Shown piece after piece: positions 1-64,000 of a stretch of DNA of 64,000 nucleotides. Under the pieces are notes generated by a model. The model had not been told where the DNA came from. It saw only the letters and a program-made list of their open reading frames with translations, and ran no database searches. Origin of the DNA: Promethearchaeia archaeon (GTDB lineage Archaea > Asgardarchaeota > Lokiarchaeia > Sigyniarchaeales > SOKP01); assembly GCA_029856125.1 (NCBI GenBank), contig JAHQWJ010000139.1:1-64000 (forward strand), written 5' to 3'. Numbering within the stretch: position 1 is the stretch's first letter; every line of letters begins with the position of its first letter. Made by a program: the position numbers and the translations under genes.

Positions 1-254
1 CTAATTATTGAAAAAAATTACACGAAAATAACTTAAAAGAAGAATTTCTTTTTTGTTTTCTGAATATGCAGAGAAATTTATACCCCAAATATTTAAATAG
101 ATGACTTTATTGTATATATAAAAAGACTTAAGGAATTTTTTATTCGTTTATCACGAATTTAAAAATCTTAGATTAAATTTTTTAGGAGATACTATTATCG
201 CTAAGAAGATAATCAAAAAATTTTAAAAAAGTAATATGGAAAGTTAGAGGTTTA

Positions 255-2513
255 ATGTTGAGGAAAACAAAAATTTTAATCGTAATTAACATAACATTGC
301 TGGTTTTTTTACTAGGGTTAAATTTGCGCCTAAATAACGCTAACGCTCAAAGTAATGGAGATTCTTTAACTATTCCAACTAATTTTAATTTGCTTGAATT
401 CGGGGAAAATAATGGTATTAAAGAAAATGTTAGCTCCATTGATATAGAAATACCCACATCTTCTTGGAATCTGAACGAAGTACAATTAAATTTTACCAAT
501 ATAAAGCTCGGGCAAGAAACTAAAACGATCGAAGATGGGTTTGATTATAAGTATAAACGTATTTATCGCCAAAATCCAACTTGGAGAACTCACGGTTATG
601 GAATTCAGATCAATGTGACTGAACCTACAATTCTCTATGGGGTTGATCTCTATGGTTATAAAAGTCCGTCAACGATCGAGACAATACAAGTTCAAATTAG
701 AGGGTATGACGATGTTGATAACAAACCAAACGACACGATCTATAGAAGTGCCACTTTGAATATGTCTAGCGATTCAGGATGGCACAAACAAATGTTTACT
801 AACTCAATTTCTTTAGAAACGGGTAGCTATTACTTAGTACTAAATGGATCGAATATCATAGATCCCGACACGGATTATTTTTGGGCTTATAATGATTTTA
901 ATCCATTTTACCCGAGTTTGCATTTATCAGAACTTATTAATCAATGGAGTGTTGGAGTTACAAATTCATCTCTCCTCTATAAATTGATTCAACAAGTAGA
1001 TAGAAGCTTTTTTCCGGAAGAAATTAACATGTCAGTTAATTTAAATGGGGATTCTTATAGCGTAAAAGACGGCGCGTCTTTAGGTTCAGGAAATATTCTA
1101 GTAACAAATTTAAACCAGAATCTAGATGGACCAAATCTAAACATTCCGATTATGATAAATAAATCGATTGAGTTAGATTTTAACCTAAATTATAGCGTAG
1201 GAATGAGTAAAAACTTAGAATGTGAGAGCAGTGTTATGATTGATGAAAATTCTTATAATAGTTGGAGTGTAACTCCTCAACTTTTGAGAGAATTCAGTAA
1301 TTATTCTGTTAAATTCTTTTTTCCGGAGAATTGGTTTGATTTAAGTGTGAAAAGAGATTCGGTTGATATCCAATCTCAGATTCAAATTGATAGTATAGAT
1401 CATTTTGTGTTTATTCCAAATAATACCATTTTAGATGGAGTTGATTGGTTGATTACGGCGAATTCGACAAGAAAATCATTCGACCTAGATGTTGATAGAA
1501 CGGAGTTTATAGCGGGTCAGGAATTGAAATTCTTTATCTCAGAGCCCTTGTTAAATGGAAATTATACTTTTATTTTAAACGACCCATTTCACGATGAGAT
1601 TTACACGAGTAATATTTCTATAGATTCACCTTCAGACTCAAATTCGTTTGCTTATATTATCCCATATAGTGCTATTGATGGAAATTACAAAGCATTTGTG
1701 TATTGGTTTAACGGTACTGATGCGGGCGTAGTAACTCAAATTTTTACAGTAATTTTGCCAGTTGTAATCGACTGGACTTTAATAATTGGTATAATAGTTA
1801 TAGTGGGATTAGGATCAGCGGTAACAGCTTCATCAATTATCCTTGCTAAGAAAAGTAAAAGAAAAAAAATTGCAGCAAAAGAAAAAACTATCAATAAGTT
1901 TATGGATATCTTAAATTTAAATTATGTAATTGTCATTGAAAAGAAATCTTCACTGAATGTGTATGATCAAGCTTTTACTGGGAAAAAATTCAACTCTACG
2001 CTTATTTCAGGCTTTTTAGAAGCAATCCGCACTTTTGGATTTGATATATCAGGGTCAGAGGAACGCTCACAAACAGTTAAACTCGAATATCAAAAATCAA
2101 AAATCTTAATGTCAGACTATAAACATTTCAGGCTCATATTTATTATGAAAGACTTACCTTCTTCACAGTTTTATGGAGTAATTGACGACTTGTCCTTAGA
2201 GATTGAGGAGAAATATGGAATGTATTTGAAAGAATTTAAGGGAAATCTCCAACCTTTTGAGGGTATTGAAAAATTATTGAGAAAACACCTTGGCACTGCC
2301 TTCTTATACCCCCTTAAGTTAACCGGAATTGGTAATATGAAAATTTCTCCTACAGAAAAGTCCTTAATTAATAAAGCAATCATTAAGATGAAACAAACTA
2401 AGCTAGATTCTTTTTACGTAACTCAATTAATTGGAGAGAAATCTTTTGATTCGAAGGAGATAGAGGCGTTGTATTCACTAATTATTAAAAGAGTTTTCAA
2501 TCCATTCTCCTAG
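255..2513 (+). CDS. Single-pass membrane protein: signal peptide, large beta-rich extracellular region, TM helix, cytoplasmic longin/roadblock-like domain
   Basis: Hydrophobic N-terminus ending ANA; many NxS/T sequons; TM WTLIIGIIVIVGLGSAVTASSIILA followed by KKSKRKK; C-terminal LISGFLEAIRTFG...KLEYQKSKIL...FKGNLQPF pattern; paralog of 17461..19749. Confidence 0.7.
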   Translation: MLRKTKILIVINITLLVFLLGLNLRLNNANAQSNGDSLTIPTNFNLLEFGENNGIKENVSSIDIEIPTSSWNLNEVQLNFTNIKLGQETKTIEDGFDYKYKRIYRQNPTWRTHGYGIQINVTEPTILYGVDLYGYKSPSTIETIQVQIRGYDDVDNKPNDTIYRSATLNMSSDSGWHKQMFTNSISLETGSYYLVLNGSNIIDPDTDYFWAYNDFNPFYPSLHLSELINQWSVGVTNSSLLYKLIQQVDRSFFPEEINMSVNLNGDSYSVKDGASLGSGNILVTNLNQNLDGPNLNIPIMINKSIELDFNLNYSVGMSKNLECESSVMIDENSYNSWSVTPQLLREFSNYSVKFFFPENWFDLSVKRDSVDIQSQIQIDSIDHFVFIPNNTILDGVDWLITANSTRKSFDLDVDRTEFIAGQELKFFISEPLLNGNYTFILNDPFHDEIYTSNISIDSPSDSNSFAYIIPYSAIDGNYKAFVYWFNGTDAGVVTQIFTVILPVVIDWTLIIGIIVIVGLGSAVTASSIILAKKSKRKKIAAKEKTINKFMDILNLNYVIVIEKKSSLNVYDQAFTGKKFNSTLISGFLEAIRTFGFDISGSEERSQTVKLEYQKSKILMSDYKHFRLIFIMKDLPSSQFYGVIDDLSLEIEEKYGMYLKEFKGNLQPFEGIEKLLRKHLGTAFLYPLKLTGIGNMKISPTEKSLINKAIIKMKQTKLDSFYVTQLIGEKSFDSKEIEALYSLIIKRVFNPFS

Positions 2514-2603
2514 TATTACTTAATTCTATTTGTACTATAGTTTCAATTATTTTTATTAACGGTATATCTAGAAAAAATTAATATCTGAAATTGATATAGC
2601 ATA

Positions 2604-3107
2604 TTAAATCATTCTTTTCTTCGCATAATTAACTAAGCCACCATCAGAAATTATTTCCTGGAGGAAAACTGGTTGTTTTTTAACTGTATAATGGTGTAGT
2701 GAAGTTGTATTATTGATTATCCCTAATTTTAAATCGATCTCTAGCACATCTCCTATTTTTATATCATCAATATTAGATAATTTTACTATTTGTAAGCCAA
2801 TGTTTATAGAATTTCTAAAAAAAATCCTGGCAAATGAAGGTGCGATAATGCATTTTATCCCACTAGCTTTTAGTGCTAAAGGAGCTTGTTCTCTACTTGA
2901 TCCACAACCAAAATTTGAATTCGCAACTAGGATAGAATAATTATATTCATTAACTTTTTTAATAAAATCGCGATCTAAATCCTCCATACAGTGCTGTGCT
3001 AAATAATTCTTATCTGAATTTATTAAATATCTAGCGGGAATTATTAGATCAGTATTTATGTTTTTTATATTATACTTAATTACTTTTCCAATCATTTGTA
3101 ATCTCAC
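2604..3107 (-). CDS. leuD: 3-isopropylmalate dehydratase small subunit (likely start ATG 3095)
   Basis: NTDLIIPARYL, NFGCGSSREQAP, SFARIFFRN motifs; directly downstream of the large subunit. Confidence 0.9.
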   Translation of the reverse strand: MRLQMIGKVIKYNIKNINTDLIIPARYLINSDKNYLAQHCMEDLDRDFIKKVNEYNYSILVANSNFGCGSSREQAPLALKASGIKCIIAPSFARIFFRNSINIGLQIVKLSNIDDIKIGDVLEIDLKLGIINNTTSLHHYTVKKQPVFLQEIISDGGLVNYAKKRMI

Positions 3108-3115
3108 CCTTTTTC

Positions 3116-4390
3116 TTATAAATTTTCTGGGGAAGTAATATACCCTTTTATCGCTGAAGCAGCTGCAACTGCAGGGCTGGATAAAAAAACCTCGCTATTA
3201 ACATGCCCCATTCTCCCTTGGAAGTTTCTATTTGTTGTGGACAACGCCTTCTCTCCTTCGGCTAAGACGCCCATATGGCCTCCTAAACAAGGTCCGCAAG
3301 TAGGGGTTGAGACTATAGCACCAGCATTAACAAAACTTTCAATATATCCTCTTTCCATCGCTTTTAGATATATATTTTGTGTTCCTGGTATTATTATACA
3401 TCTTAGTTTTTTATTGATTTTACGATTTTTAAGAATTTTCGCAGCATTTCTTAAATCGGCAAGCCGACCATTTGTACACGATCCTATGACTACTTGATCT
3501 AATTCTATTTTCATACCGTGCACTTCTGAAATGGATTTCACATTATCAGGTGAATGAGGAAGGGCAATCTGTGGTTCTATCTTAGCACATTCAATATCAA
3601 TAATATCGTAATATTCAGCATCTTTATCACTACTATAAAAACCATCTTTCGATATCTTTAAAGAATCCAAATATGATCTGGTTAGAGTATCAGGTTCAAT
3701 GATTCCACTTTTTCCGCCAGCTTCTATAGCCATATTACACATAGTAAACCGATCTTCTATAGGTAAACCTTTTATCGAATCACCTGTAAATTCCATAGCT
3801 TTGTATGTGGCTCCATCTACGCCAATTTTTCCTATTGTATATAATATCAAGTCTTTTCCAGAAACCCATTCATTTAATCTACCCGAATAAATGAACCTAA
3901 TAGATTCGGGGATTTTAAGCCAACATTTTCCTAACGCCATTGCTACCCCTAAATCTGTAGATCCAACTCCCGTTGCAAACGCCCCAAGTGCTCCATAAGT
4001 GCATGTATGTGAATCAGCCCCTATAAAAACTTCTCCTGGTTTCACCAATCCTTGTTCAGGTACAAGACAATGTTCAATGCCTCCTCTTCCAACCTCAAAA
4101 TAGTTAGTAATATTATGTCTGGTAGCAAAATCTCTAAGGACTTTACACTGAGTAGCAGAAGCCACGTCCTTATTTGGAGTAAAATGGTCAGGGATTAGAA
4201 TGATTTTAGAAGGATCAAAAACTTCTGCTTTAGAATCTTCTGTCACTTTTTCAAATACTTCTATGGCTATGGGCGCAGTAATATCGTTGGCCAAACATTT
4301 ATCGATATTGGCCATAATAAAATCACCAGCAACGGCTTTTTTATTTTGGCAATGGTCTCTAAGAATTTTCTCAGTAATTGTTAAACCCAT
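3116..4390 (-). CDS. leuC: 3-isopropylmalate dehydratase large subunit (aconitase family)
   Basis: GADSHTCTYGA, IGSCTNGR, CGPCLG, STTNRNF motifs. Confidence 0.92.
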   Translation of the reverse strand: MGLTITEKILRDHCQNKKAVAGDFIMANIDKCLANDITAPIAIEVFEKVTEDSKAEVFDPSKIILIPDHFTPNKDVASATQCKVLRDFATRHNITNYFEVGRGGIEHCLVPEQGLVKPGEVFIGADSHTCTYGALGAFATGVGSTDLGVAMALGKCWLKIPESIRFIYSGRLNEWVSGKDLILYTIGKIGVDGATYKAMEFTGDSIKGLPIEDRFTMCNMAIEAGGKSGIIEPDTLTRSYLDSLKISKDGFYSSDKDAEYYDIIDIECAKIEPQIALPHSPDNVKSISEVHGMKIELDQVVIGSCTNGRLADLRNAAKILKNRKINKKLRCIIIPGTQNIYLKAMERGYIESFVNAGAIVSTPTCGPCLGGHMGVLAEGEKALSTTNRNFQGRMGHVNSEVFLSSPAVAAASAIKGYITSPENL

Positions 4391-4422
4391 AATTTACATC
4401 ATTCGATTTTTTTAAAAGATAT

Positions 4423-6042
4423 TCATTTCATTTCAGCATTTTTTTTCTTAACTATAAGATTCAAACCTTTTACAAGAGCTAAAACCGAGCACATTACAAT
4501 ATCTTCATGAGTAGCACTTGCTTTAACTATGAGATTACTTTCAATGTCCATAATTTCGATAGCCACATGTCCTAATGCTTCAGTTCCTCCAGTAATCGCG
4601 TCAATTTGGAAGTTTAAAAGCTTAATGTTACTCATGGGTTTAAAACATTTAACAATAGCATTGACTGACGCATCTACTGGACCAACTCCTATTGAGGAAG
4701 CGACTTTTTCTACGAAATCTCCATTTCTTATTTTTAAACGCACAGTTGATGTAGGGGTTATGGAACCAGTCAAAACTGTTAATTCTTCAAGAATGACGTA
4801 TTGTTCTTCTTCGGGTATTTCTCCCATAACATCCTTAACAATTGCTAAAAAATCTTCTTCAGAAACCTCATGTCCTTTATCTCCAAAATCTTTAATATGA
4901 TTCATTATTTTACCGAATTCTTTGTCATTCGTATTAATTCCAAGATCTCCCAATTTTGCTTTTAACGCATGTCCACCACTATGTTTCCCAAATTTAATTG
5001 ATTCCTTAAGAATATCCATAACACTGTCAGATCTGCTTATTCCAATTAACTTAGGAGTGATAGGTTCGTAGGTTCGCGCGTTTTTAATCATGGCGTGGGC
5101 GTGAATGCCTGCTTCGTGAGCAAATGCGTTTTGCCCTATCAAAGGTTGGAGGCGTCCTATCCTAACTTTACCACCACAATAACTTTCGATGAGTTTCGCA
5201 GTGGGAAATATTTTTTGCGTGATGATATTCATAGGTAATTGATACAGAGCATAGAGTGACATTGCTGTTTCTTCAAAGGAAGCATTGCCAGCTCGTTCTC
5301 CTAAACCCATAATTGTAGTTTGTGCTTCCGAGGCTCCATTTTCGAATCCCGCAATAGTGTTTGCGACAGCGAGTCCAAAATCGTTATGACAGTGTACTGC
5401 TATTCTAATGTCACTTGGAATTGCTTTATATACATTATTTACCATATATCCGAACGCTTTTGGCGAGATGGTACCTACAGTATCAGGAATGTTAATTCTC
5501 GTTGCTCCGCTCTCAATTGCATTTAAATTTGCTTTAATTAAGAAATCCAAATCAGTACGAGTTGCATCTTCAGCAGAGAATAATACTGTCGAGTAATGCT
5601 CTTTAGCATAAGAAACATATTTATCAATTTGCTCTATTACTTCATCGCGACTCATTTGAAGTTTAGATTTAAGATGTAAGTCTGATGTAGCAATAAAAAG
5701 GTGAATACTATCCATATCCGCTTCAATAACTTTATCTATATCAATTTTTGCCATCCTCGCTAGTCCCATCACTTCAGAATCTAATCCTAATTTAGCTATG
5801 GATTTACACGCTTCAAAATCGCCTATAGAAGTAACTGGAAATCCCGCTTCAATTACATCAATTTTCATATCATTTAGTGTTTGTGCAATAGATATTTTCT
5901 CTTTGTGAGTAAAACTTATACCGGGGGTTTGTTCACCATCACGAAGCGTTGTATCGAAAAAATAAGCTTTATCCGGAAGACTAAGTGAGTCTCTTATTTC
6001 CCCCATTATTTGCGAAACACTTACATTACTGTTTTTTTCCAT
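4423..6042 (-). CDS. leuA: 2-isopropylmalate synthase with C-terminal regulatory domain
   Basis: DTTLRDGEQ, HCHNDFG, GLGERAGN and C-terminal GVGPVDA; operon with leuCD; the Leu-rich leader favours LeuA over CimA/AksA. Confidence 0.85.
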   Translation of the reverse strand: MEKNSNVSVSQIMGEIRDSLSLPDKAYFFDTTLRDGEQTPGISFTHKEKISIAQTLNDMKIDVIEAGFPVTSIGDFEACKSIAKLGLDSEVMGLARMAKIDIDKVIEADMDSIHLFIATSDLHLKSKLQMSRDEVIEQIDKYVSYAKEHYSTVLFSAEDATRTDLDFLIKANLNAIESGATRINIPDTVGTISPKAFGYMVNNVYKAIPSDIRIAVHCHNDFGLAVANTIAGFENGASEAQTTIMGLGERAGNASFEETAMSLYALYQLPMNIITQKIFPTAKLIESYCGGKVRIGRLQPLIGQNAFAHEAGIHAHAMIKNARTYEPITPKLIGISRSDSVMDILKESIKFGKHSGGHALKAKLGDLGINTNDKEFGKIMNHIKDFGDKGHEVSEEDFLAIVKDVMGEIPEEEQYVILEELTVLTGSITPTSTVRLKIRNGDFVEKVASSIGVGPVDASVNAIVKCFKPMSNIKLLNFQIDAITGGTEALGHVAIEIMDIESNLIVKASATHEDIVMCSVLALVKGLNLIVKKKNAEMK

Positions 6043-6074
6043 TTTTCTTTACCTATATTAAATTGATCGTTTTT

Positions 6075-6135
6075 TATACAACCCCCCCTAAAGAGAAAGA
6101 TATCTCCTTCCTTCTAATAGAAGAGAGGGGTATTA
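6075..6135 (-). promoter_or_regulatory. Structured leader segment between the leader stop and leuA (candidate attenuator structure)
   Basis: Minus strand ACCCCTCT can pair with GGGGGGGT; internal hairpins CTTCT-ATT-AGAAG and GAAGGA-GATA-TCTTTC; alternative pairing CCCCTCTCTTCT/AGAAGGAAGGAG. Confidence 0.55.
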
Positions 6136-6231
6136 TAGTAATAATAAGAGAAGATTTAATAATAATAAAAAGGGATAAAATTGCTTAAATGAATTCCTAG
6201 ATTCAATTCTAGTCGTTTTTTGAAGCAGCAT
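6133..6231 (-). CDS. Putative leu operon leader peptide, 32 aa: MLLQKTTRIESRNSFKQFYPFLLLLNLLLLLL
   Basis: Hand-translated ATG CTG CTT ... TTA TTA TTA TTA AAT CTT CTC TTA TTA TTA CTA TAA; 12/32 Leu, 10 of the last 11 codons; same strand as leuA, 90 nt upstream. Confidence 0.8.
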   Translation of the reverse strand: MLLQKTTRIESRNSFKQFYPFLLLLNLLLLLL

Positions 6232-6280
6232 TACTTTTAAATCCCTTTAATTATGTATTAAAAAGTGAATTATAGGACAC

Positions 6281-6288
6281 TTATAAAA
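6281..6288 (-). promoter_or_regulatory. Candidate TATA box for the leader-leu transcript
   Basis: TTTTATAA on the minus strand about 50 nt upstream of the leader ATG; AT-rich background lowers specificity. Confidence 0.35.
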
Positions 6289-6414
6289 CTTGCCAAAAGC
6301 AATAGGTGTAAGTACTAATATCTACATGAACCTTTATATTATCTAACATCAAAAATGAAATCATAAAATAGACTTTAATTTTAACTAACAAGCAAGATTA
6401 GATTTTTTAGGATT

Positions 6415-7938
6415 ATGAAAGAAAAAATGAATGTTTTATTTATTATTACTGACGCTCAACGGGCCGATCATTTAGGCTGTGCAGGAAATCCCATCCTAAA
6501 AACTCCAAACCTCGATAGGTTGGCAAGTGAGGGTGTGAGGTTTACTAATTATTATTGTACTAATCCAATTTGCATGCCTAACAGAGCGACTTTACTCACA
6601 GGATTATATCCAAATGTGCATGGAGTTAGAAGCAACGGAATTAATTTACCCGAAAATACTCCTACCATTACAAAAACGCTTCGAAAGAGCGGGTGGCATA
6701 CTGCTGCTATTGGAAAAATACACCATCAATTTTGGTTAGGCCCTTTTAAGCAAAAAACAAAATCTGCTGAGAGTTTGTTTAGTTGGGCGGTAGATAAAGG
6801 TAAAAACGATCCTGTAGGAAAGAATTTTCCCCTTCCCTATTACGGTTACAACGAAGTGGAAGTGATTTCAGGAAATGGTACTGTGTGCGCTGGCCATTAT
6901 ACAGAATGGTTGGAAGAAAGAGCCCCTAAAATTGCAGAAGAAATGAAAAAAAGAGTTCAGAATTACGACAATCTTTTTAGTTTATATTGCGAAGGAATAC
7001 CAGAAGATTTATATAATACTACCTATGTTCAAGAACGAACAATTGCGTTCCTCGAAAGACATGCCAAGGGTGAATATGGAGAAAAACCGTTTTATTTGCA
7101 TTGTTCTTTTCCAGATCCACATTATCCCCTATATCCGCCTAAGAGATTTCAAGACTTGTATAAACCAGAAGATATAGAACTCCCCGCAAGTTTTCAAGAT
7201 GCTAAGAATTTATATCACCATGAATATTTAGGATATCATTTGAAAAATCCGCCCTTTAAAAAAGCGTTCTTACGAGAATCTACGGAAGAGGAAGTTCGCA
7301 AGATTACCGCTTTAACATACGCAGCTATTGCGTACGTAGATTATAGCGTAGGTAAAATACTAGCGACTTTAGAAAAGTTGGGGTATTCAGAAAATACAAT
7401 GGTAATTTTTACCAGCGATCACGGCGATTTAATGGGCGATCATGGGTTATTATTCAAAGGGCCATGTCCTTTCGTAGGACCTTGTCACATCCCTTTAATT
7501 TGGAAAGTCCCCGGATTAACAGAGTCAGGAGTGTCTCAATCTTTAGTTAGTACTATCGATCTTCCTAAAACAATTCTTAGACTTTTAAATGTAAAAGAGC
7601 GACACCACCCACCTTATATGCAAGGTCTTGACATTTCACAAGTCTTAGAAAATCCAGCAAAGAAAATACGAGATTGCGTTTTAATAGAGAACGACGAAGA
7701 GGTAGGTCCTCTGGAAGCAAGGATAAGGCATTTAATTACTGAAGATTATAAGTTAACTGTTTACGAAGGGTTAGATAATTTTGGCGATATTTACGATCGT
7801 AAAAACGACCCTCATGAATTGAATAATTTATGGGATAACAAAGATTTCCGAGATAAAAGATTCAAGTTGGTAAATAAATTATTGCAAGAAAATCTTAAAG
7901 CACAATCCAAATTTCCAAAGAGAGTTGCTGCTACGTAA
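6415..7938 (+). CDS. Cys-type formylglycine-dependent sulfatase
   Basis: ITDAQRAD, CMPNRATLLTG (CxPxR), GKIH, PDPH, SDHGD motifs. Confidence 0.9.
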   Translation: MKEKMNVLFIITDAQRADHLGCAGNPILKTPNLDRLASEGVRFTNYYCTNPICMPNRATLLTGLYPNVHGVRSNGINLPENTPTITKTLRKSGWHTAAIGKIHHQFWLGPFKQKTKSAESLFSWAVDKGKNDPVGKNFPLPYYGYNEVEVISGNGTVCAGHYTEWLEERAPKIAEEMKKRVQNYDNLFSLYCEGIPEDLYNTTYVQERTIAFLERHAKGEYGEKPFYLHCSFPDPHYPLYPPKRFQDLYKPEDIELPASFQDAKNLYHHEYLGYHLKNPPFKKAFLRESTEEEVRKITALTYAAIAYVDYSVGKILATLEKLGYSENTMVIFTSDHGDLMGDHGLLFKGPCPFVGPCHIPLIWKVPGLTESGVSQSLVSTIDLPKTILRLLNVKERHHPPYMQGLDISQVLENPAKKIRDCVLIENDEEVGPLEARIRHLITEDYKLTVYEGLDNFGDIYDRKNDPHELNNLWDNKDFRDKRFKLVNKLLQENLKAQSKFPKRVAAT

Positions 7939-8119
7939 ATAGAATGAAAATGATTCATTTTTAAAATTACAATGTAAAAATAAAAGTCATAAATAGAGTT
8001 TTTGTGTCTCTGTGCAATAGAATTATGAAAATAGATATTTTTTTTGGATATTTTTAATAAGAAAGATATTAGAATTTTGGTACGAGCCATCCATATAATT
8101 TAATATTCCAAATAATTTT

Positions 8120-8806
8120 ATGAAAGAACCTAAGAAAAAGAAAACAAAAACTCAAGATCGATATAGGTGGGTATACGATGCTATAATATCAAAGTTTTAT
8201 GATGGTTCAATGAAAATTGGTCTTAGTATCATAGGAGAACAGAAGCTAAGAAAAGCGGTCATAAGCTTAATTTCCCCTTATGTTAAGCATAACGATTCAA
8301 TTTTGGACCTATGTTGCGGCACCGGTACTTTAACGACAACATTAGTAGATTCAGTCTATTCTGATTGTGAAATAGTAGGTGTTGATTTATCGGAAGGACA
8401 AATTTTTCAAGCGGTTAAGAAAAAATATCTTCCTAACTTAGAATTCAAAATAATGGACGCTAGCAATCTCAATTTCGCTTCAGAATCTTTTAATATCGTT
8501 TTAATCTCTGCGGCATTACATGAAATGGATAAATCTCTAAGATTTAGGGTATTACAAGAGGCACATCGCGTTTTAAGGAAAAAAGGGTATCTTTTTATTT
8601 TCGAACATCACGAGCCCTCAGAACCTAAACTTCGGATTTTTTACAACTTCTATTTAGGTTTTTGGGAGAAAATATTGTCTCACTCATCAGAGATGCAAAG
8701 AAATATATTTAATGAACTAAAAGATGTTAAATTTAATCCTATTGACCAAATCATCCTTGATAAAAAAATCTTCAAATTTTTTCAATTAATTATTTCTAGA
8801 AAGTAA
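8120..8806 (+). CDS. Class I SAM-dependent methyltransferase (UbiE-like)
   Basis: ILDLCCGTG, GVDLS, ALHEM, RVLRKKG. Confidence 0.85.
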   Translation: MKEPKKKKTKTQDRYRWVYDAIISKFYDGSMKIGLSIIGEQKLRKAVISLISPYVKHNDSILDLCCGTGTLTTTLVDSVYSDCEIVGVDLSEGQIFQAVKKKYLPNLEFKIMDASNLNFASESFNIVLISAALHEMDKSLRFRVLQEAHRVLRKKGYLFIFEHHEPSEPKLRIFYNFYLGFWEKILSHSSEMQRNIFNELKDVKFNPIDQIILDKKIFKFFQLIISRK

Positions 8807-8913
8807 CTTTAAATCTAAGAAAAAATAGTAATTTTTGATTTTGTTTAGCAAATGATAATATTAATAAACTACAAATAAGAAATGTATCTCTCAAATTGAT
8901 AGGTGAAAAAAGT

Positions 8914-9660
8914 ATGACTGAAGATAATAAAAATACTACAAAAGAAGAACAAAATACAAATAAATATCTAATCGGCCCAGGTTTAGGTATTATCATAATG
9001 GGTATGTCGTATTTGGTTTGGTGGCTTATGCCTTTTGCTTTCGATGCATTTAACCAAGATATGCGATGGGCTCATAATTGGGTATATGCTATAGTGATTT
9101 TGAATATCGGTGCAGCGTGGTATTATAAAAGTGCTGTATCACGGATTATAATAGTTTTTCAAGCTTTTATGCTACCAGTGACCGCAAGCGGTTCATTTAA
9201 TACGCTTATTCTTACATATGTTTCTGCTTTTATCGCAATTCTGTGGGTATTTATTGGAATAACTGAAAAAATTAAAGGTAAGAAGTTCTTGATAGAAAAA
9301 CTAAAGCCTAAAACTTGGAATTGGATCAATCTTCATACTATGGTGTTTACTTGGGTACTTCTAGCACATATCAGTTTAGTTTTTTTAATTGGGCGTTTAC
9401 CCTTAGAACATCAACTTCTAGGATTTGGCACATATGCAGGATATTTGGTTAATCTACCCCCTGAAAGCCTTGAATTTGCTACTTGGGCGTTTGATATAAC
9501 CTTACTTGCTTGGGCTGCCATAGTATTATATGAACAAGTCAAAATGGGCTACAACTATAAAAACAAACCATGGCCAAAACTTAGTTTTTGGTGGGTGTTT
9601 GTTTGTATGGGGTCCTCCTTAATAGCTTTACTAATTCAAGAATTAACAATTGGTTTTTAA
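8914..9660 (+). CDS. Multi-pass membrane protein, function unknown
   Basis: About 7 hydrophobic segments; AGGTGA at 8901-8906 supports ATG 8914. Confidence 0.7.
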   Translation: MTEDNKNTTKEEQNTNKYLIGPGLGIIIMGMSYLVWWLMPFAFDAFNQDMRWAHNWVYAIVILNIGAAWYYKSAVSRIIIVFQAFMLPVTASGSFNTLILTYVSAFIAILWVFIGITEKIKGKKFLIEKLKPKTWNWINLHTMVFTWVLLAHISLVFLIGRLPLEHQLLGFGTYAGYLVNLPPESLEFATWAFDITLLAWAAIVLYEQVKMGYNYKNKPWPKLSFWWVFVCMGSSLIALLIQELTIGF

Positions 9661-9723
9661 TAATTTACATTTTTAAATTATTTCAATTATAATTGAACCA
9701 AATTACTATCTAAAGAGTGAAAA

Positions 9724-10815
9724 ATGTCAAAAGAAGATATTCCAATGGCTCACGCTGGAATGGCAACAGAAATTGAACTCCAGAAGAAGTACTATGAAGA
9801 CGGTAGAGTATATATATTACAGATCGAATCTACATTAAAATGTCCACAATTATGCAATTACTGTTACGCAGGTAGTTTACCGGATAGCTCAGAAGGCTTA
9901 AAATCTGACAAAATCCGGAGCTTGCTAGATTCTGCTGCAGAAATGGGAGTAAAAATGATTGATTGGTTAGGTGGTGACCCTCTTGTAAGAAAAGATTGGT
10001 ATGAGTTATGCAAATACGCTTCTGATCTAGGGTTGGTTAATAACATATGGACTAGTGGAATACCCTTAGCAAATCCTGAAGTTGCACGGAAGGCAGTTGA
10101 AGTATCAGATAAAGGATTTATATCTACTCACTTGGATACTCTTGATACTGACCTGTATAACCTAATGCATGGAGGAAAACAATACGAAAATACCTCCGAT
10201 AATATAAATCTTATTTTAAAAGGGATAAAAAACACGATGGAAGCTGGAAAAAGTCCAGGGGCAATTGTAAATTGCATCACATATACCACACCTCTATCAA
10301 ATGGAGATGCGAAAGCTATGATTTCATATTTCCAAGAAAAATTTGGAATTAAAACTTGTTTGACGCTCTTTAATCCTGTAATTCACAATACTGGCAATCC
10401 TTCTTGGGAACCGAATAATGAACAGATTAAAGATGCTTACGAACATAGAGATCGAATTAATTATCCTGACGAATCCTCTTGTGGCCCAATGGATGTTTCA
10501 AAATTTTATTGCGGAACGGTTGTATGTGTTACTGCTGAAGGTTGGTTAGTGCCTTGCTCAGTTATAAGAACTAAAGAATTTGGAAATGTTCACGATGAAA
10601 GCTTAGAATTTCTTGTAGAAAAAACTAAACAACGTTTGCTGATGTTAGATTTTAGAGATCCTTCAAAATTACCAGGAAACTGTGTTTCTTGTTCAAATAA
10701 TTCAAATTGTTTTGGTTGCCGGAGTAGTGCCTATTATTATAATGGAGACATTATGGCGCCGGATCCAAAGTGTTTTCAATTCTCAGCTAAATCAAAAAAA
10801 GCGGTAGAAGAATGA
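9724..10815 (+). CDS. Radical SAM protein with SPASM domain
   Basis: CPQLCNYC, LGGDP; C-terminal C..GWLVPC..GNV..CVSC..CFGCR..AY..GD..DPKC. Confidence 0.9.
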   Translation: MSKEDIPMAHAGMATEIELQKKYYEDGRVYILQIESTLKCPQLCNYCYAGSLPDSSEGLKSDKIRSLLDSAAEMGVKMIDWLGGDPLVRKDWYELCKYASDLGLVNNIWTSGIPLANPEVARKAVEVSDKGFISTHLDTLDTDLYNLMHGGKQYENTSDNINLILKGIKNTMEAGKSPGAIVNCITYTTPLSNGDAKAMISYFQEKFGIKTCLTLFNPVIHNTGNPSWEPNNEQIKDAYEHRDRINYPDESSCGPMDVSKFYCGTVVCVTAEGWLVPCSVIRTKEFGNVHDESLEFLVEKTKQRLLMLDFRDPSKLPGNCVSCSNNSNCFGCRSSAYYYNGDIMAPDPKCFQFSAKSKKAVEE

Positions 10816-10909
10816 TTTTAGGCTTTAAATTTATCATAAATAATATATTATTGACATGTTCTAACTTTTAGATACAATCTATATAAAAATAATACGAGGA
10901 AAAAATTCA

Positions 10910-11719
10910 ATGGTTGATCATAAACGATATGACTTTAGTGTTAATGATGTTAGTGAAGTGTATGCTGGACCTGGTGGAAAACTCTGGGAATTACTTATGG
11001 GGGAGCAAATACATGTGGGTGGTCCAGAACAAACTGATTTACTTGCTAGAAAAGCAGAAATTGATAAGGCAGGGCAAAATTTTGCTTTACTAGATATTTG
11101 TTCTGCATTGGGAGGTCCTGCAAGACATTTAGCTGAAAAATATGGAATAAAAGTAGTAGGTCTTGATATTACTCCAGAGATGGTGTTGGAAGCAAAAAAA
11201 AGAACTGAAGGAAAACCCTACGCAAGTAAGATCGAATACAGAATTGGATCAGGACTCGATATCCCAGCTCATTTAAACTCATTTGAAGTTGTTTGGGGCC
11301 AGGACGCTTGGTGCTATATACGTGATAAGGTACGTCTGATAGAAGAGACATGGCGCGTGTTAAAACCAGGAGGTACATTAGCATTTACTGATTGGATATG
11401 GGGGTCCGTAAGCGTATCAGAAGAGGAATCTGACATTTTGATGGAGTTTATGGTATTTCCCAATTTACAAACTTTAAACGGATATGCTGAGTTAATAAAG
11501 GCTACAGGTTATGAATTGGTTGAAAAGGTGGATCTTCAAGAAGACTTTGCAAATCACATGGATATTTATTTAAATATACTTCAAAAAGCTAAACCGGATA
11601 TTGAGGCTGGTTTTGGCGTCGAGCTCTATGCAGCTGCAGAAAAGGGTGTCATCGCATGGCAACAGGCAGCCCATAACAAAAAAGTAGGAAGAGGACTTTG
11701 GATAGCAAAAAAACCATAA
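10910..11719 (+). CDS. SAM-dependent methyltransferase (sarcosine/dimethylglycine N-methyltransferase-like)
   Basis: GEQIHVG, LDICSALGGPARHLA, VWGQDAW, RVLKPGG. Confidence 0.75.
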   Translation: MVDHKRYDFSVNDVSEVYAGPGGKLWELLMGEQIHVGGPEQTDLLARKAEIDKAGQNFALLDICSALGGPARHLAEKYGIKVVGLDITPEMVLEAKKRTEGKPYASKIEYRIGSGLDIPAHLNSFEVVWGQDAWCYIRDKVRLIEETWRVLKPGGTLAFTDWIWGSVSVSEEESDILMEFMVFPNLQTLNGYAELIKATGYELVEKVDLQEDFANHMDIYLNILQKAKPDIEAGFGVELYAAAEKGVIAWQQAAHNKKVGRGLWIAKKP

Positions 11720-11745
11720 ATTCAATAAATTAATTTTTTTTTTTT

Positions 11746-12561
11746 ATGATGATGAAAAAATCCGTACTTATTTTTTCAAAAGTACCCGCTATCGGATTTG
11801 TAAAGACTAGGCTTTCACAAACTACAATATTATCTGATAGTGAAGTTAATTTAATAGCGGAAGCAATGTTAAAGGATACAATTATCATAGCTTCTCGAAG
11901 TAAAGCTAATATTATTGAAATCGGATATTATCCTGAGCACAGTTTTAACAAATTAGAGAAGATTGTTGATTCAATCCAAAAAACTCATGATTTAACGATA
12001 CCTATAAGTTATCATCTACAACAAGGATCATCTTTTGATGAGAGATTTGAATCAGTTGTACAAGCATCGATCGATAATGGAAATGATTTTATAGTCGTTC
12101 TTGGAGCAGATTTACCCTATATGCCGTCTTCATTAATTAATTCAGCATTTACCCACCTTAACTTAAAGGAAAATTTAAACAATATCGTGATCGGACCTGC
12201 TGGAGAAGGTGGTGTCTATTTGGTTGGACTTTCTCGAAGTTTTATTCCAAGTTGGTTTAGAAAATTTAAACTGTTTACGGATGGAGTTGAAATTATTCAA
12301 ATTGCTAAATTTTGTAAGTTAGAAGAGATCGAGCTATATTTGTTAACACCCTTAGTTGACATAGATATTGAAGAGGATTTGGTTTCACTTCTTGCTTTTA
12401 TTGAAGTATTAAAAATAGCAGAGAATAATGATAATTTTCATTATCCACATTATACTATTAAGGCGATAGAATCTCTTGGGCTTTATATCAAGGAAATTAA
12501 GGGTAAAACTAGAGATCGCACAATAGGTAAATATAAACCAAGTGATTCCAATGCTAGTTAG
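11746..12561 (+). CDS. DUF2064/TIGR04282-like transferase (rSAM-associated transferase 1, CofC-like fold)
   Basis: FSKVP..GFVKTRL, QQG..FDERF, VLGADLP, IGPAGEGGVYLVG, DIDIEEDL. Confidence 0.8.
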   Translation: MMMKKSVLIFSKVPAIGFVKTRLSQTTILSDSEVNLIAEAMLKDTIIIASRSKANIIEIGYYPEHSFNKLEKIVDSIQKTHDLTIPISYHLQQGSSFDERFESVVQASIDNGNDFIVVLGADLPYMPSSLINSAFTHLNLKENLNNIVIGPAGEGGVYLVGLSRSFIPSWFRKFKLFTDGVEIIQIAKFCKLEEIELYLLTPLVDIDIEEDLVSLLAFIEVLKIAENNDNFHYPHYTIKAIESLGLYIKEIKGKTRDRTIGKYKPSDSNAS

Positions 12562-13363
12562 TATAATAATTATTACATTAAATGAAGTAGAAAATCTTGA
12601 ATCAACAATAAATTCATCTAAAAAGGCTGCTTTAATGAGTACGGGGAAGAAATTACCTATAGAAGTAATCGTAAGTGATGGTGGCTCAACTGATGGTACA
12701 TTAGAGCTCGCTGAAGCGTTTGCTGATAAAATTGTTCATTCCCAAAAAGGAAGATATATGCAATTGAATGCTGGGGCGAAAGCTTCCAGGGGGGATATAT
12801 TACTATTTCTACATGGTGATACGTTATTACCAAGAGGAGCAATAATAAGAATCGTCAAAATTTTTCAAGATTCTAAAGTTTTAGGAGGTGCGTTTAAGAA
12901 ACATTGGAAGTGGAGTCCAGACATTAGCTTATCAAATTTTCTCGATTTCTCCGTAAAATTTTGGCAAGGATTTGGAAATTGGTTAACGCATCTGATTAAA
13001 GAATTTCCTGGGGATAATGCCTTTTTCATTAGACGAGAAATATTTGATCAACTAAATGGATTTTCTCCTATGTGGATTTGCGAGGATTTTGATTTAAGCA
13101 GGAGACTACTAAAATATTCGAAAAAAATTGAAAGAGATTTTTTTAAAAAAATAAAGTATAAGAAGAAAATAGCGTATATTCGCACACCAGTAAAAACATC
13201 CACTAGACGATTTGAAACTTATGGTTTCTTCAAATCTGTGTATTTGTGGTTCAAAATCTATTGGCTCTGGCGAGCAGGTTTTTCTCAAGATCAACTTAGA
13301 GAACTAGTCCCTAAATACATAACCATTCCTCAACATGCTAAGCGATCTATCCTAAGGTTTTAG
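12551..13363 (+). CDS. GT2 glycosyltransferase, TIGR04283-like (rSAM-associated transferase 2)
   Basis: VSIIIITLNE, DGGSTDGT, GR..QLNAGA..SRGDILLFLHGDT, EDFDLSRRL, TSTRRF; overlaps the preceding gene. Confidence 0.8.
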   Translation: MLVSIIIITLNEVENLESTINSSKKAALMSTGKKLPIEVIVSDGGSTDGTLELAEAFADKIVHSQKGRYMQLNAGAKASRGDILLFLHGDTLLPRGAIIRIVKIFQDSKVLGGAFKKHWKWSPDISLSNFLDFSVKFWQGFGNWLTHLIKEFPGDNAFFIRREIFDQLNGFSPMWICEDFDLSRRLLKYSKKIERDFFKKIKYKKKIAYIRTPVKTSTRRFETYGFFKSVYLWFKIYWLWRAGFSQDQLRELVPKYITIPQHAKRSILRF

Positions 13364-13504
13364 AACCTAATAATCATGGATATTTTACTATAAAAAAATT
13401 ATGCTTAAACGATTTAATGGTTTCAGTTTTACTTATTATTAAAGATATAAATAAGACCTAGTAGAATAATAAATATTAGTAAGGAATTATGGAGTGAATT
13501 AACT

Positions 13505-14428
13505 ATGGTATTAGAAATTTATCAAATAGTTATCTTAATTTCAATCGGTGCACTCGTAGGAATAAGTATAAGCTTTATTGGTCAAACTGGATTAGGAATT
13601 GTACTTCCTATTGTTCTGTTATTCACTGGGGATGTGTTTTTAGCTATTGCAATAAATCTATTAAATGATTTGCTTACATCTGCTGCTGTATCAATAGGAT
13701 ATTTTAGAAAAAAACAATTTAAATTAAGGTTAGATATCTTTTTAATAATCGTTATTGGTATAGTTACCACCTTTTTCGGTGTTTTTATTTTAATGACAAC
13801 ACCTCTAGGTTCCATTTACGGGTGGTTTGTTCCAATTTTCATTATGTTCTTAGGGGTTATCTTTCTAAAGAGGGGTTTTCCTACATACGAATCTGTTAAA
13901 AAAATGGCTCAGAACTGGGCAAGTAAAACGGTAAAAAAAGGAAAAAGTGAAGAAGAGCTAACCGAATTAAATAAAAAGATCGACGAGCAGTTAACATCTG
14001 AAACAGATACTATTAAAGGATTTATATCGCGTGGCTCACGAATGTACTATATTTTAGCGATTGGTTTTGGTATTTTTGTTGGGATCAATTCAGGGTTATT
14101 TGGAGCAAGTTCTGGATTAGTTTTTGTGTTAGCACTAGTTGTAATCTATGGATACCCTCTTAAAAAAGGAGTTGGTACAGCTCTAATTCTGAGCATGATA
14201 ATTGGCTTGTGTACTTTCTCATTTTACCAAATTTTCGGTATTACTATTAAAGGACGATTCTTTTTTAATTTCGAACTTTCGTTTTATCTAGCAATCGGTT
14301 CAATTACATCTGGCATAATTGCCTCTACATATATTCAAAAATTATCTGCTAAAACGATGGGAAGGGCTGTTGGAATTGTAATCTTCGTATTAGGAACCTT
14401 GGCGCTGGTTTTTTACTTTATAACTTAA
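13505..14428 (+). CDS. Sulfite exporter TauE/SafE family membrane protein
   Basis: Two repeated hydrophobic halves with Gly-rich motifs (GQTGLG; SGLFGASSG) and KKGVGTAL. Confidence 0.7.
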   Translation: MVLEIYQIVILISIGALVGISISFIGQTGLGIVLPIVLLFTGDVFLAIAINLLNDLLTSAAVSIGYFRKKQFKLRLDIFLIIVIGIVTTFFGVFILMTTPLGSIYGWFVPIFIMFLGVIFLKRGFPTYESVKKMAQNWASKTVKKGKSEEELTELNKKIDEQLTSETDTIKGFISRGSRMYYILAIGFGIFVGINSGLFGASSGLVFVLALVVIYGYPLKKGVGTALILSMIIGLCTFSFYQIFGITIKGRFFFNFELSFYLAIGSITSGIIASTYIQKLSAKTMGRAVGIVIFVLGTLALVFYFIT

Positions 14429-14509
14429 ATTTGTCACACATCTAAACCCTATAAAAGAAGTAGATATAGATTTATATTGTCTTTAGTTTAAATCTTATTT
14501 AGGTGTAAA

Positions 14510-16039
14510 ATGAAAGAAAAAATGAATGTTTTATTTATCATTAGCGACCAGCATAGATATGACCACATGAGTTGTTCTGGAAATAAAATGTTAAAAACTC
14601 CGAACTTGGATAGATTGGCAAGCGAAGGAGTTCGATTTACAAACGCATTTTGTACAAACCCTATGTGTATGCCAAACAGAGCAACATTGTTAACGGGATT
14701 ATACCCTAATGTACATGGAGTTCGAAGCAACGGTATGATTCTTTCTCAAGATGTCCCAACAATTACTCAAACGTTAGTTGATAGAGGGTGGCACACAGCA
14801 GTTTTTGGAAAGTTGCATCATCAATTTAACACAGCTCCCTATAGAATCGGCGATAAATCTGCTGAATCTTTTTACGATTGGGTTTTCCAAAAAGAAGGGT
14901 GGTATCCCGTACGAGAGAATTTTCCTATTCCTTACTATGGGTACCAAGAAGTGGAAACTGTGATTGGACATGGAGCTTGCTTGACGGGTCATTATTTAGA
15001 TTGGTTGGAGGAAAGATCTCCAAGGCTAGCGGAGAACATGCGGAAAAGGTGGAAAAATATTGATAATTTCTTTTCTGTGTTTTCTGAACACGAATTACCT
15101 GTCGACTTATATTCGAGTGCTTATGTAACTGAACGTACTACCACTTTTTTGGAAAGGCACGCCAATGGAGATTATGGGAATAAGCCTTTCTATGTACATT
15201 GTTCATTCCCCGACCCTCATCAGTCTGTTTATCCCCCTGGAAAATATAGGAATTTGTATAAGCCTGAAGATGTTGAATTGCCAAAAAATTTCAAGGATCT
15301 AGAGAATTTGAGGAAGCATCCCTATCTAGCACCGTATATTAATGTTATGCCTGGGGCGATGTTAAGAGAAACAAATGAAGAAGAGCTTAGAAAATTCATA
15401 GCTTATACATACGGTACTGTGGTATTACTTGACGCTAGTATTGGACAGATCTTAGCGTCTTTAGAAAAATTAGGGTATGCTGACAACACAATCGTAGTAT
15501 ATAACAGTGACCACGGCGATTTAATGGGTGAGCATGGAATGCTTTTTAAAGGTCCATCAGCTTATATGGGCGTGTTTCGGATTCCTATGATTTGGAGAGT
15601 TCCTGGAATAACAAAACCTGCGGTAACAGATGCTTTAATGAGCTCTATAGACTACCCAAAGACGCTCCTAAACCTTTTAGGGATATCAAAAAGAAAACAA
15701 CCACCAGATATGCAAGGTTTTGACATGTCAGCTGTTTTAAAAGACCCCGAGAATTCTGCCAACCAACCACGAGATTGTTGCTACATTGAAAATGATGAGG
15801 AAGTTGGACCTCTGTACGAGAGATTAAGACATATAATAACAAAGGAATTTAAGTTAACTATATACGAAGGTCATAGAGATTATGGAGATCTTTTTGATAG
15901 AAAAAATGATTTAGATGAGTTGAATAACTTGTGGTACGATGAAAAATACAACGGGGTTAAATTTGAATTGGTTAACAAGCTACTCCATGAAAATCTCAGC
16001 GCACAAACTCGATATCCAAAAAGAATAGCTGGTACCTAA
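14510..16039 (+). CDS. Cys-type sulfatase, paralog of 6415..7938
   Basis: Identical N-terminus MKEKMNVLFII; CMPNRATLLTG; SDHGD. Confidence 0.9.
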   Translation: MKEKMNVLFIISDQHRYDHMSCSGNKMLKTPNLDRLASEGVRFTNAFCTNPMCMPNRATLLTGLYPNVHGVRSNGMILSQDVPTITQTLVDRGWHTAVFGKLHHQFNTAPYRIGDKSAESFYDWVFQKEGWYPVRENFPIPYYGYQEVETVIGHGACLTGHYLDWLEERSPRLAENMRKRWKNIDNFFSVFSEHELPVDLYSSAYVTERTTTFLERHANGDYGNKPFYVHCSFPDPHQSVYPPGKYRNLYKPEDVELPKNFKDLENLRKHPYLAPYINVMPGAMLRETNEEELRKFIAYTYGTVVLLDASIGQILASLEKLGYADNTIVVYNSDHGDLMGEHGMLFKGPSAYMGVFRIPMIWRVPGITKPAVTDALMSSIDYPKTLLNLLGISKRKQPPDMQGFDMSAVLKDPENSANQPRDCCYIENDEEVGPLYERLRHIITKEFKLTIYEGHRDYGDLFDRKNDLDELNNLWYDEKYNGVKFELVNKLLHENLSAQTRYPKRIAGT

Positions 16040-16090
16040 AATAATGTAATTTGTAGCTATTATCCTTTAGTTATTGTGAGAATTTTTAAT

Positions 16091-17377
16091 TTAATCTTGT
16101 TTCAATTCCTTCAATCTTTCTTTTATTTGATGAGCGGCATTATTTATAATGTTCCCTGCTATGAAAGAGGTCTCATTTTTTACTTTTTCTTTTAAGATCT
16201 TAGCTTTTAACTTAAGAGCTTCAACTAAGGTTTCTCCATTTTTCTCATCAGTTCCTTTTACAACTATATCAAGAACGTGTAAAGCAAGTTGTTTTTTATC
16301 TTCAGAGTAAAGCTTTTTAGCGTGCTCCAAATATTTTTCTTCGCTATTAATTTTTAATAATTCCTGGGCAATTTCATCCGTTTTGGCTGGAAAAAGATCA
16401 GTAGGATTTCCACTGTTATACCATCCGTGGTATAGCCTATAAGTCGCATGGATAGCGAAACGGTAACAACCGTATATACCTCTTAAAATCTTATGGTTTC
16501 TGAATTTATCGGGGTAAATTTCTAGCATTTCGTGGTAGATTTCTTCGAACCATTTACCTTCGTTTAGCCTTTTTACCACTTCATCGTGGACAAAATGCAT
16601 AACTTCTGCTGTAATTGATAAAGCATCTCTAACTTTTTCCGTGCCTTCGATAAGTCTCCCATGACCGGGAGCTAAGTATTCTGCGTTTTTTTCTCTCATT
16701 TTTTCCATTGCTATAGCCCAATCTTTAGGATATCTCTGGACCTTAAAAGGATTACCAATATTAGGGAAGGACGAAACCATTAAATCGCCTGTGCAAATAG
16801 TCTTCTTTTCAGGGACCCATAACCAAATTGAATCGTCAGTTTCTCCTATATCATGGTAAATTTCGAAATTTACATCGCCTAATTTAAATAAATGTGAAGA
16901 TTCATTTCCTCTGAGAATAATAGTAGGGATTAATGTTTCGCGAGCGGAAACAACAGCATCTTGCCCCCTACCGCTTACAGAGGCAAATTGTTGCTTATTT
17001 ATCCAATCGTGATATTTATCTAGAATTTCGTATTTCTCAAATCGTCTGATACAATTCTCGTGAGCAATTACTTCGGGCATATCCCAACCTTTTTTTCTTA
17101 TTTCTTCTATAAAAGGACCATAGCCAAAAGCGTGGTCAAAATGCCCATGTGAATAGATAATATATTTAACAGGTTTACTAGTAAAACTCCTTACTTGATC
17201 GAAAGTTTTTTGGGCGAATTGCCTAATTGGAACATCGTAAATCACTAACCCTTCTTTTGTATCAAACACACAAGTATTTGCCATGCTTGGGACAAAAACG
17301 CAGGTGTTATTTTCAAAAGTGGATGCTGGAAACCACCCAAACCAATCACTCATACCATTAGTTATTGTCGGTACCAT
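16091..17377 (-). CDS. MBL-fold hydrolase, alkyl sulfatase-like with dimerization domain
   Basis: SHGHFDH, GETDDS, CTGDL, PGHG, YRLYHGWY.GNPTDL. Confidence 0.75.
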   Translation of the reverse strand: MVPTITNGMSDWFGWFPASTFENNTCVFVPSMANTCVFDTKEGLVIYDVPIRQFAQKTFDQVRSFTSKPVKYIIYSHGHFDHAFGYGPFIEEIRKKGWDMPEVIAHENCIRRFEKYEILDKYHDWINKQQFASVSGRGQDAVVSARETLIPTIILRGNESSHLFKLGDVNFEIYHDIGETDDSIWLWVPEKKTICTGDLMVSSFPNIGNPFKVQRYPKDWAIAMEKMREKNAEYLAPGHGRLIEGTEKVRDALSITAEVMHFVHDEVVKRLNEGKWFEEIYHEMLEIYPDKFRNHKILRGIYGCYRFAIHATYRLYHGWYNSGNPTDLFPAKTDEIAQELLKINSEEKYLEHAKKLYSEDKKQLALHVLDIVVKGTDEKNGETLVEALKLKAKILKEKVKNETSFIAGNIINNAAHQIKERLKELKQD

Positions 17378-17460
17378 AAGTTAACTCCTATCATTTCAAA
17401 TTTCTTATAGAAAATAAACAAAGCTTTTTTATCAAAATTATTACATAATTAAATAATCTT

Positions 17461-19749
17461 ATGAAAAGGGCAAGAGTTATTGATAGAATTAGTGTTATAT
17501 CGATCGTTCTATTTATGTTCTTAATTCTATTTTCAAAAGTAGATTTTGTTAACGCAAACGGCACTGGACCATCCCTCACGTTCAATACAAATTTCGAAAT
17601 GAACGAATATTCCAAATTTAATGAAACTCATCAAAATTTAAATTCAATTAATATTTCATTGCCATCATCTTCATGGTCTATTCAAGATATTGAGCTTAAT
17701 TTTACTGATATAAAATTTGGAAAAGAATTAAAAATTATTGAAAGTCAAAATTACACAGGTGATTATGATCGTGTTCATTATCAACAAGGTTCTGATCGAA
17801 CTCATGGGTTGGGTGTACAACTCAAATTAACTGAACCTACTACTCTTTACGGAGTTGATCTCTATGGTAAAAAAATAGAACGAGGTGTCACGATTATAGA
17901 AGTTCAAATTAGGGGCTATGACGCACTAAATAATAAACCTAATGGTTCAGTTTATTCGACAATGGAAATAAATATATCCATTACTGAAGGATGGCATAGA
18001 CAAAACTTTTCCAGCCCTATTTTATTGCCAAAAGGCAATTATTTTTTAGTAATTAATGGTTCGGATGTTGTATCTGTTAATGACGATAAAATTTGGTGGT
18101 ATTATAACAACATTAATCCTAGTGATCCGAGTTTATACACATCTTATTACAATGAAACTGATCAATGGAGCACAGGAGTACAGAATCATACATACTTACA
18201 TAAATTGATTCAGAAAGTAGAGACTCCGGTTTATCCAGAAGAAATTAATATGACTTTAAGCATTGATAATCAAGTGTATCCGATATCTAATACTACGAGC
18301 GAAGAAGAAGGATATTTAGGAAAGACTGTAGTTGACTTCTCACCGAATAGCGACAATTACCAAATTATCGTGAACAACCAAGCTTCAGAGAGTTTACTTT
18401 TTAACGTTAGTTGTTGCGTAACTCTTTCTAATAATCTTAATTTTCCATGTTCCGTTGCAGTCCAAGATGGTACAACAAATAAGTGGAGTGTAGAACCAAT
18501 AATCTCAAGACAACCCACCAATTATAGCGTTTTGTTCAATTACCCGAGTAGCTGGGAGAATATAAGCGTATTGAGAGATGATGTTCCTATTACATTAGGT
18601 GTCATAGTAGATACAACAGATCATAAAATTATTATTTTAAACGATTCAATAACCATCGGAGCAGATTGGGAGATCGTTGCTGATTCTACTAACGTTGAGT
18701 TTGATTTAAATGTTCAAATAGCAGAATATACCTTAGGTCAAGAGATAGAATTCTTACTTCCTGTAACCTCCTTTTCTGGAACATATATTTTTATTTTGCT
18801 TGATCCTGCTGGTATACCTCAACCGAATCAGACAATAACATTCCCCTCAGCAACTCCCTTTTCTTACAGCCTTAGCTTGTCTGATCTAGAAGGATTTTAT
18901 ACTGCCTATGTGTTCTGGTTTAGTGATACTGAAACAGATGCAGGCGTTCAATCACAAATTTTTGATGTTTCCATTGCAGAACCAACGCCAACGCCAACGC
19001 CTGAATTTCCGTTTCCTTTAATAATTTTAATTAGTGTTCTTGGAGCGGTAACAGTGGGATTGGCATCATTCATAGCATACAAGAGGATCCACTCGCGTCA
19101 AAGAACTAAACTCGAAAAATTCTTGAATCAATTTACAGATATTTCAAAAATCAACGAAATCATCGTGATTGATACGAAATCTGGAATCGATGTATTCTCC
19201 CAATCGTTTGGTGGAAGAAAAATAGATACTAGCTTAATTTCAGGATTCCTGCAAGCTATTAGTAACTTTGGAACGACGATTTCAGAAACAGCAAAGGAAT
19301 CTCGTACATTGAATATAGAGTACAAGGATTCAATAGTAATGCAAACTGAATTTGTAAATTTAAAATTAATTGTAACTTTAAAAGAAAACCCTTCTGCTAA
19401 TTTTAAATTTATAATGGAAGACTTAGCTTATGATATTTATAATCAATATGGAAAAGAGATTGACGACTTCGCAGGAATTTTGAAACCATTCCACAAAATG
19501 AAAGAATTGATAGAAAAGCATTTGAAAGTTTCGTTTCTTTACCAGCTAAAAATCGCAGAAAATCCTAAGATCAAAATAAATACGTCTGAGAAAGAGATGG
19601 TTAGTAAAGCCCGAACTTTTATGAAAGAAAATAATTTCAACTATTTCTATTCGCTTTATTTAATGCCAGAAAACACCTCTTCCCCAAAAGATTATCAAAC
19701 AATTTTTAATCTGATTGAAAAAGGAATATTTCAGCCGACTGAAAAATGA
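17461..19749 (+). CDS. Single-pass membrane protein with cytoplasmic longin/roadblock-like domain; paralog of 255..2513
   Basis: Signal peptide; shared RTHG.G.Q..TEPT.LYGVDLYG and QIRGYD..NKPN; PTPTP linker and TM; LISGFLQAISNFG domain. Confidence 0.7.
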   Translation: MKRARVIDRISVISIVLFMFLILFSKVDFVNANGTGPSLTFNTNFEMNEYSKFNETHQNLNSINISLPSSSWSIQDIELNFTDIKFGKELKIIESQNYTGDYDRVHYQQGSDRTHGLGVQLKLTEPTTLYGVDLYGKKIERGVTIIEVQIRGYDALNNKPNGSVYSTMEINISITEGWHRQNFSSPILLPKGNYFLVINGSDVVSVNDDKIWWYYNNINPSDPSLYTSYYNETDQWSTGVQNHTYLHKLIQKVETPVYPEEINMTLSIDNQVYPISNTTSEEEGYLGKTVVDFSPNSDNYQIIVNNQASESLLFNVSCCVTLSNNLNFPCSVAVQDGTTNKWSVEPIISRQPTNYSVLFNYPSSWENISVLRDDVPITLGVIVDTTDHKIIILNDSITIGADWEIVADSTNVEFDLNVQIAEYTLGQEIEFLLPVTSFSGTYIFILLDPAGIPQPNQTITFPSATPFSYSLSLSDLEGFYTAYVFWFSDTETDAGVQSQIFDVSIAEPTPTPTPEFPFPLIILISVLGAVTVGLASFIAYKRIHSRQRTKLEKFLNQFTDISKINEIIVIDTKSGIDVFSQSFGGRKIDTSLISGFLQAISNFGTTISETAKESRTLNIEYKDSIVMQTEFVNLKLIVTLKENPSANFKFIMEDLAYDIYNQYGKEIDDFAGILKPFHKMKELIEKHLKVSFLYQLKIAENPKIKINTSEKEMVSKARTFMKENNFNYFYSLYLMPENTSSPKDYQTIFNLIEKGIFQPTEK

Positions 19750-19796
19750 TTTTTCTAAATACCTTAGTATTTTTATATCTTATCTCTCAGTAAAAT

Positions 19797-19810
19797 AAAA
19801 AAAAAAAAAA
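19797..19810 (-). terminator. Oligo-U tract downstream of 19817..20407
   Basis: 14-nt A run on + strand just past the stop of a minus-strand gene. Confidence 0.4.
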
Positions 19811-19816
19811 TTTGTT

Positions 19817-20407
19817 TTATTCTGATTTCTTCCGCCATACCGTCAAATAAACAATAAGGAGAATAATACACGCTGGAATTCCTATAATAATAAATATCCA
19901 CATTAATGTATAGAACATACCATAAACCCAGTAACTATACGGTTGGCTGCTAAATGGAGCATAGTAATTAATACCATTAGAAGAAAGGGAAATATAAATA
20001 CAATATGCTATAAACATAAATAATCCACCTCCACCGCTACCTCCCGCATTTCTCTTTCTATGCTTATTCTTCTTCTCTCTGGCTTTAAACTCGGCTTTCT
20101 CTTCATCTGGTAATCTACTCCACCAGATATAGCCTCCCACTCCAAAAAACAATCCTGCTGGTATCCCCACAAATAATAACTCAAATAGAATTATAAGTAT
20201 ATAAAATCCAACAATCCAATCAAGGCTCCAATCACCAATTAATGCCGTACCTTGCGCTCCAATCGGAGATGTTTCAATAAACCATATTACTACTAGTAGT
20301 GCTCCTATAAAGGCGATAGCTCCAGCTATAATTACTACAATAAATGCCGTCAAATGGTTCTTTATTGTTTTTTTCCAATATAATTCATCGCTTAATTCTT
20401 CACTCAT
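19817..20407 (-). CDS. Membrane protein, unknown function
   Basis: Four hydrophobic segments with a basic/Gly-rich loop; GAGGT upstream of ATG. Confidence 0.7.
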   Translation of the reverse strand: MSEELSDELYWKKTIKNHLTAFIVVIIAGAIAFIGALLVVIWFIETSPIGAQGTALIGDWSLDWIVGFYILIILFELLFVGIPAGLFFGVGGYIWWSRLPDEEKAEFKAREKKNKHRKRNAGGSGGGGLFMFIAYCIYISLSSNGINYYAPFSSQPYSYWVYGMFYTLMWIFIIIGIPACIILLIVYLTVWRKKSE

Positions 20408-20660
20408 AAGATTTAACCTCTAATTTTTGAGATTTTCTTTTTATATTAATAGTTAGGAAATAGTAGGATCTCACTTAATTTAAGTTTATATGCAATTATT
20501 ACATGGAAACAAATTGTAGGGCCTATTTTGAATGATTATTCTCTAAAAAGGTAAATAAAACCTTCAATATCCATTTGATTTAGATTATTTGATATAAAAA
20601 GGTTAATGTAAAAATTTCCTCTAATTGATGCATATAGTAATAAACAAAAAAGAAAAAACT

Positions 20661-21554
20661 TTAGATCCATTGAACTCTTAAGGGTTTTCGAGCTGGGATT
20701 CGTTTATACTTTACATCTGGATACCCCATTGTTAAGGAATACCCTACGATATGGTTATTAGGAATCTTGAGTAATTCTCTAATTGTTTGCGATTCGTTTA
20801 TAAAATAGGTCAAATATCCTAATGAACAAGCTCCTAACCCTAAAATTTCAGCAGCGAGCATGATATTAGCTGCTGCTAAAGCGGTATTTGAAGGAATCCC
20901 TCCTACAGTTTTGTCTCCATGAATAATAATTAACTCCCCATTCCAACACCAAAAATCAATACCTTGCTTGATCATTTCGAGTTTTCTTTTTGATTTAGGA
21001 AGATTTTCAACAGCGAGTCTCATTTCATCTTCTGTAAATCTTTTTTCTAATAATTTCCGGCCCTGTTGATCCTCAAGCGCGTTAACTAACTTAGTCACTT
21101 TACTAGTTATGTGTTTTGATATCGCAGTTACAGTTGCTCTTTCTTGAACTATAGTATAGCTGATGTTTTCAGTATTGCTGCCAGTTGGTGAATATTTTCC
21201 GATCTTCAATAATTTTTCTATTAAATCTTTTGGAATTGTTTTTTCTTTAAATCGCCTGATAGATCTCCTATTTAAAACCAGTTTTAAAAAAGAATTATAT
21301 GATGGGAATTCTTCTCTTATCGAACTATGTTCTAGTTCTTCTTCCTCATGAAATTTTAGTTGAATAGCATTTACAGGACACACGGCTTCACAGTGTCCGC
21401 ATTCTATGCAAACTTCCTCAAAAGAATCATCTAAACGCAAAAAACCTTGGTTGAAAGAAAATAAATTAGCTACGCAATCTTTCACGCATTCTTTACATTT
21501 TGTACAATTATCAATATCGATTTTAATTTTTGAATTTTCTATTTCATTTATCAT
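20661..21554 (-). CDS. Nitroreductase family protein with N-terminal 2x[4Fe-4S] domain
   Basis: CTKCKECVKDC, CIECGHCEAVCP, RRSIRRF, SPTGSN, LGLGAC. Confidence 0.88.
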   Translation of the reverse strand: MINEIENSKIKIDIDNCTKCKECVKDCVANLFSFNQGFLRLDDSFEEVCIECGHCEAVCPVNAIQLKFHEEEELEHSSIREEFPSYNSFLKLVLNRRSIRRFKEKTIPKDLIEKLLKIGKYSPTGSNTENISYTIVQERATVTAISKHITSKVTKLVNALEDQQGRKLLEKRFTEDEMRLAVENLPKSKRKLEMIKQGIDFWCWNGELIIIHGDKTVGGIPSNTALAAANIMLAAEILGLGACSLGYLTYFINESQTIRELLKIPNNHIVGYSLTMGYPDVKYKRIPARKPLRVQWI

Positions 21555-21673
21555 CAGAAATCATTTTAAGAATTCTAAATAGCTATAGAATATGAGCTAA
21601 TTTTGTAAAACTCGTATCCCTTAAAAACATAATTATTTAATTTTAAAAATAGATATCAGTACGGAAAAATTAT

Positions 21674-22459
21674 TTAAGAAATTGTCCAATAACTCTTTTC
21701 CGAGGCTTTATTTTTATTAATTTTCACTTTCTGTATGGAATTATTTTCAAATGCCAAATAAAGCTTTTCTAAACTAGTTTTTTTATAAGGGAGATTCCAA
21801 TGATTTCTTAAGATTTCATAATATATATTTATTGGAATGCCTATATCAGCTACATATAATTCCCCAATGTTTTTAGGCTCTGTAATGAGTAGTCCCTTTT
21901 TTACGAATCCTAGCGTTAAGGTTGCTAATGGATTGATGCTCGAATAACTGCTTCCCGTTGTTGCATCTAGTCCAGATGGAATATCCAAAGAAAGAATTTT
22001 ATTTACGTTTGAAAGAAAATTAAAAACACTTTCAGAAATATCATCTTGACGGGGAGTAAACCCATATCCGAGATAAGCATCTATAAAAAAGCTATCATCC
22101 TTAAACTCTAAATTATTAACTGGTAATTCTTTGACAATTTTGATTCCCAATTGTTTCGCTCTTATAAACTGGTGTTTGGAAACGTCTTTAAGTTCATTTA
22201 CACCCTTTGGAAAGATAATTTGAGCATTTAATCCCCAAGAAGCTAAACGCCTCGCTGCCACAATACCGCCTCCAGCGTTGTTTCCAGTGCCAGCAATTAT
22301 TATGTAGTTAGAATATTTAATTTTTGATAGATTTAGAGCTAAAATTGCTAAGTTTAAGCCTGCGAGTTCCATCATTAGCTCAACAGGGATTTTAAAATCT
22401 TCTACCATTATACGGTCTACTTCAGCCATCTGCTCTTTCGTAATGCCTGGTAAGCCCAT
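21674..22459 (-). CDS. nnrE: NAD(P)H-hydrate epimerase (YjeF N-domain only)
   Basis: MMELAG, GTGNNAGGG, DAYLGYG, LDIPSGLD, ADIGIP. Confidence 0.8.
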   Translation of the reverse strand: MGLPGITKEQMAEVDRIMVEDFKIPVELMMELAGLNLAILALNLSKIKYSNYIIIAGTGNNAGGGIVAARRLASWGLNAQIIFPKGVNELKDVSKHQFIRAKQLGIKIVKELPVNNLEFKDDSFFIDAYLGYGFTPRQDDISESVFNFLSNVNKILSLDIPSGLDATTGSSYSSINPLATLTLGFVKKGLLITEPKNIGELYVADIGIPINIYYEILRNHWNLPYKKTSLEKLYLAFENNSIQKVKINKNKASEKSYWTIS

Positions 22460-22498
22460 AATTACCCCTTTTAGCTTAAATTAGAAAAATAAAAATTA

Positions 22499-23635
22499 TT
22501 AAGTTTGAGTTTTTTCAGCTCTTGCTAGTTCTGCTTTTTTATCCATGATTTTTACGTAAGTTGAGTAAGTATTTTTCGGAGGAAGTGTTTCCTCTTCTTT
22601 CTTAAAAAGCTTCATTGCTTCTGAAGTACAAGTAGGAACGCATACTCCGCATCCTATGCACCTTCCTTTATCTACTTGAGCGATATTGTCTTCAATAGTA
22701 ATGGCATCCAAATTACATCTATCTTCACAGATTCCGCACCCTATGCATAAATCAGGATCAACTTCAGCATAAAAATTAGTAGCGAAAAAATGTGATAATT
22801 CAGGAAGCTGTTTTTGGCTTGTAAGCACTCCGCAACAACAACCACAACAAGTACATATATTCATTGGTCGTTGAGAATTTCCCGGTTGAAGCACTAAACC
22901 ATCTTCTTCGGCTTTCTGTAAGATTTCTAGAGCTTCTTCTTTAGTAATTTCTCTAGCAAGACCTTTTTCTATAAAACTCTTAGCACCAGCTCTAAATGAA
23001 AAGCATGACTCGCGTAGTTTCGTCTTTGTACATGGTTCTCCTATAAGATCATTTCCTTTTCGGCAGATGCAGTCCATTACTGCGATCGGTTCTCCCACAA
23101 TCTCAATAAGTTGTTTAAGATCATCGTAATTCGCAATTGATTGTTCAAAATTAACAGACTGATCTAGCGGAATCACGCGTAATTGAGGAACACCCGAACT
23201 ATTATATTCTTCACTAAAAAATGTTTCACGCGTGTATTGATGGGCATCTTTAAAAAATTCAGGTGTCAATTGATTTAGTTGATACTCAAACATTCCTATT
23301 ACAAAAGGAGCACTACCGTAATATTTAGTTTCTGTTTCTCCTTCTTTTACAACCCCACGATTGATTAAACCCTTGAAATACATCTCATCTAGTTTCTTCT
23401 CCAATTCATCCGAAGAAAAACCACTTTTTTTCAATCTTCTATATATCTTCTTTAGCGGATCTGCAATAAAATTCAACTTTAATGCAATTTGAGCTTGTTC
23501 TGGCGTGAAAAGATGTTTCAAAATTTTAATTTCAAGTCCAGATTCTGTAGCTGGATAACCAACTGGCATCTTATCAAGATGCTTCTGTAATTCTCGATAA
23601 TAATCAAAATTTTCTTGGGTCATACAATATAGCAA
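22499..23635 (-). CDS. 4Fe-4S dicluster-binding protein with N-terminal HTH-like region
   Basis: CICR, CTCCGCCC, CIGCGICEDRC, CIGCGVCVPTC; paralog of 29897..31015. Confidence 0.8.
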   Translation of the reverse strand: MLYCMTQENFDYYRELQKHLDKMPVGYPATESGLEIKILKHLFTPEQAQIALKLNFIADPLKKIYRRLKKSGFSSDELEKKLDEMYFKGLINRGVVKEGETETKYYGSAPFVIGMFEYQLNQLTPEFFKDAHQYTRETFFSEEYNSSGVPQLRVIPLDQSVNFEQSIANYDDLKQLIEIVGEPIAVMDCICRKGNDLIGEPCTKTKLRESCFSFRAGAKSFIEKGLAREITKEEALEILQKAEEDGLVLQPGNSQRPMNICTCCGCCCGVLTSQKQLPELSHFFATNFYAEVDPDLCIGCGICEDRCNLDAITIEDNIAQVDKGRCIGCGVCVPTCTSEAMKLFKKEEETLPPKNTYSTYVKIMDKKAELARAEKTQT

Positions 23636-23698
23636 TAGTTCTTAATTAAAAAAGTTGATAATTATGTTTTTTAAGGTTGAAGTAGTGAACATGAATTT

Positions 23699-24667
23699 TT
23701 ATTTATTGTAATCTTTCCATTCAGAAGGAACCTTAGATACTTTTTCTCGACCTGTAGGTTGATACACTTTTTTTCCTAAAGGTCTAAATTTTAAATCACC
23801 TTCAAAAAATTGTGTAATTCTTTGCCTAGCTATTTTAATGTATTCCAATTCTTTATCTACACCGATGACCTTTCGAGAATGTTTTAGTCCCGCAACCAAG
23901 GTCGTTCCTACACCGCAAAAAGGATCTAAAACATAATCTCCTTTATTTGTGAGAGCGAGAATACATCTTTCTACTAGTTCTATCGGAAATTGGCAAGGAT
24001 GAATAGTTTTTTCTGGATGGTTAGATTTAACGTTAGGAAACTCCCAGAAAGCAGTCATCCAATCATCTTCTAATATTTTCCACACATCCGAAGGATTTTT
24101 TCCTAATGGGTTTCCGGAAAGTTTACCCTTATTTGGTCCTTTATACGCGCGTTTCCCGGGATATTTAGCTGGTACTCTTATTGAATCTAAATTGAAAACA
24201 TAATTATCAGTTTTTGTAAACCATAGTATTGTCTCATACCTTCCAGATAATCGATTCTTACAATGTAATCCGTGTCCAAAATGCCATACAATTCTATTTC
24301 TCAATTTCATACCTATTCTTTTGAAAATATCGTAAAAATAAATGTCTAAAGGATAAATTTCGCCGTTATTTACGTAATTTCCGACTTCCCAACAAACACT
24401 TCCTTCATTTTTAAGTTTGTTATGAAGCTGTCTAATAATCATTTCTTGATTTTTCAAATATGCTTCTAAGGTTGCTTTTTCTTCATACTCTTTGCCAATA
24501 TTGTAAGGAGGTGAGGTCACGATTAAATTTACGCTGTTATCCGGCACAGTATTCAGGAATTTTAGTGAATCTCCATGATGTAAAATGATCTTCCTTTCTT
24601 TAGCAAATTCGGTATAAATTTTATAAGTTTCCGATTTAGAGGTCATCTTTTTTTGTGTTGTCATCAT
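23699..24667 (-). CDS. DNA amino-methyltransferase, beta class (SPPY, likely m4C)
   Basis: TSPPYN precedes HPCQFP and DPFCGVGTT. Confidence 0.88.
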   Translation of the reverse strand: MMTTQKKMTSKSETYKIYTEFAKERKIILHHGDSLKFLNTVPDNSVNLIVTSPPYNIGKEYEEKATLEAYLKNQEMIIRQLHNKLKNEGSVCWEVGNYVNNGEIYPLDIYFYDIFKRIGMKLRNRIVWHFGHGLHCKNRLSGRYETILWFTKTDNYVFNLDSIRVPAKYPGKRAYKGPNKGKLSGNPLGKNPSDVWKILEDDWMTAFWEFPNVKSNHPEKTIHPCQFPIELVERCILALTNKGDYVLDPFCGVGTTLVAGLKHSRKVIGVDKELEYIKIARQRITQFFEGDLKFRPLGKKVYQPTGREKVSKVPSEWKDYNK

Positions 24668-24883
24668 TCATTCATTATTAAATCCTAATAAGTGAAGGAT
24701 AAGAATTATTACTACTATTGACCTTTAGTCAGATTTTTTAAATTAAATTATTTGTTAAGCCTTTATCAAAAGTGCAAACCATTTTTTTATCTTTCTAACT
24801 TAAAATGAAACATGTTCGAATTTAGGTTTATAAACACTTTACAATTATAATATTTAAAAAATTATTAAAATTGAAAAGTAGAT

Positions 24884-25222
24884 GTGAAATATTTGAGCGA
24901 CCATAATAAAGAAAATCCTGAAATTTTAGATTTAGAAAGCTTACTTGATTATCAAGAAGGCTCCGTTGTTAGTAGGATGCTGATGAACAAAAAAATAGGC
25001 ACTGTAACATTGTTTTCTTTTGATAAAGGAGAGGGTTTAAGTGAACACACAACTCCATTTGATGCGTTAGTTTACATTATCGATGGCAAGGCGGAAATTA
25101 TAATTTCTAAAAAGCCTTACATTTTAGAAAAAGGGCAAATGATAACGATGCCTGCTAATGACCCACATGCTCTTAAGGCTTTAGAGCGCTTTAAAATGAT
25201 GCTAATAATGGTTAAAGCTTAG
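24884..25222 (+). CDS. Cupin domain protein
   Basis: FDKGEGLSEHTTPFDA, MPANDPHAL. Confidence 0.85.
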   Translation: MKYLSDHNKENPEILDLESLLDYQEGSVVSRMLMNKKIGTVTLFSFDKGEGLSEHTTPFDALVYIIDGKAEIIISKKPYILEKGQMITMPANDPHALKALERFKMMLIMVKA

Positions 25223-25273
25223 AAAATAAGTGATTTTTTCTTTTATCTCTAATAGAAAAACCCTTTATTTTTT

Positions 25274-26065
25274 CTAATTATATTTTTTCTTTTTCTCCAG
25301 AAATTGTTGATCAATCAAAATATCCATCTGAGCATTCAACCAACACAACTCGTCATAAGTGCTAGATGAATTAAACACTTCTTCTGCCTTTTTGCGAATA
25401 TCTTCAAGCGAAGGCATGTTTAATGCTATGTTTTGAATAACTTCGGCTAATAGCCAACATAAGTCGTTATACGAATATTTTTTTAATGAGAGATAATAAG
25501 CAGCTACTCTGATTTGAGGTTCTAAACCAATCTCTTCATCATCTGTAGGCACTACTTCTTTTTCCATAGATTCCTTAGCTTCAACTTCTTCATTTTCTGT
25601 AATAAGCGTTCTGTGTTTTTTTAGTTGCGTTAACCATGCAAACACCCCTGGTTCAGCGCCTTCCTCTTTTATCTCTGGGCTTTTAATCTCTTGGGGTTCA
25701 TTCTCTGAAATGGTTGATGTGGATGGTGTTTCTTCTTTAGGTGCTACTAGTACCAGCTCAGGTCTGCGTCCAGTTGATTTACCAGGTATTAACCCCTTTT
25801 TTAACTGATCCATCATCGATAAAAATGATCCATATTCTCGTTTTTGCATCATTATTAATATTTTGCACGCACCTCCGCGATCTTTGTCAAATCTTCTAGC
25901 CCAAGCTGCTGTGAGGTCTTTTTTATACTGTGGAACTTTAAGCCCCACCCAAATATAAAGTGTCTTCTTCTCAATATCGTCAATCAAATACACATGATTA
26001 TCGTCAAACTCTAAATTACTTCGATCAATTAAATTTCCTTTTTCATCAAGACTATAAAAAATCAA
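25274..26065 (-). CDS. Gelsolin-like domain protein with acidic linker and repeated C-terminal helical domain
   Basis: FDDNHVYLID...LYIWVG gelsolin-repeat pattern; C-terminal YNDLCWLLAE / YDELCWLNAQ duplication. Confidence 0.65.
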   Translation of the reverse strand: MIFYSLDEKGNLIDRSNLEFDDNHVYLIDDIEKKTLYIWVGLKVPQYKKDLTAAWARRFDKDRGGACKILIMMQKREYGSFLSMMDQLKKGLIPGKSTGRRPELVLVAPKEETPSTSTISENEPQEIKSPEIKEEGAEPGVFAWLTQLKKHRTLITENEEVEAKESMEKEVVPTDDEEIGLEPQIRVAAYYLSLKKYSYNDLCWLLAEVIQNIALNMPSLEDIRKKAEEVFNSSSTYDELCWLNAQMDILIDQQFLEKKKKYN

Positions 26066-26264
26066 ATATAAACCACACTAAAGTTGAATAAGCTTATAAA
26101 AATAGATTCAATTAAGGTATAAAAATTTTTATTAATCACATGAATTACTTGAAATATTAATCAATTAATACTTATTAAACTATTAATAAATAGAAATTTC
26201 TTCCATTCTCGTTGAATTAAAATTATGGCATATCTACCATAAAATCTCTACAGGTGTATTTAAA

Positions 26265-27212
26265 ATTAAAAAAATCGAACTTCTCTCTAAAAATGGTGAT
26301 TCTCGCGGTTTTTACGATCTCGCTAATCAGGTTAACGATTTAACAGGTAAAGAGTGGGTATTTTCGACAAAATCAGTAATTCCAAAAGGATATCCTCCGA
26401 GTTTTCAATTAAATCTAAGGAATAAACATGGAGGTCAAAAACCGCCGGAATTATGTGAAAAGTTGATTAAAACTTTTACAAAAGAGAATGATCTAATTCT
26501 TGATCCTTTTTGTGGAGTTGGAGGAACTTTGATCGCATGCAATTTGAGCAATCGTAACGGCATTGGGATTGAAATCAACCAAGAATGGATAGACATTTAT
26601 CATAAAGTCTGCGAAATTGAATCTATCCCGCCTCAGAGGGTTATTAAAGGTGATTCTCGCGAGATTCTTCATAATTTAAGTGAAGACCCAAACTTTAAGG
26701 TAGATTTTATATTGACCGATGTTCCATTTTGGAAGATGGACACTGTTGAGAAATCGAAGGGCACCTACAAAAAAGTTGGAGAAGATTCTAAAGGAGTTTA
26801 TTCTGATAAATCAAAATTAACTAGATTTATCCCTAGCTCTCAAGATTCACAACAAAAAAAAAATGATTGGGAACTTTTAATGAAGCAAACTTTCAGCGAA
26901 TGCTTTAAACTTTTAAAGCCCGGGCGATATTGTGCTGTTTTTATAGGAAACATGTATACGGAAGGCCGTTACCATCTTTTAAACGCTGATGTTGCCCGCA
27001 TCTTAAGTCAAATCGGTTACGTCTTAAAATCAGAAATAATATGGTACGATGTTAACAAAAAACTACATCTTTACGGTATCAATTATTCATGGATCCCAAG
27101 CATTGTGCACCAATTTATTATGGTTTTTAGAAAAGAAAGAAGTGAAAAACTTACTCAAGAAGAAAAAGATAAAATCAAAGCGAAAAACCTTAAGATGATT
27201 GAAAAAGGATGA
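26265..27212 (+). CDS. DNA methyltransferase (FxGxG before DVPF); reading frame extends upstream of 26463, probable ATT start
   Basis: In-frame upstream NDLTGKEW...KHGGQKPPEL; DPFCGVGGT; TDVPFW; AGGTG at 26252-26256, 8 nt before ATT 26265. Confidence 0.7.
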   Translation: MKKIELLSKNGDSRGFYDLANQVNDLTGKEWVFSTKSVIPKGYPPSFQLNLRNKHGGQKPPELCEKLIKTFTKENDLILDPFCGVGGTLIACNLSNRNGIGIEINQEWIDIYHKVCEIESIPPQRVIKGDSREILHNLSEDPNFKVDFILTDVPFWKMDTVEKSKGTYKKVGEDSKGVYSDKSKLTRFIPSSQDSQQKKNDWELLMKQTFSECFKLLKPGRYCAVFIGNMYTEGRYHLLNADVARILSQIGYVLKSEIIWYDVNKKLHLYGINYSWIPSIVHQFIMVFRKERSEKLTQEEKDKIKAKNLKMIEKG

Positions 27213-27221
27213 TAAGTGAAA

Positions 27222-27866
27222 TTATCCTTTTTGTTTCATAGCGATAGCAGTAATCCAACCCTTTTCTTTTTGTTCGTATACATCTATTTCAGTAAATCCT
27301 GCTTTCGTTAAAAAATTCCTATACTCCTCAGGTGAATGAAGCTTAAAATCTCCGAGTTTCGCCCAATTCTCTACTACTTTTCTTATCTCTTTGTTTTCGC
27401 ATTTATAACCCTCGTTGACTAATAGTAATACACCGTTGATTTTCAAAACGCGATGTATCTCTTTTAAATCGTTAATTAAATCTGGCCAGAAATAACAAGC
27501 TTCAAAGCCTGAAACTACATCGAAGATTTTATCCTCAAAAGGAAGACTTGAGACTGAGCTCTCATGAATCTCAACAATTCCCTCTTCGATGTATTTTTTA
27601 TTAACTTCTTTACTGACTTTCACTGAAGTGGGTGAATAATCAATTCCGAACACCCTCCCACTTGTCACAATTTGCGCAAAATGATTAATATTAGCTCCAC
27701 CTCCACATCCTACGTCTAAAATTATCATTTCTTTCTTTAATTTTATGTGAGATAAACCCCACTCTGCTAACAAAGCGTGAGAAATGTTCATCCTCTTGGC
27801 GATTCTTTTGCCAAATAATCCCCTTGGTTTTTTTACTTGATTAACAATGTAGTTAAGATATCCGAT
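27222..27866 (-). CDS. Class I SAM methyltransferase; reading frame extends upstream of 27791, probable ATC start
   Basis: LDVGCGGG, GIDYS, YFWPD; in-frame upstream NQVKKPRGLFGKRIAKRMN. Confidence 0.7.
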   Translation of the reverse strand: MGYLNYIVNQVKKPRGLFGKRIAKRMNISHALLAEWGLSHIKLKKEMIILDVGCGGGANINHFAQIVTSGRVFGIDYSPTSVKVSKEVNKKYIEEGIVEIHESSVSSLPFEDKIFDVVSGFEACYFWPDLINDLKEIHRVLKINGVLLLVNEGYKCENKEIRKVVENWAKLGDFKLHSPEEYRNFLTKAGFTEIDVYEQKEKGWITAIAMKQKG

Positions 27867-28049
27867 AAGTACTCACTTCTTTCTGATTTTTGATATTTTT
27901 AGCAATAATTGGTCTATAGAAAATTTTTATTAGGCGTGACTAATTTTTGTAATATAAAGTAACATTTAATTGTTGATATCATTTAACAGTCAATAATTTA
28001 ATTGTTAATCATTATAATTTACTAACTTAAAAACTTAAATTGATAAAAA

Positions 28050-28535
28050 ATGGGCCATAATCATGAACATAGGTTGGGAATCGAGGCACCACATTCTCAT
28101 CTAATACAAGGACTTTCTCCTATTGTTTTTACTATAATATGGATTCTAGATTCACTGGTTTTCTCGTTTTCAACGGTAATGAATAATTTTGTTCCTTGGA
28201 TAGTTAGACTCATCTTGTTTATTATAGTTATCGCCATAGCTTTCGCGTTTATTCGCGCTTCCCACAACATTTTATTTAGGCACCCAGAAAATAAAGACGA
28301 TCTCATAACAGATGGAATACTTGGGCATGTAAGAAATCCGATGTATTTTGGCGTTCTCTTAATTTATCTTGCGTGTATATTTCTATCGATTTCATTAATT
28401 AGCATAGCGATATGGATTGTAATAATTGTTATTTACGATAAGTTGGCTACTTTTGAACAAAAACAACTAGAAAACCTATTTGGAGAGAAATATATAGAAT
28501 ATAAGAAAAAAGTACCTAAATGGATTCCTCGATAG
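28050..28535 (+). CDS. ICMT/PEMT-family membrane methyltransferase
   Basis: LITDG..VRNPMYFG, FEQKQL..FGEKY.EYKKKVPKWIP. Confidence 0.8.
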   Translation: MGHNHEHRLGIEAPHSHLIQGLSPIVFTIIWILDSLVFSFSTVMNNFVPWIVRLILFIIVIAIAFAFIRASHNILFRHPENKDDLITDGILGHVRNPMYFGVLLIYLACIFLSISLISIAIWIVIIVIYDKLATFEQKQLENLFGEKYIEYKKKVPKWIPR

Positions 28536-29028
28536 ATCGATTCTTTCGCAATGTAAAAATAAAAGCAAGTAGATAAGGCAAAGTGGTTATTAGCATTAAT
28601 AATCCCAACATGAAAAGACCAAGAATAAAACTAAAAATAGCGTAAAAACAAGCAATTACTAATAAGCTGCTTGGTGGGATTAGATCAAACCATTCAGTGC
28701 GTTTTAGGTTTTCTCTCTTCCAAATAATAATACCGGAAGCCCACACGATGGTAAAAATCATCCATACCACTAGAAAAATTAAAGGCAAATTAAATATCAA
28801 AGGGATTCGAGTAAACGATCCTACTAAGAATAGTATTCCCAATCCCATTGGAATTACAAGCAACACTGTATATAATCTTCGAAGTAAAGAGCGTCTAGCA
28901 TCAACTTTGGCAACATTCAATAATTTTAGTTTTTTGCTATCTTTCTCCCAACTTAATCCGTAAAGCACTAAATACGCTATGGGGATAAAAAACCAACCAA
29001 AAAAATTAAACGCAGGGATATTGAAGTA
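28516..29028 (-). pseudogene. Probable C-terminal fragment of a CruF/DUF422-like membrane protein
   Basis: Frame is open upstream of GTG 28968 as YFNIPAFNFFGWFF (family-like motif), bounded by an in-frame TAG at 29031-29029 with no start codon. Confidence 0.4.
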
Positions 29029-29177
29029 CTAATCCCGACATCTTATCTCTCTAACATCTTGAAATATGATAATATAAATAAATGACTTCAATATTTATTT
29101 TATTGATTATTACTATAAAAATTTAATAAGGAATAGTTTGAAATACAAATCCTTAACTTCTGTAAAGAGGAATCAAA

Positions 29178-29741
29178 TTGGCGAGCATGAATAACATAGA
29201 GGTCAATGAAGACCTTCTACCTCGACCAGGCTCTTCTCTTTATAATCTAAATCATAAGGATGTAATGATTAAGAATAAGACGCTTAAAAAATTTAAAATT
29301 TATAACAAATACATCGTTCTTCCATTATATCGATTAAGAATTTTGCCTCTTTTAGGTTTTGGACGAATTTTTCTCATTTTAACGACACAAGGAAGAAAAA
29401 CAGGGAAGAAAAGAAGAACACCGTTAGAATACCATCGGATAGAGGACAATATTACAATTTTTTCTGGTAGAGGTGAAGATGCAGGCTGGATGAAGAATCT
29501 CCGGGCTCATCCTGATGCTCTTTTGGTAAGACATGGGTTCCATCGTTTCCAACCGCAGGTAGAATTTGTAGCAAATGAAGACCAAAAGCTTGAAATTATG
29601 AAATGGTACGTAGTGAACCATGGAAAATCAGCAAAAATGCTTTTCGGTTGGTATCCTAAAACTGACGATCCAGAAACAACAGATTTCACAAACTTAGTAA
29701 ACCTAATTTCTATAGTAAAATTGCATCGCCAAAAGGATTAG
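29178..29741 (+). CDS. Deazaflavin (F420)-dependent nitroreductase family protein
   Basis: LTTQGRKTGKKRRTPL, WMKNLRAHP. Confidence 0.8.
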   Translation: MASMNNIEVNEDLLPRPGSSLYNLNHKDVMIKNKTLKKFKIYNKYIVLPLYRLRILPLLGFGRIFLILTTQGRKTGKKRRTPLEYHRIEDNITIFSGRGEDAGWMKNLRAHPDALLVRHGFHRFQPQVEFVANEDQKLEIMKWYVVNHGKSAKMLFGWYPKTDDPETTDFTNLVNLISIVKLHRQKD

Positions 29742-29896
29742 AATTTAGTTTTGAAAATATTCCTTAAACAAATCGAATACAGCACTTTTCGAGCTTATAT
29801 TTCTTCATACAAAGATATTAAAATCAGAAATTTTTATAAAAATCAAGGTAATTAATACTTTAAAATTGTATTTACAGCTCTGGAGCCTAATTTAAT

Positions 29897-31015
29897 ATGA
29901 CAGCAGAGGAAATTACAGACCCTTACGAGATAATTTTGCAAAATATGCGTGAATATCCTAACGATATCCCTTTTGTAGATGGAGAGGTATCAGAAGCATT
30001 TAGGGCGTATATTAAATTATTGTTTACACGTGAAGAGGCAGAAGTTTCTCAATACTTAACTGTTAAGCCCCAATCCATTAATCGAATTGCAAAGAAAATT
30101 GGAAAAAGCAAAGAAGAGATTAAAAAAATTCTGGAAGAAATGACCAATTCGGGTGTTATTCAAGATATCGGTGGTTATTCCTATTTTTTAGCTATGGCAC
30201 ATCTTTTGAATATGGGATTTAAAAACTCAAAAACATTCGAAAGGCTAGGAAAGAAAGGAGCTGAATTGTATCATCAATTCTTCCATGAAGAAAAATATTA
30301 CAAGCGATACGAATCTTCCGACGCTGGTACTCCAATTACTAGAATAGTTCCCATAGACACATCGATTGATCATAAGTCTAAAATATCCAATGCTGAAGAG
30401 ATACATGGAATATTAGACATGTGTAAAGGTCCAATTGTAGTAACAGATTGTCCTTGTCGTAATAGAACAGAGACCTTAGGAATAAGAGAATGTAAAGATA
30501 AATTTCCTATTTCAGAAACCTGTTTTCAAGTTGGTTTGTTCGGGGAATATTTTTTACGAAGAGGAGAAGGACGAGAACTCTCTCGCGTAGAAGCCCATAA
30601 CCTAGTAACGAAATTAGCAAAAAAAGGTTTAGTTTTTACAGTTGCAAACAGTAAAAGTCCAATCCACCAAGTAATTTGTTCTTGTTGCGCCTGTTGTTGT
30701 GCTCTTCTAAGAGGAATGACGCGATTTGAAGATAAAAACGAAAATTGTACAGCTAAATCGAACTATGTCTCTAAAGTTAATCGTAATTTATGCACGGGAT
30801 GTGCTTTGTGTGCTAAAAGATGTCCATTCAATGCAATTACAATAAAAGAAGAGAAAGCTAAAGTAAATCCTAAAAAGTGTTATGGTTGTGGAATTTGTGC
30901 GGTATGTTGCCCTGTAGAAGCAATCAAACTTCATCGAATAGAACAATCTTATATTTATCCTGACACTGTCCAATTATTTGAAAAAATATACCAAGAAAAT
31001 AGGAGAAATGATTAA
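29897..31015 (+). CDS. 4Fe-4S dicluster-binding protein; paralog of 22499..23635
   Basis: CPCR, CSCCACCC, CTGCALCAKRCP, CYGCGICAVCCP. Confidence 0.8.
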   Translation: MTAEEITDPYEIILQNMREYPNDIPFVDGEVSEAFRAYIKLLFTREEAEVSQYLTVKPQSINRIAKKIGKSKEEIKKILEEMTNSGVIQDIGGYSYFLAMAHLLNMGFKNSKTFERLGKKGAELYHQFFHEEKYYKRYESSDAGTPITRIVPIDTSIDHKSKISNAEEIHGILDMCKGPIVVTDCPCRNRTETLGIRECKDKFPISETCFQVGLFGEYFLRRGEGRELSRVEAHNLVTKLAKKGLVFTVANSKSPIHQVICSCCACCCALLRGMTRFEDKNENCTAKSNYVSKVNRNLCTGCALCAKRCPFNAITIKEEKAKVNPKKCYGCGICAVCCPVEAIKLHRIEQSYIYPDTVQLFEKIYQENRRND

Positions 31016-31030
31016 CTAGTTACGAGAAAG

Positions 31031-32278
31031 TTAGTCTTTATTCCATTCTGTAGCACATTGTCCGCACTTATATTTTTTCGCATAAAAGCCTGGAAAAATT
31101 ACTCGCGTTTTATCATCAATCTCGCGTATTTGTGATTTATTTGTATTTCCACAATTTGGACAGATTTTTTTACGATAACCAGTTTGTTCATTAATTTCAG
31201 TTGAAACGCCTTCTTCCAATCTTGAATCTTCAGGTTCCGCTAAATTTGGTATCTGATCAATGTTTTCAGTTGCAATTTCTTCTCTACCATTTTTCGATTG
31301 AAGTTCTTCGCTATATACAACTTCTATTGATTTCTCAACGATCTTTTCTTCTTTCTTTTTTAAATCCTTTTCACTAGTATCTATAATATTTATAGATGCC
31401 GCTAAATGTTCTCTTTTTTCATTTTCAATAACATTAATCGTTTTTGCAAGAAGAAGAGCATCATCTTGCTTTAACTTTTCATTTTCCTTTTTTAATTCGA
31501 TAATTTTATTCTCTAAATAAGAAACTTTCCCCTCAAATTCTGTTAAACGAGAGTTTTCATTTTTAACGGTCTCTATTAGCTTAGATGTCTTTTGATTTTG
31601 TTTTGTTAATTCGAGATTATTGTCTTTCAAAACCTCTATTGTCTTTTGTAATTCTTCGACTGAAATTTCTTTGTTTCGAAAAGTAGAATTTATATCTTCA
31701 AGTAATTTCTTTTCTCTCTCCAGATCATTTAATTTTTTGTTTAAATCCTTTAAATCTATCTCTATTTGCTCTACGTTGGAACTTTCAGTTTGAATTTTAG
31801 TGGTGTTTTCTAAAAGTAGCTTGTTTTCGTTTTCTATCGTGGAAATTTCGTCCTTAAGGGATTTATTCGTGCTTTCCAATCTCCCGTAATCTTCGATCAA
31901 ATTATTAAGAGAATTTTGAGTTTTCAATATAATTTGATCTTTTACAGAATCATTTTGACTAAGGGTTTTTAATTCCTGCGTATAACTATCAATATTTTGT
32001 TGAAGTACTTCATTATCCTGTTGCGTTTGAGTTAGTACTTGTTTTTGTGAACTAATTACTTTCTTCAAAATAGGGATCTCTTCGGATTCAGGTTTTTCCT
32101 CTTTAGGTTTTTGATATTCTGGTTTGGAAGAATCTTTTTTTTTTTTTAACTTCGTTTCTAATTTTGCTACCTTCAGCTCTAAATTTTCAACTGTTTTTTC
32201 TAATTGAGCATGTGTTTTTTCTTCTTCTTCAGCGTTGTCTATTAAATCCTTTAAGTTTTTACTCATATCAAATAACAC
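31031..32278 (-). CDS. Long coiled-coil protein with C-terminal zinc ribbon
   Basis: K/E/L/N heptad-rich body; CPNCG...KYKCGQCATEW. Confidence 0.7.
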   Translation of the reverse strand: MLFDMSKNLKDLIDNAEEEEKTHAQLEKTVENLELKVAKLETKLKKKKDSSKPEYQKPKEEKPESEEIPILKKVISSQKQVLTQTQQDNEVLQQNIDSYTQELKTLSQNDSVKDQIILKTQNSLNNLIEDYGRLESTNKSLKDEISTIENENKLLLENTTKIQTESSNVEQIEIDLKDLNKKLNDLEREKKLLEDINSTFRNKEISVEELQKTIEVLKDNNLELTKQNQKTSKLIETVKNENSRLTEFEGKVSYLENKIIELKKENEKLKQDDALLLAKTINVIENEKREHLAASINIIDTSEKDLKKKEEKIVEKSIEVVYSEELQSKNGREEIATENIDQIPNLAEPEDSRLEEGVSTEINEQTGYRKKICPNCGNTNKSQIREIDDKTRVIFPGFYAKKYKCGQCATEWNKD

Positions 32279-32449
32279 TCGTTTTTTTTCATTAACTGAT
32301 TACACTTAAAATATAAAAGATTTCATATTATTAATATTTCGAAGTATTACAATGAACTCTACAAATTTCATTGATTTATATCTAATACTTGTATATAATA
32401 TAAAAATATAAGTCCAAATCACTATTTAATTTAGAAATACCGGTTAGGA

Positions 32450-33007
32450 ATGTCAAAAATGGTAGGATCAAACAAATACTTTTTTAAAATTTGTATTGTC
32501 GGCGATTCAGAAGTAGGAAAAACCACTATTCTTAACCAATATTTGAAAAGGAGATTCGTACCTGACGCTCAAAGAACAATTGGCTCTAATTTTTTCGTAA
32601 AATACGTTAAAATCCCCGAAGTTGATAGTATGGTTATTCTGCAGTTCTGGGATTTGGCCGGACAACCGAGATTTAGATGGGTTCGATACGCGTTCTATAA
32701 AGGTGCCAAAGGTATAATATATGCTTTTGATTTAACTAGGAAAGATACTTTGGATCACATATTAACTTGGAAAGAAGAAGTGGAAAGTAAAATTGGAATC
32801 GTTCCAAATATACTCGTCGGAAACAAGGTAGATCTTATAACTTCAGAAAATAGAATAATTAATTTAGATGAAGTAAAGCACGTCAAACAACAAGTTTCCG
32901 CAAGCGAATATATAGAAACAAGCGCAAAAGTTGGAACCAAGGTAGAAGATGTCTTTTCCAAATTAACATTAGAAATATTTAAAGTTAACAAGGAGAACTT
33001 AGAATAA
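32450..33007 (+). CDS. Rab-like small GTPase
   Basis: GDSEVGKT, TIG, WDLAGQ, GNKVD, ETSAK. Confidence 0.92.
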   Translation: MSKMVGSNKYFFKICIVGDSEVGKTTILNQYLKRRFVPDAQRTIGSNFFVKYVKIPEVDSMVILQFWDLAGQPRFRWVRYAFYKGAKGIIYAFDLTRKDTLDHILTWKEEVESKIGIVPNILVGNKVDLITSENRIINLDEVKHVKQQVSASEYIETSAKVGTKVEDVFSKLTLEIFKVNKENLE

Positions 33008-33055
33008 ACCATTTTTTCGTTAAATATTTGTTTTTTATTGATTCATTTGGCCAAG

Positions 33056-34186
33056 TTATGATAGAGTTTTTATCGATTTAGCCACTGCGTAAGCCATTAA
33101 AGGCGGTACTGCGTTACCAACTTGTTTGTATTTGTCTCTCATGGTCCCGCAAAACTTATATCTATCTGGAAAGGATTGTAATCTCGCTGCTTCTCTAATA
33201 GAGATTGCTCTATTTTGAATTGGATGAATAAATCTCCCCGGTGCACTTACACATCCGCAGTTTCCCGTTATTGTATCTGCTGGGGAATCTAAATGAAGTC
33301 TCCCATAAATGTTCGGGTATCCCCCTTTGAGTTGAAATTCCTTCGGTAAAGAACTATGATTCATCCCCTGGGCAATATGGGATATTCTTCTTTCCACGAT
33401 TTCACCATGATTGGGGGCAAAATGGTCACACAACTCGTCAGAGTTTTCCCTTAAATACTCCTGATAGTTAGTTAATGGTGGTCCGTTATATTTTATTGTT
33501 GAGTTCTCGACTCGCTGTTTTGTCAGGGGATTTATCTTGAGAATATCAGAAAGAGCGTCTTGAACGGTCAAATAAGAAGGTAACGCATTTTTTTCTAAAT
33601 CTGATTTCAATACGATATTATTTTTGTTAGTTTTCTGGATTTTAAAAGAATAAACTGATTTGTTTTGAGTTCCTATAAAAAATACTCGCTGCCGTAATTG
33701 TGGGACACCATAATCTGCTGCCAACAATATTTCCATTTTACAATTATATCCCATTTCTTTGTACATATTAACAACTTTTTCTACTACTTTTCCCTTTCCC
33801 ATAGAAAGAATTCCAGGAACATTTTCCATAACGAAAAATTTCGGTTTAAAGTATTTAACCCACTGAATAAAATAAAAAATTAGCATATTACGAGGATCGT
33901 CGGGTCTCCTATTTCCAACCGAAGAAAATCCTATACATGGAGGACCTCCAATTATTCCGTCTATTTCTTTGTTTTTAAGATATTTATCAGAGATTTTCTC
34001 GCAATTTAATGAGGTTATATCTTTATATAATGACAGAGTTTCAGAATGATTTCTTCTATAGGCTCTATAATAATTTTCTTCCAATTCTATCGCTAAATCA
34101 ATCTTAAAATTAGCCATTTCGAAACCTAGCGATAAACCCCCCGCTCCACAGAACAAATCTATTATATGATTACCTTCTTCAGTCAT
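33056..34186 (-). CDS. DNA (cytosine-5)-methyltransferase
   Basis: DLFCGAGG, GGPPC, ENVPG, QLRQRVF, REAARLQSFP, QVGNAVPP; ATG 34186 likely start. Confidence 0.92.
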   Translation of the reverse strand: MTEEGNHIIDLFCGAGGLSLGFEMANFKIDLAIELEENYYRAYRRNHSETLSLYKDITSLNCEKISDKYLKNKEIDGIIGGPPCIGFSSVGNRRPDDPRNMLIFYFIQWVKYFKPKFFVMENVPGILSMGKGKVVEKVVNMYKEMGYNCKMEILLAADYGVPQLRQRVFFIGTQNKSVYSFKIQKTNKNNIVLKSDLEKNALPSYLTVQDALSDILKINPLTKQRVENSTIKYNGPPLTNYQEYLRENSDELCDHFAPNHGEIVERRISHIAQGMNHSSLPKEFQLKGGYPNIYGRLHLDSPADTITGNCGCVSAPGRFIHPIQNRAISIREAARLQSFPDRYKFCGTMRDKYKQVGNAVPPLMAYAVAKSIKTLS

Positions 34187-34317
34187 AGCAATAATAAGGA
34201 ATACAATATATAGTGATAATCTTAACAATAAGAATAAAATGAAACTAATCTTTAATTAATAACTATAAAGCTAAGTTGAAAATTGAATAATGCATAATTA
34301 ATCCCAATCAGAAGAAA

Positions 34318-34971
34318 ATGGTTAAGGAAAGTAAATATACCTTGATTAGGAATATACTGCTAAAATGGTACGATGATAACAAGCGCGATTATCCATGGAG
34401 GAAATCAAACGATCTTTATAAAATATTGGTTACGGAAATTTTACTACAAAAAACAATTGCGTTGAACGTCTCCAATATGTATACTCTCTTTTTTAAGAAA
34501 TACAAGGATTTCTCTTCAATTAACAATGCAAATATTTCCGATTTACAACCCACGATAAAAGTATTGGGGTTATCAAATAAACGAGCTCAGATTTTGAAAG
34601 CCTTGAGTCAAATTATCGTAACTAAATATAATGGAGAAATCCCTCGAGATACAGACAAACTTAAAGAAGTAAATGGCATAGCTAATTATGTGAGTAATGC
34701 TTTTGGGTGCTTTGGATTGAACAAAAGAACGTTGTTTTTTGATGTTAACATAAAAAGAGTTATATTGAGGGTGTTTGAACCTCAAGGCTCTAAATTTAAC
34801 CGTGATTCCATGTATTCTCATTTGGACAAATTATTACCTAAAATGGAGTTTAAATACATATACTGGGCAATACTTGACTTTGGAGCCCTGATTTGCTCCA
34901 AAAATAAGCCTAAATGCGAACTATGTCCTATTTCTGATAATTGTTTTTATTTTTTAAAATCTCAGTCGTAA
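34318..34971 (+). CDS. HhH-GPD DNA glycosylase with 4Fe-4S (Mig/MutY-like, no MutY C-terminal domain)
   Basis: RDYPWR, TEILLQKT, HhH VNGIANY, DVNIKR, CSKNKPKCELCPISDNC. Confidence 0.8.
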   Translation: MVKESKYTLIRNILLKWYDDNKRDYPWRKSNDLYKILVTEILLQKTIALNVSNMYTLFFKKYKDFSSINNANISDLQPTIKVLGLSNKRAQILKALSQIIVTKYNGEIPRDTDKLKEVNGIANYVSNAFGCFGLNKRTLFFDVNIKRVILRVFEPQGSKFNRDSMYSHLDKLLPKMEFKYIYWAILDFGALICSKNKPKCELCPISDNCFYFLKSQS

Positions 34972-35030
34972 TCAAATCTGATTTACTTGAAAAATTAAAA
35001 AAAAAAAGAGAATTTGGTGTTAATTTTTAT

Positions 35031-35357
35031 TTACTCTGGTATCTTCATCCCTAACATCTCTAAGGCTTCTGTTACTTTAAATCGAACTTCCATTTTGTAT
35101 TTATACCCTGGAATCACATGGTAAGCGAGTAGTTGTTTTTGGTTTAATGCTAGGGCTTCTTCTAGCTTTCCTTCCTTAACATCCCAAACACCAATCACAG
35201 TCATACCTTCTGTAGTTGATTTTACAGCGTTAGGGATTACTTCTTTACCTAAAGGCCTTAAAGCAGCTCGAGCTTCTTTAATTTCCTTTAAATAGACTTT
35301 CGAGATATTTTCTGCTTGATCAGGTGGGAAGATATTATACGTAAATATATATGGCAT
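35031..35357 (-). CDS. Hypothetical protein; paralog of 61252..61587
   Basis: Shared FPP..E..K..L, VKEGKLE.A and E...LG.K.P; GAGGTGA precedes ATG 35357. Confidence 0.65.
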   Translation of the reverse strand: MPYIFTYNIFPPDQAENISKVYLKEIKEARAALRPLGKEVIPNAVKSTTEGMTVIGVWDVKEGKLEEALALNQKQLLAYHVIPGYKYKMEVRFKVTEALEMLGMKIPE

Positions 35358-35635
35358 ACTTTTCACCTCTCTATTAGATGTAATTTTTAATAAGGTTCTA
35401 TGAGGTTTTAGTTAAATTGGATTATCATACTTAGAATTTTTTTACTTTTTAATATTTCCATTTGTGTCAAATTTTTTAAACGATGTTAAAAATTAATTTT
35501 AAATACATACACTTTATCTTACTTATGACGTGATCTGAGTATTGAATATAAATTAAAAGAGGAATAATTCAGATTATTGTAAAATTGGTAAATTTAATAA
35601 CAGATTGATAAGTAAAAAAGCATCTGTGAGCAGAT

Positions 35636-36121
35636 ATGCTAGTTAGTTTAAGGGAAGTCTATCTACCGGTTATGATATTTTCGATTATCTTAGACTTTCA
35701 ATTAGCAATATATTTTTTATATTTATATGGTAAACACCGAAAAGATAAAATCGACAAGCTTTTTCTCATGAGGGCTTCTGGAATTTGCGTCTATTATAAA
35801 TTTTTCAAGGATCCAGCAAATAGACGTGGAGATCAAATCATGTCCGGTGCTATAAATACTATTAAAATGATGTTAAAAGAAATCTCTCAGGATGAAGGGG
35901 AGATGGTCATAGAAAAAGAAGGAAAAGTGCTAATAACATACCAAGGCAAATATATTACTGGAGTAATTGTAGCAGATCAAAACTTAAGCTCCCTTAATTT
36001 CTTGCTCAAACGCTTTATTGAGAAAGTAGAATTCCTATATTCTAATATTATACGAGATTGGGATGGAGCTATGGAAATATTTCTCCCAATTGAAAATATT
36101 ACTAAAGAGATCTTCTTTTAA
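35636..36121 (+). CDS. Single TM plus longin/roadblock-like domain protein
   Basis: N-terminal hydrophobic helix; IMSGAINTIKMMLKEI...GKYITGVIVAD...WDG pattern. Confidence 0.55.
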   Translation: MLVSLREVYLPVMIFSIILDFQLAIYFLYLYGKHRKDKIDKLFLMRASGICVYYKFFKDPANRRGDQIMSGAINTIKMMLKEISQDEGEMVIEKEGKVLITYQGKYITGVIVADQNLSSLNFLLKRFIEKVEFLYSNIIRDWDGAMEIFLPIENITKEIFF

Positions 36122-36131
36122 AGGTGAATTC

Positions 36132-36449
36132 TCACTTTCGCTTTTTTGAAAAAACGAGAATCGGCTTTAAAAATACATTTTGGCACATAGGGCAAGAATT
36201 ATGCTTCGTTAACCAAGCAGATACGCAAGAATAATGGTATTGGCTACCGCAGAAAGAACATTTAATCGTTCGACTTCGTCCATGCCAGATAAATTCGTGA
36301 CATACTGTGCATTGTATTCTGTCGTGTAAATTTACCTTCTTAATTTTTAACTCTCGCCCACAATAACAGCAAAAATTAACCTTTTTGCTAGTAGATTTTT
36401 GTATTTTCTTACCACAATTGGGACAATAATTAAAACTGATGCCAGGCAT
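36132..36449 (-). CDS. Zinc ribbon plus RING-variant (C4HC3) protein
   Basis: CPNCG..CCYCG; CTVC-x13-CSFC-x4-H-x2-C-x3-W-x6-CPMC. Confidence 0.75.
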   Translation of the reverse strand: MPGISFNYCPNCGKKIQKSTSKKVNFCCYCGRELKIKKVNLHDRIQCTVCHEFIWHGRSRTIKCSFCGSQYHYSCVSAWLTKHNSCPMCQNVFLKPILVFSKKRK

Positions 36450-36702
36450 AAAATTTTCACACTAATAATAATTCAAATATAAATGGTACAATAGTAAAAC
36501 AACATTAACAGTTAAAAAATGATTTTTAGTCCAATTTTTATTAAAGGAGATTAGGGTTGAAATGGAACTAAAATTAAATCGGACTAAAAAATCTAAACAT
36601 CTTTTTTTTCTATTTTTAAACCTATTAATCATCATTTAAGAAAATATTTGAGCAAAGCACTACTTTTTTAAAAAACATAAAAAAAAATAAAGTAATTCTA
36701 TA

Positions 36703-37983
36703 GTGCCATTTTCGAAAATTTTTCCTTTTTATCAAAAAATGCAAAGCAAGAAAGAAATGACCTCAGAATTATATCGAGCTTGGCCGATATTCTTACTTGC
36801 GTTCATTAGATTATTATTTTTTTCTATTTTTGAAAGAGCGCTTTCAAATTACCTTTATTTTGTTGTGGATATTAGTGAAAGCACTCTAGGAATTATATCT
36901 TCTGCTGGAGCAATCGCTTATATTTTTGCTCCTATTCTTGGACAATTTATTACTTCAAAGACAGGAATCCGTAATGCCCTTATATTGTCTTCCGTTTTAG
37001 CACCCATTTTAATGGGAGCTCAAATTATATACTTTGAACCATGGTTTTTAATCCTGTGTCGAGCAACATTAGGATTAACCATGGGGCTCTATTGGCCAAA
37101 TTGTATGAATCTGTTAAGTAAATGGCAGAAGATAAGTAGTCCTGAAAGAGCAAAAAGGGATTTTAGAAATTTTAATTTTTCTTGGAATTTTGGTTTTATC
37201 TTTGGGCTTCTCATTGGTTATGTATGGAGTTTTTCTTGGAATGATTATTCTGCTATGATTTTTTCGTGGTCTCTGTCGTTTTTACTTATCCCAATTAGTT
37301 TTTTTATAAATAAAGATACCAAAAACCATTTTCCAAAAGAGAAATTAGAAATCCACTTAGAAAATCCCGAATATGAAGAAGATTTTAAAATGATTTCCAA
37401 GACCAATTCAAATTCATCTATGATAATTTATCCCATTCTATTCTCGTGGATCGGAATAATTTTCTTAGCTACAACAAAATCAATCTTACTATTTACTTAT
37501 CCGGTTTTTTTAAAATTATACTCATTAGAATCACATTCAACTTACCTTGTCCAAGGGGGTATACAATTAGCTCAACTTATTGGTTTAACTTGGATTAATG
37601 TAATGAATGTATATAAACGAAAAATTTCTGTTTTCATCAGCTTTATTTCCATTATTGTGATTTCGTTCACTATTTTTTCTGTAGGTTCTATATGGTACCT
37701 TGCAATCATATTCTCAGTTACAGGCCTATTTTTTGGTTTTATACACGGAACGTCAATGAAAATCATGCTCGATTATGGATCTGTTAAGAATACAGCGAGA
37801 TATTCAACTATGAATGAAATCATAATAGGAATTGGCTTTGGGGTAACCCCAATCATATCGGGTTATGTTGTAGAAATCAACTTATACGCTGTTTTTGTTT
37901 TTATTATAATATGTGGGTTTGCTTTTTTAGCTACTTTGATATATCTTTCCCGAAACATTAAAAGAGAGAGATTGAATAGCTAA
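36703..37983 (+). CDS. MFS transporter; paralog of 46213..47487
   Basis: About 12 TM segments; FNFSWNFG; GIGFGVTP. Confidence 0.8.
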   Translation: MPFSKIFPFYQKMQSKKEMTSELYRAWPIFLLAFIRLLFFSIFERALSNYLYFVVDISESTLGIISSAGAIAYIFAPILGQFITSKTGIRNALILSSVLAPILMGAQIIYFEPWFLILCRATLGLTMGLYWPNCMNLLSKWQKISSPERAKRDFRNFNFSWNFGFIFGLLIGYVWSFSWNDYSAMIFSWSLSFLLIPISFFINKDTKNHFPKEKLEIHLENPEYEEDFKMISKTNSNSSMIIYPILFSWIGIIFLATTKSILLFTYPVFLKLYSLESHSTYLVQGGIQLAQLIGLTWINVMNVYKRKISVFISFISIIVISFTIFSVGSIWYLAIIFSVTGLFFGFIHGTSMKIMLDYGSVKNTARYSTMNEIIIGIGFGVTPIISGYVVEINLYAVFVFIIICGFAFLATLIYLSRNIKRERLNS

Positions 37984-38087
37984 AAAGTGCGTCATTATTT
38001 ACTATTAGACTTCGAAATTGAATAATCTTTTATTCAAGCCGTCTTAAATGTTAATTAAATAGGAATTATTTATAGGGTGATAATAGT

Positions 38088-38600
38088 ATGACTTTATTTG
38101 ATCAACTCAATAAACATCAATTAAAAGAACTTCTCGTTAAGTGTTGGATGACTCATGACGGTTCGTGGTTTTATAACTGCGTCCTAGAATTTGGTATTGA
38201 GACCGCAAACAAATTAAATAAAGCAGCAATTAAAACACTTTCTCCATTTGAAGTCCAAAGAGTTCAGAAAGCTTTAGAGATGGAGAAAGTCAAAGTAAAA
38301 ACCTTTGAACAATTAAAAGCATTTATCAGCAACGGGTTTTCAATTTTAAAAGGTGATTTCATGGATTTTAACTACACCTTTCCTAGACACAATGTTTTGC
38401 ATTGGGAAATGGGAAAATGTTTCGCTTACGAGGGAATGAAAAGGATTGGAATAAAGGATAAATATGAATGTGGTCTTCTATATCGCCTTGGTTGCTGGCT
38501 AGATGTAATAGGTGTCAAATTTAAACTTGAACCTGAAATTATTGAGTGTTTATTGCATTCTCAAGAAACGTGTGTCGGAGATATGATATTTAATTTTTAA
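38088..38600 (+). CDS. Conserved hypothetical protein (DUF6125-like)
   Basis: WMTHDGSWF...FGIETANKLN; conserved Cys residues; GGTGA RBS. Confidence 0.55.
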   Translation: MTLFDQLNKHQLKELLVKCWMTHDGSWFYNCVLEFGIETANKLNKAAIKTLSPFEVQRVQKALEMEKVKVKTFEQLKAFISNGFSILKGDFMDFNYTFPRHNVLHWEMGKCFAYEGMKRIGIKDKYECGLLYRLGCWLDVIGVKFKLEPEIIECLLHSQETCVGDMIFNF

Positions 38601-38621
38601 AAATACAAAAGGCTTATAAAA

Positions 38622-39257
38622 ATGTATCCGTGGTTTATTTTATCTATTTTAGGTATGTGTTTTATGGTTCCACTTCATTTTTTATCAGTCGAACATGTAA
38701 AGTTTCAAAAAAAATATGGAGCGGATAAAGGGAATAAAATCACCGGAATACTCGGGCTCACTTCTGGATGGGGGTTTTTTATATTTTGGTTTGGAATATG
38801 GATTTCGCCTCAACCTCGTCTAAGTATTCCTTTTTTTCAAAATCCTAGTTTTTTTATTCCAATTATTAACTTTTCAATACCAATATTCTATTTAATAATC
38901 TCTATTCCTTTAATTTTGATAGGTGCTTGGTTAGGAATTGTGAGCGTAAAAGAAACCTCTCTCAAAGTAGCGGAAACTCATAGGACAGAAAAAATCGTTT
39001 CCTCAAAAATTTATTCTTTAATTAGACATCCACAATACTTTGGGGGATTATTGGCCCATATTGGAATTTCTTTTCTGTTATCGTCGTTATTTTCTTTAAT
39101 TTTTACACCTTTAGTATTTCTACTAAACTTTTTGGTTGCTTGGAAAGAAGAAAAAGAGTTAATTAAAGAATTTGGAAAAGAATATGAGAGCTATAAAGAA
39201 AAAGTCCCGATGTTCTTTCCGAAATTAAAGAAACAAAAGAAAAACTTAGAGAAATAA
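38622..39257 (+). CDS. ICMT/PEMT-family membrane methyltransferase
   Basis: YSLIRHPQYFG, EEKEL..EFGKEY..YKEKVPMFFP. Confidence 0.8.
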   Translation: MYPWFILSILGMCFMVPLHFLSVEHVKFQKKYGADKGNKITGILGLTSGWGFFIFWFGIWISPQPRLSIPFFQNPSFFIPIINFSIPIFYLIISIPLILIGAWLGIVSVKETSLKVAETHRTEKIVSSKIYSLIRHPQYFGGLLAHIGISFLLSSLFSLIFTPLVFLLNFLVAWKEEKELIKEFGKEYESYKEKVPMFFPKLKKQKKNLEK

Positions 39258-40049
39258 TCAAATTTTCTGGTTGGCCATATCTTTAACTGTTATTTCGGGA
39301 TGGTGATATCTCTGCGTTTTTAACGTTTTATCACCAAATTGAATACATTTCTCAGGACAAAAGTTAATACAAGCCAAACATTGCTGGCATTTATGTTCCC
39401 ATTGAGGTATACCCTCTTCAAGCGTGATATTATTTACCGGACATACTTTTACACATATACCGCAACTGGTACAAGTGTCTTCAGCGTAGAATGATTTGTC
39501 GTATCCATAAACATTATCTCGAAAACCCTTATTGAACTTTTCGCTCTTAATTCTACGTTTCTCAAAAATGTCTTTCCCCAGATTCTTTTCATTTTTCTCA
39601 ACGGTTTTATGAATAGATTCAATTTTTTTGTTTGCTTCTTCAAAAAATTCTATTTGGCGTGCTTCTGAGTGAATATCGTAACCAATAATATAGTTGTTAG
39701 GCATCATGATAAAAAATCCAGCGCTCAATGTTTTCGATTTCGTATTTAAAATTGTCTCTATTTGGTGTAAGGGTGTGTTGTTAATATCTCCAGCATTCGT
39801 TATAACAGCAAAGAAATAATTGGATTTAGAGAGTTCTATTTTGCTTAGGAAATCATAGACAATTTTTGGTAATCCTGCGTAATACAGAGGAAAAATAAAA
39901 CCAACTTTTTCGCTGGACGAAGCAAGGTGATCATCCTCCCAAACTTTCGCAATAGGTACAAGTTCACATTCTTCTAATTTTTCTGAAAGGTTCTTGGCAA
40001 TTTTCAACGAATTACCTGTTCCAGTAAAGTAGTATATTGTTGTTTTCAT
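39258..40049 (-). CDS. EFR1-type flavodoxin-ferredoxin fusion
   Basis: YFTGTGNS, FPLY, CTSCGICVKVCP, CQQCLACINFCP, RYHHP. Confidence 0.85.
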   Translation of the reverse strand: MKTTIYYFTGTGNSLKIAKNLSEKLEECELVPIAKVWEDDHLASSSEKVGFIFPLYYAGLPKIVYDFLSKIELSKSNYFFAVITNAGDINNTPLHQIETILNTKSKTLSAGFFIMMPNNYIIGYDIHSEARQIEFFEEANKKIESIHKTVEKNEKNLGKDIFEKRRIKSEKFNKGFRDNVYGYDKSFYAEDTCTSCGICVKVCPVNNITLEEGIPQWEHKCQQCLACINFCPEKCIQFGDKTLKTQRYHHPEITVKDMANQKI

Positions 40050-40110
40050 ATCTCTTCAAGACTTTTTAGGTTAATAAGTTTTATTAATCGAAATGTTGAT
40101 ATAGTTAGTA

Positions 40111-40686
40111 TTAATAGGTCTTCACTAACTTCCATCTCCTCTTAGAAAAAAGAACTAGAACAAAGATTATTCCTATAATAGAAACAAGAAATACAGGTAA
40201 TGCGAAATCAATGTTATTTACTGCCTCATTTAGCCAATAATCATAACCCTCAGCTATCCACTCAGAAATTCCTCCCAACATGTTATAAACTTTCGTAAAA
40301 TTATAATAATTGTTATCAATCAAGATATCGCTAGCTTGCCCACTTCTAAATCCAGTATTACAATATACTATAATCTCCGTATCATTATAGGGTGCGAGTT
40401 CAGCCAACCTTCCTTCAAGTTCGGCAAGTGGGATCAAAGTAGCGTTGTATAAATGATTCGTGTTAAATTCCCCTGAGGTTCTTACATCTAAAACAAGCAG
40501 ATCCGGATATGCAGTGTTATTATTTATCATATCGTTTGCTACTTGAACGGTAATATCAGTTCTTACCGGATCAGCTGCTATCCCCGGCGAAGCAAAATTA
40601 TAAAATTGGATTAAAAGTAACGAAATCACGATTAGATATAACGTGCTTCTACTCTTCCTACTTTTCTTAAATTTTATTTTTAGCAT
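40111..40686 (-). CDS. Exported, membrane-anchored rhodanese-domain protein
   Basis: Signal peptide; LDVRT..EF...H; YCNTGFRS; MLGGISEW; C-terminal TM plus basic tail. Confidence 0.8.
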   Translation of the reverse strand: MLKIKFKKSRKSRSTLYLIVISLLLIQFYNFASPGIAADPVRTDITVQVANDMINNNTAYPDLLVLDVRTSGEFNTNHLYNATLIPLAELEGRLAELAPYNDTEIIVYCNTGFRSGQASDILIDNNYYNFTKVYNMLGGISEWIAEGYDYWLNEAVNNIDFALPVFLVSIIGIIFVLVLFSKRRWKLVKTY

Positions 40687-40890
40687 AAGAATCTTAATTT
40701 AGTTTACTAAAACTTAGTTTAAATTAGAATTTCCACTTTTTAATTTTTATTCTTATTTTATAAAGGTTTATTATGTTATAGAACAATTTCCTTGGATGTT
40801 TGAGTGAGTTTAGTGAAGGAAGAATTTATAAAAGAACAAATTCAATTTGATATTTAGGTTAGAAATTTAAATAAAACACGCACGATAATT

Positions 40891-41691
40891 ATGAATGCTG
40901 AAAATAATTTTATGGGTTGGGAGAATCCGGGATCAGCTTTAATAACAGGTTCTTCATCTGGAATTGGAGCTGAATTTGCCCGACAATTAGCACAACAAGG
41001 TTTTAACTTAATTTTAGTAGCTAGAAGAAAAGAAAAGTTAGATGCTCTTAGCAAAACATTACAAGAAAAATATTCTAATGATGTTGAAGTGCTTGTTGCT
41101 GATTTATCCAATATTTCTGATAACAAACAAGTTATTTCAAGAATCAATGAAATAGAAAATCTTGACATACTTATAAACAACGCTGGATTTGGAATTTTGG
41201 ATAATTTCCTACAGATAGAGAGGATGAAACATGTCGAAATGATAAATGTCCATTTCACAAGTCCCGTGATGCTTTGTCACGCTACGATTCCCGGAATGGT
41301 AAGAAGAAAGCGGGGAGTTATTATCAATACATCGTCAATCTTTGCAATAAATAAGGATTCCTCGCTAATAATGTATACAACTACTAAATCAGCTGTAGCT
41401 ATTTTTTCGGAGTTACTCAAAGTAAAAGTCAAGGGAACTGGAATTTTTGTACAAGCATTGTGTCCCGGTTTTACCTATACCGAATTTCACGACACCGATG
41501 CTATGAGCGGCTTTCAAAGAAGCTTGTATAAAGCAGAACAATGGATGAAAGCAGAAGAAGTTGTTTCGCTTTCACTTGACGCTGTTAAATCCAAATCTGT
41601 AATCTTCATACCTGGAGAGATAAATTTAGTTGAAGGTAAAAACTTGCGTAAAAAGAAACTCAAAAAGTACCTTAATTGCGAATGGTTATAA
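40891..41691 (+). CDS. Short-chain dehydrogenase/reductase
   Basis: TGSSSGIG, NNAG, YTTTK, LCPGF. Confidence 0.9.
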   Translation: MNAENNFMGWENPGSALITGSSSGIGAEFARQLAQQGFNLILVARRKEKLDALSKTLQEKYSNDVEVLVADLSNISDNKQVISRINEIENLDILINNAGFGILDNFLQIERMKHVEMINVHFTSPVMLCHATIPGMVRRKRGVIINTSSIFAINKDSSLIMYTTTKSAVAIFSELLKVKVKGTGIFVQALCPGFTYTEFHDTDAMSGFQRSLYKAEQWMKAEEVVSLSLDAVKSKSVIFIPGEINLVEGKNLRKKKLKKYLNCEWL

Positions 41692-41836
41692 CTCTTCTTA
41701 TGATTGAGCACCCTATCCACTTAAATTAGTATTTTCTTAAGCTTTAAAATTATAACGTAAATAGTTAAATACTAAATTATTAAATTTAAAACTATTATTC
41801 ACTTAAGTGAAGTTCATAACCAATACTTTGATAAAA

Positions 41837-42304
41837 ATGCTAAAAAAAAAAACTTATTATGCTTTATCGGTCTTCTTTATCGTATTCTTAACCATAGCAG
41901 GCGTTAATGTTAGAGCACACCCACCTGATGCTATGTCCCTGGAATTCAATTCAGGTACAAATACACTTAAAGTTTCAATCACGCACGGAGTTTCTGATAA
42001 CACATCTCATTATGTAGTTTCAGTAGTAGTTAGAGTTAATGGATCTATAGACCAGACCGAATTCTACACAAGCCAACCCGATGTGGCTTTTTTTATTTAT
42101 GAGTATACTGTAATAACAAATAATGGGTCTACTATTCAGGTAACAGCAACATGTAGCCAAGGAGGCTCCATAACACGAACATTGGGGGGTGAAAGCACAC
42201 CTACCGATGGAGCTATTCCTGGATATATGGGGCTATATATAGTTCTAGTAGTTTCTGTAATTACTCTACTAATGACTTTTCGTAAAAAATTAAAAAGAAT
42301 ATGA
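41837..42304 (+). CDS. Exported protein with His-rich beta domain and IPGY-TM-basic C-terminal sorting signal (Loki-CTERM-like)
   Basis: Signal peptide ending VRA/HPP; HGV..HYV; AIPGY + hydrophobic helix + RKKLKR. Confidence 0.65.
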   Translation: MLKKKTYYALSVFFIVFLTIAGVNVRAHPPDAMSLEFNSGTNTLKVSITHGVSDNTSHYVVSVVVRVNGSIDQTEFYTSQPDVAFFIYEYTVITNNGSTIQVTATCSQGGSITRTLGGESTPTDGAIPGYMGLYIVLVVSVITLLMTFRKKLKRI

Positions 42305-42324
42305 GTTAAAGCAGTAAACAACAA

Positions 42325-42344
42325 TTTTTTTTTATTTTTTTTTT
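42325..42344 (+). terminator. Oligo-U tracts downstream of 41837..42304
   Basis: T9-A-T10 about 20 nt after the stop. Confidence 0.4.
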
Positions 42345-42440
42345 AAAAGATTAATACTTGGTTGTTACCCAAAAATTAAGATATGATATACAATAGATAC
42401 AATATAGCAAAATTAGAAATAAAACTGAGGTATAAACAAG

Positions 42441-43280
42441 ATGGAAGTAATTATAGGCTTTTTAACGATATTTCTTATTGGGAGTCTCAGTTTAATTGGA
42501 TTATTTATGATTTCAATTAGAGAAAAGACATTAGATAAAATCCTTTTCATTCTGGTGGCGTTTGCAACTGGCACAATTCTGGCATCTGCGTTATTCGATT
42601 TAATTCCAGAATCCATTCACCATCTAGAAGAATTGAATTCAGGTGGAGCTGAAATTGCTGAAAACTTAGTTTTTGTGTTTATTATTTTTGGTTTTGTGAT
42701 ATTTTTTGTCATTGAACGCTTTATTTATTGGTTTCATGGACATGCTCACGAAAATGAAAACAAGTTGGTGTGTTATACCGGATTAGGAGAGGGTGAGGAC
42801 TATTCGTTGTCACGAGATAGTGGCGTTAAAAATTTTGCTCTTCTTAACTTAATCGGGGATGGACTTCATAACTATTTAGATGGGATAATCATAATGGTTG
42901 CTTTTTTAAGTGGAACCAGAAATGGTATAATTATTACACTCGCTGTACTATTCCACGAGTTTCCTCAAGAAATCGGCGATTTCGGAATACTTTTATTCGG
43001 TGGTTTTTCAAAGAAAAAAGCACTATTCTTCAATTTTATGAGTGGAATGATTGCCTTATTAGGTGGATTAACAGCATTTATCTTGTCAGACACAGTAGAA
43101 ATCTTTAATCTGTTTTTCTTAGCATTCTCGGGTGGTGGTTTTTTATATATCGCTAGTACTGAACTCATGCCTGAATTGATAAAGGAAAAGGATTTAAAAA
43201 AATCGATAATACAAGCACTCATTTTTTTATGTGGGGTAATCTTAATAATGTCTTTAGTAACTTTACTACCACATGAATAA
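42441..43280 (+). CDS. ZIP family metal transporter
   Basis: HGHAH loop, GDGLHNYLDG, HEFPQEIGDF, GGFLYIA. Confidence 0.9.
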   Translation: MEVIIGFLTIFLIGSLSLIGLFMISIREKTLDKILFILVAFATGTILASALFDLIPESIHHLEELNSGGAEIAENLVFVFIIFGFVIFFVIERFIYWFHGHAHENENKLVCYTGLGEGEDYSLSRDSGVKNFALLNLIGDGLHNYLDGIIIMVAFLSGTRNGIIITLAVLFHEFPQEIGDFGILLFGGFSKKKALFFNFMSGMIALLGGLTAFILSDTVEIFNLFFLAFSGGGFLYIASTELMPELIKEKDLKKSIIQALIFLCGVILIMSLVTLLPHE

Positions 43281-43320
43281 ACAACTTATAAGGATATAAA
43301 AAAAAATAAATTAGTATTTT

Positions 43321-43509
43321 TTACTGCTTCTTCCTGGTAATATAAGGAAACTTATCAGAGTATTCGAATAACTCTGGATAATTGAGTTTCCACCCTCGAG
43401 ATTTAAGTATTTTTTTCCTATTTTTTTGTTTATGGATGACTTTTCTACTTATTCTATTTCGAGGATATTTCTTCTTTTTTCTTCTTTGCTTCTGATATAT
43501 TACTGACAT
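43321..43509 (-). CDS. Small highly basic protein (62 aa)
   Basis: K/R-rich ORF; GGTGAGGTG plus hairpin upstream. Confidence 0.5.
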   Translation of the reverse strand: MSVIYQKQRRKKKKYPRNRISRKVIHKQKNRKKILKSRGWKLNYPELFEYSDKFPYITRKKQ

Positions 43510-44098
43510 GCTAATCCGTCATATCGAATTAGCCACCTCACCAATTAGGTCTTAATACATTTCTTGTTCAATTAAATGTTACAATATGGTAAATGAAAGT
43601 AAATTTTAATTCAATATAAATAAGATATCAGTTCTCTTATTTAAACCTTTCCTTCTTCTGTATTATTAATCTATCCGTAAATATCACTAGGAAAATCGCT
43701 CGATTTAAATAAATAATCACAAAAATGAAGGTACTCACTTTTTTGAGCCATTATTTAATATATCTTCTATCTATTTTTAACTACTTCCTAATATAATTTC
43801 AACAACTAAATTAGTTGATGGAAGTTAAAAATCTTGCTAATGTGTTTTCCGAAGTAGTCTTCAAGGACTACAAGTGTGCTATTGAAACGAGCATTGAAAA
43901 CAGTCTGTTTTTTTGAAAGAAAAAAAAGCCAATAGAACCTGGCAACAATAATTCCCCAGATTTAAGTTCAATTTACTAAAATAATGATTCTTTTCTAACA
44001 TTTTTCATCAAATGTTAAAACTAAGTTACTTTTTATTTGATTAAATAAAGTAGATCGTAAGTAATATAAAGAAGAATTAAAATTTAAAAATATCTGAT

Positions 44099-46081
44099 TT
44101 AGTTTTTGTATTCATCTGAGGATTTCATTTCATCTTCATCCTCGATTTCTTCATCATCTTCGGGCTTAGGCTTATAAAAAGGTTCTGAGACTATATCATG
44201 TTCTGGTTCGGGAATAGGTTCGTATACTGGTTCCGGTTCTGATTCCGGCTCTGGTGTAGCTTCATATACTGGTTTTGATTCTGGCTCTGATGTAGCTTCA
44301 TATACTGGTTTTGATTCTGGCTCTGGAGTAGGTTCATATACTGGTTCTGGTTCCGGTTCTGGCGTAGGTTCGTACATTGTTTCATATACTGGTTCCGGTT
44401 CTGGTTCCGGCTCAGTTTCTAGCGTAGGTTCATATACTGGTTCTGGTTCTGGCGTAGGTTCATATACTGGTTCAGGCTCTGGCGTAGGTTCATATACTGG
44501 TTCAGGCTCTGGCGTAGGTTCATATACTGGTTCTGGCGTAGGTTCATATACTGGTTCTGGTTCTGGAGTAGGTTCATATACTGGTTCTGGTTCTGGAGTA
44601 GGTTCATATACTGGTTCTGGTTCCGGTTCTGGCGTAGGTTCGTACATTGTTTCATATACTGGTTCCGGTTCTGGTTCCGGTTCTGGTTCCGGTTCTGGTT
44701 CCGGCTCAGTTTCTAGCGTAGGTTCATATACTGGTTCTGGTTCTGGCGTAGGTTCATATACTGGTTCAGGCTCTGGCGTAGGTTCATATACTGGTTCTGG
44801 TTCAGGCTCTGGCGTAGGTTCATATGCTGGTTCAAGTTCAGGCTCTGGAGTAGATTCATATACTGGTTCTGGTTCCGGTTCAGTTTCTAGCGTAGGTTCA
44901 TATACTGGTTCTGGTTCTGGCGTAGGTTCGTACATTGTTTCATATACTGGTTCCGGTTCTGGTTCCAGTTCTGGTTCCGGCTCAGTTTCTAGCGTAGGTT
45001 CATATACTGGTTCCGGCTCTGGCGTAGGTTCATATGCTGGTTCAAGTTCAGGCTCTGGAGTAGATTCATATACTGGTTCTGGTTCCGGTTCAGTTTCTAG
45101 CGTAGGTTCATATACTGGTTCTGGTTCTGGTTCTGGCGTAGGTTCATATACTGGTTCAGGCTCTGGAGTAGATTCATATACTGGTTCTGGTTCCGGCTCA
45201 GGTTCAGGAGTAGATTCATATACTGGTTCTGGTTCAGGTTCTGGCGTAGGTTCATATACTGGTTCTGGCTCTGGAGTAGGTTCATATAATGGTTCTGGCT
45301 CTGGAGTAGGTTCATATAATGGTTCTGGCTCTGGAGTAGGTTCATATACTGGCTCAGGCTCTGGAGTAGGTTCATATACTGGCTCAGGCTCTGGAGTAGG
45401 TTCATATACTGGCTCAGGCTCTGGAGTAGGTTCATATACTGGCTCAGGCTCTGGAGTAGGTTCATATACTGGCTCAGGTTCCCGCTCAGGTTCAGGAGTA
45501 GGTTCATATACTGGTTCTGGTTCCGGTTCTGGGGTAGGTTCATATACTGGTTCTGGTTCTGGTTCTTGGGTAGGTTCATATACTGGTTCCGGTTCTGGTT
45601 CTTGGGTAGGTTCATATACTGGTTCTGGTTCTGGCTCAGCTCTTTTTTTTACAATGGGTTCATCAATTATATATTTTTTATCAGGAGCTTTTTGAGTTAT
45701 CGTAAATGGATTACTCTCAGGTTGTATCATTTGAGGTCCCAGAAAAATGTTTTTTGGTTTTATTTTTTTCTTATCTATTAGTAGTTCTAATTCGAAGCTT
45801 CCTGGAGTGAGGAAATCTACGCCATCAATATCATTTTTTAATGTAGTATCCCATTCAATCGTTTTACTCTCTGATTTTTTTATATTATCCTTAGATTCTG
45901 GTCTGAGCTTTTTAGTTAGTAAAACTTTAGTCTGAAATATTATCTTTCCTTGAAAATCGTGTTCCTTCTTCCCTTTAGTTGTCCACCTCAGGTGAAAACC
46001 ATCAGAATGTTTCCATAAAACATATCCTAAGAATTGACCTGAACTGAAATCTGTACGACCTTTGATCTCTTTTACATTCAT
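44099..46081 (-). CDS. Protein with globular N-domain and about 480 aa Pro/Glu/Tyr tandem repeat ([10 protein letters not shown])
   Basis: Likely start ATG 46081 (MNVKEI); no signal peptide or TM; acidic tail. Confidence 0.8.
44200..45640. repeat. Coding tandem repeat, about 30-42 bp units built from 6-bp (EP) modules
   Basis: Recurrent ggttcatatactggttctgg; all length variation is in multiples of 3. Confidence 0.95.
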
Positions 46082-46212
46082 TTTTATTTCTCTTAAATTA
46101 TGAAGTAATTTCAGATAAATTATGTAACAATTTGTTAATAAATTTTTACTAAACGAAAAAGTATTTGAGATATGTTTTGTTCTATTTCTTATTAAAAAAT
46201 TAGGTAACAAAA

Positions 46213-47487
46213 TTGGGGATTACTGAGGATACGCCCTCTTTCCATGCTGGAGAGGTAGATAAATGTGATAATCTATTCTCTTATCGTGTCTGGCCCATTT
46301 TTATGCTTTCCTTTTGTCGATTATTTTTCTTATCTATTTTTGAAAGAGCATTTCAAAATTATATCTATTTCAATCAAGATGTAAGCGAGAGTATGCTAGG
46401 AATAATAAGTTCAGCACCTGCAATTGCTTATATTTTCGGTCCTATTCTTGGCCACCTAATTACAAAAAAACTGGGAATTCGAAATTCAATTATAATATCT
46501 GCGATTGGCACTCCTTTCTTAATAGGTGCTCAGATGATATATTTTGAGCCAATTTATCTCATTTTTATTCGAGTTATAAATGGATTATTATTAGGCATAT
46601 TTTGGCCTAATTGTTATAACTTGCTAAGTAGATGGCAAAGTGTCAGTAGTGATGCTAAATCTAATAAAAATTTTAGGCATTTTAATTTCTCTTGGAATCT
46701 AGGCTTTATTTCTGGACTTTTGGTTGGTTACTTTTTGGCTTTCGCTCAGGACGAATATTTCGCTATGACCTTCGCGTTTGTAATTTCATTTTCACTACCT
46801 TTCTTTAGTCTATTCCTTAAAAAGGAATCAGAATTAAACCATGTGGATAGGAATTTCAAAAACAACAATAATGGCCTGAAACTGAACAGTAATGTCGTAC
46901 CTCAAGACCAACAAAATTCAAACAATAAGATGATTGCTTATCCTATTTTATTTTCATGGATCATTTTATTAATATATGCTGCATCAAAATCTGTATTCCG
47001 GTTTGGTTACCCCGTATTTCTAAAAAATTCAGGTAGTCCCTCATATCATTCATATCTAATTCAACTTTCAATGCAAATCGGACAGTTAGGTGGCTTAACC
47101 TGGAGTAACTCTATGAAAATTTATTCAAGAAAAATATCAGTCTATGTTAGTCTTATTATGATAATACTTAGCTCCATAGCAATCGTATTAGTTCAAGATA
47201 TAATATTTATATCTATAATAAGTGCATCTATCGGACTTTTTATAGGACTGATTCAGGGTACTTCGTTAAAAATTATGATTGATTACGGTGCTGCGAAAAA
47301 TACTAAAAAATATTCTACTATAAATGAAGTATTAAAGGGTATCGGATTTGGTTTAACCCCTATTGCTGCGGGTTTTATCGCAGAAATTAACATCTATGGT
47401 GTCTTTGTATTCCTTATAATCCTTGGAGTGTCCGTCTTAATACCCTTACTTTACCTCTCCCGAAATCTAAAATTTAAAAATCGCTGA
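46213..47487 (+). CDS. MFS transporter
   Basis: About 12 TM segments; WPIF..F.RL.F.SIFERA shared with 36703..37983. Confidence 0.8.
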
Positions 47488-47501
47488 TATTCTCTGATAG
47501 A

Positions 47502-48095
47502 TTAATCCCCATAGGCGACGTGGGCTATATGGAGGGAAATAATTATTATAAAAATTATTAGGCTAGTGTGGAATCTAAACAAGGGTTTTCTTAGCTTTTT
47601 TAGTTTCTTTATCTTTTTTAGAACTACTTTAATTATTATGCCCGTAATTCCGAAAGTTAGATAGAGACTAGCAGTTGTTAAACCTAATATAGCTTTAATG
47701 TTACCTTCAACTATTAACGTTGCCCCATGTATAAGCAAAAGAGTTATCGCTGTACCCCCAGCAAAAAAGTGTAAGAGTGAAAGTGGTTTTTTAACTTTTA
47801 AAAATGCTTTCTGAATCTTTGCACGCCGTTCTTCAAATTTATCGTTTTTGGGCAAAATCTTCTTTGAATTAATGAAAGTTTGATAAAAAAACACATATAT
47901 AATTGACACCGAAAACAAACCAAGCGCAGCTACACCGAGATTTTTTGCTCTATCTTTGAAATCGTCGTCTTCTCCGTCTTCAGCAACTACTGTCGAAGAC
48001 ACACATATCACTCCTAAAGTAAAAATCGTTAAAAAAAGAACTACTTCTAAATAACGCTTATTGAGAGCTGGGAATTCGAATTTATTATGGAACAT
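47502..48095 (-). CDS. Membrane protein with His pairs (cytochrome b-like, tentative)
   Basis: TM helices carrying LHF..IHG and RFH..LHIAH. Confidence 0.45.
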   Translation of the reverse strand: MFHNKFEFPALNKRYLEVVLFLTIFTLGVICVSSTVVAEDGEDDDFKDRAKNLGVAALGLFSVSIIYVFFYQTFINSKKILPKNDKFEERRAKIQKAFLKVKKPLSLLHFFAGGTAITLLLIHGATLIVEGNIKAILGLTTASLYLTFGITGIIIKVVLKKIKKLKKLRKPLFRFHTSLIIFIIIISLHIAHVAYGD

Positions 48096-48147
48096 TTTTC
48101 TCTTACTTTGTTGATGTTAGCTCAATAGTTAGATTATCCAACTATTC

Positions 48148-48179
48148 TAATAAGTCTACTATAAGCTAAAGACTTATTA
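48148..48179. promoter_or_regulatory. Perfect 10-bp inverted repeat in a divergent intergenic region (candidate operator)
   Basis: TAATAAGTCT-N12-AGACTTATTA. Confidence 0.4.
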
Positions 48180-48252
48180 TCTTTTTTGGTTCTAATTTGT
48201 TAGATCATAATTTTTTAGAAGAGATTAATAGCAATAGAAAATTACTTTATCT

Positions 48253-48870
48253 GTGTTTAACGACCTAGATAATCTCTTTAGATTCGATAAAACAAATATT
48301 CGTTTAGCTGGAAAAGTTGCTGCTAAAGCTTATTTTGAAGTCGACGATTTTACGAATTCTTCTAAAGATCCCTCTAAACAGATGAAATATTTAATAAAAT
48401 TAATGAACTTAACATTTCAGATATCTGTAAAATTTGGTAGTGTCTATGCTCCAAGCAAAGCTATTGAGGGAGTTGCCGCTTGGCTACCTCATGATGAATT
48501 TAATTTATCAATTTGGCAATACATACGACATGGAGCTCTTTCCGCGTTTTTTAGAGCAGGAAATGAAGGGCGAAGAAATTTACTGCGATATTCCAACATA
48601 GCTAGTAGAAAACATAAGCAGTATGCAAATTTTCCTCACATGTACTTATATAATCTTGCGATAGACCCCAAATATCAAGGTCTTGGTTATGCTAGCAGAT
48701 TATTAAAACCTATGCTTGCCAAAATTGACGAGAACAACTTACCTTGTTATTTAGAATCGCCCGAAAGAAATTTGGCTCTGTACGAACATTTTGGATTTGA
48801 AATTGTTGAACATATAGCTTTGCCTGAATTCGATAATGAAATATGGTTGATGCTCAGAAGTAATAAATAA
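48253..48870 (+). CDS. GNAT N-acetyltransferase
   Basis: LAIDPKYQGLGYASRLL, CYLES, NLALYEHFGF. Confidence 0.88.
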   Translation: MFNDLDNLFRFDKTNIRLAGKVAAKAYFEVDDFTNSSKDPSKQMKYLIKLMNLTFQISVKFGSVYAPSKAIEGVAAWLPHDEFNLSIWQYIRHGALSAFFRAGNEGRRNLLRYSNIASRKHKQYANFPHMYLYNLAIDPKYQGLGYASRLLKPMLAKIDENNLPCYLESPERNLALYEHFGFEIVEHIALPEFDNEIWLMLRSNK

Positions 48871-49111
48871 CAATCTACCTAAAGTTTTAATAGCATTGCA
48901 TCTCTATCCATGAAAAATTAGGCTTCAAATATAAATGTGGAAAGGTATTGATTCCTGTTTATAATAGAAGAAATAAAATTAATCCAAAATCCTTTTTCTA
49001 TAGGATCGTAGTTCATAAATATACCATATTCCTTTATTTAATACCTAATGATAGTTATTATTAGGTACACATGAATAAACCACCTAATAATATTTTACGG
49101 AGGTAATAAAA

Positions 49112-49279
49112 ATGAAAGCACTGAAAGAACGGATTTGGTTCGATGAAAGTATAGAAATGCTTACGAAGAGTCCAAAAGAATATTATAGAGGAATTTTCAA
49201 TGAAGTTGTAGAAGAAATTAAAAAAAATAATAAATTCGTTAAAAATTTCGACACTTGTCTTACTTGTCCTGAACTATGA
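49112..49279 (+). CDS. Unannotated small protein, 55 aa, ending in CLTCPEL
   Basis: GGAGGT 7 nt before ATG; hand-translated MKALKERIWFDESIEMLTKSPKEYYRGIFNEVVEEIKKNNKFVKNFDTCLTCPEL. Confidence 0.55.
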   Translation: MKALKERIWFDESIEMLTKSPKEYYRGIFNEVVEEIKKNNKFVKNFDTCLTCPEL

Positions 49280-49333
49280 AAATAGAAATAGGGAAAATCC
49301 CTCAGAACAATTAATATTTCTTTTGATCTTTTT

Positions 49334-49912
49334 TTAATTTAATGCTATTCCTTCTAATAACGCTTTTCGATTTAAATCTAAAATTGGGCCTTTAAAATGT
49401 TGATTTATAGATGCTAAAAGATCCTCCTCAGTTAAAGGTAAGAATCTTGCGATGTATCCTAAAATAATCGTGTTTATCATTTTAATGTTCTTAAATTTAT
49501 CAACTATTGGCATTACTGGAACAGTGTAGACATTATCCGAATTCTCATTTAGAACTATTGATAGATCTTCTTCCAAAGGATATTCACGAGTCCGTGTTTC
49601 TTTTTGGTAAGTTGCTACAATCAGTTTAGAACTTCGATCAGGTTTTGCAAATTCTAATACGTCTAAAATGCTTGCCTTTTCAGTGGAGATTATCATATCA
49701 GCTGATCCTATAATAGGTATAGGGGCAGCAATCTTTTCTCCAAAACGAAGGAAGCAAATTACCTTTCCGCCCCTCTGGCTAAGACCGTGTTTTTCAGAAG
49801 TTATTACTTTATATCCTTTTTGCATTAGACTGTTTCCTAATATTTGTAAAAACCTAATTAAACCTTGCCCACCTAAGCCTGTAATAACAATTGTGTAGTT
49901 ATTACTATTCAT
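49334..49912 (-). CDS. iorB: Indolepyruvate:ferredoxin oxidoreductase beta subunit
   Basis: GLGGQG, SEKHGLSQRGG; overlaps iorA. Confidence 0.85.
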   Translation of the reverse strand: MNSNNYTIVITGLGGQGLIRFLQILGNSLMQKGYKVITSEKHGLSQRGGKVICFLRFGEKIAAPIPIIGSADMIISTEKASILDVLEFAKPDRSSKLIVATYQKETRTREYPLEEDLSIVLNENSDNVYTVPVMPIVDKFKNIKMINTIILGYIARFLPLTEEDLLASINQHFKGPILDLNRKALLEGIALN

Positions 49913-51857
49913 TATTATTTCCTCCTAAAATTGCATCGTTTGGACATAGGTATTCACAGATACCGCACCCTAAGCATTCATTTGAGTTAATATGAGCGAT
50001 GTCGTTTTTTTTAGTTAACGCAGGACAGTAAAATTGATTGTAACACAAACCACAGTTAGTGCATAATTCTTCGTCAACATACCTTACTTCCAGTGTGTTT
50101 CTTTGATTATATTTTTGGATGCATTCATCTTCAATTACAATAACTTGCATGTCATTTTTCTCTAAGACACTTTGACCTTTTTCATATAAAATTTCTTCCA
50201 GATTATGGAGATAATTCTCATCATTTCCTTTTTGGTGCTTGATTATACTGACATTTGCACCAGTACCTTGTAAAAGCCTCCCTAAATCTACTTTTTTCTT
50301 ATTGGATCCTTCCTGATAATAACGATTATCACTTCCTGGGTGTGGTTGTTGGCCAGTCATCCCGATCCACCCATTATCTAAAATTAATACTAAAATAGGG
50401 GCTTTATTGTAGACACCATTTATTAATGCCGGTATTCCAGAATGAAAAAAAGTGCCATCTCCAATAATAGCAATATTTAAGCTGTCGTCAGTGTGCGCAA
50501 CTCCTTGAGCTAACGCAATACTCGATCCCATACAGTACTTCACGTTAGCAAACGAATACGGCGAGAAAGAAAGAAGTGTATAGCACCCAATATCTTGATA
50601 AAAGTAAATTTCTTTTGCGAAGTCTAATTTTAATTTCTTGACCGCTTTCCTTAAAGCATATCCAATCGTACCGTAAGGACAACCTGGGCATAATATGGGC
50701 CTCCTTCTAACTGTTTCATATCTTTTACCGTTAATTTGCCTTAGGTTTGTTATTGGTGTTAGATTAGTTATTTTTGTTAACGCAAGAGCAACTTTAGTCG
50801 GATTTAATTCTCCAACAAAATTCAATGCTGAACTTTCTTTTGAATAGGAAAATGGATCTTTCCCGTGTATTTTCGTTTGAACGCCGTTCTTTTGAGCAAT
50901 CGCTAAAACTTCTGTTTCGATGTACGCATCGTTTTCTTCTACTACAAATACTTGTTTAAACTGTTTAAGGAATGTAACGATTTTTCTTTCAGGTAGAGGG
51001 TTAATAAAGCCAAGTTTAAGGACAGGTGCTTTTATGTTAAGTGATTCTAGTGCTTCAAGCACATATGTATATGACACTCCACTTGTAATGATTCCTAAAT
51101 CGAATTCATTTGACACATTTTTATATTCGATTTTATTTAAAGAGCTATTTTCTGACTTTGATAATGCTCGATTCATCCTATTATATATCTGATCTTGCTT
51201 CAAATCTAAGAAATAGAGTCTTGACGCTACATTAACCTCAGGTGATAAATCAAAATTTTCGTTAAGTTTAGGTGGTACTAGTTTTCCAACTTTAACATTA
51301 CTCCTTGCGTGAGCCACCATAGTAACCAACCGTATAATTACAGGAATTTTTAACTCCCTTGAAATTTCGAACGCAAGTTTAGTATATTCCAAACATTCTT
51401 GGGGATTACTGGGTTCCAGAGCGGGCACCTTTAATAGTTTCAAGTAATATCTTGAATCCATTTCGACAGCACTGGAATACTGTTGAGGATCGTCAGCAAC
51501 TAAAACAACCATAGCGGAATTTTCATTTTTTGGGCGTGTAGTAGCAAGAGCAAAGAAGGCATCTGAAGCGACGTTCAAACCTACATTTTTCATACCAACC
51601 ATAGCTTTAGCTCCTCGAGAATATGCAGCACCTGCAACTTCAATTGCAACCTTTTCGTTAACGCTACTTTCTACCCAATTCAATCCTGCATCTTTAAATA
51701 ATTCTGTAAAAGTCTCTCCTACTTCTGAACTTGGAGTACCTGGGTAATAGGTGTAAACATTTATACCGCTTTCCAGAGCACCACGAGTAACGGCTACATT
51801 CCCTAAAAGAAAGAATTCTTCACCAAATTGGCCTTGTAAGATTTTGGAGCGTTCCAT
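49905..51857 (-). CDS. iorA: Indolepyruvate:ferredoxin oxidoreductase alpha subunit
   Basis: YPGTPSSE, NEKVA, LCPGCP, DIGCYTL, IGDGTFFHSG, C-terminal ferredoxin. Confidence 0.9.
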   Translation of the reverse strand: MERSKILQGQFGEEFFLLGNVAVTRGALESGINVYTYYPGTPSSEVGETFTELFKDAGLNWVESSVNEKVAIEVAGAAYSRGAKAMVGMKNVGLNVASDAFFALATTRPKNENSAMVVLVADDPQQYSSAVEMDSRYYLKLLKVPALEPSNPQECLEYTKLAFEISRELKIPVIIRLVTMVAHARSNVKVGKLVPPKLNENFDLSPEVNVASRLYFLDLKQDQIYNRMNRALSKSENSSLNKIEYKNVSNEFDLGIITSGVSYTYVLEALESLNIKAPVLKLGFINPLPERKIVTFLKQFKQVFVVEENDAYIETEVLAIAQKNGVQTKIHGKDPFSYSKESSALNFVGELNPTKVALALTKITNLTPITNLRQINGKRYETVRRRPILCPGCPYGTIGYALRKAVKKLKLDFAKEIYFYQDIGCYTLLSFSPYSFANVKYCMGSSIALAQGVAHTDDSLNIAIIGDGTFFHSGIPALINGVYNKAPILVLILDNGWIGMTGQQPHPGSDNRYYQEGSNKKKVDLGRLLQGTGANVSIIKHQKGNDENYLHNLEEILYEKGQSVLEKNDMQVIVIEDECIQKYNQRNTLEVRYVDEELCTNCGLCYNQFYCPALTKKNDIAHINSNECLGCGICEYLCPNDAILGGNNNE

Positions 51858-52021
51858 TGTCTTGTGAAATTACTTTCCTAATTAATTTTTAATTTAGTAA
51901 ATTGTACTTTCACTTGCATTAAACTTTTATATAAATAAAATAAATGCATTTTATCGGTATTAAATTGAATTCTATTACTAATGATACCATCTAAGAGAAA
52001 AAATTAACAATAGCTTGCGAG

Positions 52022-53680
52022 GTGCAAGAATTGGTCAAATACAAAAGAGGTCACCTTTATTATCCCACAATTCCTATCCATAAAGTTTTAGAGGATACTG
52101 CTGAAAGATTTCCGGACAAATTAGCTTTTCTTTACCCTATGGAAATGACTTTCAAACAGTTTAAAGAGCAAGTAGATATCTTCGCTACTGCATTGAAAAA
52201 CTTAGGTGTGAAAAAGGGCGATAGAGTAGCCCTTTATATCCCAAATTCCATCCAGTGGGAAATCGCGTTTTATGGGTTAGAGAAAGCAGGGGCAACAATG
52301 GTGCCCATGAATCCCTTATTTAAAGAAACTGAGGTCAAATACGAAGCTAATGACTCTGGAGCGAAAACTATAGTAGTTTTCCAGCCATTATACCCAATTG
52401 TAGCTGCAGTCAAAGATAAAACAGAACTTAATACAATAATAATAATCGAATCAGAAGAGAATAAGGAGAATCTTAAAATGCCGGAGGGGACCATAGGATG
52501 GTCAGAACTAATGAAAAGTACAAAATCTGATCCTCCAGAATATGTATTCAATCCGAAAGAGGATCTTGCTGCGCTGGTATACACAAGCGGAACTACAGGA
52601 TTACCAAAAGGAACAATGCTTACGCATTACAATATGGTATCAAATGTAGTTCAAGCTAGTACAATGTTCGAGTTAAGTGAATTTGATATCGCCATGACTG
52701 TGCTTCCACTTTATCATATCTATGGCCTTAATGTTTGTATGAACCAGGCTATTTGGTTAGGTGCATCACAGGTTGTGACACCTCGATTCGATGCGAAAGA
52801 GTTTTGTGAGTTGGTAGAAAAATATAGAATTACCTACAGCCTATGTGTCCCTCCAATATTTCTCGCAGTTGTTAGACACTTAGAAGAACCGAGAGTTAAA
52901 GGATACGATTGGGAGGATCTTAAAATTGTTAATAATGGTGGGGCTCCAATTCCGCTAGAACTTCTTGAGAGGTTTTATAAATTAGCAAAAAAGAAATGTA
53001 ACGCTAAAAATGTAACCATCCAACACGGTTGGGGATTAACCGAAGCTTCCCCTGTAGTTGCCGCTAATCCTATGTCTCGACCTAAGATGGAATCCCAAGG
53101 AATTTTAATTCCAGATACTTTTCATAAGATTATCGACTTAGAAACAGGTGAAGAACTACCAAAACGCGGAGATGTTGGTGAGCTTGTTATAAAGGGCCCT
53201 CAAGTTATGAAAGGCTATTGGAACCGATCAGAGGCTACCGAAAGCGCATTTTGGACAGATTCTAAAACCGGAGAAAAATGGTTAAGAACGGGCGATATGG
53301 CATACATAGACGAAGAAGAATACGAACACCTTCTTGATCGGATAAAAGAAATGATTAAATATAAAGGTTGGAGTATCGCACCTGCAGAACTTGAAGACAT
53401 GCTCTTTAACAATCCTCATATCTTTGACGCTGCTGTTATAGGCAAACCATCTAAAGAATTAGATGTAGGAGAAATTCCGAAAGCTTTCATCATTTTAAAA
53501 CCAGAGTCCAAAGGAAAAGTGTCAGAACTAGAAATTATAGATTGGATTGCCGAAAGGATTTCTGCTTACAAAAAGATTCGAGAGGTTGAATTCGTTGATG
53601 AAATTCCAAAATCAGGCTCTGGAAAAATTTTGAGAAGAGAACTGGTCGAATTAGAAAAAAAAAGGCTTGGTATAAAATAA
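52022..53680 (+). CDS. Long-chain acyl-CoA synthetase (AMP-binding)
   Basis: YTSGTTGLPKG, GWGLTEASP, RTGD, PKSGSGKILRR. Confidence 0.9.
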   Translation: MQELVKYKRGHLYYPTIPIHKVLEDTAERFPDKLAFLYPMEMTFKQFKEQVDIFATALKNLGVKKGDRVALYIPNSIQWEIAFYGLEKAGATMVPMNPLFKETEVKYEANDSGAKTIVVFQPLYPIVAAVKDKTELNTIIIIESEENKENLKMPEGTIGWSELMKSTKSDPPEYVFNPKEDLAALVYTSGTTGLPKGTMLTHYNMVSNVVQASTMFELSEFDIAMTVLPLYHIYGLNVCMNQAIWLGASQVVTPRFDAKEFCELVEKYRITYSLCVPPIFLAVVRHLEEPRVKGYDWEDLKIVNNGGAPIPLELLERFYKLAKKKCNAKNVTIQHGWGLTEASPVVAANPMSRPKMESQGILIPDTFHKIIDLETGEELPKRGDVGELVIKGPQVMKGYWNRSEATESAFWTDSKTGEKWLRTGDMAYIDEEEYEHLLDRIKEMIKYKGWSIAPAELEDMLFNNPHIFDAAVIGKPSKELDVGEIPKAFIILKPESKGKVSELEIIDWIAERISAYKKIREVEFVDEIPKSGSGKILRRELVELEKKRLGIK

Positions 53681-53687
53681 AAAAAAA

Positions 53688-54056
53688 TTATATGGCAGTA
53701 GGATCGTTCTGCATAATTCCGGAAATAACACCCTCAGAATCTTTAAAATAAGCTAACCAGCCTACATGAGGCACTGCGTGCTTTGGCCTCACGATTTCGC
53801 CGCCTTTACTTTCGATTTTCTCGATTATATCGTCAATATTAGCTACATCAATAGTGTTTACCACTTTTGGGAAACCTTCTTCTGCGTAACCTAAACCCCC
53901 ATCAATCCCTGTTTCGTCTTCGTCACCAGTCATAATGAGCCAATAATCCATAGGGCCATCCCATTTTTCAAACCTCCAACCAAATACATCTTCATAAAAA
54001 GATATTGCCTTATGAACATCCTTTACATTCATTTCAAAATGCACTAATCTCGGCAT
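53688..54056 (-). CDS. VOC/glyoxalase family protein
   Basis: VHFE, FYEDVFGW, GIDGG, YFKDSEG. Confidence 0.88.
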   Translation of the reverse strand: MPRLVHFEMNVKDVHKAISFYEDVFGWRFEKWDGPMDYWLIMTGDEDETGIDGGLGYAEEGFPKVVNTIDVANIDDIIEKIESKGGEIVRPKHAVPHVGWLAYFKDSEGVISGIMQNDPTAI

Positions 54057-54137
54057 TAAAACACCTCTTAATGTTTTTACATTATAACTTAAAAGTTAAT
54101 TATAAAAAAGTTTTACTTATAATGTAAAAATTCCACT

Positions 54138-54737
54138 CTATACTTTTCTTTCTTTTTTACCTGCCTTCCTTAAAATAATTAAACCAATTATCGCTCCTAT
54201 AATAAAGGGAATGATTATTTGAAGCCACATTAATTCAATAGGTAGCAAGTAAATAGGGGGATGATGTTGTGTAAGGGGTGGTATTGTTCTTAAGTAATAA
54301 GAAATAGCAGAAGTAATCCAATTATAAGACCACGCAATAAAAGTGGCAACTCCTAACCAATTCCATGTCTTATAAATTAATCGCTTATTAAAGTATGATA
54401 GATATGTCTTTAGTATTACTATAACTGCAATGGGAAAACTAGGCCAAAAGTGAAAGTTAAAGCTTAAACTAGTTATTTCAAATGGCGGTGATGCATAGAT
54501 TAAAGATCCAATATACCCCGTGATCCCTGCAAATAATCCCAAAAAGAAGAGCGTTGTAGCAAATCCACCAAAAGCCCTGTGGGATCTAAACAATATATCG
54601 TTTGTTTTTAATAAACCTATCTTTTTCTTCCTAAAACCGGCGTAGTAGCCGGTTGCCGCTTGCACTGTAGCACATAAACACCCTAACATGGTAACAATTG
54701 TGTTAAATTCTGCTGGTTCAGCTGTAAATCCCGCCAT
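54138..54737 (-). CDS. Membrane protein, unknown function
   Basis: About 5 TM segments; SHRAFG and FHFW His-bearing helices. Confidence 0.6.
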   Translation of the reverse strand: MAGFTAEPAEFNTIVTMLGCLCATVQAATGYYAGFRKKKIGLLKTNDILFRSHRAFGGFATTLFFLGLFAGITGYIGSLIYASPPFEITSLSFNFHFWPSFPIAVIVILKTYLSYFNKRLIYKTWNWLGVATFIAWSYNWITSAISYYLRTIPPLTQHHPPIYLLPIELMWLQIIIPFIIGAIIGLIILRKAGKKERKV

Positions 54738-54892
54738 AATTAGTCGATTCCTTATTTTGTGATAAAACTCGCTTAATCAAGAGTATGTTTTAGATTATAA
54801 TAATATATGATATAGTTTAACATTCAGTATAGATTTTTGTTCTTCTTAATAATTTTGATTATACTCTATGAATTGCTCAAATAAGGTTTAAT

Positions 54893-55342
54893 TTATTTTA
54901 TTATTGCCTCGCAAGGAGGTGCGTCCTCTCCAATTGACCATAAGAAAAAATGGGCTCCTGTTGGTCCTAACCACTTAAACTGTTTTGCTATTATTTTCTG
55001 TTTTTCTCCGTAGGGTTTATCTCTAAAAGATTTCAAATAATTGTCAAACGAACTGTGCTTTTCTATTAGTTCAAGAAAAATTTTAGCATTAGAAATTATT
55101 GCTTGTACTTTCTTTCCGTTACGGATAATTTTAGGTGATTCTAACGCATCAGAAATTTCATCTATAGTCCAATTCGAGATAATTTCGGGGTCGAATTCGT
55201 TAAAAACTTCTTTGATACCCTTCCATTTTGTATTCACCACTTGATATGAGAATCCCGCATTAAAAACAGCTTTACTTAAAATTTCAAAGTATCCCTTTTC
55301 GTCATCAGGCTTTTCTTGAGGTGGAATAATTTTGTGCGCCAT
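54893..55342 (-). CDS. DNA-3-methyladenine glycosylase I-like protein
   Basis: FE.LSKAVFNAGFSY, IIRNGKKV.A...NA, FKWLGPT. Confidence 0.75.
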   Translation of the reverse strand: MAHKIIPPQEKPDDEKGYFEILSKAVFNAGFSYQVVNTKWKGIKEVFNEFDPEIISNWTIDEISDALESPKIIRNGKKVQAIISNAKIFLELIEKHSSFDNYLKSFRDKPYGEKQKIIAKQFKWLGPTGAHFFLWSIGEDAPPCEAIIK

Positions 55343-55488
55343 GGTTATTTCGTAAATTTGACAAAATTATACTTTAGGATTATTTTTCATTAAAAGAAAA
55401 CCTCATAAGGTTATTAAAAATTAAGCGTATTAAAAAATAATAATTTTAAAAGATAAATACGATAAGTAAGAATTAAACCAACCAACCC

Positions 55489-56586
55489 TCATGACTCAAA
55501 ATCTAATTTTGTTTGACGAAACTTAATTTCTTGTTCCCTTTTTTTATTTAAGGACTCCTTAAAATGAGTAATCCTTTTTTCAAGGCTTCTCTTAAACGAA
55601 TTGTCAATATTTAGATTATTTAAGACTTCATTAACAATTCGAAAATTATTAAATTCCGCTTTAGACTTAATTACAGGTATTATTATTGAGGTGTCTGACA
55701 AAAAATCATTTATTAAATTTAGGGATAGCTCTAAATGAGGTATCAGATTTTCTTCACTTTCGTGAAAGTTTTTTCCTTCAAGAATTCTCGATTTAATAAC
55801 TTCAACGCGGGGGTATTTTTCGTAAGCATACCCCTTTATCCCTAATTTCAGACAAGCCGCTAAGGTTGAACAGGTCCCCCCAAAGGGGTCTAATACTGTT
55901 TTTGCATCTGGAACCATTTTAATACATTTATGTGGGAGACCTATTGGAAATGGAGCCTCGTGCCCTTTTTTAATCGATGCTCCTGTAGTCTTCATATATG
56001 GGATTAACCATACATTGCCGGGATCTCTTAAATCGGTGTCAGAATACCTTCCAATATTGGATTTATCTGTGTAAGGTATACCAATCGCTTTTGGGTCGAT
56101 CTTGTATTCTTTAGTATTTTTTGCAAAGAGGAAAATATGTTCCCAGAGATTATTTAACCGTCGATTTCCTCCGGAGGGAGTGTAGTGTCCTTTCCCAAGA
56201 AACGATTTAACCCAGATAATATCTTGAATTCGCTTCCAGGATGCGTTTTCAGCAGATTTAGCGACTTTTTCAGATTTCCCTTGATCTCCGGCAGAATCAC
56301 CAATATTCAGAAAGAATAATGCACTTTTTTTTGCTACTCTATAACATTCAGACCAGATGGTAGTTAAGAAGGAATAATATTCAGCATCATCCATTTTATC
56401 ATCATGAATTTCACCGTTATCTGAAGAATATGTTTTTCCACGATTATAAGGGGGAGAAGTTATTACTACATCAATTGATTCGTCCTCTAATTCAGACATG
56501 TGTTCTGACGATTTGAAAAAAATCGTCTGATTTTTAAATTCCAATTTTCCCTCATTAATAATGTTACCTTTTTTTTCTAGTGCCAC
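55489..56586 (-). CDS. DNA amino-methyltransferase, beta class (SPPY)
   Basis: ITSPPYN, IIWVK, HEAPFP, LDPFGGT. Confidence 0.85.
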   Translation of the reverse strand: MALEKKGNIINEGKLEFKNQTIFFKSSEHMSELEDESIDVVITSPPYNRGKTYSSDNGEIHDDKMDDAEYYSFLTTIWSECYRVAKKSALFFLNIGDSAGDQGKSEKVAKSAENASWKRIQDIIWVKSFLGKGHYTPSGGNRRLNNLWEHIFLFAKNTKEYKIDPKAIGIPYTDKSNIGRYSDTDLRDPGNVWLIPYMKTTGASIKKGHEAPFPIGLPHKCIKMVPDAKTVLDPFGGTCSTLAACLKLGIKGYAYEKYPRVEVIKSRILEGKNFHESEENLIPHLELSLNLINDFLSDTSIIIPVIKSKAEFNNFRIVNEVLNNLNIDNSFKRSLEKRITHFKESLNKKREQEIKFRQTKLDFES

Positions 56587-56777
56587 AATTCGTCCTTCCT
56601 ATATGGTTATGCTCAATCTAAGAGAAAGTTTGCATAAAATCTCTCAATCAAGTTGTTTAAAATCCTTTTTAATATTTTAATAGGAAATCGTAATTTATTT
56701 ATTTGAGCCTTATGCTGTTAAAGTTATTTTTAATTTCCTTTCATGGAATTAAAATTTTATTCTATCGAATTCTATAT

Positions 56778-57983
56778 TTACAATATAGCAATAGAATACG
56801 GATATAACCCTACACCCTCTATCCCATCAACCAATACGGCATTTGGGATTACTTTCTTAATTATATTATACCCCGCGTTGACATCGGCATTTATGATAAT
56901 TCCTTTCTTACTTCGAAATAGCCCTCTGTTAATTCGCTTCCCGGCATAGGATTTGTGTTTTTGAATCGATTCGTTATCTAAAAAACTGCATTTAGATGTA
57001 TAAGATTCCTTTTCTAAGATAACATCAATTCCTATTAATTTGGATTTGTATTGAATTTGAGAAATCAATTTGAAATAGGGAAGTTGAACGAATTTTTGGT
57101 TATTTCTCCGCCCCATGTTAACTTTTTGTTTCCAGAAGCGATTATACCCTATAACAATCGTTCCAAAATTATTTACGACACAATGGTTAATAATTTTCCT
57201 TGAAATTTTATGAAATTGGTCGTTAATCTTGTTATTTCGTCTTTGAGTAAGTTTCTGAATTCTTCTCGTTCCAAGCGGGATACCCTGCTTATCTTTAATT
57301 CTATTATATTTTGCAACTTGTTTATTGTAAAATTGATTAGTGGACTTCGCAATACCGCCTTTAATAATTACAGGTTGTAGTCCTGCATTATTTACCATAG
57401 TTACAATATTTGCTAATCCTAAATCAATCCCTAATATTCTTTTTTTATCTACTTTTAGATTTTTTACTTCTTTCTCGTATATAATCTCTACAATATAATA
57501 AAATCCTCTAGGAACGAGCCTTACCTGATGTAATTGGTTTTTAATGCGCGTTTTTATAGGAGATATGGCGACTTTTTTAGGAAAATATAAGTTGCCCTCC
57601 CTGATTCGGCATTGTTGATTAGTGAAAATTAGTGTGAACTCTCCGTTTCTTTTCTTATACTTTGGAGGTCTAGGGCGTCCTTGATACTTTCTTGGTTGTA
57701 CCTTCCAATTTTTAAGAGATTTAAAAAATGATTTCCAATTCTTATCAACTAATCTTAATATCTGCTGAGATGTTTGCGACGGAAGTTTTTGATATGTTTT
57801 TTTATCTTTTAACATATACCATAAATCGTAGTATCTTAACCAGTTTCCTAGATAAAATAATTCTTGCCTTACATAATAATTTGCTACATTATAGAGGTTT
57901 TTGGATAAATGACATAAGCACGAGATGTGTGGTGTCTTTTTTGTTTGAATTTGTTCTGTCAGTCTCATCCCTATGTCTTTCAA
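56778..57983 (-). mobile_element. tnpB: Stand-alone TnpB (IS200/IS605/IS607-type RNA-guided nuclease family); no TnpA nearby
   Basis: SKNLYNVANY, GIDLGLAN (RuvC-I), IVIGYN, ESYTSKC, NADVNAGYNI (RuvC-III); likely start 57968. Confidence 0.88.
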
Positions 57984-58384
57984 TAGATAAATATACTAAT
58001 AAAAAATAAGAGAGTGTAAATTTACAGATAATTTAGAGGGATTTTAAGGAAGATATAAATGAAGGGAAATTAAAATTAATCTGCTGTTAATAAGGTAAAA
58101 TTACGAGACTCATTATCTTTTCAATTTATAGATTTCATATTTAGATAGAGAGCGAATAATTTAAAATTCAGCGAGATCAGGCGGTTTTCTTGATATGAGG
58201 AAATAAGGAAGAACACCAACACATTAAGAGTTTCACAGATACTCCTCTTTGTATAAACAAATCGTTATACAAATTAACATTGGTTTGAGGAATTAAGAGA
58301 ATATAATAGTTACATTTAATAATCTCCAAATTAAACTTTCTATCGGAGAAGAAAGGTTACTTTTTCCAAATGAGGAGGTATAAA

Positions 58385-58555
58385 ATGAATACGGAAGTCA
58401 AACCTTGGGAAGACTCGTTATTATCGTGCCCATTTACGCGTTCGTGCCACCTACCCAAAGCTAAGGAAGTTTGTGACTTTCCTAATTACAAAATGTGCTC
58501 CGATTACCAATCTGGGTTAAATAAACTTAAATCTACTTCTAAGGTATTACATTAA
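58385..58555 (+). CDS. Small Cys-rich protein (56 aa)
   Basis: GAGGAGGT RBS; CPFTRSC...C...C. Confidence 0.6.
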   Translation: MNTEVKPWEDSLLSCPFTRSCHLPKAKEVCDFPNYKMCSDYQSGLNKLKSTSKVLH

Positions 58556-58657
58556 TAGTATAGCAGTCTTATTTTTTAACTTCTTTTTTCATATTACTGA
58601 TTTCAAGTTTATTTAATATGCGACAATTAATTTAGATATTCAAATATCAAATTTTTA

Positions 58658-60004
58658 GTGGAAAAAATGGCTAGACCTAAAGTAGTATTACCAGAAAATG
58701 GAATCTCAGAAGAAGAACTTCTTAAAAAAATGGAAGTAATTCGTGAAGACGACATAAAGTGGAAGGATGGAAAAGTATGGAGCCTCGTGTATCACGCTTC
58801 AGAAAAACACACAGAAATGCTTAAAAAAGCCTCTGCAATGTTTTTTTCAAAGAACGCCCTTAGTCCCATGGCTTTTCCCAGTTTAAAACAATTTGAAACG
58901 GAAGTAATTTCCATGGCAATAGACTTGTTTGGAGGAGATAATAGGTGTTGCGGAAGTATGACCTCGGGTGGAACTGAAAGTCTTTTAATGGCAGTAAAAA
59001 CGTATAGAGATTGGGCACGGGAAAAATTCCCCCATATTAAAGAACCTGAGATGGTTGTACCCAGTTCAGCACATCCATCCTTTGACAAAGCAGCAGATTA
59101 TTTTGGAGTAAAAATAGTTAAAGCACCAGTGGATAAAGAAACTCATCGGGCAGATGTAAAAGCTATGGAAAACGCACTGACCGAGAACACTATACTAATG
59201 GTCGGTTCTGCGTGTGATTTTCCAAGGGGCGTAGTGGATCCCATCTCCGAACTCGCATCTATTGCTCGCGAACGAGGCATTGGAATGCATGTTGATGCGT
59301 GTCTTGGAGGTTTTATGCTTCCTTTTGTAAAGAAACTTGGAAATAATATTCCTGATTTTGATTTCTCAGTCCCGGGAGTGACCTCTATTTCGGCAGATGT
59401 CCACAAGTATGGGTATGGAGCAAAGGGTGCCTCTACAATAATGTATCGCAAAGAAAGAGTGTGGAAGCATCAATTTTCAGTCTATACGGACTGGTCAGGT
59501 GGCATTTATATATCTCCTTCTATGAGAGGCACTCGGCCTGGCGGTCCAATTGCTGCAGCATGGGCTTCAATGAAGGCTTTAGGAAACGATGGTTATTTAC
59601 AGCTGGCTAAAATCGTCATGAAGGCTACCAAAGAATTAATTGACGGAATTAATCAAATCCCTGAACTATATATTATTGGAGACCCGGTAATGAGCGTTTT
59701 CTCCTTTACATCTGACATAGTGGACATCTATAATTTAGGAGACATAATGGATAAAAAAGGGTGGCATTTAGACCGAATTCAATTTCCAAACGCTTTACAC
59801 ATGATGGTTAATCCTCACCATGCTAGTATAGTAGCTACATTCTTGAACGATCTTAAGGACGCTGTTAAAGATATTAAGGAGCATCCCGAAGCATCTTCAG
59901 ATGGGGATGCTGCTATATACGGTATGGTAGCAAGTTTACCGGACCGAAATAAAGTCAAAGACTACATAACCAATTTCTTAAAAGCCCAATATAAAATTAA
60001 ATAA
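58658..60004 (+). CDS. PLP-dependent enzyme, sphingosine-1-phosphate lyase-like
   Basis: TSGGTES, AHPSFDKAA, HVDACLGG, ISADVHKYG, GTRPGG. Confidence 0.8.
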   Translation: MEKMARPKVVLPENGISEEELLKKMEVIREDDIKWKDGKVWSLVYHASEKHTEMLKKASAMFFSKNALSPMAFPSLKQFETEVISMAIDLFGGDNRCCGSMTSGGTESLLMAVKTYRDWAREKFPHIKEPEMVVPSSAHPSFDKAADYFGVKIVKAPVDKETHRADVKAMENALTENTILMVGSACDFPRGVVDPISELASIARERGIGMHVDACLGGFMLPFVKKLGNNIPDFDFSVPGVTSISADVHKYGYGAKGASTIMYRKERVWKHQFSVYTDWSGGIYISPSMRGTRPGGPIAAAWASMKALGNDGYLQLAKIVMKATKELIDGINQIPELYIIGDPVMSVFSFTSDIVDIYNLGDIMDKKGWHLDRIQFPNALHMMVNPHHASIVATFLNDLKDAVKDIKEHPEASSDGDAAIYGMVASLPDRNKVKDYITNFLKAQYKIK

Positions 60005-60028
60005 TTTTAAAATCCTATTTTTATTAAT

Positions 60029-60367
60029 ATGAAGCTAAACAGATTAAAATCTATAGTTAACGATGGTGTAAGAACGTCCATTTCTAGCTCAAATGGTAAT
60101 TATTTACTTGATCCTTTTGAACATTATACACCTAAAGTAGAAATTAATATAGATTTGAAAAATAAGACGTTCACACCTGAATTAGAGGGGGACGCCGTTG
60201 AAACGTATTATAGCGCTATTTGTGACTGGTTTCATGAAGTGTTACCAAAAGAAGGAATCCCAATCGATGTAATCGATAGCGCAATTCTAAATATTTCTCC
60301 GAATGGAAAAGAATGTATTATAAAAGCTAACAAAAGAGAATTTAGATCTTTCTATTCATTTAAATGA
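60029..60367 (+). CDS. Hypothetical protein
   Basis: ORF 24 nt downstream of the lyase, same strand. Confidence 0.55.
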   Translation: MKLNRLKSIVNDGVRTSISSSNGNYLLDPFEHYTPKVEINIDLKNKTFTPELEGDAVETYYSAICDWFHEVLPKEGIPIDVIDSAILNISPNGKECIIKANKREFRSFYSFK

Positions 60368-60389
60368 AAATACCATAAAGCAACATCAA

Positions 60390-60902
60390 TCAAAATCTAC
60401 TTAACATCATTCTTGTTAATTTTTCAAACGATTCTTCTACATTTTCACCCGTCTTGCTAGAGCATTCAGTGAAACCGCTAAAACCCTTTGCTTTAGCAAA
60501 TTTTTTACCTTCTTTAAAAGGAATTTCTCTAATTATATCTAAATCCGCTTTACCACCAAGTAAAACAAGTGGAAATCGTTCCTTTTTACCGTTTATAACG
60601 GATAACCATTCGTCAATGTGAATAAGAGAAGGATAATGTGTAATATCGTACATTAATATCCCTCCCATTGTACCATTTAAATATTCAGGCATCATGAATC
60701 GAAATCTTTCCTCACCACCAAAATCCCAGATCATTAACTTTATGGTTTTTCCATCAACCTCAAAAGTTTTAGTTTCAAAGTCAACTCCGATAGTCATCTG
60801 AGAATCTGATATGAATAAATCTGTTTTAAATCTTTTTGTTAGTGTTGTTTTTCCACTACCCGCATCACCGAAAATGATAATTTTAAAAATTGCGTCAAGC
60901 AT
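60390..60902 (-). CDS. Rab-like small GTPase (variant G3/G4)
   Basis: GDAGSGKT, TIGVDF, WDFGGEERF, GGKAD, ECSSKTGENV. Confidence 0.92.
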   Translation of the reverse strand: MLDAIFKIIIFGDAGSGKTTLTKRFKTDLFISDSQMTIGVDFETKTFEVDGKTIKLMIWDFGGEERFRFMMPEYLNGTMGGILMYDITHYPSLIHIDEWLSVINGKKERFPLVLLGGKADLDIIREIPFKEGKKFAKAKGFSGFTECSSKTGENVEESFEKLTRMMLSRF

Positions 60903-61251
60903 GATATCCTAATTAAAACTCTTTAATTTTTTTAACCAACTTTGTTGAAAGTGTATTATCTTTATGAAACTTGCCCCGCCGTAATGTTTCTCTTAAACAC
61001 GCCTTTTTTGTAAAAAAATAATACAAATATAGACATAATAATTTTAATATTTAAATCTTTTCTAATTCTTTAACCCGTTTTTCATTTTTTTCACGCTGAT
61101 TAATAGTAAAATTAAATTCCGTAAGACACATACGACTTTTTCCTTTTTGTCCTATGAATTGAGGGAAAAAATTAACACATATCTAAATTTCTAAATGTAT
61201 TCTTTATAATTGCCAAAATAAAAAAAAATAGAGTTTAATGTTTATGTTAAA

Positions 61252-61587
61252 TTAATCGGGTACTTTAAGCCCTACAAGGGCCATAGATTCTACTAGTGTT
61301 GCCATTGTGTGTATTGTCGAATTCACGCCCTCAATTTCAGAGTAACCGGCTAAAATTTCATTAAGCCAATCAAAAGCGGCTTCAAGTTTTCCTTCCTTTA
61401 CTTCGAAAATCGATATAACTTTAATACCATATTTGGTTCTCATTAACGCGCCAGCTAATACCGTTTTTCCAATGCTTTTATCTGCAGGATGTTTCTTCAT
61501 AACTTCAAGAAACTTCTTTCCAACTTCCTCTCCCTTAACGGGAGGAAACCATACTGTCGAAAACAAATAACCCATAAATTTCACCAT
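61252..61587 (-). CDS. Hypothetical protein; paralog of 35031..35357
   Basis: WFPP, EVKEGKLEAA, ES..LVGLKVP. Confidence 0.65.
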   Translation of the reverse strand: MVKFMGYLFSTVWFPPVKGEEVGKKFLEVMKKHPADKSIGKTVLAGALMRTKYGIKVISIFEVKEGKLEAAFDWLNEILAGYSEIEGVNSTIHTMATLVESMALVGLKVPD

Positions 61588-61738
61588 AAATTAATTTGTA
61601 TTGAAATTAATCGAGTTTTATTAGAAATTCGCAATGATAAGAATGCGAATCATCTATTTAAACTTTTAGATTATCGTCAAGAATGTAATAAGAAGAAATT
61701 TACAATATACAAGGAATTGTAAAGAGGAGAGAAACGTT

Positions 61739-62245
61739 TTATTTTTCTCTTAATTGAAGCATGAGATCAAATTTCATATTAATTGTGTTTTTCTCAACTA
61801 AAGTAGAATACCAGTTTAAATATTCCTCAAAACCTAATTCATATCCATATTCTCCTTTCGTTTCACCAATATACTGATGTTCGCTATTTTCAACCCATTT
61901 CCATAATCCTGGCCAGATAATACTCATTTCTTCCACTCCGTTGCATTTAACCACTGCATAAAGTCCTCCCGGTATTAAACGGACTGGTACTTCGCTCTCT
62001 ACTTTAGTATTGGGTGGAATTGTTATATATATCCCATATCCATGTGGCTCAGGGTTTTCCGTTGGATAAATATTTCTACCAAAAATCCGAATATTTGAAT
62101 CAATTTGCAGAAATCCTCTCTCTTTAACCCAAGATTCTGCTTTATTCCAAGCATCTTCTTCCGGGGTATTTGAGAGGGAATAGAAAAACGCTGCACGCAT
62201 ATCTTCCAACTTTTTAAGTCTAACTTTAATTTTTTCACTCATCAT
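61739..62245 (-). CDS. GyrI-like effector-binding domain protein
   Basis: PEEDAW, RIFG, IPGGLYAV, W..LWKWV. Confidence 0.75.
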   Translation of the reverse strand: MMSEKIKVRLKKLEDMRAAFFYSLSNTPEEDAWNKAESWVKERGFLQIDSNIRIFGRNIYPTENPEPHGYGIYITIPPNTKVESEVPVRLIPGGLYAVVKCNGVEEMSIIWPGLWKWVENSEHQYIGETKGEYGYELGFEEYLNWYSTLVEKNTINMKFDLMLQLREK

Positions 62246-62483
62246 TCTTGCTCCGTTTAATTATAAACTTCTTTTTAGAACTATACAAGTGCTACTATTG
62301 ATTTCTATTAAATTTTAACAATACCGTCTTAAGAAATCTAATTTATAGTATTTTTTATTGTTTGTTCTTAAGCTCACAAATTTGAAGAATTGTTTGGTAG
62401 ATAATTTAGCTTTATAACATAAGATTTCTTAAAGTAAAGTAAAACCTTTACGATAAATATTAAAATTATTAGAGGGAATCAGG

Positions 62484-62669
62484 TTGCCAGATTATGAAGT
62501 TAAGGTAAAATTCCACATTTTTCCATATAGGAAATTCAAAATAGGCGCTAAAAATGAAGAGGAAGCAAGAGAAATCGCAACTGATCAGGCCCAACATATC
62601 ATTGACACTTTAGATTTTAGCATAACTGATATAAAGGCAAAGAAATACCTCATGGACAAATTTCTGTGA
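62484..62669 (+). CDS. Small hypothetical protein
   Basis: GAGGG upstream of TTG; AKNEEEAREIA helix. Confidence 0.5.
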   Translation: MPDYEVKVKFHIFPYRKFKIGAKNEEEAREIATDQAQHIIDTLDFSITDIKAKKYLMDKFL

Positions 62670-62675
62670 AAATTA

Positions 62676-63098
62676 TTATTTCTCTAGCATTTCTTTAAGC
62701 GGTTCCCAATAATAAGTTTCCCATCCTTCTTTCACAGATTCATAAGACGCTTCAGGAATGTCTATATGCGTAAATTTTATCAAAGTTCCCTTATCATCGG
62801 GTTCAAAGATGAGTGTAATTGTAGAATAATACCCCTTTGGCCAATTCTCGCCATCACCACGCCATGTTTGGACTATCTTCTTATCTTGGATTAATTCGAC
62901 ATTTTTTCCACTTAATGCTCCTTCGAATATTGAAAAACTTCCACCAATTTTACGACTTACCTTAGCTTTGCTCTCAGTTAATTTAGAATGTTTTTTTGTA
63001 TCCATAAACACTTCATAAATTTCATGAGGGGTGCCCTTAATTTTTATTTCCTGTTCAATACTTTTTTTCTTATTCATCATGATCATCTCTTTAGACAT
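62676..63098 (-). CDS. SRPBCC/Aha1 C-terminal-like domain protein
   Basis: GGSFSIFEG..GKNVEL...KIVQTWR..WP.G.YS, GWETYYW. Confidence 0.8.
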   Translation of the reverse strand: MSKEMIMMNKKKSIEQEIKIKGTPHEIYEVFMDTKKHSKLTESKAKVSRKIGGSFSIFEGALSGKNVELIQDKKIVQTWRGDGENWPKGYYSTITLIFEPDDKGTLIKFTHIDIPEASYESVKEGWETYYWEPLKEMLEK

Positions 63099-63139
63099 AC
63101 CTAAATTGATTACAACAAAAAATTGAAAAATAAAAAAAA

Positions 63140-63664
63140 TTATTTAGCGATTAAAACATCCACGTTCACGTGATTAATAACATACTCAGGGACCGTACCG
63201 ACAAACGTACGTCTTAACTTTGAATGTTTCCCTCCACATCCTAACACAACAAGATCAAACCCTTCTTCTTTTACCCTTTCTTCAATGTAATACTCTGGTC
63301 CAAAGTCAAAAATCCTTCTGGTTTCGACTTTTAATCCTTTGCTCTCAAATTTTTTCTTAATATCATCTAAGAGTTTAGTTCCCTCTTTAACAATATCGGT
63401 GTGGATCTCATAACTTAATGACGTGTCAGGTATATGACTTACCCCAAAGGCGGGTCTCATTTCTGAAATGTGGTGCAAAAACGAGTGGAACAATACAACT
63501 TCAGAGTTAGTTTCTTTCTGTATCTCGATTACTTTATCAACAGCTTTCGTCGAATTTTCAGAATTGTCAACGCCTAGCAATATTTTTTTAAACATTTTAT
63601 TCATCTCTATTATAATTATTTGTCTAATTATTAGACGCATAACTACCCGTATAAAGCTCTCCAT
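63140..63664 (-). CDS. Universal stress protein (true start probably downstream, near MFKKILLGVD)
   Basis: KKILLGVDNS, DLVVLG..G, FVGTVPEYV. Confidence 0.85.
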   Translation of the reverse strand: MESFIRVVMRLIIRQIIIIEMNKMFKKILLGVDNSENSTKAVDKVIEIQKETNSEVVLFHSFLHHISEMRPAFGVSHIPDTSLSYEIHTDIVKEGTKLLDDIKKKFESKGLKVETRRIFDFGPEYYIEERVKEEGFDLVVLGCGGKHSKLRRTFVGTVPEYVINHVNVDVLIAK

Positions 63665-63817
63665 TATAGATTATTAAAGAGTTCTATTTCTGATAGTAGA
63701 TTCATAATAATAAGACCACCAGAATTAATGATTTATAAAATTCAAATAAAAGACGATTTTAAATAATACTACATATTCAATCAACTAATTTTCATAAAAA
63801 AAAAGAGTGGAGTCTAT

Positions 63818-64000
63818 ATGGGACATAAATTTGGATACTACTCCTTAGATTTGCCTTTAGAAGAAGTCCTCAATAGAACAAACTCATTTTGGGCAAATAA
63901 TAGCGGAAAAATTAACAGTCAAATAAAATCACCAAATTCGCTAATATATACCCTTATTATCCAGCGCGATATATCTATGATGTCGTACGGAGAAACGTAC
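63818..64000 (+). CDS. Partial ORF running off the window end
   Basis: GGAG upstream; MGHKFGYYSLDLP... open for 61 codons. Confidence 0.5.
   Translation, partial: MGHKFGYYSLDLPLEEVLNRTNSFWANNSGKINSQIKSPNSLIYTLIIQRDISMMSYGETY

Follow-up and report, generated by a model that had tools for sequence, protein, structure and literature searches.

A leucine-codon leader uORF before leuA in Lokiarchaeia and a candidate ribosome-gauged regulon of amino-acid genes

Introduction

Upstream open reading frames (uORFs) link amino-acid status to downstream genes in eukaryotes, where control of GCN4/ATF4 and of CPA1, the latter with its arginine attenuator peptide, relies on scanning combined with either phosphorylation of eIF2-alpha or a sequence-specific arrest peptide. 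The leader of E. coli tnaC is Rho-dependent and has free Trp as its signal. Bacterial attenuators (E. coli leuL, ilvL, trpL and pheM-pheST, and a predicted one at Streptomyces leuS, PMC1262725) have, ahead of biosynthetic or synthetase genes, a short uORF that contains cognate codons, and the Rho-dependent leader of Salmonella corA (PMC13675443) has no intrinsic terminator. Cognate runs also end the uORFs of the actinobacterial LEU element (PMC1262725) and the mycobacterial poly-Cys leaderless sORFs (bioRxiv 10.1101/834739), located before leuA or cys genes. Leader-codon mutations in Streptomyces showed a behaviour unlike classical attenuation (PMC1262725), which we take as a warning against inferring mechanism from sequence.

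For archaea, a paper from 2021 stated that neither attenuation of transcription nor antitermination was known (PMC8448881), and our search of later literature, which reached a minority of the subscription journals, found no published report of an archaeal leader-peptide attenuator. An initial annotation of the present locus had called such control barely documented in archaea. Three archaeal Ribo-seq papers report uORFs, none of them, in the text examined, with a leader-attenuation function.

Results

The leader uORF and the leu operon

The window (the whole stretch of 64,000 nucleotides that was analysed) encodes on its minus strand a leu operon with the order leuA-leuC-leuD, preceded by a promoter-like region and a Leu-rich uORF, as follows.

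6281..6294 (-), BRE and TATA-like box, corresponding to a family-wide motif peak about 65 nt 5' of the uORF start
6241..6256 (-), 5' UTR including the uORF Shine-Dalgarno (SD) motif (AAAGGGA, 6248-6242) and the 5' arm of stem P0
6133..6231 (-), leader uORF of 32 codons with an ATG start
6136..6168 (-), Leu control codons, 10 of 11 Leu; a covarying partner was searched for and none was found
6049..6055 (-), leuA SD (TAGGTAA), 3' of an A-rich spacer; compared with the 16S 3' end, and sequestered by no covarying stem
4423..6042 (-), leuA, 2-isopropylmalate synthase, 539 aa (NCBIfam PRK00915.1-2 above cut-off)
3116..4390 (-), leuC (TIGR02083 above cut-off)
2604..3107 (-), leuD (TIGR02087 above cut-off)

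The initial annotation had described a Leu-rich ORF from 6231 to 6133 that ends 90 nt before leuA behind a TATA-like box, with four synonymous codons at 10 of the last 11 positions and a residue that matches the downstream pathway. All these elements are present in the sequence: the codon count gave seven TTA and one each of CTT, CTC and CTA, the stop lies 90 nt from the leuA ATG (6042), and the three leu genes were assigned by the NCBIfam and TIGR profiles listed above, the best solved relatives of LeuA being isopropylmalate synthases. As in a classical attenuator, a uORF with initiation signals and a cognate run thus precedes the first gene of the pathway. Transcription is predicted to start near 6258-6256 (-), and the DNA 5' of about -30 showed no covariation with the leader.

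When the 3,595 intergenic uORFs of the genome were ranked by single-residue enrichment, that at 6231-6133 came first (p 2e-7), and only two of them presented at least eight Leu in the last 12 codons. An eight-Leu run on contig C56 (9816-9878, L088), in a short ORF before a 386-aa gene, is probably due to chance. Elsewhere in this genome, a leuB-like gene lies separately on contig C8 and a second LeuD-like gene on contig C111.

Conservation of the leuA leader

Loci of leuA were gathered from genomes and metagenomes, and the close relatives of LeuA came mostly from Promethearchaeota (the Lokiarchaeia of the Asgard archaea). This collection yielded 75 distinct leaders from Promethearchaeota, with LeuA identities of 64-100% and 6-11 Leu in the last 12 codons. 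Within the LeuA family of the window the leader was found at every locus with intact upstream DNA, and four loci of a second family also have it. At each single one of the final five positions, 66-73 of the 75 leaders have Leu, and all six Leu codons occur; within Promethearchaeota, the search for conserved Leu runs with synonymous variation suggested in the initial annotation gave a positive result. The N-terminal part of the uORF is free to diverge, its length is kept at 30-39 codons, and alternative frames are open across the first 20 codons in just 10 of 114 cases. An SD motif is located 5' of the uORF in 56 of 57 leaders, a count made slightly circular by the choice of start codons partly on SD strength, and 5' of leuA in 53 of 57; these motifs point to SD-led initiation of both reading frames.

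TTA is favoured in the leaders, where it represents 68% of the Leu codons against 45% genome-wide, and uninterrupted TTA stretches usually extend over 2-4 codons at most. The claim that the run is not a TTA microsatellite is upheld by the use of all six codons and the shortness of the pure runs, with the nuance of this TTA preference.

No Leu run before leuA was present in five more distant LeuA families or in one genome of the second family, and neither a Leu nor an Ile run was seen at 20 LeuA-family loci from other Asgard classes. A LeuA tree built without a bacterial outgroup placed the leader-bearing genes as one group nested within the Asgard sequences. Among the Asgard classes sampled, the leaders were found only in part of Lokiarchaeia.

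Other arrangements were noted at individual leuA loci. Three distant families (L121-L127) show an SD-led uORF of 8-12 codons before leuA with an invariant GTT CTC (Val-Leu) pair, possibly a single-codon or arrest-peptide variant, and L014 has a Val/Leu-rich uORF of 19 codons. The leuA upstream regions of L120 and L009 contain assembly gaps, with about five tandem repeats of 30 nt in the former and a duplicated start region in the latter.

Leaders before leuS, cimA and trpB2

Leu-ending uORFs were also found before the archaeal-type leuS, at 33 distinct loci from four genera, including genomes in which no leuA was found. Ile-rich uORFs precede the TIGR00977 citramalate synthase gene (cimA), which encodes a LeuA paralogue of isoleucine synthesis, at 17 of 18 loci of the family; these leaders (L262-L281, L308) end in IIGII, and a hairpin whose loop is U-rich comes after them. 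In addition, a uORF with at least two Trp was detected before trpB2 at 19 of 30 loci, with up to six Trp in relatives and a motif similar to WRWQWPWRW. One relative genome (G049) carries leuA, cimA and trpB2 leaders together. The genome of the window has no such Ile-leader cimA, and carries the following two leaders.

Contig C126, 25752-25844 (L087:753-845) (+), leuS leader, Leu-ending and apparently leaderless
Contig C84, 51687-51758 (L211:488-559) (+), trpB2 leader with two Trp

Since the residue of the leader follows the downstream gene (Leu at leuA and leuS, Ile at cimA, Trp at trpB2), codon identity appears to be what selection acts on, and this residue switching is the strongest argument for such selection. 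The proposed extension of the cognate-leader search to other pathways held for Trp and Ile; it gave no leader for his and ilvD. In nearly all of 30 loci hisG lies inside its operon, and in this genome no His-rich uORF precedes the first his gene. Likewise, no cognate leader was seen before the other identified synthetases, the bacterial-type leuS, ilvD or the leuB-like gene.

Several observations in this genome accompany these leaders. A second, bacterial-type leucyl-tRNA synthetase is encoded on contig C94 (20467-23262 (-), L212) without a Leu leader, which is restricted to the archaeal-type copy. A leuS-type leader with an Ile/Val end (nhmmer E 3e-21) precedes an FrhB-like Fe-S gene on contig C129 (2979-3065 (+), L209:480-566), and an Ile/Val-rich leader is found in four other genomes as well. 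Contig C123 contains tandem leuS-type leaders (10889-10797 and about 11530-11440 (-), L210), each before a small ORF of 57-68 aa, and one of the two ends in seven Val and three Leu. Finally, only weak matches to ilvC were obtained, and ileS was not found by BLAST.

RNA anatomy of the leaders

The RNA of the leuA leader contains a stem, P0, in front of and within the Leu run and a long hairpin, P1, after the stop, with the following parts.

6159..6176 (-), P0 3' arm, covering the last codons ahead of the Leu run and the first ones within it
6119..6130 (-), segment 1, pyrimidine-rich P1 5' arm, covered by the front of a ribosome that stands on the stop codon
6103..6115 (-), segment 2, alternative partner of segment 3 (inner stem) and, with weaker pairing, of segment 1
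6090..6100 (-), segment 3, U/C tract of the inner stem
6082..6089 (-), segment 4, G-rich P1 3' arm, with no U-tail after it

P0 pairs the 5' UTR and uORF SD with codons about 50-33 nt before the uORF end, hiding this SD; its own arms reached -12.5 kcal/mol, compared with -7.8 for swapped arms, and among sister pairs 17 were better and 7 worse. In each of the 58 non-redundant leaders P1 begins 0-7 nt 3' of the stop, with a mean z of -3.3. Out of 28 segment pairs, the own partner exceeded those of other species only in P0, 1:4 and 2:3 and, weakly, in 1:2 and 1:3, the 1:3 signal being read as a segment-1 window that overlaps the inner stem. When arms were swapped between sisters (28 pairs), P0, 1:4 and 2:3 held up, as did 1:2 weakly, this alternative gaining -0.5 to -0.8 kcal/mol over swapped arms. 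These arm-swap tests rely on fixed windows, and kinship is partly controlled through the sister pairs.

A 3:4 terminator received no support from covariation (-2.9 for own and -3.1 for swapped arms), and the 8 nt after P1 contain 3.3 U. None of the tested segments covaried with the region of the leuA SD. For the 58 leuA post-stop regions, aligned by MAFFT, RNAalifold yielded no consensus structure, as their arms do not align in register, and a scan with the Rfam covariance models at gathering score, Leu_leader included, returned only chance matches with E above 1.5. The leuS leader is a different RNA, with a post-stop arm that has two covarying partners (H1 and H2), the distal of which, H2, was not significant in sister pairs (p 0.11). 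U/C tracts lie 3' of the stop in the leuS, cimA and trpB2 leaders.

Proposed mechanism and alternative outputs

Taken as a whole, the leaders of Promethearchaeota are very probably sites at which the ribosome gauges amino-acid supply, and for the leuA leader we are confident that a Leu sensor based on the ribosome is the right reading. From the arrangement described above we infer translation of the uORF, stalling, and the sign of control. A ribosome would load on the nascent RNA at the uORF SD, and P0 would then close over this SD, so that the leader would be read about once per transcript; a stem that hides the SD would fit a decision taken once, during transcription. When Leu-tRNA is plentiful, the ribosome would get to the stop, prevent segment 1 from joining the post-stop stems and depart, leaving U-rich Leu codons and U/C tracts bare behind RNA polymerase, where aCPSF1 (FttA) would load, cut and terminate ahead of leuA. 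With scarce Leu-tRNA, the ribosome would stall on the Leu run and shield the U-rich RNA, the post-stop stems would fold, and the polymerase would pass the short A-rich spacer into leuA, a scheme resembling that of tna.

Going by bacterial footprint sizes, when the stop codon occupies the A site the ribosome reaches 6-8 nt beyond it, and here these nucleotides would include the base of P1 and of 1:2. A stall at least three codons upstream of the stop would leave this base uncovered, and a ribosome on the first Leu codons would cover the P0 3' arm. A stalled ribosome would also uncouple translation from transcription, and the sign of the proposed control would rest on shielding and on folding kinetics.

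The output step through aCPSF1 is a conjecture, the simplest one because neither an intrinsic terminator nor SD pairing was found. The genome encodes aCPSF1, the leader Leu codons are 53% U, with TTA and ATT over-used, and aCPSF1/FttA, which favours U-rich stretches in the last 36 nt of an RNA, has been proposed as a competitor of the ribosome (PMC11616081). Against loading of aCPSF1, U-runs of at least 5 are rare in the leuA leader itself (at most 7 of 58 per segment). The whole mechanism, with the Leu gauge and factor-dependent premature termination by aCPSF1/FttA, seems to us evenly poised between right and wrong.

The same sensor might act instead on the translation of leuA, if the stalled ribosome freed the leuA initiation region, on the pattern of the mycobacterial poly-Cys leaders or the actinobacterial LEU element, or if P1 looped out the intervening spacer so that the ribosome could be handed over. 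In line with this output, the energy computed for opening the start region of leuA is 4.9 kcal/mol without a ribosome and drops to 2.3-2.9 kcal/mol when one sits on the early Leu codons, and P1 mostly ends 33-45 nt before the leuA start. We nevertheless consider it unlikely, as the Leu run pairs equally well with the leuA start region and with the start regions of random genes (-7.0 vs -7.0), no segment covaries with the leuA start region, P0 would restrict repeated translation of the leader, and hand-over at the stop would give the wrong sign.

A little less probable still is an output driven by structure, in which the 1:2 or the 1:4/2:3 fold (H1 or H2 in leuS) would decide either intrinsic termination aided by a hairpin or the cleavage and decay of the completed mRNA. 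The covariation of competing helices in both leaders (1:2 and 1:4 in leuA, H1 and H2 in leuS) speaks for such a switch, but the 3:4 pairing without covariation, the few U after P1 and the sister-pair result for leuS H2 all speak against it.

A translated and conserved uORF could also function without codon-based sensing of Leu-tRNA, either through the peptide itself (membrane anchor, nascent-chain arrest) or through a regulator bound to the leader. This we judge improbable, even with a basic N-terminus ahead of a hydrophobic C-terminus, the conserved length and the Streptomyces precedent (PMC1262725), given that the leader residue changes with the end product of the gene and that the composition of the last 12 codons (74% Leu, 5% Ile/Val/Phe/Met/Ala and 21% polar breaks) differs from that of the 2,248 membrane-like windows of the genome (18.5% Leu and 51% Ile/Val/Phe/Met/Ala, none with at least 8 Leu in 12). 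A TTA microsatellite or a chance ORF in AT-rich DNA, to which the TTA share and 27 (TTA)4+ arrays elsewhere in the genome might have pointed, is refuted by conservation, with the first rank of the uORF, frame, start, SD and stop kept across 75 loci, an excess of synonymous over non-synonymous pairwise differences within the final six codons (3,150 vs 2,269), and, in co-occurring strains, indels of 3 nt inside the uORF (2/2) and of 1-2 nt outside it (4/4).

Two further candidates were rejected: a small membrane protein with a mixed aliphatic helix tolerating Ile, Val and Phe, as the Leu run nearly excludes other aliphatics and has polar interruptions, and a frameshift or read-through fusion to leuA, as spacer lengths are distributed evenly over the three classes modulo 3 and an open leuA frame extends back to the uORF in no more than 2 of 58 leaders.

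Discussion

In its widest form, our proposal for part of Lokiarchaeia is a regulon gauged by the ribosome for Leu, Ile, Trp and probably Val, with premature termination by aCPSF1/FttA as its output and an anatomy of its own, which would be the first archaeal transcription attenuation; we hold it tentatively. The leaders are defined objects with which to ask whether archaea regulate genes by transcription-translation coupling, and on which the proposed competition between ribosome and FttA (PMC11616081) can be tested. If the aCPSF1 output is true, the terminator would be a relative of eukaryotic CPSF73. In addition, the leader residue serves to annotate genes, telling LeuA from CimA and tying the FrhB-like gene and the small ORFs to Ile/Val supply.

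Eukaryotic uORF control likewise connects amino-acid status with a downstream gene, and the initial annotation had seen in the leuA leader a link between it and bacterial attenuation. This bridge was not borne out: unlike eukaryotic uORFs, the leaders appear SD-led or leaderless, use cognate codons and were found only in part of Lokiarchaeia, no such run being seen at the 20 LeuA-family loci of other Asgard classes.

The LEU element and the poly-Cys sORFs share with the present leaders the terminal cognate run and the occurrence of several independent leaders, which here would form a ribosome-run regulon, and the leuS-type and cimA leaders also look leaderless. The pairing of control codons with the downstream SD that defines those bacterial systems was not found here, and SD sequestration at leuA was discarded.

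The likeness to bacterial attenuators lies in the short cognate-codon uORF before biosynthetic or synthetase genes and in RNA stems placed where the position of the ribosome counts. In contrast to them, the control codons here reach the stop and every downstream stem lies 3' of it, there is no 3:4 terminator, U-tail or Rfam match, an SD-hiding stem lies within the uORF, and polymerase and promoter are archaeal. The initial interpretation thus stood as to a cognate-residue leader peptide in an Asgard archaeon, with residues that switch across genes, and fell as to a terminator anatomy of the leuL/ilvL type. Judged by its sequence, the leuA leader is a system that would work like bacterial leader-peptide control yet falls outside the classical attenuator, the Rfam Leu_leader and the SD-sequestering classes.

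The closest working analogy would be with Rho-dependent leaders such as that of Salmonella corA (PMC13675443), which also have no intrinsic terminator and in which the ribosome or the RNA fold could gate a termination factor. In the archaeal leaders this factor would be aCPSF1/FttA, and the signal would be hungry cognate codons, rather than free Trp or Mg2+.
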